From assembly GCA_026770705.1 (NCBI GenBank), contig JANJGN010000026.1, positions 24,428,001-24,492,000 on the forward strand: a stretch of DNA of 64,000 nucleotides, written 5' to 3'. Origin of the DNA: Isurus oxyrinchus (Eukaryota). The notes under the pieces were generated by a model. It ran no database searches. It worked only from the letters and a program-made list of their open reading frames with translations, and was not told the DNA's origin. A program made the position numbers and the translations under genes. Positions 1 to 64,000 of the stretch are shown piece by piece; position 1 is the stretch's first letter, and every line of letters begins with the position of its first letter.

Positions 1-2092
1 AGATCTGTTTAATCTGTCCATTTCATTCAAGCTGTTTGATTCTAATTCATCAATGGTCAATTTACTACAACGATAAGTCTATACCTTCTTTGAAATTAAA
101 TTAATATTCACTTCAAAATTCCTTTGACTTCCACTAACTCTCCCAGTCTATCTGCAATCTTGAAAACAAAGATTTAGTTTGCCTGAAAATGAGCAAATAA
201 ATATTACAGATTAAAGGCGATCTGATGTCTGTAAAAGTGACAGGGTAAGCAATACACAAACCAGGAAACATTCACATTGAAAATGATGACTCATGGATTT
301 GATAAAATTCTACAATTCAAGGTAATGAACACAATCATCAAGGTGAAGCACCTTATCGAGCTGAGCACAACTGAGTAAAGAAATGTATTATTTTCTAAAA
401 TCATTTTGGACACAATTAAAAATTCTTTCCGGCCATTGAGGTTTGTACTCACCATAACGACTCAATTGTAGGAGGTCATTATATTGAATGAATTATCAAT
501 TCTATTATGTTGGAAGTTAATTATCTTATTAGCTGATTTACATTCTATAATATGAACAATAGTTTTTGATAACTCAAAACATGTTTCTGCTTGATGCTTT
601 GTGAAATAATTGGGCTATAAAGAAATTAACATGATGCTTAGCCTATGTGAAACAATAAACATCAAGTTAATAGATGGAAAAATTTAGACATATATTACTT
701 TTACTTAAATCTGATCACATTTTAATAATTTAAAATGGACAATATTTGCTGCTACCCTCTTTTTTTTACCAAGAAACTTACAAACATTGCATGTTCCTGA
801 AGCTATTGATATATCATGAACTGTATCTCAGTAAGTATTTCACATGATGAATTTATGAGTAGAATATTTCAAGAATTTCCAAATTTGTTGGGTCACATCG
901 CACTAACTGTCGATGGGCTGTAGCATCAGCTGGTTGCCAAAGCAGGACTCAGATTTATATATGGTCGTCAATCGTAGCTATACTTTTAATTACAGAAGTA
1001 AATATAAAATATTGTCTGCGTTATTAAATACAGGCAACACTTGTACTGATCATAAACTGCAAAGGTTTGTATATATCGGACATTTGTGATCAGTAACGGT
1101 GCTGTCTCGATTTAGTAACTCAGACGATCTTTTATATTTATTCCTGCTGTTTACACAATTTCCGCGGATTAATTACTAAATACATTATTAATTTATAGAA
1201 GGGCCAAAGTTATCACTGTAAAACTTGGGAACAATTCATTCAGGTCATTTGCGACAGTGAAACATAATGGGCAAATGCAGTCGAGATTTTGTTGTTCAAT
1301 TTAACAATTGATAAGAATTAACTAAAAAGCTCGGACATGATCCGTTCTTTACCTATAAATCTATCCCGTGCACTTCCCAATTATTGGAGACAGGATATTG
1401 TTATTAAATTCGAAGCTAATGTTAATCTTCTGTATTTAACTTAGTCTGTTTGAAATTTAAGTTCTTACTTGACTATCTCTAGCCATATACAATCTGCACA
1501 TTGCTACAATTTAACTAAAATCATTATGAACAATCCTTTCACTTCCAGGGACGTGCACCTCTCATAAAACTGTTTAAAATTAGATTAGATGTAATTATTT
1601 CGCTATCCAACTACAAATGACGTTGAAGGAATAATATGGTTGCGACTGCACACAAATAAGATAATAACCAGATGCATGTATTGCCAAAGTGCAATGTAAA
1701 TCTTAAATTTAATTGGATGCAAACTTTCATTCATCTGTTTTAATCAGGGGCATACCAATTAATTCAAAACCACTTGTGAAACTGAACACTAGGGTGGAAT
1801 AAAAACATTAGGTTCTCATTGAAATAGTTTCAGGCATTATCAAAAAACATTTCCAATGTATAAACTTTTCCGGTCATGTTAATTGCGCTCAGTGCACAAC
1901 AGAATTGTGAAAGGTTACTAATTGTTCGTAGCATTCATGTAAAAGCATCTTTGGTTAATATTAATGGGAGTGTGACAGGCAAGGGTGCATTTTAAGAGAG
2001 CCAGTGCAGACTCGATGGGCCGAATGACCTCCATTTCACTGTAGGGATTCTGTGATCATGTAATATGGAGAGACATTAGCACATTGATAATT

Positions 2093-2100
2093 ATTTGCAT
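2093..2100. promoter_or_regulatory. Ig octamer (ATTTGCAT) in the presumed J-C intron
   Basis: Exact octamer 2.7 kb downstream of the J splice donor. The context is AT-rich, so a chance match is possible. Confidence 0.35.
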
Positions 2101-2814
2101 TACATTAATTTTACTCTCCCATTGGTAAACTTGTTAAAAATTTAAGTAGTTTATGATTGCAATTGCAAATTGTGTTCACAATGAGCGTCGGAAACCATGG
2201 CTTAGTTTAATCTACAATGACCACTTAAAATTTTTAAAAAAAGTGCATCAACATATCTTTAAAGTTTTATTTTTCATTTCTAAAGTCTGCTTGTTTTGGG
2301 CGCACAATCCAGCTTCAAGCAGTTTCAAGCGCATTTGCGTTCAATAAGAAAACGTGTAACCCCTTGATGTCACCGAGTTTAAACAACACAGAAATGCCAA
2401 ACAGTTTCACATTCTTGTGTTATTCAAATTGTCCTCAGTGGAAAAGCACCAAATCACATCATTGAGGGGCTGAAACCCGTTTCATGGAGAAGCAGCTTGG
2501 TTCTGCAAACACTTCCAACAGAATCAAATGTAATTGCAAGAAAATTTGAAGATAAAATACAGCCAACCCGCTCGTCACCAAAGGATTTGATTATTAACAT
2601 AAACAGAAATATGGAATAATAGTAACAGCACTGAGTAGACAGAACACATACAATAAATTAATACTTACATTTTTGGCATAATTTATTGACACTGAATTGT
2701 TGGTTATGTCACTACATTACAATAATTGTAATAAAAATTATAAAGTTATATCAATTTAAATCTGAAAAAAGCTTCAAATTTACTATTAGTGCTTTGCTAG
2801 ATTACATTAACCAT

Positions 2815-4320
2815 TATTGCTGAAAAAAGACATTTTTGTTGAAACTTTTCGTCTTGAACTCATCAGGACAATTCACAAGAAACTAAAAATGTCAAGGGAA
2901 ACAACATATATGAGAGCAGGCTGTTAATTTGTTGGCAAGTGGTCTCTGATTTTTAGAGGCATTGACGTGGATAATGCACCAGTTGATAATGACTGACAGT
3001 TAATTGCCAATCACTGTTTGAAATTTAAATCAGACATTGCACAGGGAATGAACCAGCGAATGGCTGTCACTTATTTTGTTTAGCTGAAACGGGGGAAATG
3101 TGTGTTAAACAATGCAGAGAATACCTGCAAAGAACAGGGCCCTGTGTATTAACATATGCAGCTCCCAGTACATATAAATGCACCACACTGTGAGCCCGAT
3201 TTGCCTTAAAATTCATTCATGGGATGTGGGCGTCGCTGGCCAGGCCAGCATTTATCACCCATCCCTAATTCAGAGGGCATTTAAGAATCTACAACATTGC
3301 TATGGTCTGGAGTCACACACTGGCCAGAAAACGGCAGATTTCCTTCCCTGAAGGATATTAGTGAACCAGATGGGTTTTTACAACAATGGATAATGACCAT
3401 TATTTCATGCTCATTATCAGACGTTTTAATTCCAGGTTGTTTTGAATTTAAATTCCTTCTCCTGAGTCCCTAAAGCAATACCCTGCGTCTCTGGATTACT
3501 AGTTCAGCGACAGTGCCACTACAACATCGCCTCCCCAGTCTTAAATTGGCTGTCAGTATTAATACACTGAGCATTATTTTTCAGATGTTGTCCAGTCGCA
3601 GAATCATATCTAATGTTGAACATGGCGTTTTGAGTTTTGCAAGCATGGGCTCGTTGGGTACGAACCATACCTTGTCCATTGTAGGAGGTACATGCTATTA
3701 GATACAATCCGCCAATCTCTGGACCGCACGGCCTACATTTTTTAGCATCACGCTGGCACTAAAATTCAAATACAATATTGCTCAATTTTATGATAAGCAG
3801 AAAGTCATTTTGGATTGACGGCAACATCCTGTTAGTGGCGAATACTACTCTGTTGCTACTGCAGAGTAACAGTGTGAAACAGTGAGGTTCACCTCTTGCT
3901 CAAATTTGTGAAATACTTTGCCCTTTCAGAGTAATCGAGGTAGACTGGGAACTTTTCAGGGCCGAAAATGATGGCCTTGGGCCCGTTCATGCGTTTGCCT
4001 GATGTACAGCGTGAAATGACCTGACCAAGGTAGCCATTATCCCGCAGGATGTCTTTGATACGCCCGATTTCAGCATTAGGCTTGCACAGTGAGCAAAAGT
4101 CTCGGGCCCGATTTACGAGTTTTCCGATAAGGCCATCGTGTGCATTGAACAGCGAAGGAAGGCTTGTGGTAGACCATGGTAGAGAACGTCTTAAAAGTTT
4201 TCTCAACCAGTGCGTCAAGGGAGTTCATTTTACTCCTCCATTTCAAAGGTGAATTTGAGCGCAGAATAGAACCCATTAAGGTGTGTAAGGAAATTATTAA
4301 AGTTTTTTGCACAACCTATG
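2815..4320 (-). mobile_element. Penelope-like element fragment (RT C-terminus + GIY-YIG), interrupted by a SINE
   Basis: ORF pieces GLIGKLVNRAR..CS...AEIGRIKDILRDNGY and SATGQHL; the 3' portion resembles 37560-38170 in the opposite orientation. Confidence 0.7.
3211..3530 (-). mobile_element. tRNA-derived SINE (family A)
   Basis: Shares gtgaaccagatggg, ctggattactagt and the gctggccaggccagcattta tail with copies at 8540-9105, 36770-37058 and 62285-62645. Confidence 0.8.
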
Positions 4321-4813
4321 AACATTCGTATTTATTTAATGAATATATGCCAATTTAAATACCACAAAGTCACATTAAAATATTGTTTTATCGCATTTAA
4401 CCGCTAAAGATTTTGTCCTATAATCATATTTAAAATATATTTCAATGCTTAATGTTTACGGTGGATGGTAAAACTTGACGCCACCAGATGACACCGAGAT
4501 TAAAATATGTAGAAATGTCAAACTTTTCAACAGACGTTTGGTATTTGACATCACCCAGCCACACAGTATCCTCAGCACATAAACACCAAATCACATCAAA
4601 CAGGGATTGAACCCCTGAGCATTTTCTTTTGTCGAGAAACAGATGAAGTTTTTAAACCCCTTTCCATCAGAATCACATGAAACATTCCAAAAGCAAATCC
4701 AATATAGAACCCAACAAGCCCGCCTTTCAGTCAACAAGTTAAATGTTAAAATAAACAAAAATATAAACAAAGAACCACGTGAAATAATTGATAAACAAAT
4801 ACATGGTTCTGAC

Positions 4814-5365
4814 CTGCAGTCACCGTCACCATGGTGCCTTGTCCCCAGTATTCGCCACCCCAGTATGCATTAGGCTGCCATGAACAGTAATAGATGGCGG
4901 TGTCTTCGGTCTTTAGGTTCATCATGTCCAAAGAGAGGATATTGTCTGATAAGTCTTTGGACGCAGTAAATCGATTCTGAATCCCTGGGGCATAGTAATT
5001 GTTGTATGAAGTATAGTAGTAAAGAAGCCACTCCAGCCTCTGTCCGGGAACCTGTCGGACCCAGTGCATGCTGTAGCTGCCAAGATTGAACGCGCTGGTT
5101 TTACAGGTCAGTCTCAGGGAGCCTCCGCGACGCTCGGTCTCTGCCTCAGGCTGAGAGAACACAACATCGGACTGGACACCTGTAAAAATATATGAAAAAC
5201 CCCGAGTATTAATCCTGGTGAAATGATTCCTGACCCTGTAACATTCCAGACAGAGACTAACACTGAGACGGTAACAGTGAGAGCCTTGGACAATAAAAAC
5301 TACTCACCGGATAAGAAAGTCAGCAACAAACTGAGGGAAATCTCCGGCCTCAACCTTCTGGTCAT
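4814..5365 (-). CDS. IGHV: Immunoglobulin heavy chain leader + joined V-D-J (shark IgM-type VH); exons 5365-5308 and 5179-4814
   Basis: Exon 1 reads ATG(5365) [20 protein letters not shown]|gtgagt; 128-bp intron ends tttttacag. Exon 2 reads [121 protein letters not shown], then a phase-1 donor G|gtcaga at 4813. Both Cys, the FR2 Trp and WGxG are present; no stops, and no RSS between V and J. Confidence 0.96.
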
Positions 5366-5440
5366 TTGGGACAAATGGTCCTGTTCAGAACTCAGTGAAC
5401 AAAGCAGTTCCTGGACTTTTGGATTCCGGTCCCAATGAGC

Positions 5441-5454
5441 GGTATTTAAATACC
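5441..5454 (-). promoter_or_regulatory. TATA-like element of the VH promoter
   Basis: Palindromic ggTATTTAAATAcc about 80 bp upstream of the leader ATG. Confidence 0.6.
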
Positions 5455-5460
5455 CGGCAG

Positions 5461-5556
5461 AAGGGTTCTGTTGAAGGGTCATGAGGACTCGAAACGTCAA
5501 TTTTGTTCTTCTCCGCCGATTCTGCCAGAGTTTTTCCAGGTATTTCTGTTTTTGTT
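5461..5556 (+). mobile_element. Terminal fragment of a Penelope-like element abutting the VH TATA box
   Basis: Near-identical reverse complement of 39105-39206 (gagtcctcatgacccttcaacagaac; aaaacagaattacctggaaaaactc). Confidence 0.75.
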
Positions 5557-6049
5557 CGGTTTATATTAAACTTGACCCTGTCTCTGTTTATATTATATTA
5601 AATCTTGACTATGTCCATATTATACCAGACCTGGTCATTGTAACTACGGCACTAGGCTATGTATCTGAAGAAGAGTCTTACGGACTCGACACACGAACTC
5701 TTGTTTCTCTCTCCACAGATGTTGTCAGACCTGCTGAGTTTGTCCAGCATTTTCTGTCCGTATTTCAGATTTCCAGCATTTGCAGCATTTTGCTTTTATC
5801 TGTGCCTCTGTTTAAATTATGGCTGCACGACTCCATGTTTCTGTGAGATGGAGAGATAATGTTATAAATAAAGATGTTAGGCTAGAAATCTGTATCTGGC
5901 AGTAGCCTGAAAGGGCGGCATTGGATATGCCGTACATGGCACGCAGAATTGGATATTCATTTTCAGTGCAGTCAGCACAATTAGATTTCAGATATCCCTT
6001 CTTTGCCAGCGCCAAAGACCAATTTCCCACCAATAGAGTGATATGTGTA

Positions 6050-7270
6050 GGAGGATGCAGGGCATTGTGTTCCCATGTGCTTGTTGGCCTTGTTATTCTG
6101 GGAGGTGGAGGTCACAGGTATGGAAGGTGCTGTTGAAGAAGACTTGGGGAGTTGCTGCAGTGCATCTTGTGGAAGGTACACACTGCAGCCACTGTGTATC
6201 GGTGGTGAAGGGAGTGAATGTTTAACTCCTGGAGTTGATTCCAAGGGATTGCTTTCCCCTGGTTGGTGTGGAGATTCTAGAGTGTTGCTGCAGTTATATT
6301 CGTCCAGAGAAGTAAACAATTTCCAACAGACATCTGACCAGCAGATTTGCAGATGGTGGAAAGGCTTCGGGGAGTCCGGAGGTGAGTTATTCACCACAGA
6401 ATCCCCAGCCTCTGACCTACTCTTGTAGCCACAGTATTTATATAGCTGGTCCAGTTCAGTTTCTGTTCAATGACACCTGCACGACGTTGATGGTGGGTTT
6501 CAGTGACGGTAATGTCCTCTGAATGTCAAGGGCAGATGTGTGGTTTCTTTATTGTTGGAGTTGGTCATTGCCTGGCACTTGTGTGTTACTTTTCTCACTT
6601 GCAACTTATCAGCTCAAACTTGTCCAGTTCGAGATGCAACAAGTAAAGACGGTTTCATTATCTGAGATGTCATAAATGGAACTGACCACTGTGCAAATAT
6701 GAGTGAACCCTACTCCTGACCTGGTGATGAAGGGAAGGTAATTGATCAAGCTGCTGAAGATAGTTGGACCAAGGACACTTCTCTGAGACTCTCCTGGAAC
6801 GATATCCTGGTGCTGAGATGATTGGTCTCCAACAAAACAACATCTTCATGTGCGCTAGGTGTGATTCCAGCTAGTGGAGTGACTTGCCCCTGATTCCTGT
6901 TGACCTGACTCTTTCCAAGGCTTCCTGATGCCACACTCAGTCAATAGCTACTTTGACATCAAGCACTGAAGCATTTTCACACATCATGTTTGGAAGTTCG
7001 CTCTCTTGTCCATGTTCAGACCAAGTTTACAATGAGCTTTGAAGCTGGCTGATCCGGGTGTATCCAGTCTGAGCTTTGGTGAGCAGCTTCAGTCACTTTA
7101 CTGTTGATTGAGAGTAGACTGATTGAGCAGCAAGGGAACGAATTTGATCTGTTGTCCATTATGTACAGTGTTTTAGCTTCAGACTATGGTTCATCATTTT
7201 CAGGTATGCCTGGTCTTGCTTCTTACGTGCTGGCCTACATTCCTCATTGTTCCCAGGCTGAATGCTAGAC
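6050..7270 (-). mobile_element. Decayed LINE fragment, same family as 33920-37058
   Basis: Colinear similarity, e.g. ccacagtatttatat.gctggtccagttcagtttctg and tgatgccacactc.gtcaa. Confidence 0.7.
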
Positions 7271-7289
7271 TCATAGATGTTTACAGCAC

Positions 7290-7915
7290 AGATGGAGTCC
7301 ATTCGGCCCATCGTTTCCGCACAGGACAACAGAGATCTGACTGCACTAATCTCATTTTCCTGCGCTTGGCCCATAGCCCTGTAGGCTATGGCAGCTTAAG
7401 TGAACATTTAAATCCTTCTTTGATGTTACTAGAGTTTCTGACTCAACCACCCTTTCGGACAGCGAGTTCAAAATTCCTACCATCCTCTGGGTGAAAAAAA
7501 ATCTCCTCAAATCCCCTCTTAGCCTTCTGCCTCTTATCTTAAATCTCTGCTCTCTGGTTTTTGATCCCTCTACTAATGGAAAAGGTGCCTTCCTATCTAT
7601 ACCCCTCAACCATCGTTGCTCCAAGGAAAACAACCCCAGCCTATCTAATCTTTCCTCATAGCCCAGACCTTCCAGCCCAGACAGCATCCTGGTAAATCTC
7701 CCCTGCACTCTCTCCAGTGCAGTCACATACTTCTTATAATGTGGTGACCAGAACTGCACGCAGTACTCCAGTTGTGGCCTAGCCAAAGTTTTATACAGTT
7801 CCAGCATAACTCCCTGCTCTTGTGTTCTATGCCTCAGCCAATAAAGGCAAGTAACCCATATGCCTTCTTAACCACCTCATCTACCTGCTCTGTTACCTTC
7901 AGGGATCTGTGGATA
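7290..7915 (-). mobile_element. CR1 LINE 3' fragment
   Basis: ORF LYKTLARPQLEYCVQFWSPHYKK..LERVQ.RFTRM, the typical CR1 ORF2 C-terminus. Confidence 0.9.
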
Positions 7916-8539
7916 GGCTCATTATGGTTTGAGTGAGGGATATTCTGGTCCATGAGATTACAGGGTGTGATTGAATGCAATTATCCTGCTGTTAATGACC
8001 TCGTTGATGGCAAGTTTTGAGCTGATCTTAACGTGCGCTAATCAATCCACGTTCATCCGCAATTAGTTGAATTTTGTTAAATTTTGACACCTCCCGCAGA
8101 AGGCGATGTGGTACTACACCTGGGGAAGTGGATTCTTGATACATTAATATCAAAGATCTAACCTGACAGCGATACGTTCACAGGAGCTGCAATTGCAAGG
8201 TCTGGTCAGCAGATGGGCTTGAAATCTTGACGGTAATTGTATGAAACAGGCATTGTCTTAGTTCATGTTGCACTGGACCCTGTCTCTGTCTTTTTAAATT
8301 GGACTCCATATATATTTATGTTATACCAAACACTGTCTCTGTTTATATTTCACTGCACCCTGTTTCAATTAACACTGGCACCAGTCAATACCAATATTTA
8401 TAACACAATCTTGAAGATCCCACATCCAATAGATCGGATCTACTCTAAAGTTCTGTCACATCCAGTCGTTAGTGGTTAAACAAATAACCGGAGAATGGGG
8501 CAACACAAAATTGTGGGTCTGCAGTTCTATGCCTGGGAC

Positions 8540-9105
8540 ATAGTGTAGTGGTGTAGTGGTATTCTCATTGGGCTGGTAAATCGTTGGGGATCTGAGTTTG
8601 AATCCCACCACGGCAGATGGTGAAATTTGAATTCAAATGTCTAATGATGAACTTGAAACCATTGTCGTAAAGACCCATCTGGTTCACTAATGTCACCTGG
8701 TCTTGACTACATGTGACTCCAGAACCACAGCAATGTGGTTGACTCTTAAATAGCCTAATAAGCCACACTGTTCCCAAGGCCAATTAGGGATGGGCAATAA
8801 ATGCTGGCCTCGCCAATGCTACCCCAATTCCCATGAACAAATAAAAAGAAATGTAGGCCAGACTGGGTAAGGACAGCAGATAGCCTTCCCTAAAGGACAT
8901 CGGTGAACCAGATGGATGTTTATGATAATGGATTATAGTTTCACGGTCACCATTACTGAGATGAGCTTCCAATTCCAGATTTATTAATTGAATTTCGATT
9001 CCACATGCTGACATAACGGGATTCAAACCCCTATCTGCAGAGAAAAGGCCTGGATCTCTGGATTACTAATCCAATGACATTCCCACTGTACAATCATCTC
9101 TCCCA
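8540..9105. mobile_element. Two adjacent family A SINEs in inverted orientation (+ about 8540-8850, - about 8851-9105)
   Basis: cccatctggttcactaatgtc on + followed by gacatcggtgaaccagatgg. Confidence 0.7.
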
Positions 9106-10049
9106 TGTTATACAGGATCCTGTTTTGATTATTAATGCACTCGGCACTACCTCATTTTTATTGTACTAGATAAGGCCTCTGTTTGTATCAAATAGGCCAT
9201 TTCTCATTAATATTCCACTCAAAGCCATCTCACTTTGTTCTACACTGGACCCTGTTTCTGTTTATATCATATTAGATCTTGACTATGTCTGTATTATACC
9301 AGACAGTATCACTGTAATTACAGCACTAGACTATGCCTCTGGAGAAGAGTCATACGGACTCTAAACCTTAAATCTGTTTGTCTCTCCACAGATGCTGTCA
9401 GGCTTGCTGAGTTATTCCAGCAGTTGCTGTTTTTATTTCAGATTTCCAGCAATCGCAGTATTTTACTTTTATCTGTGCCCCTGTTTAAATTATAGTTGCA
9501 TTACTCCATGTTTCTTTGAGGTGGAGAGATAATATTAGAATTAATGATTGTTGGGCTAAGGACACTTCCCTGATGGACTCCTGGAATGATGTCCTGGTGC
9601 TGAGATGATTGGTCTCCAACAACCACAACATCTTCATGTGTGCTCGGTGTGACTCCAACCAGTGGAGAGACTTCCCATGATTCCCATTGAGGTGACTCCT
9701 TTCAAGGTTTCTTGATGCCACAGTCAAATGCTACTTTGACACAAAGCACTAAAGTACTCACACATCATCTTACCCATGTTCAGACCAAGTAAACAATGAG
9801 CTTTGAAGCTCTGGGTGGACCAGTGTAAACCTTGGTGAGCACCTCGGTGACATTTTCAATCATTTTACCAATGATCAAGATTAGACTAAATGAGAGGCAA
9901 GGGGACGGATTTCATCTGTTTTCCATTATGTACAGTGTTCTAGCTTCACACTATGTTTCATCATTTTCAGGTATGCCTTGTTTTGCTTCTGACCTGATGT
10001 TCTACATCCCTCATTGTCAGCAGGTTGGATGTTAGACTCAGAGGCTCAT

Positions 10050-10725
10050 ACAGCAGAGAAGGAGGCCAACTAGCCCACCGTATCCTCATTGGTCAAAAAA
10101 GATCTGACTGCACTGATCCCATTTTCCAGTGTTTGGCCCATAGCCCTGGGAGGCTATGGCAGCTTAAGTGAACATTTAAATCCTTCTTTAATATTACGAG
10201 AGTTTCTGACTCAACCACCCTATCGGGCAGTGAGTTCAAAATTCCTATTACCCTCTGGGAGAAAAAAATTCTCCTCAACTCCCCTTTTAGCCTTCTGTCT
10301 CTTATCTTAAATTTCTGCTTTCAGGTTTTTGAGCTCTCTACTCATAGAAAAGGTGCCTTCCTATCCACCCTATGTATGCCCCTCATAGTATTATACACCT
10401 CTGTCGGATCCCCTTTCAACTTTCCCTGTCCCAAGGAAAACAACCCCAGCCTATCCAATCTTTCCTCATAGCCCAGACCCTCCAGCCCAGGCAGTATCCT
10501 GGTAAATCTCCTCTGTACCCTCTCCAGTGCAATCACATCCTTCCGATAATGTGGTGACCAGAACTGCATGTAGTACTCCAGTTGTGGCCTATGCAGCATT
10601 TTATGCAGTTCCAGCATAACCTCCCTGCTCTTGTATTCTAGACCTCAGCTAATAAAGACAAGTATCCCATATGCCTTCTTAACCACCTCATCTACCTGCC
10701 CTGCTATATTCAGGGATCCATGGAT
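10050..10725 (-). mobile_element. CR1 LINE 3' fragment, duplicate of 7290-7915
   Basis: ORF RPQLEYYMQFWSPHYRKDVIALERVQRRFTRIL. Confidence 0.9.
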
Positions 10726-11689
10726 AGGCACATTAAGGTGTAAGTGAGGGATATTCTGGTCCATGAGATTCCAGGTTGTGATTGAATGCAATGATTCTGC
10801 TGCTGATGACACACAGCATCTCACTGATGGCAAGTTTTGAGCTGCTTCATCTGTTCTGAATGTATCCCGTCTAGCACGTTGGCAGTGCCACACAACACAA
10901 CGGAGAATGTGCTCAGCATGAATACTGGCCTTGGTTTCCGCAAGGACAGTGCAGAGGTCAATCTCACCTATATCGATCATGTGATGGGCCTGAGATCAGG
11001 TAGGGATTTCCCTCATGTTAGCTCTCTCACCATCTGTGGCATGTCCAATCTGGCAGATACATCATTCAGGACTGATCCAGCTCGACCACTAATGGTCATG
11101 TCATGTGTCAATTGATTTTGCAAATCCACGGCACACTCATTGCCCTATCTACCCTCAGTGTTTCTTCCAAGTAGTGCTAAAGATGAAGGAGTACAGGTTC
11201 ATCAGCTGAGGGACAGCAATAGGTGGTAATCACCAGGAGTTATCTCCACCCATACCTTACCTGGTTCAGTAGGGCTTCAGAACATCTGGTGTCAATATTG
11301 TTGCACTCCACCATGTGTCTGTTTGTATTACAGTGGGCCTATCACATTGTTACTGCTCGAGTCCATGCTTCTGTAACACTGGACCCTGTCTCAGTTATTT
11401 ATGTAATTGTCCTCTGTTTATATCACACTAGTATATTCCCTTTCTTTAGCACACTGGACCCTGGAAATAGGAGTTAAATGGTTCAATTTAAACAGCTGCA
11501 AGGTAAGAGAGACCTGCGGTTTATGAACACAAATCTGGGATGCAGGGAGGACAAGTCACGGCATCTCAATAGGCACCCATGAAAATTGTTCTCCACAGAA
11601 TTTTTGCATCATTACTTTTCCCACCATCTTGCTGTCTTATTGTTATTATTTCCACCCCAACAAATTTCCACATTATTGGGCTTGTGTAG

Positions 11690-12530
11690 TGCATTAATAC
11701 CCGAGACAGGTATCGTAATTTAAATACAAACATGATCTAGTGCAGAACTGAGGCGGTGTCTACTGCAATACAGAGACAGGTCTCGATTAATATATACAGA
11801 GACATGTCAAAAGTATAATATAAACAGAAACAAGGCCTTGCTTAATAGAAGCAAAGACAGGGTCTAGGGTAACATAAACAAAAACAGGTCCAATGTAATA
11901 TAAAAAGAGGCAGAATCTGGTGTATTACAAACAGACAGGGTGCAGTTTAATATAAACAGGGACAGGTTCTAGTGTAAGATAAACAGAGACCAGGTCTACT
12001 GTGATATAAACAGAGTCAGCGTCTAGTGCAGTATAAAGAGAGACAGCAACTAGTGCAATATAAACAGAAACATAACGAGTATAATATAAATAGATACATG
12101 TCGAGTGTAATATGAACAGACACATGTCAAGTTTAATATAAACAGGTGTGCAAGGCCTAGTGTAATACAAACAGAGACCTAGTCCCGTGTCATATAAACA
12201 GAGAGAGTGTCTGGTGTAATATAAACAGAAACGGGGTCTATTGCAGTATAAACAGAAACATCTTGAGTGTAATGTAAACAGGGACAGAGCCTCATGTAGT
12301 ACAAACAGGGACAGAGTCTGGTGTAATGTAAACAGGGACAGCGTCCACTGTAATATAAACAGAGACAGCGTCTAGTGCATTATAAACAGAGAAATGTCGA
12401 GTATAATATAAACAGAGACATGCCGAGCGTAATATAAACGGAGACAGAGTCTAGTGTAATATAGACAGGGTCTGGTCTGTGTAATATAAAAAGGGACAGG
12501 GTCACGGTCGAGTGCAACATCGAGACCGGG
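11690..12530 (-). repeat. 27-bp satellite relic in reverse orientation
   Basis: Repeated taatataaacagagacagggtctagtg-like units. Confidence 0.8.
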
Positions 12531-13090
12531 TCTACTGTCCCATCAAACTTTCCAAGGATAGGTGCAGCATGGGGCTCGGCACCGAATTTAAAGCTCCCTC
12601 TACATTGCCACATTAAATACTCCCAGGGAAGGTACAGCACGGTGTTCGGTAGAGCGAAACTTCCTTGATACTGTCCTTGTGAAACACTCCCAGGGCAGGT
12701 ACAGCAAGGGCTAGATGCGGTTTGACACGGCCTAGCGTAAAGCAAAGACAGGGCCTACGGCTCCACACAACACTCCCAGGGCAGGAGTAGCATGGGGCTA
12801 CATTGATCATGTAAAGCTCCCTCTACATTGCCACATGAAAAAGTCCCAAGGCTTGTTTAGCACGGGTTAGATTCAGGGTGAAACTCCCTCTACACTGTCC
12901 CACCAGACAGTCCAAAGGCAGGGAAAGCACACATTAGATGCATGGGAAGGTCCTTCGACACGGCCACATCAAATCCCCGCTACTGGGCACAACACAGGTT
13001 GTATGCAGAGTAAAGTTTAATCTGCAGTTTCCTATCAAACTCCCAGGTCAGTGAATGCTCAAAACAGATTTAAAGCAAAGTTCCCTCTAT
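12530..13090 (+). repeat. About 65-70-bp tandem repeat (about 8 decayed units)
   Basis: Units like aaagctccctctacactgtcccatcaaacactcccagggcaggtacagcacgggttagat. Confidence 0.75.
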
Positions 13091-13929
13091 GGACTCCAGT
13101 CCATTTCATTAGATCAATTTAGTTTGAAGTTCATGAATTGGACTGAGAGAATGCATTAGCCATACGTGGTCTACATGTTGCGGGGTAAAGACAATGACCC
13201 ATAGAGAAGAGACAAAGCACAGAACCAGAGAGGAAAAAGTTACAGAGAGATAGAGACGATACAGGACATCTCTACAAACATATTTTCCGTGTCATTATAT
13301 TTCATGATAAGTGGGAATCTTTCTTAATTCTGAACATCGATATCGTCGTGACATAATTCTCATATCACTGACATTTAAAATTGCCCAAAAAACAATTGCG
13401 ACTGGAATCGGTTGATACATTTGCATATTTGACTCTATTTCTGTGCTGTGTTGGTGGGGAAATATTTGCTGTGTTTTTGTCTCTCCAGGATCTAATTTGG
13501 GACTTCTATTTCTGTGTTTATTTACAAATCCGCCTTACTGATCTCAATGAAGTGTCCATGGCAGCAAAACGAGATAAACAGAGGCACTTATTAATTGGTT
13601 TCTACTCAAAACAAAATTTATTTTGAGAATATTGACAGTTGGTACAAAATGAATAGAAAATTCTTCAACATTCATTGGAACAGATGTTATTTATTTCAAA
13701 CAAATATAAATACATTTAAATTAAGAATTTAATTCCAAAAGTTCCACTGTCACAATCAATAAAGAATCTTTGAACAAGCTGGGATTCCACTGAATGTCAA
13801 TTTGATTGAAGATTTAACCCATTTAATCTGGACAAATTAAAACAGCAGTCAGAGGAGTGACCTACAATCATATTAATCTCCGAGTTTTCAACATATCACA
13901 ATGAGCATTTTAAAATGTTAACATTGAGA

Positions 13930-14210
13930 AAGGCTTTGCATTTATACAACACTGCTCACGACCCCCAGGAGGTCCTAAAACCCTTAAAGCTTGTTGATGT
14001 AGCTTTGTTGAAGTTTAATCACTACTGTAATGTTGGAAATCCAAGCGGTGATTTGTGCACAGCAAGTCCCCACGAATAGAGCTGTGAAAAATGATCAGAT
14101 AATATGTGATTTCAGTTGACGAATGAATATTGGTCTAGAATAGAGGGCAGAACAATCCTGCTCTATAGAATGGTGCCAAGGGAGATTTTGCACCTGTTAT
14201 CGACCTGAAA
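13930..14210 (-). mobile_element. Deu-domain (SacSINE1-like) SINE fragment
   Basis: Reverse complement resembles the recalled Deu core (ttgctgtgcacaaat, ttcc.acattaca..agtga.ta.acttcaa); similar copies at 46175-46615 and 50130-50520. Confidence 0.55.
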
Positions 14211-14389
14211 GTTTGATCTGTTTCTCTCTCTACTGACGTCCACAGACCTGCTGAGTGTTTTTTTTTGTTTTGCTTTAGATTTCCGGACTCCACAGTATTT
14301 TGCAGCGCTTTAATTCTTTCTTGTGATATGGGCGTAATGAAGTAATTATTGCACTTTTCCATGTCTCACTTTATGATAGTCCAGACCAT

Positions 14390-17300
14390 ACTTTAATAAT
14401 CTCTTCACTACACCCTGCCTTAGTTTATATTAATATAGTCCCTTTGTCAGTAATCACTGCACTAGACTCTGTCTCAGATTATATTAATCTAGTCTCTGTA
14501 TCATTACTTACTGACCTGGACATGGTCTCAGTTTATTTTGATCTAGATCTTATATCAGTGATCAGTGCACTGTAAACTTTCTCAGTTTATATTGATATAG
14601 AGCCTGTATCAGTAATCTCTACACTGGACCTTGTTTCAGTTTATATTAAGCTAGTCTCTGTATCAGCAATAAAAGCAACATACCCTGCCCCAGTTTATTT
14701 AAATCTAGACCTTATTTCAGTAATCATTGCACCAGATCCCATCTCAGGTCATATTAATCTAATCCCTGTATCAGCATTCACTGCATTATGCCTTTCCCGA
14801 GTTCCTATTAATTTAGATCCTGCATCAGTAATCACTGCACTAGACCCTGTACAGGTTATATTAAGCTATACCTGTATCAGTAATCACTGCACTATGCCCT
14901 GCCTCAGTTTATATTAATCTAGACCATGTATAAGGAATCGTTGCACTCGATCATGCCTCAGTTCATATAAACCTATGCCATACATCAGTAATAACTGATT
15001 GGACACTCTCTCGGTTTATATTGATCTGAACCCTGTATCAGTAATCACTGCTCTGGACATGTTCTCATTTTATATTGATCCAGACTTTGTATTAGTAATC
15101 TCTGCAGTAGAGCCGGTCTCAGTTTATATTAATAAAGAGACTGCATTAGTAATCACTGCACTAGGCCATGCCGCAGTTTACATCTCATGACCCTGTATCA
15201 GTAATCACTGCACTTGGCCCTGTCTCAGTTTCTATTAATCTGGGCCCTCTATCGATAATCACAGTATCATGCTCTACCTCAGTGTTTATCAATCTTGGCC
15301 CTGTATAAGGAATCAGTGAACTAGACCCTGTCTCAATTAATATTGATCTAGACCCTGTATCAGTTATCTCTGCATGCAAGCCTGCCTCACTTTATATTTG
15401 CCTCGTCCCTGTATCATTAATTATGGCATGATAACCTGTCTCAGTTTATATTAACCTAGAACCTGTAACAATATTCACTGAACCATGCCCTGCCTCAGTT
15501 TATATCAATCTCGGCCCTGTAACAGTAATCACTGCATTGGACACTGTCTTAGTTACTATTAATCTAGACCATGTATCAGTAATCACTGCACTAGCCCGAG
15601 TCCCGGTTTATATTTACCTGGGCCCTGCATCAGTAACTACTGCACCATGGCCTATCTCATTTTATATTAGTCTAGTCCCTGTGTCACTAATTACAGCACT
15701 AGAACCTGTCTCAGTTTATATTAACCTAGAGCCTGTATCAGTATTCACTGAACTATGTCCTGCCTCAGTTTATATCAACCTAGACCCTGTATTAATAATC
15801 ACTGCACTGGACACTGTCTCAGTTTCTATTATCCCAGATCATGTATCAGTAGCCACTGCAATAGACACTGTCTCAGTTTACATTGATCTAGACCCTGTAT
15901 CAGTAATCACTGCAATGGACATTGTCTCAGTTTATATTGATCTCGACCCTGTATCAGTAATAACTGCACTTGGCCCTGTATCAGTTTCTATTAATCTAGA
16001 CACTGTATCATTAATCAGTGCATTAGACCCTGTCTCAGTTAATGTTGATCCAGACCCTGTATCAGTTATCTCTGTACTAAAGCCTATCTTAGTTTATATT
16101 AATTTGGTCCCTGTATCACTAATTACTGCACAAGAACCTATCTCAGTTTATATTGATCTAGACCCTACATCAGTAATCACTGCACTAGCCCATTTCCTAA
16201 TTTATATTTATCTGGGCCCTTAGCAGTTTCTATTAATCTAGATCCTGTATCAGCAATCATTGCATTAGCCCATGTCCTAGTTTATATTTATCTACCTGCC
16301 TAAGTTTACATATTCCTAGACCCAGTATCAGTAATCACTGCACTACACCCTGTCTCATTTTGTATTGATCTAGCCCTGTATCAGTCATCACTGCACTGGA
16401 CAATGTTTCAGTTTATATTAATCTAGGCCCTGTGTCTGTAATCACTGCACTAAGCCCTGTCTCAGTTTATATTAACCTAGAACCTGTAACAATATTCACT
16501 GAACCATGCCCTGCCTCAGTTTATATCAATCTCGGCCCTGTAACAGTAATCACTGCATTGGACACTGTCTTAGTTACTATTAATCTAGACCATGTATCAG
16601 TAATCACTGCACTAGCCCGAGTCCCGGTTTATATTTACCTGGGCCCTGCATCAGTAACTACTGCACCATGGCCTATCTCATTTTATATTAGTCTAGTCCC
16701 TGTGTCACTAATTACAGCACTAGAACCTGTCTCAGTTTATATTAACCTAGAGCCTGTATCAGTATTCACTGAACTATGTCCTGCCTCAGTTTATATCAAC
16801 CTAGACCCTGTATTAATAATCACTGCACTGGACACTGTCTCAGTTTCTATTATCCCAGATCATGTATCAGTAGCCACTGCAATAGACACTGTCTCAGTTT
16901 ACATTGATCTAGACCCTGTATCAGTAATCACTGCAATGGACATTGTCTCAGTTTATATTGATCTCGACCCTGTATCAGTAATAACTGCACTTGGCCCTGT
17001 ATCAGTTTCTATTAATCTAGACACTGTATCATTAATCAGTGCATTAGACCCTGTCTCAGTTAATGTTGATCCAGACCCTGTATCAGTTATCTCTGTACTA
17101 AAGCCTATCTTAATTTATATTAATTTGGTCCCTGTATCACTAATTACTGCACAAGAACCTATCTCAGTTTATATTGATCTAGACCCTACATCAGTAATCA
17201 CTGCACTAGCCCATTTCCTAATTTATATTTATCTGGGCCCTTAGCAGTTTCTATTAATCTAGATCCTGTATCAGCAATCATTGCATTAGCCCATGTCCTA

Positions 17301-20300
17301 GTTTATATTTATCTACCTGCCTAAGTTTACATATTCCTAGACCCAGTATCAGTAATCACTGCACTACACCCTGTCTCATTTTGTATTGATCTAGCCCTGT
17401 ATCAGTCATCACTGCACTGGACAATGTTTCAGTTTATATTAATCTAGGCCCTGTGTCTGTAATCACTGCACTAAGCCCTGTCTCAGTTTATATTAATCTA
17501 GAGCCGGTACCAGTAATCACTGTACTAGGCCCTGCCTCAGCTGATATCAGTCTAGACCCTCTATCAGTTATCACTGCATCTGGCCCTGTCTCGGTTCATA
17601 TTAATCTAGACTCTTACTCAGTAATCATTGGACTAGATACTGTCTCAGTTTATATTAGTCCAGACCCTCTATCAGTAATCAATGCACTAGACCCTCTCTC
17701 AGTTTGTATTAATCTAGAGCCTGTATTGGCAAACAATGCTCTATGCTCTTTCTCAGTTTATATCAATCTAGGCCCTATATTAGTAATCACTGCACTTGGC
17801 TCTCTCTTCGTTTATGTTAATCTAGACTTTGTATTAGTAATCATTGCATTAGACTGTGTCTCAGTTTATATAAATGTAGACCCTGTATCAGTAATCAATG
17901 CACTAGGTCCCGTCTCAGTTTATATTAATTTAGATTCTGTACCAGTAAACACTGCACTCGGCCCTGTATCAGTAATCACTGCACTAGACCCAGTCCTAGT
18001 TTGTATTTATACAGGCCCAGTATCAGTAATCATGGCACAATGCCCTGCCTCAGTTTTTCTAATCTAGACCCTGTATCACTGTTCTAGGCTCTGTATCAGT
18101 TCATATTAATCTAGAACTATATGAGTAATCTCTGCAATCTGCCATCCCTTAGTTTTTATAAATGTAGATCCTATATCAGTAACCGCTGCTCAGGACACTG
18201 TCTGGCTTCATATTAATCAAGACCCTGTGTCAGTAATCACTGCACTAGGCCCTATCTCAGTTTATATTAATCTAGAACCTGTATCAACGTTCACTGCACT
18301 CTGCTCTGCCTCAGTTTATATTGATGTAGGCCCTGTATCACTAATCACTGCAGTTGGCCCTGCCTCAGTTTATACTAGTCCACGCCCTGTATCAGTAATC
18401 ACTGCTCTATGCTCTGTCTCAGTATATATCAATCTACCCTCCATATTAGTAATCACTGCATTTGGCTCTCTCTCAGTTTATATTAATCTAGATACTGCAT
18501 CAGTTTATATTAATCTAGACCTGCTATCAGTAATCAGTGCACTTGGCCTTCTCTCATTTTTGTTAATATCGACCCTACATCAGTAACCAGTGTACTACAC
18601 CCTGCGTAAGTTTAAATTGATCCGGACCCTGTATTAGAAATCACTGAACGAGACCCTGTCTCTGTTTATATCAATCTGGACCCTGTATCAGTAATGACTA
18701 CACTAGACCATGTCTCAGTTCATATTAACCTATGCCATGAATCAGTTATAACTGCACTGGACACTGTCTCAGTTTATATTGACACAGACTCTGTATTAAT
18801 AATCACTGCACAGTAGAGCCTGTCTCAGTTTATATTAATGAATAGACTGCATTAGTAATCACCGCACTAGGCCCTGCCTCATTTTATGTCTCACGACCCT
18901 GTCAGTAATCACCGCACTTGGCCGTGTCTCAGTTTCTATTAATCTAGGCCCTCTATCTGTAATCACTGTATTATGCTCTACCTCAGCATGTATCAATATT
19001 GACCCTGTATAAGTAACAGTGAACTAGACCCTGTCTCAATTAATATTGATCTAGGCCCTGTATTAATTATCTCTGCACTCAAGCCTGTCTCACTTTACAT
19101 TAGTCTAGTCCCTGTATCACTAATTATGGCACTAGAACCTGTCTAAGTTTATATTAACCTAGAACCTGTATCAGTATTCACTGCACTAGACCCTGCCTCA
19201 GTTTATATCAACTTGGACCCTGTTACAGAAATCAGTGCACTTGGCCATGTCTCAGTTTCTAACAATCTAGAACCTGTTCGGTAATCACTGCATTGGACAC
19301 TGTCTCAGTTTATATTGATCTAGACCATATGTCAGTAATCACTGCATTAGCCCCTGTCCCAGTTTATATTTATCTGTGCCCTGCATCAGTAATTACTGCA
19401 CTAGGCCATGTCTTAGGTTACATTAATATAGACACTGTATCAGTATTCAGTGCACTAGACCCTACCTCAGTTATTGTTGATCCAGGCCCTGTGTCAGTTC
19501 TCTCTGCACTAGAGCCTGTCTCAGTTTTTATTAATCTAGTCCCAGTATCACTAATTACTGCACTAGAACCTATCTCCGTTTATATTGATCAAGACCATGA
19601 ATCAGTAATCATTGCACTTGGCCCTGTCTCAGTTTCTATTAATCTAGATCCTGTATCAGCAATCACTGCATTAGCCCATGCTCTAGTTTATATTTATCTG
19701 CCTGCCTAAGCTTATATATTCATAGAACCTGTATCAGTCATCACCGCACAAGATACTGCTTCAATTTATATTGATCTAGCCCCTGTATCAATAATCACTG
19801 CACTTTGCCCTGCCTCAGTTTATGTCAACCTAGACCCTGTAAAACTAATCACTGCACGAGGCCCTATTTCAGTTTATATTAATCTAGGCCCTGCATCACG
19901 AATAACTGCATGAGTCCCTGTATCAGCTTATATTAATCCAGACCTATATCTGTAATCACTGCACTCTGCCCTGCTTCAGTATTTATCAATCTAGACCCTG
20001 TGTCAGTAACCACTGCACTAGACCCTGTCTCAGTTTATATCAATCTAGACCCTGTACCAATAATTACTTCAGTAGTCTTTGTCTCACCTTATATTAATCC
20101 AGACCCTGTATCAGTAATCACTGCATTATACCCTAAATCAGTTTATATTGATCCAGACCCTGTATCAGTAATCATTGTAATGAACACTGTCACTGCACAA
20201 TGCCCTGCCTTAGCTTTTATCAATCTAGATCCTGTATTACTATTCACTGCACTAGGCCCGGTCTCAATTTATATTAATCTAGACCCTGTATCAGTCATCA

Positions 20301-21780
20301 CTGCACTTTGCCCTTCCTGACTTTATATCAACTTCGACCATGTATCAGTAATCAAAAGAGTTGGCCCTGTCTCAGTTCATATTAATCCAGACCCTTTCTC
20401 GGTAATCATTGCACTAGACACTGTCTCAGTTTATATTAGTCCAGGCTCTGTATCAGTAATGGTAGCACTAGAGAAAGCCTCAGTTTATATTAGTCCAGAC
20501 CCTGTATCAGTAATCAATGCACTAGACCCTCTTTCAGTTTCTATTAATCTTGAGTCTGTATCAGTAATCAATGCTCTATGCTCTGTCTCAGTTTATATCA
20601 ATCTAGGCCCTATTTTAGGAATCACTGCACTTGGCCCTCCTTTCGTTTATGTTAATCTAGACCCTGTATCAGTAATCACTGCAGTAGACCTTGTCTCAGT
20701 TTATATTAATGCAGACACTGTATCAGTAATCACTGCACTAGGCCCCCTTTCAATTTATGTTAACCTAGACCCTGTGCCAGTCAACACTGCACTGGGCCCT
20801 GTATCAGTAATCACTGCACTAGACCCAGTCCTAGCTTATATTTATTCAGGCCCTGTATCAGTAATCTCTGCACTATGCCCTGCCTCACTTTTTATCAATG
20901 TAGATATTGTATCAGTAACTGATGCACTGGACACGGTCTCATTTCAGATTAATCAAGACCCTGTATCAGTAATCACTGCACTAGGCCCTGTCTCAATTTA
21001 TATAAATCTAGAGCCTGTATCAGTGTTCACTGCACTTGGCCCTGCTTCAGTTTATATCAATGTAGGCTCTGTATCAGTAATCGCTGCAGTTGGCCCTGCC
21101 TCAGTTTATACTAGCCTAGACCCTGTATCAGTAATCACTGCTCTATGCTCTGTCTCAGTATATATCAATCTACCCCCTATATTAGCAACCACTACATTTG
21201 GTAGACCTGATATTGATAATCACTGCACTAGGCCCCGTCTCATTAATGTTCATCTAGACCCTGTTTAAGTAACCAGTGTACTACACCATGTGTCAGTTTA
21301 AATTGATCCACACCCTGTACCAGTGACCGCTGGAGTAGAACCGCTCTCGTTTTATATTAATCAATACCCAGTATCAGTAATCACTGCAGAAGGCTTTGTC
21401 TCAATTTATGTTAATCCAGACCGTTAATCAGCAATCACCACCCTAGATCCTATCTCAGTTCATATTGACATAGACCCTGATTCAGTAATCACTGCAATGG
21501 ACACGGTCTCAGCTTATATTTATCTACACCCTGTATCATTAATCACTGCCCTATCACTTGTGATGGTGTATATTCATCTCGGCCCTCTATCGGTAATCAC
21601 TGCACTATGCCCTGACTCAGTTTATATCAATCTAGACCCTGTATGAGTAATCACTGCGCTAGCCCCTGTCTTCGTTTATATTAATCTAAACCTTGTGTCA
21701 ATAAGCTCTGCACTAGGCCCAGATTCAGTTTATGATAATCTAGGCCTTGCATCAGTAAGCACTGCAACTGGCATTTTCTT
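14390..21780 (+). repeat. 7.4-kb minisatellite: 54-bp dimer of two 27-bp subunits, with higher-order duplications
   Basis: Alternating ctagaccctgtatcagtaatcactgca and ctagaccctgtctcagtttatattaat; resumes at about 23090-23710 after a Penelope insertion. Confidence 0.95.
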
Positions 21781-21794
21781 AATTTATACCAATC

Positions 21795-23075
21795 TGGATA
21801 AAAGCAAAATATTGCAGATGCTGGAAGCCTGAAAGTAAAGCAAAAAATGATGGGAAATCTCAACAGGTCTGACAGCACCTGTGGAGACAGAAGCAGAGTT
21901 AATGTTTCAAGACCATATGGCTCTTCTTCAGAGTTAAAGAACAGTCGACATGTCATGACCTTTATACTGTTTAAGCGTGGTGGAGCCAGTGAGTCTGGAC
22001 AGAAGGCAAGCGATAGATGGGGGTAAGGTGACAATGACAAACATCATAGGCAAAAAGACAAAAGATAAAGAAGGTGCTGATAGCGGCATAAATGTAAGAA
22101 AGCAGAATGTGTTAATAGGAGAACCAGAATAAGCACACTGTGAAAGAACAACATGGAACAATTAACAGATAGCCCTTACTGGGATGTGGTTCATGGTGGT
22201 TGGGGTAAAAAGGTATAAAAAGGAATAAAAAAGTGGATAAAAAGGGGGATAAAACAATAAATGAATAAGAGTGTAAAATGCCTAATCGGGAGATGAGGTG
22301 CTGTTGCTCCCATTTGTATTGGACTTCACTGGAACATTGCAACAGGCCAAGGACGGGCATGTGGGCATGAGAGCAGGAAGTTGTGTTGAAATGGCTAGCG
22401 ACAGGGAAGCCTGGGTCATGCTTGCAGAAAGACCGAAGATGTTCCACAAAGCAGTCACCCGGTCTGTGTTTGGTCTCCCCAATCTACAGGACACGGCATT
22501 GGGAGCAGCCAATGGAGTAGACCAAATTGAAAGAGGTGCAATGAAGTGCTGCTTCACCTGAAAGGAGTGGGAGTGTTTGAGCCCTTGGATGGTGAGGAGG
22601 CAAGGGGTAAATGGGCAGGTGTGGCATCTTCTGTGATTGCATGGGAAGGTGCCATGGGAAGGAGATGAGGTGTTAGGAGTGATGGAGGAGTGGACCACGG
22701 TTTCCTGGAGGGAATGGTGTCTACGGAATGCTGACAGTAGTGGAGGGGGTGGGCTGATGAGGGGAAGATGTGTTTGGTAGTGGCATCATGCTGGAGTTAG
22801 CGGAAATGGCAGAGGATGATCCTTTGATTGCGGAGGCTGGTGGGGTGAAATGTGAGGGCAAGGGAGGCCCCATCATCGTTCTGGGAGGAAGGAGAAAGTG
22901 TGAGCAGAGGCTCGGGAGATGGGTCGGACACAATTGTAGGGCCTGTCAAGCACAGTGCCGGGGAAACTTTGGTTAAGGAAGAAGGAAGACATGTCAGTAA
23001 TGCTGATTTGGAAAGCGGCATAATCGGAACAGATGTGAAGGAGGCAAAGCAACTGAGAGAATGGGATGGTGTTTT
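21795..23075 (-). mobile_element. Penelope-like element 3' part (GIY-YIG region) inserted in the satellite
   Basis: GTFPCNHRRCHTCPF, FQVKQHF, EHLRS...PVASHFN; colinear with 39100-40400. Confidence 0.85.
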
Positions 23076-23704
23076 TACAGATTTTTCTGCTTTTATATTA
23101 CTCTAGACCCTGTATCAGTAATCACTGCAGTAGGCCCCATCTCAGTTTCTAATAATCTTGACTCTGCACCAGTAATCACTGCACTGGTCCCTGTCTCAGT
23201 TGATAATAACCCAGGCCCTGCATCGGTAAAAATTGCACTAAACCTTGCCTCAGTTTATGTCAATCAAGACCCTGTTTTAGTAATTCCTATACATCCCTGG
23301 TTCAATTTACTTCTTACCCTCATCTGCAGCTGCCAATGCTAGACTACACACTGCTTTAGTTATTGTTATACTGGAGAACGTCATTGTTAATAGTACAATG
23401 GGTCTATCTTATTTATTAATGCAGTCGTCCATATCTCTATTTTTGTTGCAATTGGTCCTTTCCCAATTATCACGTAACCTGACCTTGCCACAGTTTATAT
23501 TATTAGATATTGTGTCAGTTATTACCACACTATGCCATGCTTCTGTGGACACTCCAGTTGACCCTTTTTCTGTTTGTACCATAGCACTCCCATGTCTGAA
23601 TTTATATTTCACTGCACCTTGTGTTTCATTATTCCACACTGTACCATCCTTCGGTTATCATACCCTTGGCCTGATGACCTTGTCTCAGTAATGACTGTAC
23701 TGGA

Positions 23705-24365
23705 CCATACGAACATACGAACAGGGAGCAGGAGTAGGCCATTCAGACCCCCGAGGCTACTCCATCATTTAATAAGATCATGGCTGATCTGATAGGAACC
23801 TGAAATCAGGATCCCACCTATCCCCGATAATCTATCACCCCCTTGCTTACCAAGAAACCATCCACCTCTGCCTTAAAAATATTCAAAGGCTCTATTTCCA
23901 CTGCCTTTTTAGGAAGAGAGTCCTAAAGACTCACGACCTTGAGTGAAAAAAATTCGCCTCATCTCCGTTTTACATGGGCGACCCCTTATTTTTAAAAAAG
24001 TGACCCCAGTTCTAGATTCTCCCACAAGAGGAAACATCCTCTCCACATCCACCCTGTCAAGACTCCTCAGGATCTTATATTTCAGCCAAGTCGCCTCTTA
24101 TTCTTCTAAACTCCAGCAGATAGAAGCCGAGCCTGTCCAACCTTATTAGGTAACCCACCCATTCCAGGTATTCGTCTAGTAAACCTTCTCTGAACTGCTC
24201 CTCACACATTTACACCCTTCCTTAAATAAGGTGACCAATAATGTGCACAGTTCTCCAAACGTAGTCTCACTCGTGCCTGGTATAACTGAAGCAGAACTTC
24301 CCTACTCTTGTATTCAATCTCCTTCGCAAGAAATGATAACATTCAATTAGTTTTCCCAATTACTT
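23705..24365 (-). mobile_element. CR1 LINE 3' fragment
   Basis: catacgaacatacgaa tail plus gcaggagtaggccattc; CR1 ORF2 C-terminal similarity. Confidence 0.8.
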
Positions 24366-24624
24366 ACATTTCCCCTTTTATCTTTCTCTCAGCACTGTAT
24401 CTGTGTATATAACGCTTTCTGCAGTTTAATTTATTAATGCACAAGACCGTGCCTCTATATACACTACAATTGACCTTTTCTCAGTTTTTACTGCAATAGA
24501 CCTTGTCTCTGCTTATATTGCATTATATGCTGCTTCGTTTATTAATGCACATAGCCGTGCTTCTATATCTACTGCAATAGACAATGTCTGACCTGTGTTG
24601 CATTGAACAAAGCCTCTGTTTGTA

Positions 24625-25800
24625 TTAAAGGAGGATTCATCTCACAACTGACTTGTGAGAAAAAATATTTCTCATGGAATAAAAGGGACAGTAGCAACGT
24701 GGATACAAAATTGGCTGAAAAATAGGAAGCAGAGAGTAATGGTCAATGGATGTTTTTCGGGCTGGAGGAAGGTTTGCAGTGGATTTTCCCTGGGGTCAGT
24801 ATTGGGACACTTGCTTTTCCTGATATATATTAGTGATCTAGATCTTGGTGTGCAGAGGACAATTTCAAATTTGGTGGATGATACGAAGCTTGGGGGTGTT
24901 GTGAACTGCGAGGAGGACGGTGTGGAACTTCAAGAGGACACAGACAAGTTGGTGGAGTGGGTAGATAAGTGGCAGGTGAAGTTCAATGTGGAGAAGTGTG
25001 ACGTGATGCATTTTGGTAGGAAGAATATGAACAGACAATATAAAATAAGGGGTGGAATTTTGAAGGTGTGCCGGAGCAGAAAGACTTGGATGTTTTTGTG
25101 CATAGATCATTGAAGGTGGCAGGACAGATGGAGAGTGCAGTTACTAAAGCATATAATATCTTGGGCTCTATTAATAGGGCATAGAGTACAAGAGCAGGGA
25201 GGCTCTGCTGAGTTTATATGAGACCCTCGTTAGACCTCAGCTGGAATATTGTGTACCGTCCTGGGTACCATATTGTAGGAAGGATGTGAAGACATTGGAG
25301 AGAGTGGAGAAGAGGGTTACAAGAATGCGCCCAGAGATGAGAAACTGCAGCTATGAGGTTAGATTGGAGAAGTTGGGACTGTTCTCCTTGGAGAGAAGAA
25401 CGCTGAGAGGAGATTTGATAGCAGTTTTCAAAATCATCAGTGGGTTGGACAGAGCAGATAGGGAGAAACTATTCCCAATTGTAAAAAGATCAAGAACGAG
25501 AGGGCACCGACTTAAAGTGATTTGCTAATGAAATAACTGTGATGTGAGAAAAAAAAAACTTGTTCACACAATGAGTGGTTCGAGTCTGGAATGCACTGCC
25601 TGGAAGTGTGGTGGAGGCAGGTTCAATCGAGGCATTCAAGAGGGCATTAGATGATTATTTGAATAGAAACAAAGTGCAAGGGTTTTGGGAAAAGGCAGGG
25701 CAATGGCACTAGGTCATAATGCTCATCTGGAGAGCCGGTGCAGACATGGTGGGCCGAATGGCCTCCATCTGTGCCTTTAAGATTCTGTGATCCTGTGATA
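24625..25800 (+). mobile_element. CR1 LINE, 5'-truncated
   Basis: RT motifs GSVLG.LLFLIYISDLD and VDDTKLGG; tail gattctgtgatcctgtgat. Confidence 0.9.
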
Positions 25801-26032
25801 TTACTGTTTAGGCTGCTTCATTCATTACTGTACTCTCCTATGTCTCACCTTATATTATAGAGGTCCAATCCCATTTATTGATACATTATTGATACAGCCT
25901 AATACAGTATATCACAGGACCACAGAATCTTAAAGGCACAGATGGAGGCCATTCGGCCCACTATGCCTGCACCAGCTCTCCAGATGAGCATTATGACCTA
26001 GTGCCATTGCCCTGCCTTTTCCCGAAACCCTT
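25678..26032. repeat. Inverted repeat, arms about 138 bp (25678-25815, 25895-26032), spacer about 79 bp
   Basis: The right arm is a near-perfect reverse complement of the CR1 3' end plus about 15 bp of its flank. Confidence 0.9.
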
Positions 26033-27269
26033 CTCACGTCTCAGTTATTACTGCACTATAAAAGATCTCTGTTAACTAGAGATAGAGAGAGAGAGCCAGA
26101 TGGATAGGTATGTATGAATTTTAAAAATGTTATGGTATCCTGTAGGTAAAAAGGGGTTGGAAGAATACGTTTAGTCTCGTTAATGACTATTAGGTGTTGG
26201 ATGCAATTTCAAATTGCTCTCGTGTTATTTGAGTAATGTTTGTATTGAAAGGATGGGACAGATTTTGCTACATTCTCTTAATTAATGAGATTGAGTAATG
26301 GAAATAAAGGTGAACCACATTGCACTGCACATTGCACAACTTAGTCACAAGCTGCATTGTGTTAGAGATGATTAACTCATATTTGAGTTGACCTGTGGCA
26401 ATTGCTCACAGTTTTCTTTAATTTTAAGATTTTTTTCCCCCACTTTACCGATCCGGCTTTCTGTTTGCTTTTGGCGTGGTCACTGACTGTGAGAGACAGA
26501 GTCTGAAACCGTATCCTCAGGCGAATGGGCGTCCGCGGGGTCCTGATGACACATTGTGTGTGAGTCGATGTGTGCATTTGTGTGCAGCTGTAATGTGGAG
26601 GCGGATACGTCTGGAACACATCATTTTTCATTGCTTGCAAAAGAGGTTATGATTATTTTTCAGCACGTTATGATACCTTATTGAGTATATACTTACAGGT
26701 CCTATGCTACCGTTAATATTTATTGGTAATGCAATGTCTTGTGTGCTCTTGAAAGTAATGTCAAGCTGGCAATTCTGTTGTCAAGGCAAATACATTTTTC
26801 AAATGACTCACTGAACTTCTTCCCTCTCCTCCTCTGTCTCAGACAACACCTAAATCAGTTAACCTCTCCTCTCTCTCTCAGACTTCACTTAACTCACTTA
26901 CAGACTCACAAGGGCCAGATCTGGCAGCTGCGAGGAACCAATGTTTAAATCTTCTGCTTAAGGCACATTATCACTGAAAAGATTAAGCACCAAAATCTCA
27001 TCAGAGGAAAATTCAGTGCCAGAAAGACACCAGCTCACTCACTTAACCTCTCTCCTCTCTTTCTCGCCGACAGCACCAAACTCTCTTAACACTTTATATC
27101 TTAGAAGTACCCTCTGTGAGGGAAATTATTGTTTTAATTTCCCCTCTTTTCTCTCAGTGATAACCTTCAGTCCATCACGCCTTCAGTTAATATGTTATAA
27201 CCAAAATAATATCATTTATTCAATTCTTTAAACTGGGAATAGAGGTGAATGTAATGCTGAGATCTGCAG

Positions 27270-27590
27270 CAATGTGTGTGGTCGTTCTTGATGCTGTCAG
27301 AGTGAGTTCACCCTCACAGGCAGGAAGACTGTTCACGGTAATAACATGAAACTGACGCCGGCTGTTTCATTCTCAGGTAACACAACTTCCTGTTTCTCTG
27401 TTGCTGATTCCAAACCGCACATCTCACTTCTGAGCAGAAAATAAATCCAGGGGCCACAATCTGGTGAGATCAAGTGTCAAGGCAGCCTACATCTGGCCAC
27501 TGAGTCAGGGCAGAGTCACACAGATCACATTGTGGTGACATTTACAAATGAGACTGTTGTGATCTGTTTAGGGTTTCCATTTCCAGGACA
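27270..27590. promoter_or_regulatory. Candidate lymphoid enhancer (RUNX, ETS, AP-1 and E-box cluster)
   Basis: TGTGGT 27277 and 27531, AACCGCA 27413, CAGGAAG 27321, ACTTCCTGTTTC 27385, CATCTG 27490, TGAGTCA 27501 and GGGTTTCC 27571, in non-repetitive sequence. Confidence 0.4.
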
Positions 27591-27689
27591 TAACTGGATG
27601 GTCAGTGGATCAGTCACTGATCTCCCTCAAGTCCCTGAAGCGAGGAAATGACGCTTTGTTACCTTTCATTGTTCTTATCTCTCCACTCA

Positions 27690-27787
27690 ACCTGCCCACC
27701 TCCCCACTCCGCTGCCCCCCGCCCCTTCCCCCTCTTCCTCCCCACCCCCCCCCCCCCACCGACGCCCCCCCCCCCCCACCACCCTGC

Positions 27788-27830
<43 letters not shown>

Positions 27831-27845
27831 ACCCCCCACACCAAC
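27690..27845. repeat. Poly-C low-complexity tract (G-quadruplex potential on the minus strand)
   Basis: C runs up to about 40 nt. Confidence 0.9.
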
Positions 27846-30339
27846 CATCCACTCTCTGCGGTACTTTTTCCCTCTGTTTCTCAGCTTTTATCTCTCAACA
27901 CGCTGTCTCTCTTTTTCATTTCAATTCTGTTTTTCGCAGTTTTACTCTTTGTCTATCTCTGCCTGCATCTTTCTCCATCTCTCTTTTTAATAAAGGCGTT
28001 CAGAATCATTAAAGTATTAATAGATTAAATAAAGGGAGACTACTTCAACTGGCAGGAGGGTCAGTACCCAGAGCAGACAGATTTATTTTATTGAAGAGGA
28101 GGACAGGAGGATAATTGTTTATTCTTTTTTACATGGCAAGTTGTTCTGAACTGGAATGTACTGCTTGAAAGGATGACGGAATCGGATTTAATCGTACCTT
28201 TGTAAAATTAATTAGGTAAATGCTTGAAGGGGTTAACATTTGAACGATTATAGGGGATAAGCCCAACTGGATCACTCATCGATATCATTGTCCCAGCAAC
28301 TTTTCTGTATTGCCCTCTGTCCTTCTTTCAGCTCGAGTAAAATGCAATAATGAGACAGCTTTCGTCTCGTGATAGTCCTGTCCTTTGACAGTACTTGAGC
28401 TTTTGTGTTGATAATCGCCAGGAATCCTTCGGAAGTTCATTGCTGTTTACAAATCACTGTATTGAACTTGTTTCAATAAAGCACAATTGCCCTTAATATT
28501 TGTGATTGAGTTTTCCTCTGGTGAGACATTGGCGTTTAAGCTTTTCAGCCATCATGTGTCTCAAGAAGACGATTTAAACATTGGTACCAGATCCGGCCCT
28601 TTGTGCCTGCGTAAATGGAGAACAGTCGGTGAGAATGAGAAGGAGCAGATTATTTTCTGTTCCTCTGACAGGTGCAGCAGTGACCCCTCATATAATAGAA
28701 ATCTCTGGAGTCCACCACGATTGTCCTCCCTTTGGGTACAACAGCTCTTAGTCAAGTGGAGTCAGTTACACGGGCCTGTGTCATGATGGCTCCACTTCAT
28801 TTTTGCCAGACAAATCCCTTTGTCACTCACCATGACACAGAAGCCTGCGCTCAGGCCCTAAACATTATTGCTTCCTTATACTTTGACCTCCTATTACAAG
28901 TAGACATTTATTCGCCCCCCCTGCCTCCCTTCAAGTAAGATTACCAATAGCCTCTGTTATTGATACACTGGAGCTGGCCTCTGTGATTATTATTAGAACA
29001 GACCCCAGTCTGGCCCAGGGCCTGAAGTCAGGACTCCTTTGGCAAGTCCAAGGAGGAAGAGGTTGTTTGTATTTTTGGAGAGGGCGGGATTGTCAAAGTA
29101 GCAATGACGCCTCAGGAAGCCATCCTTCGATGGATGGACAAACTGTCCAGAGTTGCCCTGTCTTTATTCCTCTCATTCCTTCCGAATGTCAGAAAATAAT
29201 CGATAAATTGGCATAAAGACTTGCATGTAAACTGTCACCGTGGCCTTACATCATGTGGTCGAGTCTCTGGACTGGGGTTTGAACCCACAGCCTTCTGACA
29301 GTGGTGAAAGTGCCACCAATTAGTCAACGTTGACATGATCTGTTCCCAGTTCCCATTACATTAGTACCAAGGTGACATACTGCAGATGCTAGAAATCTAA
29401 AATAAAAACAGAAGGTCTTGGAAATATTCCATAGGCTTTCAGAACATGGAGAGTCTGTTTGTTTTTGTACCTTGTGCTCTTGGAGAAAGGTGCAGAGAGG
29501 TGGAAGAATTTTGGAGGTGAATTAACAATCTGCATCGAGTTGCACGAATTCTCCTTCAATGGCCAACAAACCCTGGCGAGGAGCTTGAACCCAGGTCTTT
29601 CAGTGCAGAAGCAAGTATGTTACCAAATGTCCCACTCGGGAATGTAGCAGCTTTAAAGAGAAACACAGTTAGTTTCAAGTCGATGAACCTGGTTCCAATG
29701 TAATGCCATTGACATAAAACATTAACTCTGTTTGGCTCCTCAGAATCTGCTTGATCTGCAGAGCAATTTCAGCATGCTTTGCTTTTATCTGCAATTACAC
29801 GTTTCAGTGTCATTACATTAACTCAATCCCATTCATATTGCAATGGTGTTTGACTCTGTTATTAGACATTAGACAAAACATTTGCCCTTATATCAATAGG
29901 CACTGACACACACACACACGCACACATACTTATATCAGACCCAACTTGGTTTTGGGTGCACTAGATACTGATGGTGTCATCATCACAGTGGATACAGTGA
30001 CTTTTTCAGTAATACACTGCAGACTGGATCTGTTATTCTTGCATCAAACATTATATTCATCACATTTAATTTTGCTGTTCTTAATCTATTCCCTGTGCGT
30101 ACTTTAATTGCCTTAGTCGCTGCATCTGTAATGGTTGCACTCAGAGCCTACCCGCTATTCAAATTCTAGTGCAAACATCTATTATTATTATTATTAGTGC
30201 TGAAAACCTCGTCCCTATCAGTTTCCATTAGAAATCTATTTCTGGTATTGATAAGTTAACCCTGTTACTGTTAGTGTTCCAGTGTGACTTCTTTCACTTA
30301 TTATTGTGAAAAGTATTTGTTCTATTATGATTAACCAAA

Positions 30340-32430
30340 GGCTTGCTTATTCAAATGTTATATTAGATCCTGCCTCTCTTATTCCTGGACTAGCCCATAT
30401 CTCTGTTTATCTTACTCCCAGCCCCTGTTCGTGTAATATTGCACTAGCCCATGTCTCTGACTATACTAGACTAGTCCCTGTCTCTAATTACTGAGCTAAT
30501 CCATATTTCCGTTTGTAACACCGGGTTCTATTACTATTATTACTGTACTAGCCTATATTTCGCTTTATATTACAACAAGTCGCCTCCCCTACTATTACAT
30601 CACTAGCCCATACCTCTATTTAAATTACATGAATCCCTGTCTCTGTTATTACTGAACTAACCTATACCTGTGTTTATACCACACCAGGTAATGTCTCTGT
30701 TATTAATACACTAACTGATATCTCTAGTTATATTACAACAGCGTTTGTCTCTGTTATTACATCCATAGCTCATATTTCGGTTTATGTTATAACAAGTCTG
30801 GTCCCCGTTTATGTTACACTAGGCTCTGTCTCATTATAGATAAGATAACATAGAATATGCAGCTGAGAGACAGATAAATTAGTCCAAAAAAATTAGAGTA
30901 GTTGGGGTGGAATTTGTGAAGATGACAGTTAAAACTGCAGAAACAGAGATAGTGAAAGCTCCCTGGAGAGCAGCAGATGCTTCAATCCTTTCCATCAATA
31001 GGAATAATAAGTTGGAGAATTACAAGTCTATTGTTCTCAGATCAGTTATTTGTACAGTTTCATTTTTTCCATCACTTACTTAAATCATCACACAATCGAC
31101 ATATATGTTAGGAGCTTCTGTGAAATGCTGTGGTGATAATTTGCCAATAAACTGCTCGTTATTCTGGAAGTAGTTCAATCCACTTTCCAACCGATCACCG
31201 GAGACAAATAAATTTAACTTGGAAATGAAATAGTCAGTCTGACACCACTTTTTCAACAAAAGCACACAACAGAATGGTTATCAACAAATTATTACAGTAT
31301 AAAAAATCTACAATTGAGAGAAATGAAGGATAAATGTAAAACAAAAATTCTAAAGAGATTTATTAGAAATTAAGGCCTATTTTAATATAAACAAAGAAAG
31401 GGTCCGGTGCAGTAGTACCGTGACAAGGTCAAGTGCACCTATTAGTTATATAGAACCTATAGTGAAATAAGTGGAGGCTGGGCCTAGTTCAGTAATTGCT
31501 GAAATAGGATCTAGCACATTAATGACAGACGTGGTCTAATGTAATATAAACAGACACATAGTGTCCGCAGTAATAACAAAGACAAGCTCTATTTTCATAT
31601 GTACAGAATCAAGGTTCAGTGTGATATGAACGGATATAGGGTCTAGTGTAATATAAATTGAGATAAGGCCTCGCAGAATATAAGCAGAGACGTGATCGAG
31701 TGTAATATAAACAAACATGTAATCGAATGGAATATAAAGTGAGGCAGTGCCGAGTGCATTATTATTTGAGACAGAGTCTTGTATCATGTGAACAGGGATA
31801 CGGTCTAATGCATTAGTGAAGTAGACAGGATCAGGTGTAAGGAAACTGTCACAGGGCCTAGTGCAGTTTTAACTGACATAGGAAGCTGTAATATAAACTG
31901 AGACAGAGACAAGTGCAGTGATTCCAAACAAAGGCCTTGGATTAATATAAACAGAGATATGAACAAGTGCAGCAATAAAAGAGACATATTACAGTTCAAC
32001 AATAGCAGAGACAGGGAATCATGTGATATAAACAGAGGCATGGGCTGGTGCAGCATAATTTGAGGCATCCTCTAGTTTAGTATAAGCTCGTCAGGACTAC
32101 TGGTTTCAATAACTGATACAGAGCCTCATTAAATTTAAACAGGAATATGTTCTAGTTTAGTACAACAGAGACAAATTCTAGTGCAGTAACAATTGAGGCA
32201 TGAAGTATTGTCATATTAGCTGCGACCTGGTTTAATGCAGCCATAACTGAGAGAATGCCAAAGGTAATATGGTGCGGGCTTAGTATATCAACAACTGAGA
32301 TTGAGCCCATTACAGAAACAACTGAGACACAACTTGCTGGTATAATAAGGAACATGACCTAGCGTAATATAAACAGACATAAACAGAGGAAGGTTACAGT
32401 GCAGTAATGATTGAGATAGGGCATGCTTCA
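30340..32430. repeat. Decayed 27-bp satellite blocks in opposite orientation (30340-30840 forward, 31370-32430 reverse) flanking a unique island
   Basis: actagccc.t.tctctgtt.at units to the left; taatataaacagagac units to the right. Confidence 0.65.
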
Positions 32431-32445
32431 GCAATCACGATTCCA

Positions 32446-32459
32446 CTGCCATCTACTGG
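32446..32459 (-). promoter_or_regulatory. CTCF-like site
   Basis: CCAGTAGATGGCAG fits the CCASYAGRKGGCRS core. Confidence 0.5.
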
Positions 32460-32519
32460 GCAAATGTTGATGTTGCAAGGGCTGTGAATGCCGAAGTCAG
32501 TCACTGTTTTAGATATTAA

Positions 32520-33905
32520 TCACAGAATCACAGAATGATTACTGCGCAAAAGGAAGCCAGTCGGCCCTTACTCTCTGTTCCAATCCTATTAAGAAGTAAG
32601 TCACCTAGTACAAGTCATTCTCCCCTAGTGCAGCATGATTTTGTCTTTTTGGGATAATAATCTATTTCCTTTTTGAAGGCATCCTGCCTCCATTACACTC
32701 TCAGGCAGTTAATTCCAGATCCGAATCACTCACAGTGTGAACACCTGAGCCCTCTGATTCTCGATGTCTCCTCCAATGGGAACAATCTCTCCCTGTCTAG
32801 CCTGTCAAGACCCATCTTGATTTTGATACCTCCAACTTGAAGGAGGTTCGTACCAAATTCTCCAAACTTTTTATGTAACTAAAGTTCCTCATCTCAGCAA
32901 GCGTGTCCATGAATCGATTCTTCACCCTCTCTTAATGTCTTTCAATTCTTCCTGAAGTGTTGTTCCTGGGATTGAACGCAATACTCTTGGACACTATTCC
33001 AACAACTATAGACCAGTCAGTTTAAATTCTATGGTAGGGAAACTTCCAGAAACAATAATTCAAGGCAAAATTAAAAGGTACATGGACAAATGAGGTTAAT
33101 TAAGGAAAGCCAGCATGAATTTGTTAAGGGAAAATAATGTTTAAGTAAGTTGGTGGAGTTTATTGAAGAGGTAAAGGGAGGGTTGGTGAGGGCAATGCTG
33201 TTGATGTTGTATACATGGACCTCCAAAAGGTGTTTGATAAAGTGCTGCACAACAGACTTATGAGCAAAGTTATAGTTAATGGAATAAAAGGAACAGTAAC
33301 AACATGGAAAAGGGATTGGCTGAACGACAGGAAACAGAATAATGATTAATGGATGTTTTCGCACTGGAGGAGGGTTTGAAGTCGAGTTCCCAGGCGTCAG
33401 TATCGGAACCCATGCTTTTCCTGACATTTATTTTAATGGATATATATTAATGACGTAGACCTTGGTGTACAGGACCCTGAATCAAACTTTGCGGATGAAA
33501 TAAAACTTGGAAATGTTGTGAACTGTGGAGAGGATAGTATAGGCCTTCAAAGGAACATAGGGGGAATGGGCGGACAGGTAGGAGCTTAATATTAACACAG
33601 TAAAGTGTGAGGTGATTCATTTTGGTCGGAAAAACATGGAGAGACAATATAACATGAAAAAATAAAGCGGTGGTCAACTCTGAAGGTGGTGGAGGAGCAG
33701 ACGGACCTGCGTGTATATGTACATAAATCATTGAAGGTAGCAGGACAGATATTAAGAACCGTTAATAAAGCATACAGTAATTCTGGATTTTATTAATTGG
33801 GGAATTGAGTGCAAGAGCATGGAGGTGATGTTGAACTTATATAAGTCACTAGTTCAGCCTCAGGTGGAGTATTCCGTCCAGTTCAGGGCACCGTTCTTTA
33901 GAAAA
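32520..33905. mobile_element. Two decayed CR1 fragments (- about 32520-33000, + about 33000-33905)
   Basis: cacagaatcacagaat tail; RT-region similarity to other CR1 copies (agccagcatg.atttgttaaggg, tttgcggatga). Confidence 0.75.
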
Positions 33906-33919
33906 GGTGTTTATTTTTA

Positions 33920-36900
33920 ATATTCGTGCAGAGGATTTGGGCATCCCTGGCGAGGCCAGATGGTGTTCCCATCTATCTGCTGCCCTTGTCCTTCTAGGTG
34001 GTAGTGGTCATGGGTTTGGAAGGTGCTGTTGTGGGTGGAATACGCTGCTGCCAATTTGCGTCGGTGGTGGAGTTTGTTGATGTAGTGACAATTAAGCGGA
34101 CTGCTTTAGCCTGAATGGTGTCAAGCTTCTTTAGTGTTGTAGGAGCTGAACTCATCCAGGCAAGTGGGGAGTATTCCATCACATCCCTGACTTGTGGTGG
34201 ACAGGCTTTTGGGAGGCAGGAGGTGAGTTATTCGTTGCAGGACTCCTAGCCTCTGGCCTGCTCTTATAGCCACAGTATTTATATGGCTAGTCCAGTTCAG
34301 TTTCTGGTCAATAGTAAGCCCCAGGATGTTGATGGTGGGGGATTCAGCGATGGTAATGCCATTGACCATTAAGGGGCGATGGTTGGATTATCCCATGTTG
34401 GAGATGGTCTTTGCCTGGCAATTGTGTGGCGTGAATGTTATTTGCAACTTGTCAGCCCAAGTCTGAATATTGTCCAGGACTTACTGCATTTGGACTTGGA
34501 CTGCTTGAGTATCTGAGGAGTCGCAAATGATGCTGAACATTGTGTAATCATCAGTGAACATCCCACTTCTGACCTTATGACGGAAGGGAGGTCATTGGTG
34601 AAGTAGCTGAAGATGGTTGAGTCGAGGACACGACCCCGAGGAACTCCTGCAGCGATGTTCTGGAGCTGAGGAGATTGACCTCCAACAACCACAACCATCT
34701 TCCTTTGTGATAGGTATGACTCCAACCAGCGGAGACTCTTCCCCTGATTCCCATTGACTCCAGTTTTGCTAGGGCACCTTGATGCCACACTCGGTCAAAT
34801 GCTGCCTTGATGTCAAGGGCAGTCATTCTCACCTCACCTCGGGAGTTCAGCTCTTTTTTCCATGTTTGGACCAAGGCTGTAATGATGTAAGGTGCTGAGT
34901 AACCCTGACGGAACCCAAACTGAGCGTCAGTGAGCAGGTTATTGATAAGCAAGTGCCGCTTGATAGTACTGTTGATGATCCTTTTCATGACTTAACTGAT
35001 GGGACAGTAATTGGATTTGTCCTGCCTTTTGTGTATGGGACATACTTGGGCAATTTTCCACATTGTCAGGTAGATGCCTGTGTTGTAGCTGTACTGGAAC
35101 AGCTTGGCTAGGAGCTTGGCATGTTCTGGAGCACAAGTCTTCAGTCCTATTGCTAGAATATTGTCAGGGCCATCTTCCTTTGTGCTCGGTATGACTCCAA
35201 ACAGCGGAGACTTTTCCCCTGATTCCCATTGACTCCAGTTTTGCCAGGATGCCTTGATGCCACACTCGGTCAAATGCTGCTTTGATGTCAAGGGCAGTCA
35301 CTCACACCCCATCTCGGGACTCCCCCTCTTTTTTCTATGTTTGGACCAAGGTTTCGCAGCATCTACTGCCTTCAACCATTTCTTGATATCACGTGGAATA
35401 AATTTAATTGGCTGAAGACTGGCATCTGTGAGGCTGGGGACTTCCGGAGGAGGCCGAGATGGATCATCCACCCAGCACTTTTGATTGAAGATTGTACAAA
35501 TGCTTCAGCCTTACCTTTACACTGATGTGCTGGGCTCCCCCATCATTGAAGATGGGGATAGTTGTGGATCCTCCTCCTCCGAAGAGCTGTTTAATTGTCC
35601 ACCACCATTCACGATTGGATGTTGCAGGACTGCAGGTCTTAGATCTAACCCGTTGGTTGCGGGGTCACTTAGTTCTGTCTATCAATTGCTGCTTATGTTG
35701 ATTGGCACCCAAGTGGTCCTGTGTTAGAGCTTCACCAGGTTGACACCTTGTTTTCAGGTATGCCTGGTGCTGCCCCTGGCATGCCCTCCACTTCTTTGAA
35801 TCAGGCTTGATCCCCTGGATTGATGGTGATGGTGGAGTTGGGGAAATGCCGAGCCATGCGGCTACAGGTTGTGGTGGAGTACCGTTCTGCTGTTGCTGAT
35901 GACCCACAATGTCCCGTGGCTGCTCAGACTTGAGTTGCTAGATCTGTTCGAAATCTATCCCATTTATCACGGTGGCAGTGTCACACAACATGATAGAGGG
36001 TATCCTCAATGTGAAGGCAGGACTTCTCTCCACAACGACCGTGCAGTGGTCACACCTACTGATACTGTAATAGACAGGTGCATCTGTGGCAGGTGGGCTG
36101 GTGAGGATGGGGTCAAGTATGCTTTTCGCTCTTGTTGGTTCCGTCACCACCTGCCACAGACCCAATCTAGCAGCCATATCATTTAGGACTCGGCCAGCTT
36201 GGTCAATAGTGGTGCTACCGAGCTGCTTCTGGTGATGGACATTGAAGTCCTTCACCCGGAGAACATCCTGTGCCCATGCCACCTTCAGTGCTTCCTCCAA
36301 GTGGTGTCCAACATGGAGGAGCACTGATTCATCAGCTGAGGGGGAAGGGACGTGGTAATCAGCAGGAGGTTTCCTTGCCCATGCTTGGCCTGATGCCATG
36401 AGACTTCATGGGGTCCAGAGTCAATTTTGAGTGCTTCCAGGGCAATTCTACCCCAACAATATAGCACGGTGCCGCCACCTCTGCTGGGTCTGTCCTGCTG
36501 GTGGGACAGGACATACCCTGGGATGGTGATGGTGGTGTCTGGGACATTAACTGTAAGATATGATTTTGTGGGGATGACTATGTCAGACTGTTGCTTGACT
36601 AGCCTGTGAGGCAGCTCTACTAATTTTGGCCCTAGCCCCCAGATATTCATAAGGAGGACTTTGCAGGGTTGACAGGGCTGCATCTCCTGCTGTCATTTAC
36701 AGTGCCTTGGTCGATGCTGGGTGGTCTATCTGGTTCATCCCTCTTAGACTTTTTCGTGGTTTGATACAACTTAGTGGCTTGCTGGGCCATTTGAGAGGGC
36801 AGTCAAAAGTCAACCACATTGCTGTTCATCTGGAGAACATGTAGGCCAGACCGGGTAAGGGCGGTAGATTTCCTTCCCTAAAGGACATCAGTGAACCAGA

Positions 36901-37058
36901 TGGGTTTGTCCAACAATCGACAATGATGCCATGGTCATCGTTAGACTTTTAATTTCAGATTTTTGAATTCCAATTCCACTATTTTGGACCCGGGTCCCCA
37001 GAGCCTTGCCCTGGGTCTCTGGATTACTAGTCCAGCGACAATACGACTACGCCAGCGC
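33920..37058 (-). mobile_element. Near full-length decayed single-ORF LINE (APE + RT) with a tRNA-like 5' head; clade uncertain
   Basis: APE: NIWGL, DFNVHH, LDPILT, SRCDH. RT: QFGFRQG, ALDIKAAFDRVWHQG, AGVP.G.VL, TNDLP. Internal duplication at about 35170-35350 of 34700-34875. Confidence 0.85.
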
Positions 37059-37559
37059 CCTGGTAGTCTTTGTTGGTGAGTGTACAGGGTGTTTTACCTT
37101 GTAGCTATTCCCTGCTCTATTTGCCCTGGATTTGTTTTATGACACCGCTGAGGAAGGTTTATTCAGCACTAAAACAAGCTCCCTTTCCTCCACGTTCTTG
37201 TTGAGGAATCTGCCAATGGATTATTTGCTACTGCCTACCACAAGCCCAACTTCACTGGGAGGATAATGGCTACCCCAATCTGATCGTTGCTCGCTATTAA
37301 TGCTGCATACTAACAAACAGAGCTAAGTCTGCCAACTCCAGACCTGAAAAGTCCCCTGTCTTACCTTAGATTACCCTGGAATGGTAAAGTGTTTGAAAAA
37401 TTTGGGGAATGGCTGAAGTTAGCTGTTTCACGCTGCTACTATGCAATAACAACAGAGGTCGCATTGTCCACCAACATAATGCTGCCATCAAGCCAAAACG
37501 ACTCTCTGCCTACCACACAAATACGTAACGTGCTATATGTCTGTCAGAGCCAGTTGATT

Positions 37560-38170
37560 CCAGCTATGTAAGCAATATGCTCCAACGACTGGCGGATTGT
37601 ATTAAATAGCATGCCCTTTTATTTTTCACACCAAGCAAAGCATTGACTACACTCAACCGCCCATGCTTGAAAAACTTGGTGTGTCCAACATTCGAGATGA
37701 TTGTGCGATTCGACAACACTTATTGAACTATCCTGTTTGTGCTAAGAATTACACTAACAACTAATTCAAGTTTATCAGTCACGCTCACTGTGTGGTTCAC
37801 ATACATGTGCTAGAAGCCAAAAATATTCATATACAGAGCCCTGTTGTTTGCAAATAGAAAGAACATGTCCACACACTGTGCCCTGTTCAACTGAATAAAG
37901 TTTGGGGGAGCAGCCATTCTCAGGTTCATTCCTCATGGAAAGCCTGGGCCTGTCAGAGTCTACTGATCTGATTTGAACTTAGACAAAGGTTTCGCAGCTA
38001 ACTCTTTGTATTCTCCATGGCAATTGTTCTACCAACCCGAGTCCACTTAACAACGAATCATCACCCTCCTCTCCTGCAGCATAAGTTATCGCTACCTTTG
38101 AGATTCAGCATTTTTGCGATTCTGTCCTCATGAAAGCGAGATGGAAAGCTTCGACAACATTCCTCCTCTT
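37560..38170 (+). mobile_element. Penelope-like 3' fragment related to 2815-4320
   Basis: ggcggattgtatt.aatagcatg, agggccctgttcttgca-like and tgtcctcatga...gaaagcttcgaca similarities. Confidence 0.65.
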
Positions 38171-38177
38171 CTCTCTC

Positions 38178-38236
38178 ATATATATATATATCTATATATT
38201 ATATATATATAGATATATATATGTACATATATATAG
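38178..38236. repeat. (TA)n microsatellite
   Basis: Direct observation. Confidence 0.9.
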
Positions 38237-39099
38237 TGTACAAGTTACAAAATGTGTAAGCTTATATTGCATGATATACATTTGCATATAGAGTATATAG
38301 AGTACATGTGTGTACAAAGCACAAAATTAATCATTCTTAATGTTTGCAAATGCATCTCCCTGGTTATATTACACTAGACCGTGAATCAATTAATATTGTG
38401 AAAGGTCATGCCTCTGTATAAAATGCGCAAGATCCATTTTGAATTATTCTGGCACTTGAGTGTGTCTCTGCTTACATAATGCCACATTTTTTCATGAGAT
38501 TAGATCCTGTTTTGTAATTATGTCATTTTGTCTGTTTTCATATTAAACTAGAAAACAATTCTGTTTCTGTCTCACTAGACCATCCCATTTTGTTCTTTAT
38601 ATTGCACTAGTCCATGTCTTTATTATTCTGCATTTCAAAGCTTGCATACCCATCCGCACTGCGCCAAATTATGAGCAGATGGATACTATATAAATACATA
38701 TATTGCATTATATATATTTGCATAAGTAGCATGGGGAGTATATGTTTGTACAAAACACATCATTGTTAATGTTTCTGTGACTGGTTATATGAAACACGCT
38801 CTGCCTTATTTAATATTGCGCAAGGCCATGTCTTTGTTTAAATTGCACATGGCCTAGTTTCAATTATTATTGTACTTGAGTGTGCCTCTGTTTACATAAC
38901 ACGAGTCGCTGCCTCAATTTTCAGTGTAGTAGAATATGTTCACGTTGGTATTTGATTAGTTCCTGTCTCTGGAATTAATTTATTAGACCTTGTCTCTATT
39001 ACATTAAACCGGTCTCGTTTCATGAGATTTGGTCTTTTTTCTGTGATTACATCGTGACATATTTTGGCTAATTTCATGTTACAGTAGACAATTGTTTTG

Positions 39100-40860
39100 T
39101 TTTCAAAACAAAAACAGAATTACCTGGAAAAACTCAGCAGGTCTGGCAGCAATGGCAGAGAAGAACAAAGTTGATGTTTCGAGTCCTCATGACCCTTCAA
39201 CAGAACTAAGTAAAAATAGAAAAGGGGTGAAATATAAACTGGTTTGGAGTGGGGGGGGGGGAGGGGAGAGTCGGGGGGGCAGTGGTTGTAGGGACAAGCA
39301 AGCAGTGATAGGAGCAGATAATCAAAAGATGTCACAGACAAAAGAACAAAGAGGTGTTGAAGGTGGTGATATTATCTAAATGAATGTGCTGGATGGCAGG
39401 GCACTCAAGGTATAGCTCTAGTGGGGGTGGGGTGAAATAAGACTAAAAGGGCATAAAAGGTATAGATGTAAAAATAATGGAAATAGGTGGGAAAAGAAAA
39501 TCTATATAAATTATTGGAAAAAACAAAAGGAAGGGGGAAGAAACGGAAAGGGGGTGGGGATGGAGTAGGGAGTTCAAGACCTAAAGTTGTTGAATTCAAT
39601 ATTCAGTCCGGAAGGCTGTAAGGTGCCTAGTCGGAAGATGAGGTGCTGTTCCTGCAGTTTGCGTTGGGCTTCACTGGAACAATGCAGCAAGCCAAGGACA
39701 GACATGTGGGCAAGAGAGCAGGGTGGAGTGTTAAAATGGCAAGTGACATGGAGGTCTGGATCATTCTTGCAGACAGACAGAAGGTGTTCTGCAAAGCAGC
39801 CGCCCAGTCTGCATTTGGTCTCTCCAATGTAAAGGAGACCGCATTGGGAGCAACAAATGCAGTAGACTAAGTTGGGGGAAATGCAAGTGAAATGCTGCTT
39901 CACTTGAAAGTAGTGTTTGGGCCCTTGGACGGTGAGGAGAGGGGAAGTGAATAGGGAGGTGTTGCATCTTTTGCGTATGCTTGAGGAGGTGCCATAGGTG
40001 GGGGTTGAGGAGTAGAGGGTGATGGAGGAGTGGACCAGGGTGTCCTGGAGGGAACAATCCCTACAGAATGCCACCGGGGTGGTGAAGGGAAGATGTGTTT
40101 GGTGGTGGCATCATGCTGGAGTTGGCAGAAATGGCAGAGGATATCCTTTGAATGCGAAGGCTGGTGGGGTGATAAGTGAGGACAAGGGGGACCCTATCAT
40201 GTTTCTGGGAGGGAGGAGAAGGTGTGAGGGTGGATGCACGGGAGATGGGCCAGACACAGTTGAGGGCCCTGTCAACCACCGTGGGTGGAAAACCACAGTT
40301 AAGGCAGAAGAAGGACATGTCAGAGGAACTATTTTTGAAGGTAACATCATCAGAACAGATGCGACAGAGGCGAAGGAACTGAGAGAATGGGATGGAGTCC
40401 TTTCAGGAAGCGGGGTGTGAGGAGCTGTAGTCAAGGTAGCTGTGGGAGTCGGTAGGCTTGTAATGAATATTGGTGGACAGTCTATCACCAGAAATTGAGG
40501 GAAGAGGTCAAGGAAGGGAAGGGAAGTGTCAGAGATGGACCATGTAAAAATGATGGAGGGGTGGAGATTGGAAGCAAAATTAATAAATTTTTCCAAGTCC
40601 CGACGAGAGCATGAAGCAGCACCGAAGTAATCATCGATGTACCAGAGAAAGAGTTGTGGGAGGGTGCCGGAGTAGGACTGCAACAAGGAATGTTCCACAT
40701 ACCCCATAAAGAGACAGGCATAGCTGGGGCCCATGCGGGTACCCATAGCCACACCTTTTATTTGGAGGAAGTGAGAGGAGTTAAAGGAGAAATTGTTCAG
40801 TGTGAGAACAAGTTCAGCCAGACGGAGGAGAGTAGTGGTGGATGGGGATTGTTCCATCAC
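39100..40860 (-). mobile_element. Penelope-like retroelement, 5'-truncated (RT + GIY-YIG)
   Basis: RT: LTLNNFSFNSSHFLQIKGVAMGTRMGPSYACLFM...YIDD. Endonuclease: NLVYCICCSQCGLLYIGET...EHL. Confidence 0.93.
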
Positions 40861-41044
40861 ACTAGTGCCATCCAATGTCGCTATTTAGATTATGCCAGAC
40901 CATGTCTTTGTTATTCTCTGTTTCAAGCCTTCCATCCACACTTTCTCACCAAATGATGAGCAGGCAGATTTTCTTCGGTGACTCAAATGAGACTAGGGAT
41001 CTTACACTGTACACATTAGCTGCATCATTTCTTAACAAAGTGGA

Positions 41045-42316
41045 AACATAAGGACACAGAAAGTAGTAGCAGGAGGAGTCATTCAATATGATCATGGCTG
41101 ATCCTCCATCTCAATGCCATATTCCCGGTCTCTCCTCATATCCCTTGATGCCTTTAGAGTTCATAAATCTATTCCCTTCTTAAATGTATTTAGTGACATG
41201 GCCTCCACCACTCTCTGCGATAAAGAATTCAACAGGGTCACCGCCCTCTGAGTGAAGAGGATTCTCTTCATCTCAGTCTTAAATGACCTCCCCATATCCT
41301 GTGACTGTGACCTCATGTTAAGGCCCTGAATCAGAGAAAACATTATCCTTGCATCCAGTCTGCACAGCCCTGTTAGAATTTTAGATGTTTCAATGGGATC
41401 TCCTCTCATTCTTTTAAACTCCAGTGAATACAGGCCTAGCCGGCTAAACCTCTCATTACACAACAATCCCACCATTCCAGGAATCAGTCTGGTAAACCTT
41501 CACTGCACTCACTCTACGGCAAGTATATCCTTTCTTATGTGTGTTAGAGGGAATACAGTAAGAATTTATTGAAAGGGAATTACTTAGAATCTTCAGGCAG
41601 ACAGTGCCATCAAGTACATTACAGTTAAGGGTTACCAAATGAACTTTGCACACCCTTAGGGCCTGCAATCACCAGAAAGGCCCTGGAACTTGGACTGGAG
41701 ATGCAGGGTGAAAACAGGATAGATTAAGTGTCCTCTTCAACAGATAAGGAAAGAACAGATGGTCCCAGCTTGGGTAGGGGGAGAAGGCTGTGCCTGGGTG
41801 AAGGCAGATGTATTCACCTAGAACCAGAGATATCTGTTTATTGTAAAGCTATATGTTGACAAGATTGGAATCTGAGCAATGTTCTTTACGTGATGTATAA
41901 ATAAGCTGTATACTTGTAATTTGGTCGAGTGCTACCTCAAGCTGCTTTGAGGTGGTTTTCTCCTTTCAATTGCTCGAATAAACAATCGTAACCTGTACGT
42001 GAGCCTCCTGTGGTTCGTTTGTCAAAGGTACCACAACAGGTGAGGAGAGCAAAACTGCTCACAATAGCCCAGGTGCGATCTCACCAAGGCCCTGTATAGC
42101 TGCAGTGAGACATCCTTGCTCCTCTACTCAAGGCCTCTTGCAATGAAAGCCAACATACCACCTGCCTTCTTCAATGCTTGCTGCACCTGCATGCTTGCTT
42201 TCAATGACTGGCGTACAAGGACACCCGGATCTCTTTGAATATCAACATTCCCCAATCTATCACCATTTGAATAATACTCTGCCATTGTGTGTTTCCTACC
42301 AAAGTGGATAACTTCA
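41045..42316 (-). mobile_element. CR1 3' fragment split by a solo LTR; appears to resume at about 45590-45750
   Basis: RLGLYSLEFKRMRGD and GMLAFIARGLE; CR1 sequence tcctttctta|ggtgaggag is continuous across the insertion. Confidence 0.85.
41542..42038 (+). mobile_element. Solo LTR (497 bp)
   Basis: TGTT...AACA termini, 4-bp TSD tgtg/ggtg (one mismatch), TATAAATA at about 41897 and AATAAA at about 41977; interrupts a CR1. Confidence 0.8.
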
Positions 42317-42559
42317 CCAGGGGTCACAGTCTGAGGATATGGTGTAGACAATTTAGGACGGAGATGAGGAGAAATTTCTTCACCCAGAGAATGATGAACC
42401 TGTGGAATATCGTCTGTTTTCAAGAAGGAGTTAGATATAGCTCTTGGGGCAAAATGGATCAAAGGGTATGGAGAGAAAGCGGGAGCAGGCTATTGAGTTG
42501 GATGATCAGCCATGATCATAATAAATGGCGGAGCAGGCTCGAAGGGCCGAATAAGACAA

Positions 42560-45400
42560 TAAGACCATAAGAGATATGAGCAGAAATTAGGCCATTCGGC
42601 CCATTGAGCCTGTTCCGCCTTTCAATCACGGCTGATACGTTTCTCAACCACATTCTCCTGCCTTGTCTCCATAAGCTTTGATCCTCTTACCAATCAAGAA
42701 CCTATCTATCTCGATCTTAAATACACACAATGACTTGGCCTCCACAGCCTTCTGTGGCAATGAATTCCATAGATTCACCACTCTCTGACTAAATAAGTTT
42801 CTCCTCATTTCTGTTCTAAAAGGTCTTACCTTTACTCTGAGGCTGTGCCCTCGGGTCCTAGTCTCTCCTACTAATGGAAACATCTTCCCCACGTCCACTC
42901 TATCCAGGCCTTTCAGTATTCTGTAAGTTTCAATCAGATCCCCCCTCATTCTTCTAAACTCCATCGAGTATAGACCCAGAATCCTCAAACGTTCCTCATA
43001 TGTTAAGCCTTTAATTCCTCGGATCATTCTCGTGAACCTCATCTGGACCCTCTCCAGGGCCAGCACATCCTTCCTGAGATACGGGGCCCAAAATTGCCCA
43101 CAATATTCTAAATGTGGTCTGACCAGAGCCTTATAAAGCCTCAGCAGCACATCCCTGCTTTTATATTCTAGTTCTCTCGGAATAAATGCCAACGTTGCAT
43201 TTGCCTTTCTAACTACCGACTCAACTTGCAAATTAACCTTAAGGGAATCCTGGACGAGGACTCCCAAGTCCCTTTGCACTCCAGATTTCTGAATTCTCTC
43301 CCCATTTAGAAAATAGTCTATGCCTTTATTATTCTTACCAAAGTGCATGACGTCACACTTCCCCACATTGTATTCCATCTGCCACTTCTTTGCCCATTCT
43401 CCTAACCTGTCTAAATCCTTCTGCAGACTCCCCGCCTCCTCAATACTACCTGTCCCTCCACCTATCTTTGTATCATCTGCAAACTTATCCAGAATGCCCT
43501 CAGTTCCTTCATCTAGATCATTAAAGTATAAAGTGAAAAGTTGTGGTCCCAACACTGACCCCTGTAGAATTCCACTAGTCACCGGCCACCACCCTGAGAA
43601 GGACCCCCTTATCCCCACTCTGCCTTCTGCCAGACAGCCAATCTTCTATCCATGTTAGTACCTTGCCTCTAACACCATGGGCTCTTATCTTACCGTGCAG
43701 CACCTTGTCAAAGGCCTTCTGGAAGTCCAAGTAGATAACATCCATTGGCTCTCCTTTGTCTAACCTGTTTGTTACCTCCTCAAAGAATTCTAACAGATTT
43801 GTCAGGCATGACCTCCCGTTGATGAAACCATGCTGACTTTGCCCGATTTTACCATGCACTTCCAAGTATTCTGAAATCTCATCCTTAATAATGCACTCTA
43901 AAATCTTACCAATGACCGAAGTCAGGCTAATTGGCCTGTAATTTGCCGTCTTTTGCCGCACTCCCTTCTTAAACAGGGGGTTACATTAGCAATTTTCCAG
44001 TCCTCTGAGACCCTCCCTGACTCCAGTGATTCCTGAAAGATCACCATTAATGTCTCCACTATCTGTTCAGCTATCTCCTTCAGAACTCTGGGGTGTAATC
44101 CATCTGGTCCAGGATTTATCCACCTTCAGACCTTTCATTTTTCCTAGCACCTTCTCCTTGGTAATGGCCACCATACTCACCTCTGCCCCCCGACTCTCTT
44201 GAACTTTGATGGTGTTACTCGTGTCTTCCACCGTGAATACTGACGCAAAGTACCTATTCAGTTCCTCCGCCATTTCTTTGTTCCCCATTACTACTTCTCC
44301 AGTGTCATTTTCCAGTGGCCCAATGTCCACTTTTGCCTCTCTTTTACCTTTTATATATCAAAAAAAACTCTTGCAATATTCTTTTATTTTACTGGCTAGT
44401 TTACCCTCATATTTAATCTTCTCCCTCCTTATTTCTTTTTTAGTTGTTCTCTGTTGGTCTTTGTAAGCTTCCCAATCCCCTGGTTTCCCACTGCTCTTCG
44501 CCGCATTGTATGCTCTCTTTTTAGCTTTTATGCTGTCCCTGACTTCCCTTGTCAGCCATGGTTGCCTCGTCATCCCTTTAGTATGTTTCTTCTTCCTAGG
44601 GATGAATTTTTGCTGTGTCTCCCAAATTACTCCCAGAAACTCCTGCCATTGCTGTTCCACTGTCTTTCCTGCTAGGTTCATCTCCCAGTCAATTCTGGCC
44701 AGTTCCTCCCTCATGCCTCTGTAGTTGCCTTTATTCAACTGTAATACCGTTACATCTGATTCCAGCTTTTTCTTCTCAAATTGCAGGGTAAATTCTATCA
44801 TATTATGGGCACTTCCTCCTGAAGATTCCTTCATCTTAAGTTCCCTTATCAAACCTGCCTCATTACACATCACTAAATCTAGAATTGCCTGTTCCCTAGT
44901 GGACCCCTCCACAAGCTGCTCCAAAAAGCCATCTCGTAGACATTCCACAAATTCCTTTTCTTGGGATCCACTACCAACCTGATTTCCCCATTCTACCTGC
45001 ATATTGAAATCCCCCATGATCACTGTAACTTTGCCTTTCTTACACGCTTTTTCTATCTCCTGATGTATCTTGTGCCCCACATCCTGACTACTGTTCAGAG
45101 GCCTGTACATAACTCCCATTATGTCTTTTTGTACCTTTGTGATTCCCCAATTACACCCACACAGATTCTACATCATCTGCCCTACGTCGTTTCTTGCTAT
45201 CAATTAAATTTAATTTCTTACTAACAAAACAACCCCACCCCCTCTGCCAACCTGCCTATCTTTTTGATTGGATGTGCATCCTTGGATATTTAGCTCCCAG
45301 TCCTGATCCCCTTGCAGCCATGTCTCCATGATGCCCACCACATCATAGCTGCCAATTTCAATCTGCTCATTTACCTTATTTCGTATATTGCATGCCTACT
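42560..45400 (-). mobile_element. Young CR1 LINE, most of ORF2 (APE + RT), with frameshifts
   Basis: IMGDFN, ILDLV, NYRPISLTS, QHGF, YLDFQKAFDKV, QGSVLGP, KFADDTK. Confidence 0.95.
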
Positions 45401-45444
45401 CCTGCTCTTCACTGTTTCTTACTTATCCACTTTGCTCTGAATCT

Positions 45445-45588
45445 GCCATGTAACTCTTTCGAACACAAGCACATTTCCATCTGTTTCAGATGACGTTACA
45501 TTGTTTCATAGTTTGCTATTGTGAGATTTGAACTCTTGATCTTGGGGTTACAAACCCAGTACCATAACCACTTGGCTATTTAGGCCAA
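45445..45588 (-). mobile_element. tRNA-derived SINE (family B)
   Basis: Head ggcctaaatagccaagtggttatggtactgggtttgtaaccccaagatcaagagttcaaatc with A and B boxes; second copy at 51912-52048. Confidence 0.75.
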
Positions 45589-46174
45589 GCTGAATCTGGC
45601 ATGTACTTGCCCACTCAATCAACTTGTCTAAATTGCCTTGTAGCCTCTTAGTATTCTCCTCACCACTGACATGCCCACCTAGTTTTGTGTCGTCAGCAAA
45701 CTTGTAAATATTACATTTGGTTGCCTCATTCAAATCATTGATATAAGTAATTCATCCACCGTGAAATATGGTGACCCTGGTTATAAACATACATCTTAGG
45801 AAACAGCCAATTGATCATGGCTTGTATGCCAGCCCTTTGAATGAGCCATCCAGTTAGCTACATTCACCTACTCAGTGTTCAAATCCGCCCTATTCAAGTA
45901 TTTATCAAATACTTGTGTGGAAGCTACTCTTCAACTTACGCCCAGCTTCCTTTCAGGTAGCACATGTCAGATCACAAATCACCGCTTAAGAATTCCCCGT
46001 GTTATCAATTACATTATTTTAAGCATGAGAGGTGAACTTCATGGACATGGAGTTTCAGTGGTGCAGAGCTGTTCCTGACAAAGAACGAAAGGAAAACCAA
46101 AAGAAAGGGAAAGAAAAGTAGGAAGGAAGGAAGGAGGGAAGGCAGGCAAGAAGGAAGGAGAGAAAGATAATAAT

Positions 46175-46615
46175 TTATTCAGCGCCTTTCAACACCCCAA
46201 GACATTCCAAAGTGCTTTAGAACCAATGAAGTATTTTACAGTTGCAATGTCGGATTTTGGCAGAAAATGTGCGCAGAGCAAGATTCCAGAGATATATGGG
46301 ACACTTGAACACAAATATGATTTCAGTTGTATCAGATGAGAGACAAATATTGGCCCAGAGCCCTGGGGTGAACACTTCCTCTGTTTTATGTGAAACAGTG
46401 ACAGTGGCTGAATTTACAATACATCGTGAACGTGTAGACACCGAACATAGATCTCATCCAGAAAGAGATCACCTCCAACCGCTCAGTATTCCTACGGTAT
46501 TGGTCACAGGGGGCTGTCAGTGCTGGATTCGGGCCTTACGTCCCTGGAGTGTGGGAACTTGAACCGCCGGATTTATGATGAAGCTGACAGGTAGTTCCAA
46601 ACACTGAGTCACTCT
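46175..46615 (-). mobile_element. Deu-domain-like SINE 3' of GPCR copy 1
   Basis: Similar to 50130-50520 and 13930-14210 (tctcatccagaaaga, caaagtgcttta.a.ccaatgaagta). Confidence 0.55.
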
Positions 46616-46641
46616 GACGGAAGGGGAGGCTTTATTATTTT

Positions 46642-47527
46642 TTACCGTTTTAAACAACTGGTGAGGGTGGCGAATGGATATATCATCACTTTCCTCAGCT
46701 CCTCTCGGAACTTGCTCTGGGCCACCACGTAGATGAAGACGTTGTTGCAGGAGCTGAGTAACTGCAGCATGTTGGTTGTCTCTTGAAGGATGTAATCCGG
46801 GTCATTGAAATCCAGGCCCGTGAAGTAAGCCTCACCCGGAATCCGTATTTAGAGGAAATGTCCGACATAGGTGACCCACAGGAGGAGGAAGCTGAGGGAG
46901 ATGGCGAAGAGCAGGACAAAGGACCTCTTGCGGTTGATCATCTCCTGGTCTCCGTGACTCTCGGCGGCCCGGAGCTTCCTGCGGGCTCTGCTGGCCGCTA
47001 AGATGTGCCTTACGGTCAGGGCGTTAAGCAGCAGAATGGGGAGGAACGGGAGGAAAGGAGTTAAGATGTGGTCAAGCCAGTCATAGGCCTGCCAGGCGGT
47101 GGAGGAATAATAAGCTGCTATGATGTCACAGAACCAGGGCACCCCGTCCAAGGTGTACAAAGGCTGGTAGGTGAAATGGAAAGGGACGTTCTTGGTGCAG
47201 CTCAGGGCACTGACCAGTCCTATTTCCTTGGTGCAGTGCCTGGTCTTCAGGCCATGAGCGCAGATGGCCACAAAACGGTTGAAAGTGAAGGCGACCGTCA
47301 GCCAGATTGAGCCATCCCGAGTGGCAAAGACCAGCACGGCGCTGAGCTTGCATGCAGGTGTAGTGGACAGGACACTGAACCTGAAGTAAATTCCACCAAT
47401 CCGGTTGAGGATGACGGCGATGATTATGACCAGGAAATCGGCCACCGCTATCGCCAACAGGTATAGGTGATGCAACGGGAGAGTCCGCACCGTCCTCGGG
47501 CTAGTATTACAATCCCCAACAAGTTAG
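46642..47527 (-). pseudogene. GPR139/GPR142-like class A GPCR pseudogene, copy 1 (main exon only)
   Basis: Acceptor tctctcatag, then NLLGIVILARGRCGLSRCITY, a 1-nt frameshift, LLAIAVADFLV...SIWLTVAFTFNRFVAIC...PFLPFL.ILLLNALTVRHILAASRARR...GHFL, an in-frame TAA at 46849, then ...SSCNNVFIYVVAQSKFREEL...LKR*. Also a short in-frame deletion near TM4. Confidence 0.9.
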
Positions 47528-48039
47528 CTATGAGAGACACAAATAGAGCTGTTAGCAAGCGGGATTCAAACACCAGCTATTGCCTCACCCAATCTGTTAG
47601 TAAAAGCCTCCTCATCTGTCACTTTTACACTCCAGACTCCCACTATTCCAACACCATTGGGAATTTGTTTGACATCTAATGCTGGATTGGCGCTTGGCAA
47701 TGCAGGAGGGACAACAATCAACCCCCGCCATAATCTCTGCTCTCTGGTCATTGAATCAATCTTCGGGGCTAGCTATCCAGCTAAACCTGATTTGAAACAT
47801 ATGCTGCTCATGCCCTTATTCATGCCAAGTCCCATCCATCCATCAGCCCGATGCTCGCTGATCTCCATTGATTAATAGTTGGACAACGGCTCGGTTTTAA
47901 TAATCGGATTCTTCAAAATTTCAAACACCTCCACAGTCTCATCAATCCTCCTCTTGTAACACCCCATGGCCATCTGAGATCTCAGCATACCACCCATTCT
48001 GCCCTCTTGTGTATCCCTGATATTAATCGATCCATCATT

Positions 48040-49775
48040 GGCGCTAAGGGTTTTGAATGAATATTTTGTCTCCGTGTTTACAAAGGAAAGGGAGGATGTA
48101 GATATAGTAGTCCAGGAGGAACACTGCGAGATATTGGACAGGATAATCATAAAGAGAGAGGAAGTACTCGAAGGGTTGAAATACTTCAAAGTTTATAAGT
48201 CACCAGGGCCAGATGGATTGTTTCCAAGGCTGCTGAAGGAAGTCAGGGAGAAGGTAGCAAATGCTCTGAGGATGATTTTCCAATCTTCACTAGATACAGG
48301 GGAGGTACCGGAGGACTGGAGAAATGAAACGTAGTTCCATTGTTTAAAAAGAGATCAAAGGAAATGCCAAACAATTATAGGCCAGTTAGTCTTACATCAG
48401 CGGTGAGCAAATTAGCAGAATCAATCCTGAGAGATAGGATTAACTGTCGTGTGGAAAGGCATGGACTAGTCAGGGATGGTCAACATGGATTTGTTAAAGG
48501 AAGGTCTTGCCTCAAAAATTTGATTGAATTCTTTGAGGAAGTGACAAGAAGGGTTGATGAAGGTAGTGCAGTGGATGTCATGTACATGGATTTTAGGAAG
48601 GCATTTGACAAGGTCCCACCTGGAAGATTGGTCTGGAAAGTAAAAGCCAATGGGATTCTGGGTAATGTGGCAAACTGGATAAAAGGTTAGCTTTGTAACA
48701 GGAAACAAAGGGTAATGGTCAATGGATGCCCTTGTGAATGGAAAGTTGTCTCAAGTGGTGTTCCACAGGGCTCGGTGTTGGGACCTTTGCTGTTTGTGTT
48801 ATATATTAATGATGTGGACGTGATTGTGGGGGGTAGAATTGGGAAATTTGCAGATGACACAAAGATTAGGCGAGTAGTGGATAGTGTAGAGGGTAGCCAT
48901 AATCTCCAAAACGATATAGATGGGTTGGTGGAGTGGGTGGTAAAGTGGCAGATGGATTTCAACATAGACAAGTGTGAGGTCTATATTTTGGGAGATCAAA
49001 TAGTTGCAGGGATTACACAATAAAGGGGAATATACTAAGAGGGGTAGATGAAGTGAGAAATCTTGGCGTACAAGTACACAGGTCCCTAAAGGAGCAGTTC
49101 AAGTAGACAAGGTTGTAAAAAAGGCATATGGAATGCTCTCCTTCATTGGCAGAGTTACAGAATATAAAAGTAAGGATATTATGTTGGAATTGTATAAAAC
49201 AGTGGTGAGGCCACAACTGGAGTATTGTGTGCAGTTCTGGTCACCACATTACAGGAAAGACGTAATAGTTCTGGAGAGAGTGCAGAGGAGGTTTACAAGA
49301 ATGTTGCCAGGGTTAGAAAAGTGTAGCTACGAGGAGAGATTGGACAGGTTGGGGTTATTTTCCTTCGAACAAAGAAGGCTGAGAGGTGACTTGATTGAGG
49401 TGTACAAAATTATGAGGGGAATAGATAGAATGGACAGGTTAAAATTGTTTCCCTTGGTGGAGAATTTTAGAACCAGGGGACATAGATTCAAGACAAATGG
49501 CAGAGTGTGAACGGGGGACATGAGGATTAATTTTTTTATGCAGAGGGTAGTCGGTGTCTGGATTTCACTGCCCAAGTTGGTGGTAGAGGCAGAAACTCAA
49601 CTCTTTTAAAAAGTACCTGGATCTGCACCTTAAGCGCTGTAAGTTGCAGGGGTACGGGCCGGCTGCAGTAAGGTGGGATAAGAAAGGGCATCTGGGTGTC
49701 CTCGGGCTGGCATGGACAAGATGGGCCGAATGGCCTCCTTCTGTGCTGTAACTTTTCTATGGTTCTATGGTTCTA
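48040..49775 (+). mobile_element. CR1 LINE, 5'-truncated, inserted into an L2-like relic
   Basis: KSPGPDG, NYRPVSLTS, DFRKAFDKV, GVPQGSVLGP, FADDTK; tail ttctatggttctatggttct. Confidence 0.93.
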
Positions 49776-50129
49776 GTAGCATCAGCTGTCGAGGCCCTAA
49801 TCATAATCGACGGTTCCGTCTCTCCTTCCTTCTTTGGAATCTTTCTTATAACCTGTCTCTTGATCAAACTTATGATCGTCGACCACAACATCTCCTTATG
49901 TCGTTCTATATCAATTTTGTTTGTTAAAGTTACTCTGAAGCATCCCCAACATAGGTACTGCGATGGTTGACGTAAAACCACAATTCCATCTTCTCAGGAG
50001 AGATGAGCAATACATGTTGACCTCGCCAACACCAGCCACATCCCATGAATAAAAAATATTTAATTATGCAAAATGAAATTTAAATGCACCAAGCCTATCA
50101 GCGCAAGTCAAACTGCATAACAGATTTTT

Positions 50130-50520
50130 AAAAAGCACCTAACAGCCAATTAAGTTCTTTCCAGTTGTTGTGACTGTTGTAATATAAGAAACGCGGCAGA
50201 AGTTTCTACGAACAATTGACCAAAGTGCAGAGAATTGGTTTCAAAGGTGCATGTGGGGATAAATATGGGCCCAGGGCACGGGGAATATTTCCTGCTGTTC
50301 TTTTACGAAGAGACCGTGAGGTAATTTACATTTCACCTTAGATTGCACACACGGATCTCGGTTTAGTGTCTCATCCAGAAAGATGACAGCTCCGACAGTG
50401 CAGCACTCCTTCAGTTCTGCCAACCAGGGACTTTTGGCCTGGGGTTATAGAGTTTCTGTTTTTGGTCTGGGATCCGAACCCACGACATTTTTTTTCAGCT
50501 GAGGGACATAAAGTGCCACC
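50130..50520 (-). mobile_element. Deu-domain-like SINE 3' of GPCR copy 2
   Basis: tctcatccagaaagatgacagctccgacagtgcagcactcc core. Confidence 0.55.
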
Positions 50521-51695
50521 GCTCTGGTGGAGGAGAAACAACAGGAGCAAGTAATGGGAGTTGGCGCTTAAAAAGGGAGAAGCGAATGTTCAATTATTCT
50601 GGAACCGTTCAAAGCAACCATTGAGAGTGGAGAATGGACACATCAGCAGGTTCTTCAACTCTTCTCGGAACTTGGCCTGAGTCACTGCGTAAATGAAGAT
50701 GTTGGTGCAGGAACAAATCAGCTGCAGCATGTTGGTCGTCTCTTGAAGGATGTGCTGCGGATCATTGAAATCCAGGCCGGTGAAGTAGGCCTCACCTGTA
50801 ATCTGTACATAGAGGAAATGTCCGACATAGGTGACCCACAGGAGGAGGAAGCTGAGCGAGATGGCGGTTGTCCATCTCAGAATCCCCACGATTCTCGGCA
50901 CCCCAGAGTCTCCTGCGGGCTCTGCTGGCTGCTAGGATGTGCCTTACAGTCAGGGCATTAAGTAATAGAATCAGAAAGAAGGAGAGAAATGGCATTAAGA
51001 TGCGGTCCAGCCAGAGATAGGCTTGCCAGACAGTTAAGGTGTAGAAGGTGGCTTTGATGTCGCAGAACCAGGGCATCCCATCCAGGATGTACAAGGGCTG
51101 GCAGGTGAAGAAGAAGGGGATGTTCGTGATGCAACTTCAGGCACAGACCAGTCCTATAACCAGCGACACAGTTTTCTCGGTGCAGAATCTGGTCTTTAGG
51201 CTCTGACAGCAGATGGCCACAAAACGGTCGATGGTGAAGGCCACTGTCAGCCAGACTGAGCCATCCCGGATGGCATAGACCAGCAGGTTGCTGACCATGC
51301 ACCCCGGGGTGGTGGACAGGGTGGAAAGTAAATGCCACCAAACCGGCTGAGGATGACGGCGGCGATCATGACAAGGAAATCTGTTACCGCTTTTGCTTAC
51401 AGGTAGTAGGTGATGCGCCGGGAGAGTCCGCACTGCCCTCGGGATAGGATTATGATCGCCAGAAAACTGGCTGCAAGAGAGAGAAAAAGAGAGAGAAAAA
51501 AGTTAAAGATCTCACTCTAAATACCAGCCACTTGTTACGATCTTGTTAGGGATCAATAACATTTAAGATCTATATTTTTAATTAACATTTGGTCAGTTTT
51601 GCAGACACAGTCTTCAAGTGGATTTGCAATTCCATCTTTCAGGATGATGGGTCAAAGTGTTCTCATATCCAAAAGCTCAGGTCTGTAGAAACTGC

Positions 51696-51851
51696 TCAGG
51701 TCTCTTTCAGCTTGTTGACTTTAACATTTACATCTGCTGCTTTCTTTGCCTCTGCTTGGTACTGGGGCTTTAGGGCAGCCCTCACCGCTTGTGCACAGAT
51801 TCGAGAGTACTGAATGTAGCTCAAGCCGGCTTGCCTCCAGAACGCCACCAT
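51696..51851 (-). CDS. ATP5F1E: Intronless retrocopy of mitochondrial ATP synthase F1 subunit epsilon, ORF intact (51 aa)
   Basis: [51 protein letters not shown], against recalled human [28 protein letters not shown]. The insert spans 51567-51902 with UTRs, ATTAAA at 51582-51577, and TSD caataacatttaa (51554-51566) / caaaaacatttaa (51903-51915). Confidence 0.93.
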   Translation of the reverse strand: [51 protein letters not shown]

Positions 51852-51911
51852 CTTCACTTCTCACTTCACTTCTTTCACCACCTCGGCCAAGATGGCGCCC
51901 AGCAAAAACAT

Positions 51912-52048
51912 TTAACTCTTTCGAGTACAAACCCATTTCCATCTGTTTCAGATGAAGTTACATTGTTTCATAGTTTACCATTGTGAGATTTGAACTCTTG
52001 ATCTTGGGGTTGCAAACTCAGTACCATAACCACTTGGCTATTTAGGCC
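51912..52048 (-). mobile_element. tRNA-derived SINE (family B) directly upstream of the retrocopy
   Basis: Closely similar to 45445-45588. Confidence 0.75.
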
Positions 52049-53934
52049 AGAACCCCTCTGACTGCCTCGTAATTAACTGATGAACTACGCCACGCAATTC
52101 ACGTTTTTAAACAAAAGCAAACGTTACTGTGTAAATATTTAAAGCAAGCAATGCTAATTTAAAACTGTAGTTTATAATTACTACACACACCCCAGCAAGA
52201 TTTCCGTTAAACATTTCAAGACTCTTGAAAATTCATTCACTTCTGAAGGGGTCATAGAAACATAGAAAAGTAACGTTGCAGAAGGAGGCCATTCAGCCTA
52301 TCGTGTCTGCGCTGGCCAAAAAGAGAAAAGAAGAAACCAGCCGCTCATTTTAATCCCACATTCCAGCCCCCGGCCTCGAGACCTGCAGGTTACAGAACTT
52401 CAGATGCAGATGGTCACCTTTTAAAAGAATTGAGCGTTTCAGCCTCAACCACCAACTTAGGCAGTGAATTCCACACTCTGGGTGAAAACGTATGCAACAA
52501 CCCTCCAGGATGCACGTTTTTTCTCCTCGGAGCTCCAGTTATTCTCCGAGGTTCCTGCAGAACTGTATTTAATATTCCTGTAATATATAACGGAATTCAT
52601 GGGGGGAAGTAAAACAGTGGAACTGAGTTTTTCGCATAAGGAGCTATTAGCTATAGTTGTTTGTTTATAAACCTGGACTCTTTTGGTATTATTCTGTCAA
52701 TTAATTTCAGGGTGATCGATATTATGGGGCTGCTTTGATCACCTTATTTGCTAAGCGACCCTACAACTTTTATTTAATACATCACTACTGTGGGTGCCTC
52801 GGTTCCTTGTTCTGATTGCCAGCAGATGCCCAACTGCCTTCTCACAGCTTGCGAACTATTTCTGCTGACTGCTTTCTGCCACAAGGCTCTGTGAGGATCA
52901 CTATTCCTTTACTTCTGTAATTACAAGCAAGGCAAATCTTCCAATTGCTTTTTCCCTCGCGAAACCCAAACCAAGGCTGAACGCATTGTACTCTCATTTC
53001 GCGTGGTGATAATACAAGTTGTATTTTCACTGTTTTAAGTATCGACCTAACAAACAATCATATCCTTTTGGCACTCTGAATCCAATGCGATGAAGTGTAC
53101 ACCAAACCAAAACCGCAACTGCCTTCTTCCTTGGGGATTTAAACATCAGGAGCACTCCTGATTCCTACTAGCCTTCTCTGCTCCCACAGCTTCTGTAAAG
53201 GGTCTGGTCACGCAGCTGATTCCCAGCTCTTGGCGGATGTTTTATCTCTGCCTGTCCCAAACTGACTGACTGCTGCCGGCTACAAGGTTAACTCCCTTCT
53301 GTCTGTTCTCAAATGGAACTGCCTGCTTTCTGAGCAAACACCCATTTAACGTAAACAAAATAAAATTCTACCCCAACAGCCCACCTCCATTAAATCATGG
53401 AATGCTTTTAGATGGAACAATTTATGTCTCTAATGGATATAATTGCCCTCTCTCCAGACTCCCTGGCACACTAGGAGATCCAAAGATGGGTCGCCTATTA
53501 AGTTATTTTTTTGCGATCTACTGTGAACTTAGAACATAAACACAGGATGCACTTTATGTGTGTTAAATTCAAGCGTGTTTGAGCTGCATTTAAATCAGTG
53601 TTGTTTTGTCAGTTTCTTAAGTAGATGCACCATTTTTCTACAATTAAATTTTAATCCCTAAAATGAGTAGTTATATTCTAAATCATATTAATTATGAGCT
53701 AGATATTCGCAGTAAAATGTCCCATCCAATCTGTTACATAATATTTCCTCATCCGTTCTTTGCCACCTCGAGAATCAGACAATACCAAAGCCTTTACTAA
53801 TTGTTCCACACCCAATTCTGGATTAAATATTTGTGAGTACAGAAAACATCTCCTGCAGTTACAGCCACGAACCCTGCTATCTGATCGCTGAGTCGTTCCC
53901 TCTGATTGTCCATCCTCTGAGGCTTGAGACCCTT

Positions 53935-54660
53935 TAAAATCTTGGTGTCTTGTTTGACCATGAAATTATCTTCCAAACGCCTCCCTCCCCATATCAATTA
54001 CAAGCACCAACACTGCATATTTTCACCTTTCTAATGTAACCAGTAATATTGCCCTTCTCCAACGCTTCCTTAGCTAAGGCACTGCTGAAAGCCTTGTATA
54101 TGCCCTTGTTACATCTAGGCCTCAGGCAATTGGAAATGTCCCCTGGACAGCGCCTCACTTTGCATCGTCTGCAAAGATAAGCTCAAACAAAACATTTGCT
54201 GATCATGCACTTACTCACACCAAGTCCAGCTCTTCCATCAGTCCTGTTCTCGCTGACCTACTCCCTTTGCTCCCGGTGCAGCAATGCCTCCATTGGAATA
54301 TTCTCATGTTGCTCTTCAAACCACTCCACAGCCTCGCCACTCCTAATCCCTGGATCTTTATGCAACACTACAGCCATCTGAGATTTCAGTGTACCTACAG
54401 TTCTGCCCTCTCATACTCCCTGATATTAATAGCTCCACCAATATATTACATCTTTAGCTGATGAGTATCCAATCTCTGAAATTCCTTTCCTCGAAGCTAC
54501 AACTGTTTCCTTCTTTATGATGCTCCGTATCTCTTTGATCATTAACTTACTTGCCTGCCCTAATATATGCATAGGTGCTTCGGTGTCAATGTGTTTGCAA
54601 AGCTTCTGTGAAGCAGCATCATACTTCAATGTTCGTAGAAAAAATTGCACAACTCCTCTT
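53935..54660 (+). mobile_element. Old L2-like LINE fragment
   Basis: ctgctgaaa.cct..t...tgcc.ttgttac.tctag pattern; similar relics at 47580-48040 and 49775-49950. Confidence 0.5.
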
Positions 54661-56851
54661 CCTCAGGTGGAAATGGGAGACGGGCAATGAACATTATTGA
54701 CCTTTCCAGTGACAGAGACAATCCCTGAATGAATAGAAAATATAATTAGCCAAAATAAAAGGCAAACGTACACAACGCAAAGTAAATAATAGATTCAAAT
54801 TCTTGCATCTCCACCCACCTATGTGAAGCGTTTCTTTAACTAATTCCTTTGAACACATTAACAACAGGACCTGCCCATTGGGAACTCACTGTACTGTAAC
54901 TGTTAAAATCCTTCCATTGATGGCAATGTAGATTCGTCTAATTGCTGAATATATTTAAGATCGCAATGCATCTAATATAATTATTGCAAAGAAAGTAAAG
55001 AATTTATTTGGGATCCATAACTTACCTGAGACACCAACAGCGGTGAGGATGGGATAGTAAATGGCATAGAAAGGGCCATTCGCTTGTCCGTGCATCGCCT
55101 TTCAGAAAGTGAGGGAACTCTCCAAGCTGCACAACTTAGCTCTGTGACATAATCAAAGTGTTCCTCATTTCTTTATTGTGACAGTCTCCACAGGGTCAAT
55201 TACATTACAACATGCACCTTAGTTACACTTTGTTGAACAAACAAATTATCTCACGGATTCATGCCCATCATTTGTAACACTGGCAACGTGGGTGATTCTA
55301 TCATCTTTGTGGGAAAAGTGCAGGTTGGAAATTCTGTGGTCACCCCTCACCCAAACCATGCATTGGCATCACCATGAAGCAGAAGCCATGATGGTAGATA
55401 CTGAGCTCAGGTCCTATCTCTAACGTAAAACCGTCTCTAACCACCTCTGTCATGTTCCTAATTATTTTGTGTTTTTTGGATTTCAGTTATTTCGTGTATT
55501 TGGCTTATTGGTAAGTGTTCCAGTATTTAATTCTTTAATTTTATTTAAATATTTATATTAATTTACAGTTTAGTCATTGGAAGTAACATTGGAAGAGCAT
55601 CTGAGTGGCAGACCATTGCATGCTAATCCTGCACCATGTGGGAACTGCAGTACGTTTCATGTGTCCTGCTAAACCACATGTCCAGAAACTTTCTCCAAAT
55701 GCTCAAATACAAACTCAGAGCTATTCATAAAGGGACAATTGGCACAAGTCCTGCTGTATTATAACCAGAAGCACGGTAATGAGAAGTAATAACTGAGACT
55801 TGGTTTAGAAGTAATAGTACCAAGTGCAGTGGCGCCAGAGCCATAGTCAATGCAATGTAGAAAAAATTTAGAAAGATAGAAGTAATAACTGAGAGAGAGA
55901 GAAAGCCCAATGGAACCAGAACAACGACAGTGGGTAGTGCAATGTTAAAATGGGCCTGGGCTGGTGCAGCAGCAATTAAGGCACAGCCTAATGTAATATA
56001 AACTCAGATATAGTCGAGTACAGTAATTGATGTAAGCCTAATCGAAATAATGAAAAATGAGTTTGGACTATTATAATTCAGAGACATGGATACATCTAGT
56101 AATTGCTGGGTCATGCCTTGGAGATAGAGAGCAACATGCAGCAGTAACAGAGCCAGTGTAAATGTAATGTAGTGCGGTAATAACAGAAACATAGCCCTGT
56201 CCCCATCACCCCTGTCAGTTTTCTGGAGCCTTTGACTGCACCCTGCTCACAAGGGTAATTTGGTCTGAGTGTTTTGCTGGTTCAGAGACAACTTATACAC
56301 AATGAGCAGATTCCATAAGATGGTGACTAATCTTTAAAAGAAGCAACAAGGGCAAAGTTACTCCAATGTCCATTGCCCTTCGGTGTGTCGCTCCAATATC
56401 TGTCCCTGCAGCTATAACCTCTGTAACCTAAAGGCCTAGAAAGCAATAGTTACTCATTAAGAACATATTTTACATGTAATCTGCAGAAGGGAAGGGTGAG
56501 GATAGCTTTATCGGGAAGATTGACTGTGTAAAGCATCCTTTAACGCACATTCTAAGATCAACTTCTCCCTTTCATTTGCTGTGTTCTGAAATGAAAACTG
56601 AAAACGGTCTGTGGATTTGGAAGTCTCGAGTTTGTCAAAGTCCCTTGCTAGCCCCAGTGGGGACTGGAGTCCCTGTCCAACTCTTCTGTTCTCATTCCCT
56701 AAGTTCGCCTACCTCTGTGTTTGACGAGGTGGATCCGGATGATTTTTCTTATTCAGGATCAATCTCTCCCCATATGTTGAGCAAACTGTCCGATTAAATG
56801 CAGTGCCTGACAAAGATGCGAAACACAGAGTTGGGCAACTTGTGAACTTAC

Positions 56852-56903
56852 CGGTTAACAGAGCTGCAGCTATGAGGAATAAGTACAAAGTAACAGGAGA
56901 CAC
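56852..56903 (-). other. Orphan signal-peptide-like exon (GTG start, phase-1 donor)
   Basis: aaacGTG-SPVTLYLFLIAAALLT-G|gtaagt, 17 codons plus 1 nt, the layout of Ig-superfamily leader exons. Confidence 0.55.
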
Positions 56904-56992
56904 GTTTGCAGAGAGCTCGCGGCGGATTTGATCAGAACGGGCTGAGGCTGAAATTGTTTTAGTCAGGAATTGGGAAGAGATCTCTTTCTCTG

Positions 56993-57091
56993 CTGATTGG
57001 TTAATTGCTGACGCGTCATCAGGTGACAGCCAATAAGTTTAAAACTCCTTTATTCTTTAATTCAACCAATCAGCTCACGTCTCCTTTGATC
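56993..57091 (-). promoter_or_regulatory. Promoter: three CCAAT boxes, CRE-like palindrome, E-box and TCF/LEF site
   Basis: CTGATTGG 56993, TGACGCGTCA 57009, CAGGTG 57020, CCAAT 57030, CCAATCAG 57066 and CCTTTGATC 57083; locally CpG-rich. Confidence 0.6.
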
Positions 57092-58189
57092 TCCAATTCA
57101 TGTTATCGGCGCGAGGAACATGGGGACATCGGAGCAGGAGCAGACCATTCAGGCCATCGGGACTGCTCTGCCATTCAATATGATCATGACTGATCATCCA
57201 CTTCAATGCCTTTTGCCCACACTATCCCCACATCCATTTATGTCATCAGTAATTATAAATCTGCCAATCTCTAAAAGTGAATTTGCTCACCTCGTCACAG
57301 ATAATTTGTAGGGATTAAGCAGAATGTTGGCCCTTTAACAGGTTCAATCTGTAAGGCAGAAATAGAGAAGAAAAACTGCTAATGTTGTTCTAGTATCAGA
57401 GCTGGAACCCCCAATTGAAGGAGCTGCTCTCTGAGTATGAGAACTCCCCGCAGCCGATATGGGCGGCCGGTGGAATTTGAATACGAACAATGCGGTAAAT
57501 AGAGATACGCCACACTTCACATGAATTATATAGCAGAGGGGAGGGGATTGCTATCTGATGGATTTGAGTAGAATGAGAGTGTGCTGACAGCTCACGGCTC
57601 AGTGATCTTGGGGTGAGTTGATCAGTAGAAATATTTTCAGCATTTTTATTTTAAAAATAATCCTGTTCGCAGTAATTTACCATTTAACCATCTGAACCAT
57701 TGGTTTCCACTGGAAATTTATGTCTGCATTTAAAATTATGTGATGAAAGGAACTCGTCAAGCCTCATTCGACAGCACCTTCCAAACCCTCAATCGCTTCC
57801 GCCTAGGGCAGCAGGCGCATGAGAACACCATAAACTGCAAGTTCCCCTTTAAACCCTACACACCATCCTGACTTGCCGTTCCTTTAGTGTCGCTGTGTTA
57901 AAATCCTGGAACCCATTTTACGAATTTTCTCTTGAGGATGTCGTGTAAGGAACAGAAAATTAGACTGATACGGAAGGGGAAATTAAAGAAAGTGAGAAAT
58001 GACGAGTGCCAAATGCAAAGCGAGAAAGACAGAAAGGAAGAGATTCCGAAATAAGCCAAAATTCATTTTCTTTTTAACTCACTCATATTTCCATTGCGCA
58101 TAGGTGAATTATTTGAAACACGTCTCTCAAAAAAAGGCCGCAGGAAACAGCCCAATTGATGAACTTATGCTTTACTGATGATTGGGACA

Positions 58190-61100
58190 GTGTAAAGTTC
58201 CCTGTGTCACCGCCAGTGGGCGCCGTTGCCACATGTGCCTCTCTGCTGGAGGCCATTCAAAAGGGGGGAGCAAAAAGACAAGTGGTAGTTGTAGGAGATT
58301 CTATAATTAAGGGAATTGATAGCATCCTTTGTAAGCAGCATCGAGAGTACGGCATGGTATTTTGCCTGCCCGGTGCCAGGGTGACGGACATCTCTGACTG
58401 GCTTGAAAGGATATTGGAGAGGGAGGGGGAGGATCCAGTTGTTGTGGTCCACGTCGGGACAAATGACATAGGTAAGGTTAGGAAAGAGGACTTGTTTGGG
58501 GATTATCAGGAACGAGGAACTAAATCAAAGAACAGGCCCTCAAGGGTTATAATCTCTGGATAACTACCCGAGCCATGTACAAATTGGCATAGGAACGCGG
58601 GAATAAGGGAAGTAAACACGTGGCTAAAGGAGTGGTGCGGGAAAGAGGGGTTCCATTTCGTGGGGCACTGGCATCAGTATTGGAACAGGAGGGATCTGTA
58701 CCGTTGGGATGGTCTCCACCTGAACCGATCTGGGACCAACGTTCTAGCGAAAAGGGTAAACAGGGTGGTCAACAGCACTGTAAACTAGAAAGTGCGGGGG
58801 TGAAGGAAGGGTAAAATTCCAAGAAGTATGACTAATGGGAAACAAAGCAGCAGGTTAGCATGTGGTGGGGTTAGATTCAACTTCATGGAAAATTATGAAA
58901 AAACTGAAAAGAAAGGAGAGCCCAGGAGAGGCTATTAAAGTCTCCAGAACACAAAATAGGACAGAGTGTTTGGAAAGGGCTAGGAATCTAACTTCAAGCA
59001 CATCAGATAAAGGGACGACAATGAGAAAGGGGATGGGAAATACAGGACTGAAGGTGTTGTATCTGAAAGCACGCAGTATAGGAAATAAGGTAAGTGGGCT
59101 TGTGGCGCAGATTGAAATTGGCAGGTATGGTGTGGTGGAGACATGGCTGCAAGGGGATCAGGACTGGGAGCTAAATATCCAAGGATATACATCCTATCGA
59201 AAAGATAGGCAGGTTGGCAGAGGGGGTGGGGTTCCTTTGTTAGTAAGAAATGAAATTAAATCGAAAGCAAGAATTGACGTAGGGTCAGATGATGTAGAAT
59301 CTGTGTATATAGATTTGAGGAACCGCAAAGGTAAAAAAACAATAATGGGAGTTATGTACAGGCCTCTGAACAGTAGTCAGAATGTGGGGCACAACATACA
59401 CCAGGAAATAGAAAAGTCGTGTAAGAAAGGCAAGATTACAGTGATCATGGGGGATTTCAATATGCAGGTAGACTGAGGAAATCAGGTTGGTAGTGGATCT
59501 CAAGAAAAGGAATTTATGGAATGTCTACGAGATGGCTTTTTGGAGCAGCTTGTGGTGGGGTCCACTAGGGAACAGGCAATTCTAGATTTACTGATGTGTA
59601 ATGAGGCAGATTTGATAAAGGAACTTAAGGTGAAGGAACCCTTAGGAGGAAGTGAACATAATATGATAGAATTTACCCTGCAATTTGAGAGGAAAAAGCT
59701 GGAATCTGATGTTATTACCATTGAATACAGGCAACTACGGAGGCATGAGGGAGGAATTGGCCAGAATTGACTGGGAGATGAGCCTAGCAGGAAAGACAGT
59801 GGAACAGCAGTGGCAGGAGTTTCTGGGAGTAATTTGGGAGACACAGCAAAAAATCATCCCTAGGAAGAAGAAGCATACTAAAGGGATGACGAGGCAACCA
59901 TGGCTGACAAGGGAAGTCAGGGACAGCATAAAAGCTAAAAAGAGAGCATACAATGTGGTGAAGAGCAGTGGGAAACCAAGGGATTGGGAAGCCTACAAAG
60001 ACCAACAGAGAACAACTAAAAAAGAAATAAGGAAGGAGAAGATTAAATATGAGGGTAAACTAGCCAGTAATATAAAAGAAGATTGCAAGAGTTTTTCTTT
60101 TAGATATATAAAGGGTAAGAGAGAGGCAAAAGTGGACATTGGGCCGCTGGAAAATGACAGTGGAGAAGTAGTAGTGGGGAACAAAAAAATGGCGGAGGAA
60201 CTGAATAGGTACTTTGCATCAGTCTTCATGGTGGAAGACACGAGTAACATTCTCAAAGTTCAAGAGAGTCGGGGGGCAGAGGTGAGTTTGGTGGCCATTA
60301 CCAAGGAGAAGGTGCTAGGAAACCTGAAAGGTCTGAAGGTGGATAAATCACCTGGGCCAAATGGATTACACCCCAGAGTTCTGAAGGAGATCGCTGAAGA
60401 GATAGTGTAGGCGTTAGTGGTGATCTTTCAGGAATCATTGGAGTCAGGGAGGGCCCCAGAGGACTGGAAAATCGCTAATGTAACCCCCCTGTTTAAAAAG
60501 GGAGTGAGTTAAAAGATGGGAAATTACAGGCTGATTAGCCTGACCTCAGTCGTTGGTAAGATTTTAGAGTCCATTATTAACGATGAAATTTCAGAATACT
60601 TGGAAGTGCATGATATAATAGGGCAAAGTCAGCATGGTTTCTTCAAGGGGAGGTCATGCCTGACAAATCTGTTAGAATTCTTTGAGGAGGTAACGAGCAG
60701 GTTAGACAAAGGAGAGCCAATGGATGTTAGCTACTTGGCCTTCCAGAAGGCCTTTGATAAGGTGCCGCACAGGAGGCTGCTCAGTAAGATAAGAGCCCAT
60801 GGTGTTAGAGGCAAGGTACTAGCATGGATAGAAGATTGGCTGCCTGGCAGGAGGCAGAGAGTGGGGATAAGGGGGTTAACCTCAGGATGGCAGCCAGTAA
60901 CTATTGGAGTTCTGCAGGGGTCAGTGCTGGGACCACAACTTTTCACTTTATACATTACTGATCTAGATGAAGGAACTGAGGGCATCCTGGATAAGTTTGC
61001 AGATGATACAAAGATAGGTGGAGGGACAGGTAGTATTGAGGAGGCGGGGAGGTTGCAGAAGGATTTAGACAGGTCAGGAGAATGGGCAAAGAAGTGGTAG

Positions 61101-61930
61101 ATGGAATACCACGTGGGGAACTGTGAGGTCATGCACTTTGTTAGGAAGAATAGAGGCATAGACTATTTTCTAAATGGGGAGAGAATTCAAAAATCTGGAG
61201 TGCAAAGGGACTTGGGAGTCCTAGTCCAGGATTCTCTTAAGGTTAACTTGCAGGTTGAGTGGTAGTTAGGAAGGCAAATGCACCGTTGGCATTTATTCCG
61301 AGAGAACTAGAATATAAAAGCAGGGATGTGCTGCTGAAGCTTTATAAGGCTCTGGTCAGACCACATTTAGAATATTGTGAACAATTTTGGGCCTGGTATC
61401 TTAGGAAGGATGTTCTGGCCCTGGAGAGGGTCCAGAGAAGATTCATGAGAATGATCCCAGGAATGAAAGGCTTAACATATGAGGAACATTTGAGGATTCT
61501 GGGTCTATACTCGATGGAGTTCAGAAGGATGAGGGGGTATCTGATTGAAACTTACAGAATACTGAAAGGTCTGGATAGAGTGGACGTGGGGAAGATGTTT
61601 CTATTAGTAGGAGAGACTAAGACCCGAGGGAACAGCCTCAGAGTAAAGGGAAGACCTTTTAGAAAAGAGATGAGGAGAAACTTCTTTAGCCAGAGTGGTG
61701 AATCTATGGAATTCATACCACAGAAGGCTGTGGAGGCCTGGTCATTGAATGTATTTAAGACCGAGATAGATACGTTCTTGATTGGTAAGAGGATCAAAGG
61801 TTACAGGGAGAAGGCAGGAGAATGGGGTTAAAAATCTTATCAGCCATGATTGAATGGCAGAGCAGACTCGATGGGCCAAATGGCCTAATTTCTGCTGCTA
61901 TGTCTTATGGTCTTCTGGTCTTATGGTTCC
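58190..61930 (+). mobile_element. Near full-length CR1 LINE: ORF1 SGNH esterase + ORF2 APE-RT, disrupted
   Basis: ORF1: VVVGDS, CLPGA, HVGTND, DGLHLN. ORF2: ETW, GDFN, SEH, KAFDKV, FADDTK. Tail cttatggtcttctggtcttatgg. Confidence 0.95.
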
Positions 61931-62284
61931 GAACTGGAAATGATGGGAACAAGCTTTGTGGCACCAAGGCTCGCAGGCTCATTCATTGATCTCGCTCTGA
62001 TCCGCCTTACCTGCCTGATATTACTGCAGGAATTTCTGCTGATGTTCCCTGTTCGGAATTGGTTGCAGCAGCAGAGCAGTCGGGTGGGGATCTTCATTTC
62101 TGCTCCAGTAGAAGATTCCCCGAACTGAAGAGTTACAGATTGGCAGAGAATGAAGCAGAACCATAGGTCACCGATCCTCATCATTAAACCATTCTCAATT
62201 GGCATTTCTTCCCAATTAAAAAAAAGCTGTTTTCCTGACTGCTGTAACTCAGATCTTATGTTGGTGAATTAATAACTTTTTAAA

Positions 62285-62645
62285 ATTCGTTATTGGGCAT
62301 TCGTGGCAAGGCCAGCATTTGTTGCCCATCCTAATTCCCTTGATCTGAGTGGCTTGCTAGGTCAGTGCTGAGGAAAGTTAGGAATCAACGAGGTTGCCGT
62401 GGGTCTGCAGCCACATAGAGGCCAGACCAAATTTCTTTCCAGAGAGTAAATCGGTGAACCAGATAAATCCCGCAATGGCAGTTTTGCACAACCATTGCTG
62501 AAGCTAGATTTCAATCCTTGATTATAATTAATTGAAATTTAACCAGCTACCATGGTTTGAACCGATTTGAACCAATTTCCCCGGAGAATTAACCTGGGTC
62601 TCCGAACAATTGCCCATTGACAGTATCACTAGGCTACCATCTCTC
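62285..62645 (-). mobile_element. Decayed family A SINE
   Basis: ggccagcatttgttgcccatcc, ggtgaaccagat. Confidence 0.65.
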
Positions 62646-62703
62646 TATACTGATGATGTTGAAGAAGCAGATGTTTTTGATGTTGACTGTTATTTTATTT
62701 TAG

Positions 62704-63007
62704 AATGGAGCCACAAGCACAAAGTGCAACTGGCTGTTCCCTAAGAGATGTTTGAAGAAGAAAGCAATGTCATACTTTTCTGTACCTTGAATATAAGATA
62801 TCCTAACCTTACTGTGTTCTTAAATAGTCAGTATTCAGGGCACCATCCATGAAACATGGCTTATATTATCGTAGGGACAATGAACAGGAAACTGGACTTC
62901 ACTGGCCGATTTTCCTCTACCTTTAATAAAACAATCAAGATTGTGAAGATTTTGGATAGCATTGTCCTGACCTCCGACAATGCCATATATTTCTGTGCCT
63001 TGTGCCC
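62704..63007 (+). pseudogene. T-cell receptor V segment pseudogene (alpha/delta type)
   Basis: After acceptor tattttattttag, phase 1: WSHKHKVQLAVP*EMFEEESNVILFCTLNIRYPNLTVFLNSQYSGHHP*NMAYIIVGTMNRKLDFTGRFSSTFNKTIKIVKILDSIVLTSDNAIYFCALC. Both Cys, GRFS and D-x-A-x-Y-x-C-A-L are kept; FR2 WYRQ has decayed to LNSQ; two stops. Confidence 0.8.
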
Positions 63008-63046
63008 CACGCGGCTAAAGTTATAAAGTGAATCCTGGATAAAAGC
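63008..63046 (+). other. Degenerate 23-bp-spacer recombination signal sequence
   Basis: CACGCGG + ctaaagttataaagtgaatcctg (23 nt) + GATAAAAGC immediately after the V end. Confidence 0.6.
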
Positions 63047-63519
63047 ATACACTGTCAGTTCTTGTCAGCTCCCACCAGAGGCCTTTCTTACTCCCATAAA
63101 CAGAGCAATAATTCATTCTCAATGCTGAATTTCAGGAGAGATTCTTTAATCGGCAAACTGAATGTACAAACTCAACAAGAACTTGCGAATTCCACGTGCA
63201 GAATTGTATTTGTTTGATGTTTCAACTTGTATTTATATGAAAAAATATCAAATGCAGCTGTGCAACCTTAATGGACCTTTAGTCCTTCAACGTGATTTCC
63301 ATGTCTGTCCCGTCTCATCGACTACCTCCATTTTTCTTTGACAATTTACTTACTTCAGTCTTTAGTTTAATGATGTAAACTTTTGTTTCTGCGATGCATA
63401 TTAATTCAGTGCTGCACCAGCAAAGATTCACAGAAACAGGAACTGCCAGGTCAGTTGAATTAATAAAGCGAAATGCCTCAAATCCTGTACTGAAATATCA
63501 GAAGGCAAGAACAGAAGAG

Positions 63520-64000
63520 GTAACGGCAACAGTAGGGCATTCGGCCCTGGAGCCAACTCCGCAATGCAATCAGGTCATGGCTGATCTGAACTCTGCCTTA
63601 ATTCCACGTCCCCGCCGGCTCCTCATGTCCCTTGGCACAATGTTCGTTCAAAACTCTGTCTAACTCAGCCTTCAAAATATTCAGTAACCGAGCTTCCTCC
63701 TCGTGGGGAAGAGATTTCCAAACACTAATGACCTTCCAAGAAAATGAATTTCCACCTTAAATGGGAGACCTCTTACTTTGAAACCGTCCCCGCCTAGTTG
63801 TCGGATTCCCTCACTACGTGAAATCCTCTCGGCATCCACCCTGCCAAAACCCCTCAGAATCTTATATGTTTCAATAAGATCACTTCTCATTCGTCTAAAC
63901 ACCAATGTATACAGGCGCAACTTGTTCAATTTTTTATTATAAGACAGCGCCTTCATCCCAGGAATCAGCCTGGTGAACCTTCCCTGAATTGCCATGTTTC
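63520..64000 (-). mobile_element. CR1 3' fragment running off the window
   Basis: IQGRFTRLIPGMK...RRMRSDLIETYKIL. Confidence 0.85.

Follow-up and report, generated by a model that had tools for sequence, protein, structure and literature searches.

Nurse shark IgM1gj is described as the main neonatal IgM, and the marks of the IgM1gj subclass are a mature chain without Cmu2 and high expression in neonates and in the epigonal organ. Fully and partly joined immunoglobulin heavy-chain (IgH) clusters are known in sharks and, in the available text of four papers, are ascribed to RAG activity in the germline (PMC2193153, PMC5192425, PMC4279169, PMC8355894); the partial joins DD, DJ and VDD form the spectrum that the available text of one of them describes for sharks (PMC2193153). 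Joined genes that have become pseudogenes are on record as well, namely two of six joined NS4 light-chain genes, and in the available text of the same paper "little evidence of TdT activity" is reported for light-chain joints and heavy-chain joints are considered hard to dissect (Lee et al., 2000; PMC2193156). The class of joined genes is already known, and the gene described here is in itself modest news. The genome that carries it contains unjoined, DD, DJ, VDD and fully joined clusters next to one another, a clean natural series that permits the dissection of heavy-chain joints.

The window, that is the whole stretch of 64,000 nucleotides that was analysed, corresponds to G000:C26:24428001-24492000 of Isurus oxyrinchus and, according to a genome search, lies at the edge of a long VH cluster array. 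It contains a joined V-D-J gene on the minus strand at window positions 5365-4814 (copy A). A second copy (copy B) lies 2.75 Mb away at C26:27178384-27178734, and its junction is identical letter for letter. In copy A a single exon of 366 nt (5179-4814) combines V, a 12-residue CDR3 and an 11-residue J end in one open frame and encodes an Ig V-set domain (Pfam V-set, E 2e-18). The named relatives found in protein searches are shark IgM heavy chains, and a structure search (PDB) returned generic VH matches only. The features are, in window coordinates:

5466..5555, no strand assigned: short interspersed-repeat piece, marking the point at which the conserved upstream promoter region is lost
5444..5452, minus strand: TATA-like element TATTTAAAT, common to other VH loci
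5308..5365, minus strand: leader exon, 58 nt, 20 residues; the first ATG is in frame, and the second ATG of conventional clusters is TTG here
5180..5307, minus strand: leader intron, 128 nt, GTGAGT..TTTTACAG (GT..AG)
4881..5179, minus strand: VH segment up to Tyr-Tyr-Cys-Ser, without RSS at its end
4867..4880, minus strand: 14 junction bases, an apparent N region or lost ancestral D1
4855..4866, minus strand: D2-derived stretch reading Tyr-Trp-Gly-Gly, 9 of 10 bases equal to a D2
4854, minus strand: possible P base, a suggested assignment and not a measured match
4814..4853, minus strand: JH-derived part, trimmed at its 5' end, up to the exon end
4808..4813, minus strand: J splice donor GTCAGA, GTAAG in other clusters; the change is common to copy B
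1..4807, minus strand: window part of the J-C intron, which is 8.6 kb overall and runs outside the window to Cmu1

This arrangement bears out what had been read from the letters alone, namely that V, a 12-residue CDR3 and J are fused in frame without RSS and that the leader intron and the TATA element are kept. Neither an RSS heptamer nor an RSS pattern is present in 5180-4500, and in the control set, the 28 next-best V loci of the genome, an RSS follows the V end directly in every case; 23 of these loci are fully split (V-D1-D2-J) and five are partly joined. The spacing from V to J is 33 nt, compared with 841-1258 nt in those V loci, and where an unjoined cluster has 1,252 bp from V to J the joined gene has 30 bp, with collinear homology on both sides. 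All 34 rows of other J donors that were compared read GTAAG(A/T), in contrast to the joined gene.

Apart from the joined gene, the J-C intron holds about 1.8 kb of repeat-derived DNA (window ~2684-4463) that is absent from the unjoined clusters compared and that contains a frame of 111 amino acids without Pfam match. Upstream of V, at ~11900-21300, lie long arrays of degenerate short-period repeats, and homologues of these arrays are located next to other IgM clusters. Two apparently broken copies of rhodopsin-family GPCR pieces lie on the minus strand at 46849-47523 (Pfam 7tm_1, E 7e-13) and at 50590-51502, the tested piece of the latter giving no match.

The nine of ten D2 bases in the joint are equalled by 7 of 500 shuffles. 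For the 14 bases that follow V, comparison with 14 D1 variants in both orientations gave a best match of 5 bases, which 380 and 377 of 500 shuffles equal; among these 14 D1 variants there is no D1 or inverted D match better than shuffles. The nearest unjoined V among the fetched V loci stands at 87%, and the direct unjoined ancestor is not among them. The trimming and the D2 remnant fit V(D)J-type processing, and the 14 bases, which have no D match in a set of loci from which the ancestor is absent, may be N additions, or else a lost ancestral D1 plus later change.

Partly joined clusters number six. The VDD-J cluster of the IgM type on C242 (G000:C242:62928-63272; L041, L108) has no obvious N bases, a Cmu1 acceptor reading TG and a 21-bp deletion in Cmu2. 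D1 and D2 are joined (DD) at C26 27.35 Mb (L058, with a possible 2-base P addition), 28.17 Mb (C26:28167476; L109) and 29.31 Mb (L056). D2 and J are joined (DJ) via short shared ends at 32.92 Mb (C26:32919373; L107, with a 2-bp leader deletion) and 38.82 Mb (L011-L013). By reading of the sequences, the six partial joins contain 0-2 extra bases, compared with 14 in the full join, and this difference bears on the question of TdT action in shark germ cells.

The junction 27-mer occurs twice in the 4.98-Gb assembly (reversed control, 0), and a general joined-VDJ pattern likewise finds only the same two loci. Copies A and B are located within collinear blocks of more than 50 kb, in which 4-9% of sites differ (mean about 6.5%). 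Two samples of a second organism, both from a single study, also yielded contigs that run across the junction. At the V-D joint, X6 contig 32 (472 nt, 12 substitutions) extends 59 letters to one side and more than 400 to the other; past the D-J joint it continues towards J for 30 letters, just below the 31-letter spanning threshold; X14 contig 14 (196 nt, 3 substitutions) comprises CDR3, J and intron and spans the D-J joint. At the 36 listed sites covered, X6 shares 13 letters with copy A and has another letter at 23, nearly always that of B, a pattern that fits neither copy and indicates a third haplotype. X1 and X3, two runs of a single sample that may be the source of the assembly, are not counted as independent; some pieces of this sample are identical to copy A, and others match copy B, whose letters account for 39 of 40 listed substitutions. 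Contig pieces 217-472 nt long agree with copy A without a single difference. These comparisons indicate that the joined gene is inherited and not somatic, because a B-cell rearrangement cannot duplicate together with its flanks and diverge as A and B have done.

The sequence-only reading had argued for joining at the DNA level in the germline rather than retroposition, and the locus agrees, since the leader intron, the 8.6-kb J-C intron and the intron-split C exons are all kept and the gene is collinear with an unjoined cluster. A case that would have overturned it was a somatic junction in the assembly; the identical junction is shared by two paralogues at about 6% divergence and recurs in two samples from another organism, which leaves a lymphocyte rearrangement caught in the assembly with an almost vanishing probability. 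Scarcely more credible is a route in which the VDJ was made in a B cell, with TdT additions, and its cDNA entered the germ line and replaced the V-J interval in place. The 14 apparently non-templated junction bases would suit such a route, as would the 10 of 28 stem changes in V that are adjacent pairs or triplets; however, adjacent changes are similar in control V loci (e.g., 17 of 32), every intron is retained, and divergence continues into the J-C intron, beyond the reach of a spliced cDNA. An imprint of hypermutation in V was considered and rejected, V being in this respect not distinct from the control V loci.

The sequence-only reading had proposed a search for C exons past position 1, and these were found 3.8-10.2 kb beyond the window start, comprising Cmu1-4, the secretory tail, TM1 and TM2. 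In coordinates of G000:C26 they are:

24424203-24423907, minus strand: Cmu1
24423698-24423390, minus strand: Cmu2, acceptor AT
24423034-24422726, minus strand: Cmu3
from 24421504, minus strand: Cmu4 and secretory tail, with a +1 frameshift
24418082-24417955, minus strand: TM1
24417816, minus strand: TM2

A published TM primer had no match with up to 4 mismatches, and the TM exons were located by translation instead. The features of the mu isotype are present but partly broken: four Cmu domains, a tail with its cysteine, and TM exons. Elsewhere in the genome, dozens of clusters on C38, C42, C49, C20, C100 and other contigs contain a V that is only distantly related (identity about 48%) together with a Cmu3 of mu-like type (85-91%), and these appear to be a second large IgM group. 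Divergent Cmu fragments (L095-L106) lie far from the main array at C26:5.87-6.04 Mb; considered as IgM1gj orthologues, they were rejected, being broken, with stops, and without V in the fetched stretches. A protein record labelled Aeromonas veronii (P0021) is 79% identical to shark Cmu4 and probably reflects host contamination of the record.

Copy A has lost at least 1.2 kb upstream of the TATA element, a region with 84-89% conservation across all 28 of the other V loci compared as well as in copy B and C242, and for which there is no match in the 114 kb around copy A. Its homology to copy B and to the unjoined clusters ends at 5465, beside the short repeat piece; at the break point copy B has about 6.3 kb, and each of the four fetched regions contains 3-11 matches to the repeat piece. 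In the assembly sequence the Cmu2 acceptor of copy A reads AT in place of AG, the nearest alternative AGs being out of frame or without pyrimidine tract, and one extra base in a short T run near the start of Cmu4, at about G000:C26:24421460, shifts the frame. A 7-bp deletion lies beside the Cmu1 donor, the Cmu2 donor reads GTAAGA, and with all exons spliced the chain stops in Cmu4. Copy B has lost 11 bp from Cmu2 and 9 bp from Cmu3, and it carries a TM1 acceptor AA, a new Cys in CDR1 and a 1-bp leader deletion that makes the first ATG a short upstream frame. Cmu2 is disabled independently in both copies, by the acceptor in A and by the 11-bp deletion in B. The lesions of copy A are not routine assembly errors, because 27 of 30 conventional C regions are without such lesions (the 30 being the best of 116 matches to an intact Cmu3, haplotype duplicates included). 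Of the claim that the gene is intact, the open joined V-D-J exon stands, whereas the upstream promoter region is gone and the Cmu2 acceptor, the Cmu4 frame and the J donor are altered. In the assembly sequence, copy A does not have the promoter, splice sites and frame through C all intact, as a functional gene would, and the window copy is quite probably a pseudogene of the known germline-joined class.

The dN/dS ratio, proposed as a check in the sequence-only reading, was computed against the paralogue B and by branch. The branch of copy A is neutral-like (0.88, p 0.73 versus neutral) and that of copy B constrained (0.48, p 0.009; its C exons 0.43, p 0.006); the shared stem has 0.77 in the C exons. 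Between A and B, dN/dS is 1.44 for V (2 silent, 10 replacement) and 0.65 for all exons (p 0.06). Cmu4 of copy A has one synonymous to 11 replacement changes versus 115:85 in conventional clusters (p 0.0014), and in copy B Cmu3 (6:7) and Cmu4 (8:9) look constrained. Cmu2 is fast-evolving in conventional clusters too (0.77), and a Cmu2-specific relaxation in the joined copies was rejected as not distinct from the state there; the flags raised on A and B for the "Cmu2 donor" and for net length are end-alignment artefacts and may slightly shift the Cmu2 counts. Site differences between the copies amount to 6.4% in exons and 6.2% in non-coding DNA, and frameshifting exon indels number 3, compared with 9.6 expected from the intron rate (p 0.014). 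The stretch from CDR2 to J is near-identical between them (2 silent changes in about 220 nt), which also speaks against pure neutrality, although of three equally conserved stretches that were found two are non-coding. Because frameshifting indels are few and the C exons of copy B have a dN/dS of 0.43, selection seems to have acted for part of the time, and the best reading is a gene that would have been functional for a time and then decayed, further along in copy A. The open frame had been taken to suggest a working fixed-specificity, innate-like antibody. At the divergence of A and B, a V exon has about a 20% chance of staying open by neutral drift, and with the lesions in promoter, splicing and frame this claim is not supported for copy A.

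The gene had also been called old and diverged on account of unusual residues. An old lineage is indicated, by the J-C intron; the residues do not carry it, since ETERRGG is private to copy A and a recent change there (copy B and most unjoined V loci have ETGRPGG), and YYCS occurs also in a V locus that keeps its RSS (L005). On the shared stem, departures from the conventional consensus affect 9 of 333 sites from leader to FR2, 21 of 141 in CDR2-FR3 and 56 of 201 in the first stretch of the J intron. Divergence of the J-C intron from three other clusters is 19-27%, compared with about 10-15% among those three in their main collinear blocks. This points to an old lineage in which gene conversion has homogenised the 5' part and the C exons; the J-C intron would date the cluster, and the joining event is bracketed only between that split and the duplication. 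In the history that we propose, V, D and J of an IgM cluster would have been joined in the germ line of an ancestor by RSS-directed deletion of RAG type, with RAG as the presumed agent. The joined cluster would have become fixed; a later duplication copied it along with more than 50 kb of flanking DNA. For a period the gene would have made an IgM of fixed CDR3 without rearrangement, gene conversion presumably keeping leader to FR2 and the C exons close to those of conventional clusters. The window copy would now be silent or non-functional, and decaying.

That the gene is intact, its lesions being assembly errors or a rare allele of one individual, is a very improbable alternative: the lesions are seen in the assembly alone, and the Cmu4 insertion sits in a short T run, but there are several unrelated lesions, one a multi-kb deletion, the Cmu4 site has neighbouring substitutions, the branch dN/dS is neutral and the exact contig matches to copy A speak against errors. 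A working, IgG-like antibody of fixed specificity, with Cmu1 spliced to Cmu3 to give a secreted chain of three C domains, and convergent with IgM1gj, is unlikely, although it accounts for the independent loss of Cmu2 from both copies. Skipping Cmu2 gives an open chain of 465 amino acids with the tail cysteine in copy B, and in copy A one of 456 amino acids if the in-frame AG 49 nt into Cmu4 serves as acceptor; copy B, with its TM1 acceptor AA and the apparent constraint on its Cmu3 and Cmu4, would be the most plausible source, or else copy A via the downstream acceptor. However, B keeps both Cmu2 splice sites, so that skipping is not forced, and has the leader deletion and the new CDR1 Cys; A is without the upstream promoter region and its Cmu4 would be shortened by 16 residues at its start, the +48 AG is present in conventional clusters too, and Cmu2 evolves fast in those as well. 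There is a small chance of an old joined IgM lineage, in at least two shark species and with a germ-cell junction of TdT type, that converged independently on the IgM1gj/IgG design through loss of Cmu2, with one copy still encoding, on skipping of Cmu2, an open chain of three C domains that is secreted only. A transcript without Cmu2, if there is one, would mean that an IgG-like shark antibody has arisen independently a second time; otherwise the locus would record how a ready-made antibody gene was born, was duplicated and died. It is very doubtful, finally, that the locus is a true IgM1gj orthologue with C exons that became homogenised, at a later time, with those of conventional clusters. 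A V-only tree (11 rows, none left out) places A, B and IgM1gj on one side of a branch (77/82, not significant), and the J-C intron shows the locus to be older than the other clusters compared. However, the CDR3 differs from that of IgM1gj (ARGSTGWALDY) in length, sequence and D reading frame, V identity to IgM1gj is 61-64% and lower than that of a conventional V (66%), and an IgM1gj clade on Cmu1+3+4 is rejected (p-AU 0.00022), although gene conversion could mask shared ancestry.

The reading that we prefer, a once functional and now decaying gene, can be set against the known systems. Word-limited protein searches returned no protein with the junction or CDR3, and literature searches, none by junction sequence and with thin coverage of subscription journals, returned no paper on the locus. 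V, D and J are fused, inherited and followed by C exons with introns of their own, as in germline-joined elasmobranch IgH clusters, and the likeness to such shark clusters that had been drawn earlier is fair. As far as the available text of the papers on germline-joined IgM clusters (VDJ, V-DD-J, VD-DJ) describes them, the cluster layout, the clean removal of RSS and the retention of introns are alike, and these clusters too live beside unjoined and partly joined ones; the present locus differs by its duplication after joining, its long apparent N region and a decay that is mapped exon by exon (PMC2193153, PMC5192425, PMC4279169). The joined NS4 light-chain genes of the nurse shark, in the available text, are alike in split-gene origin, trimming and possible P bases and differ in that their joints give little evidence of TdT, whereas the present joint has 14 bases without a D1 match. 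Conventional shark IgM (Triakis, P0004; nurse shark, P0007) has the same four Cmu exons, secretory tail and TM1/TM2, and an unjoined cluster of the same genome is 78-88% identical to it in the protein domains. In contrast to conventional shark IgM, somatic rearrangement is neither possible nor needed in the joined gene, which carries the promoter, Cmu2 and Cmu4 lesions. With IgM1gj (P0020) it shares a fully germline-joined VDJ on a mu-type constant region, Cmu2 being unusable in both copies here. It differs in that the Cmu2 exon is still present and the C domains group with the IgM of their own genome. The parallel with IgM1gj that had been drawn from the letters does not extend to identity, given the different CDR3 and D frame and the rejected constant-domain clade, and these comparisons indicate a locus that is built like IgM1gj but is not a member of it.
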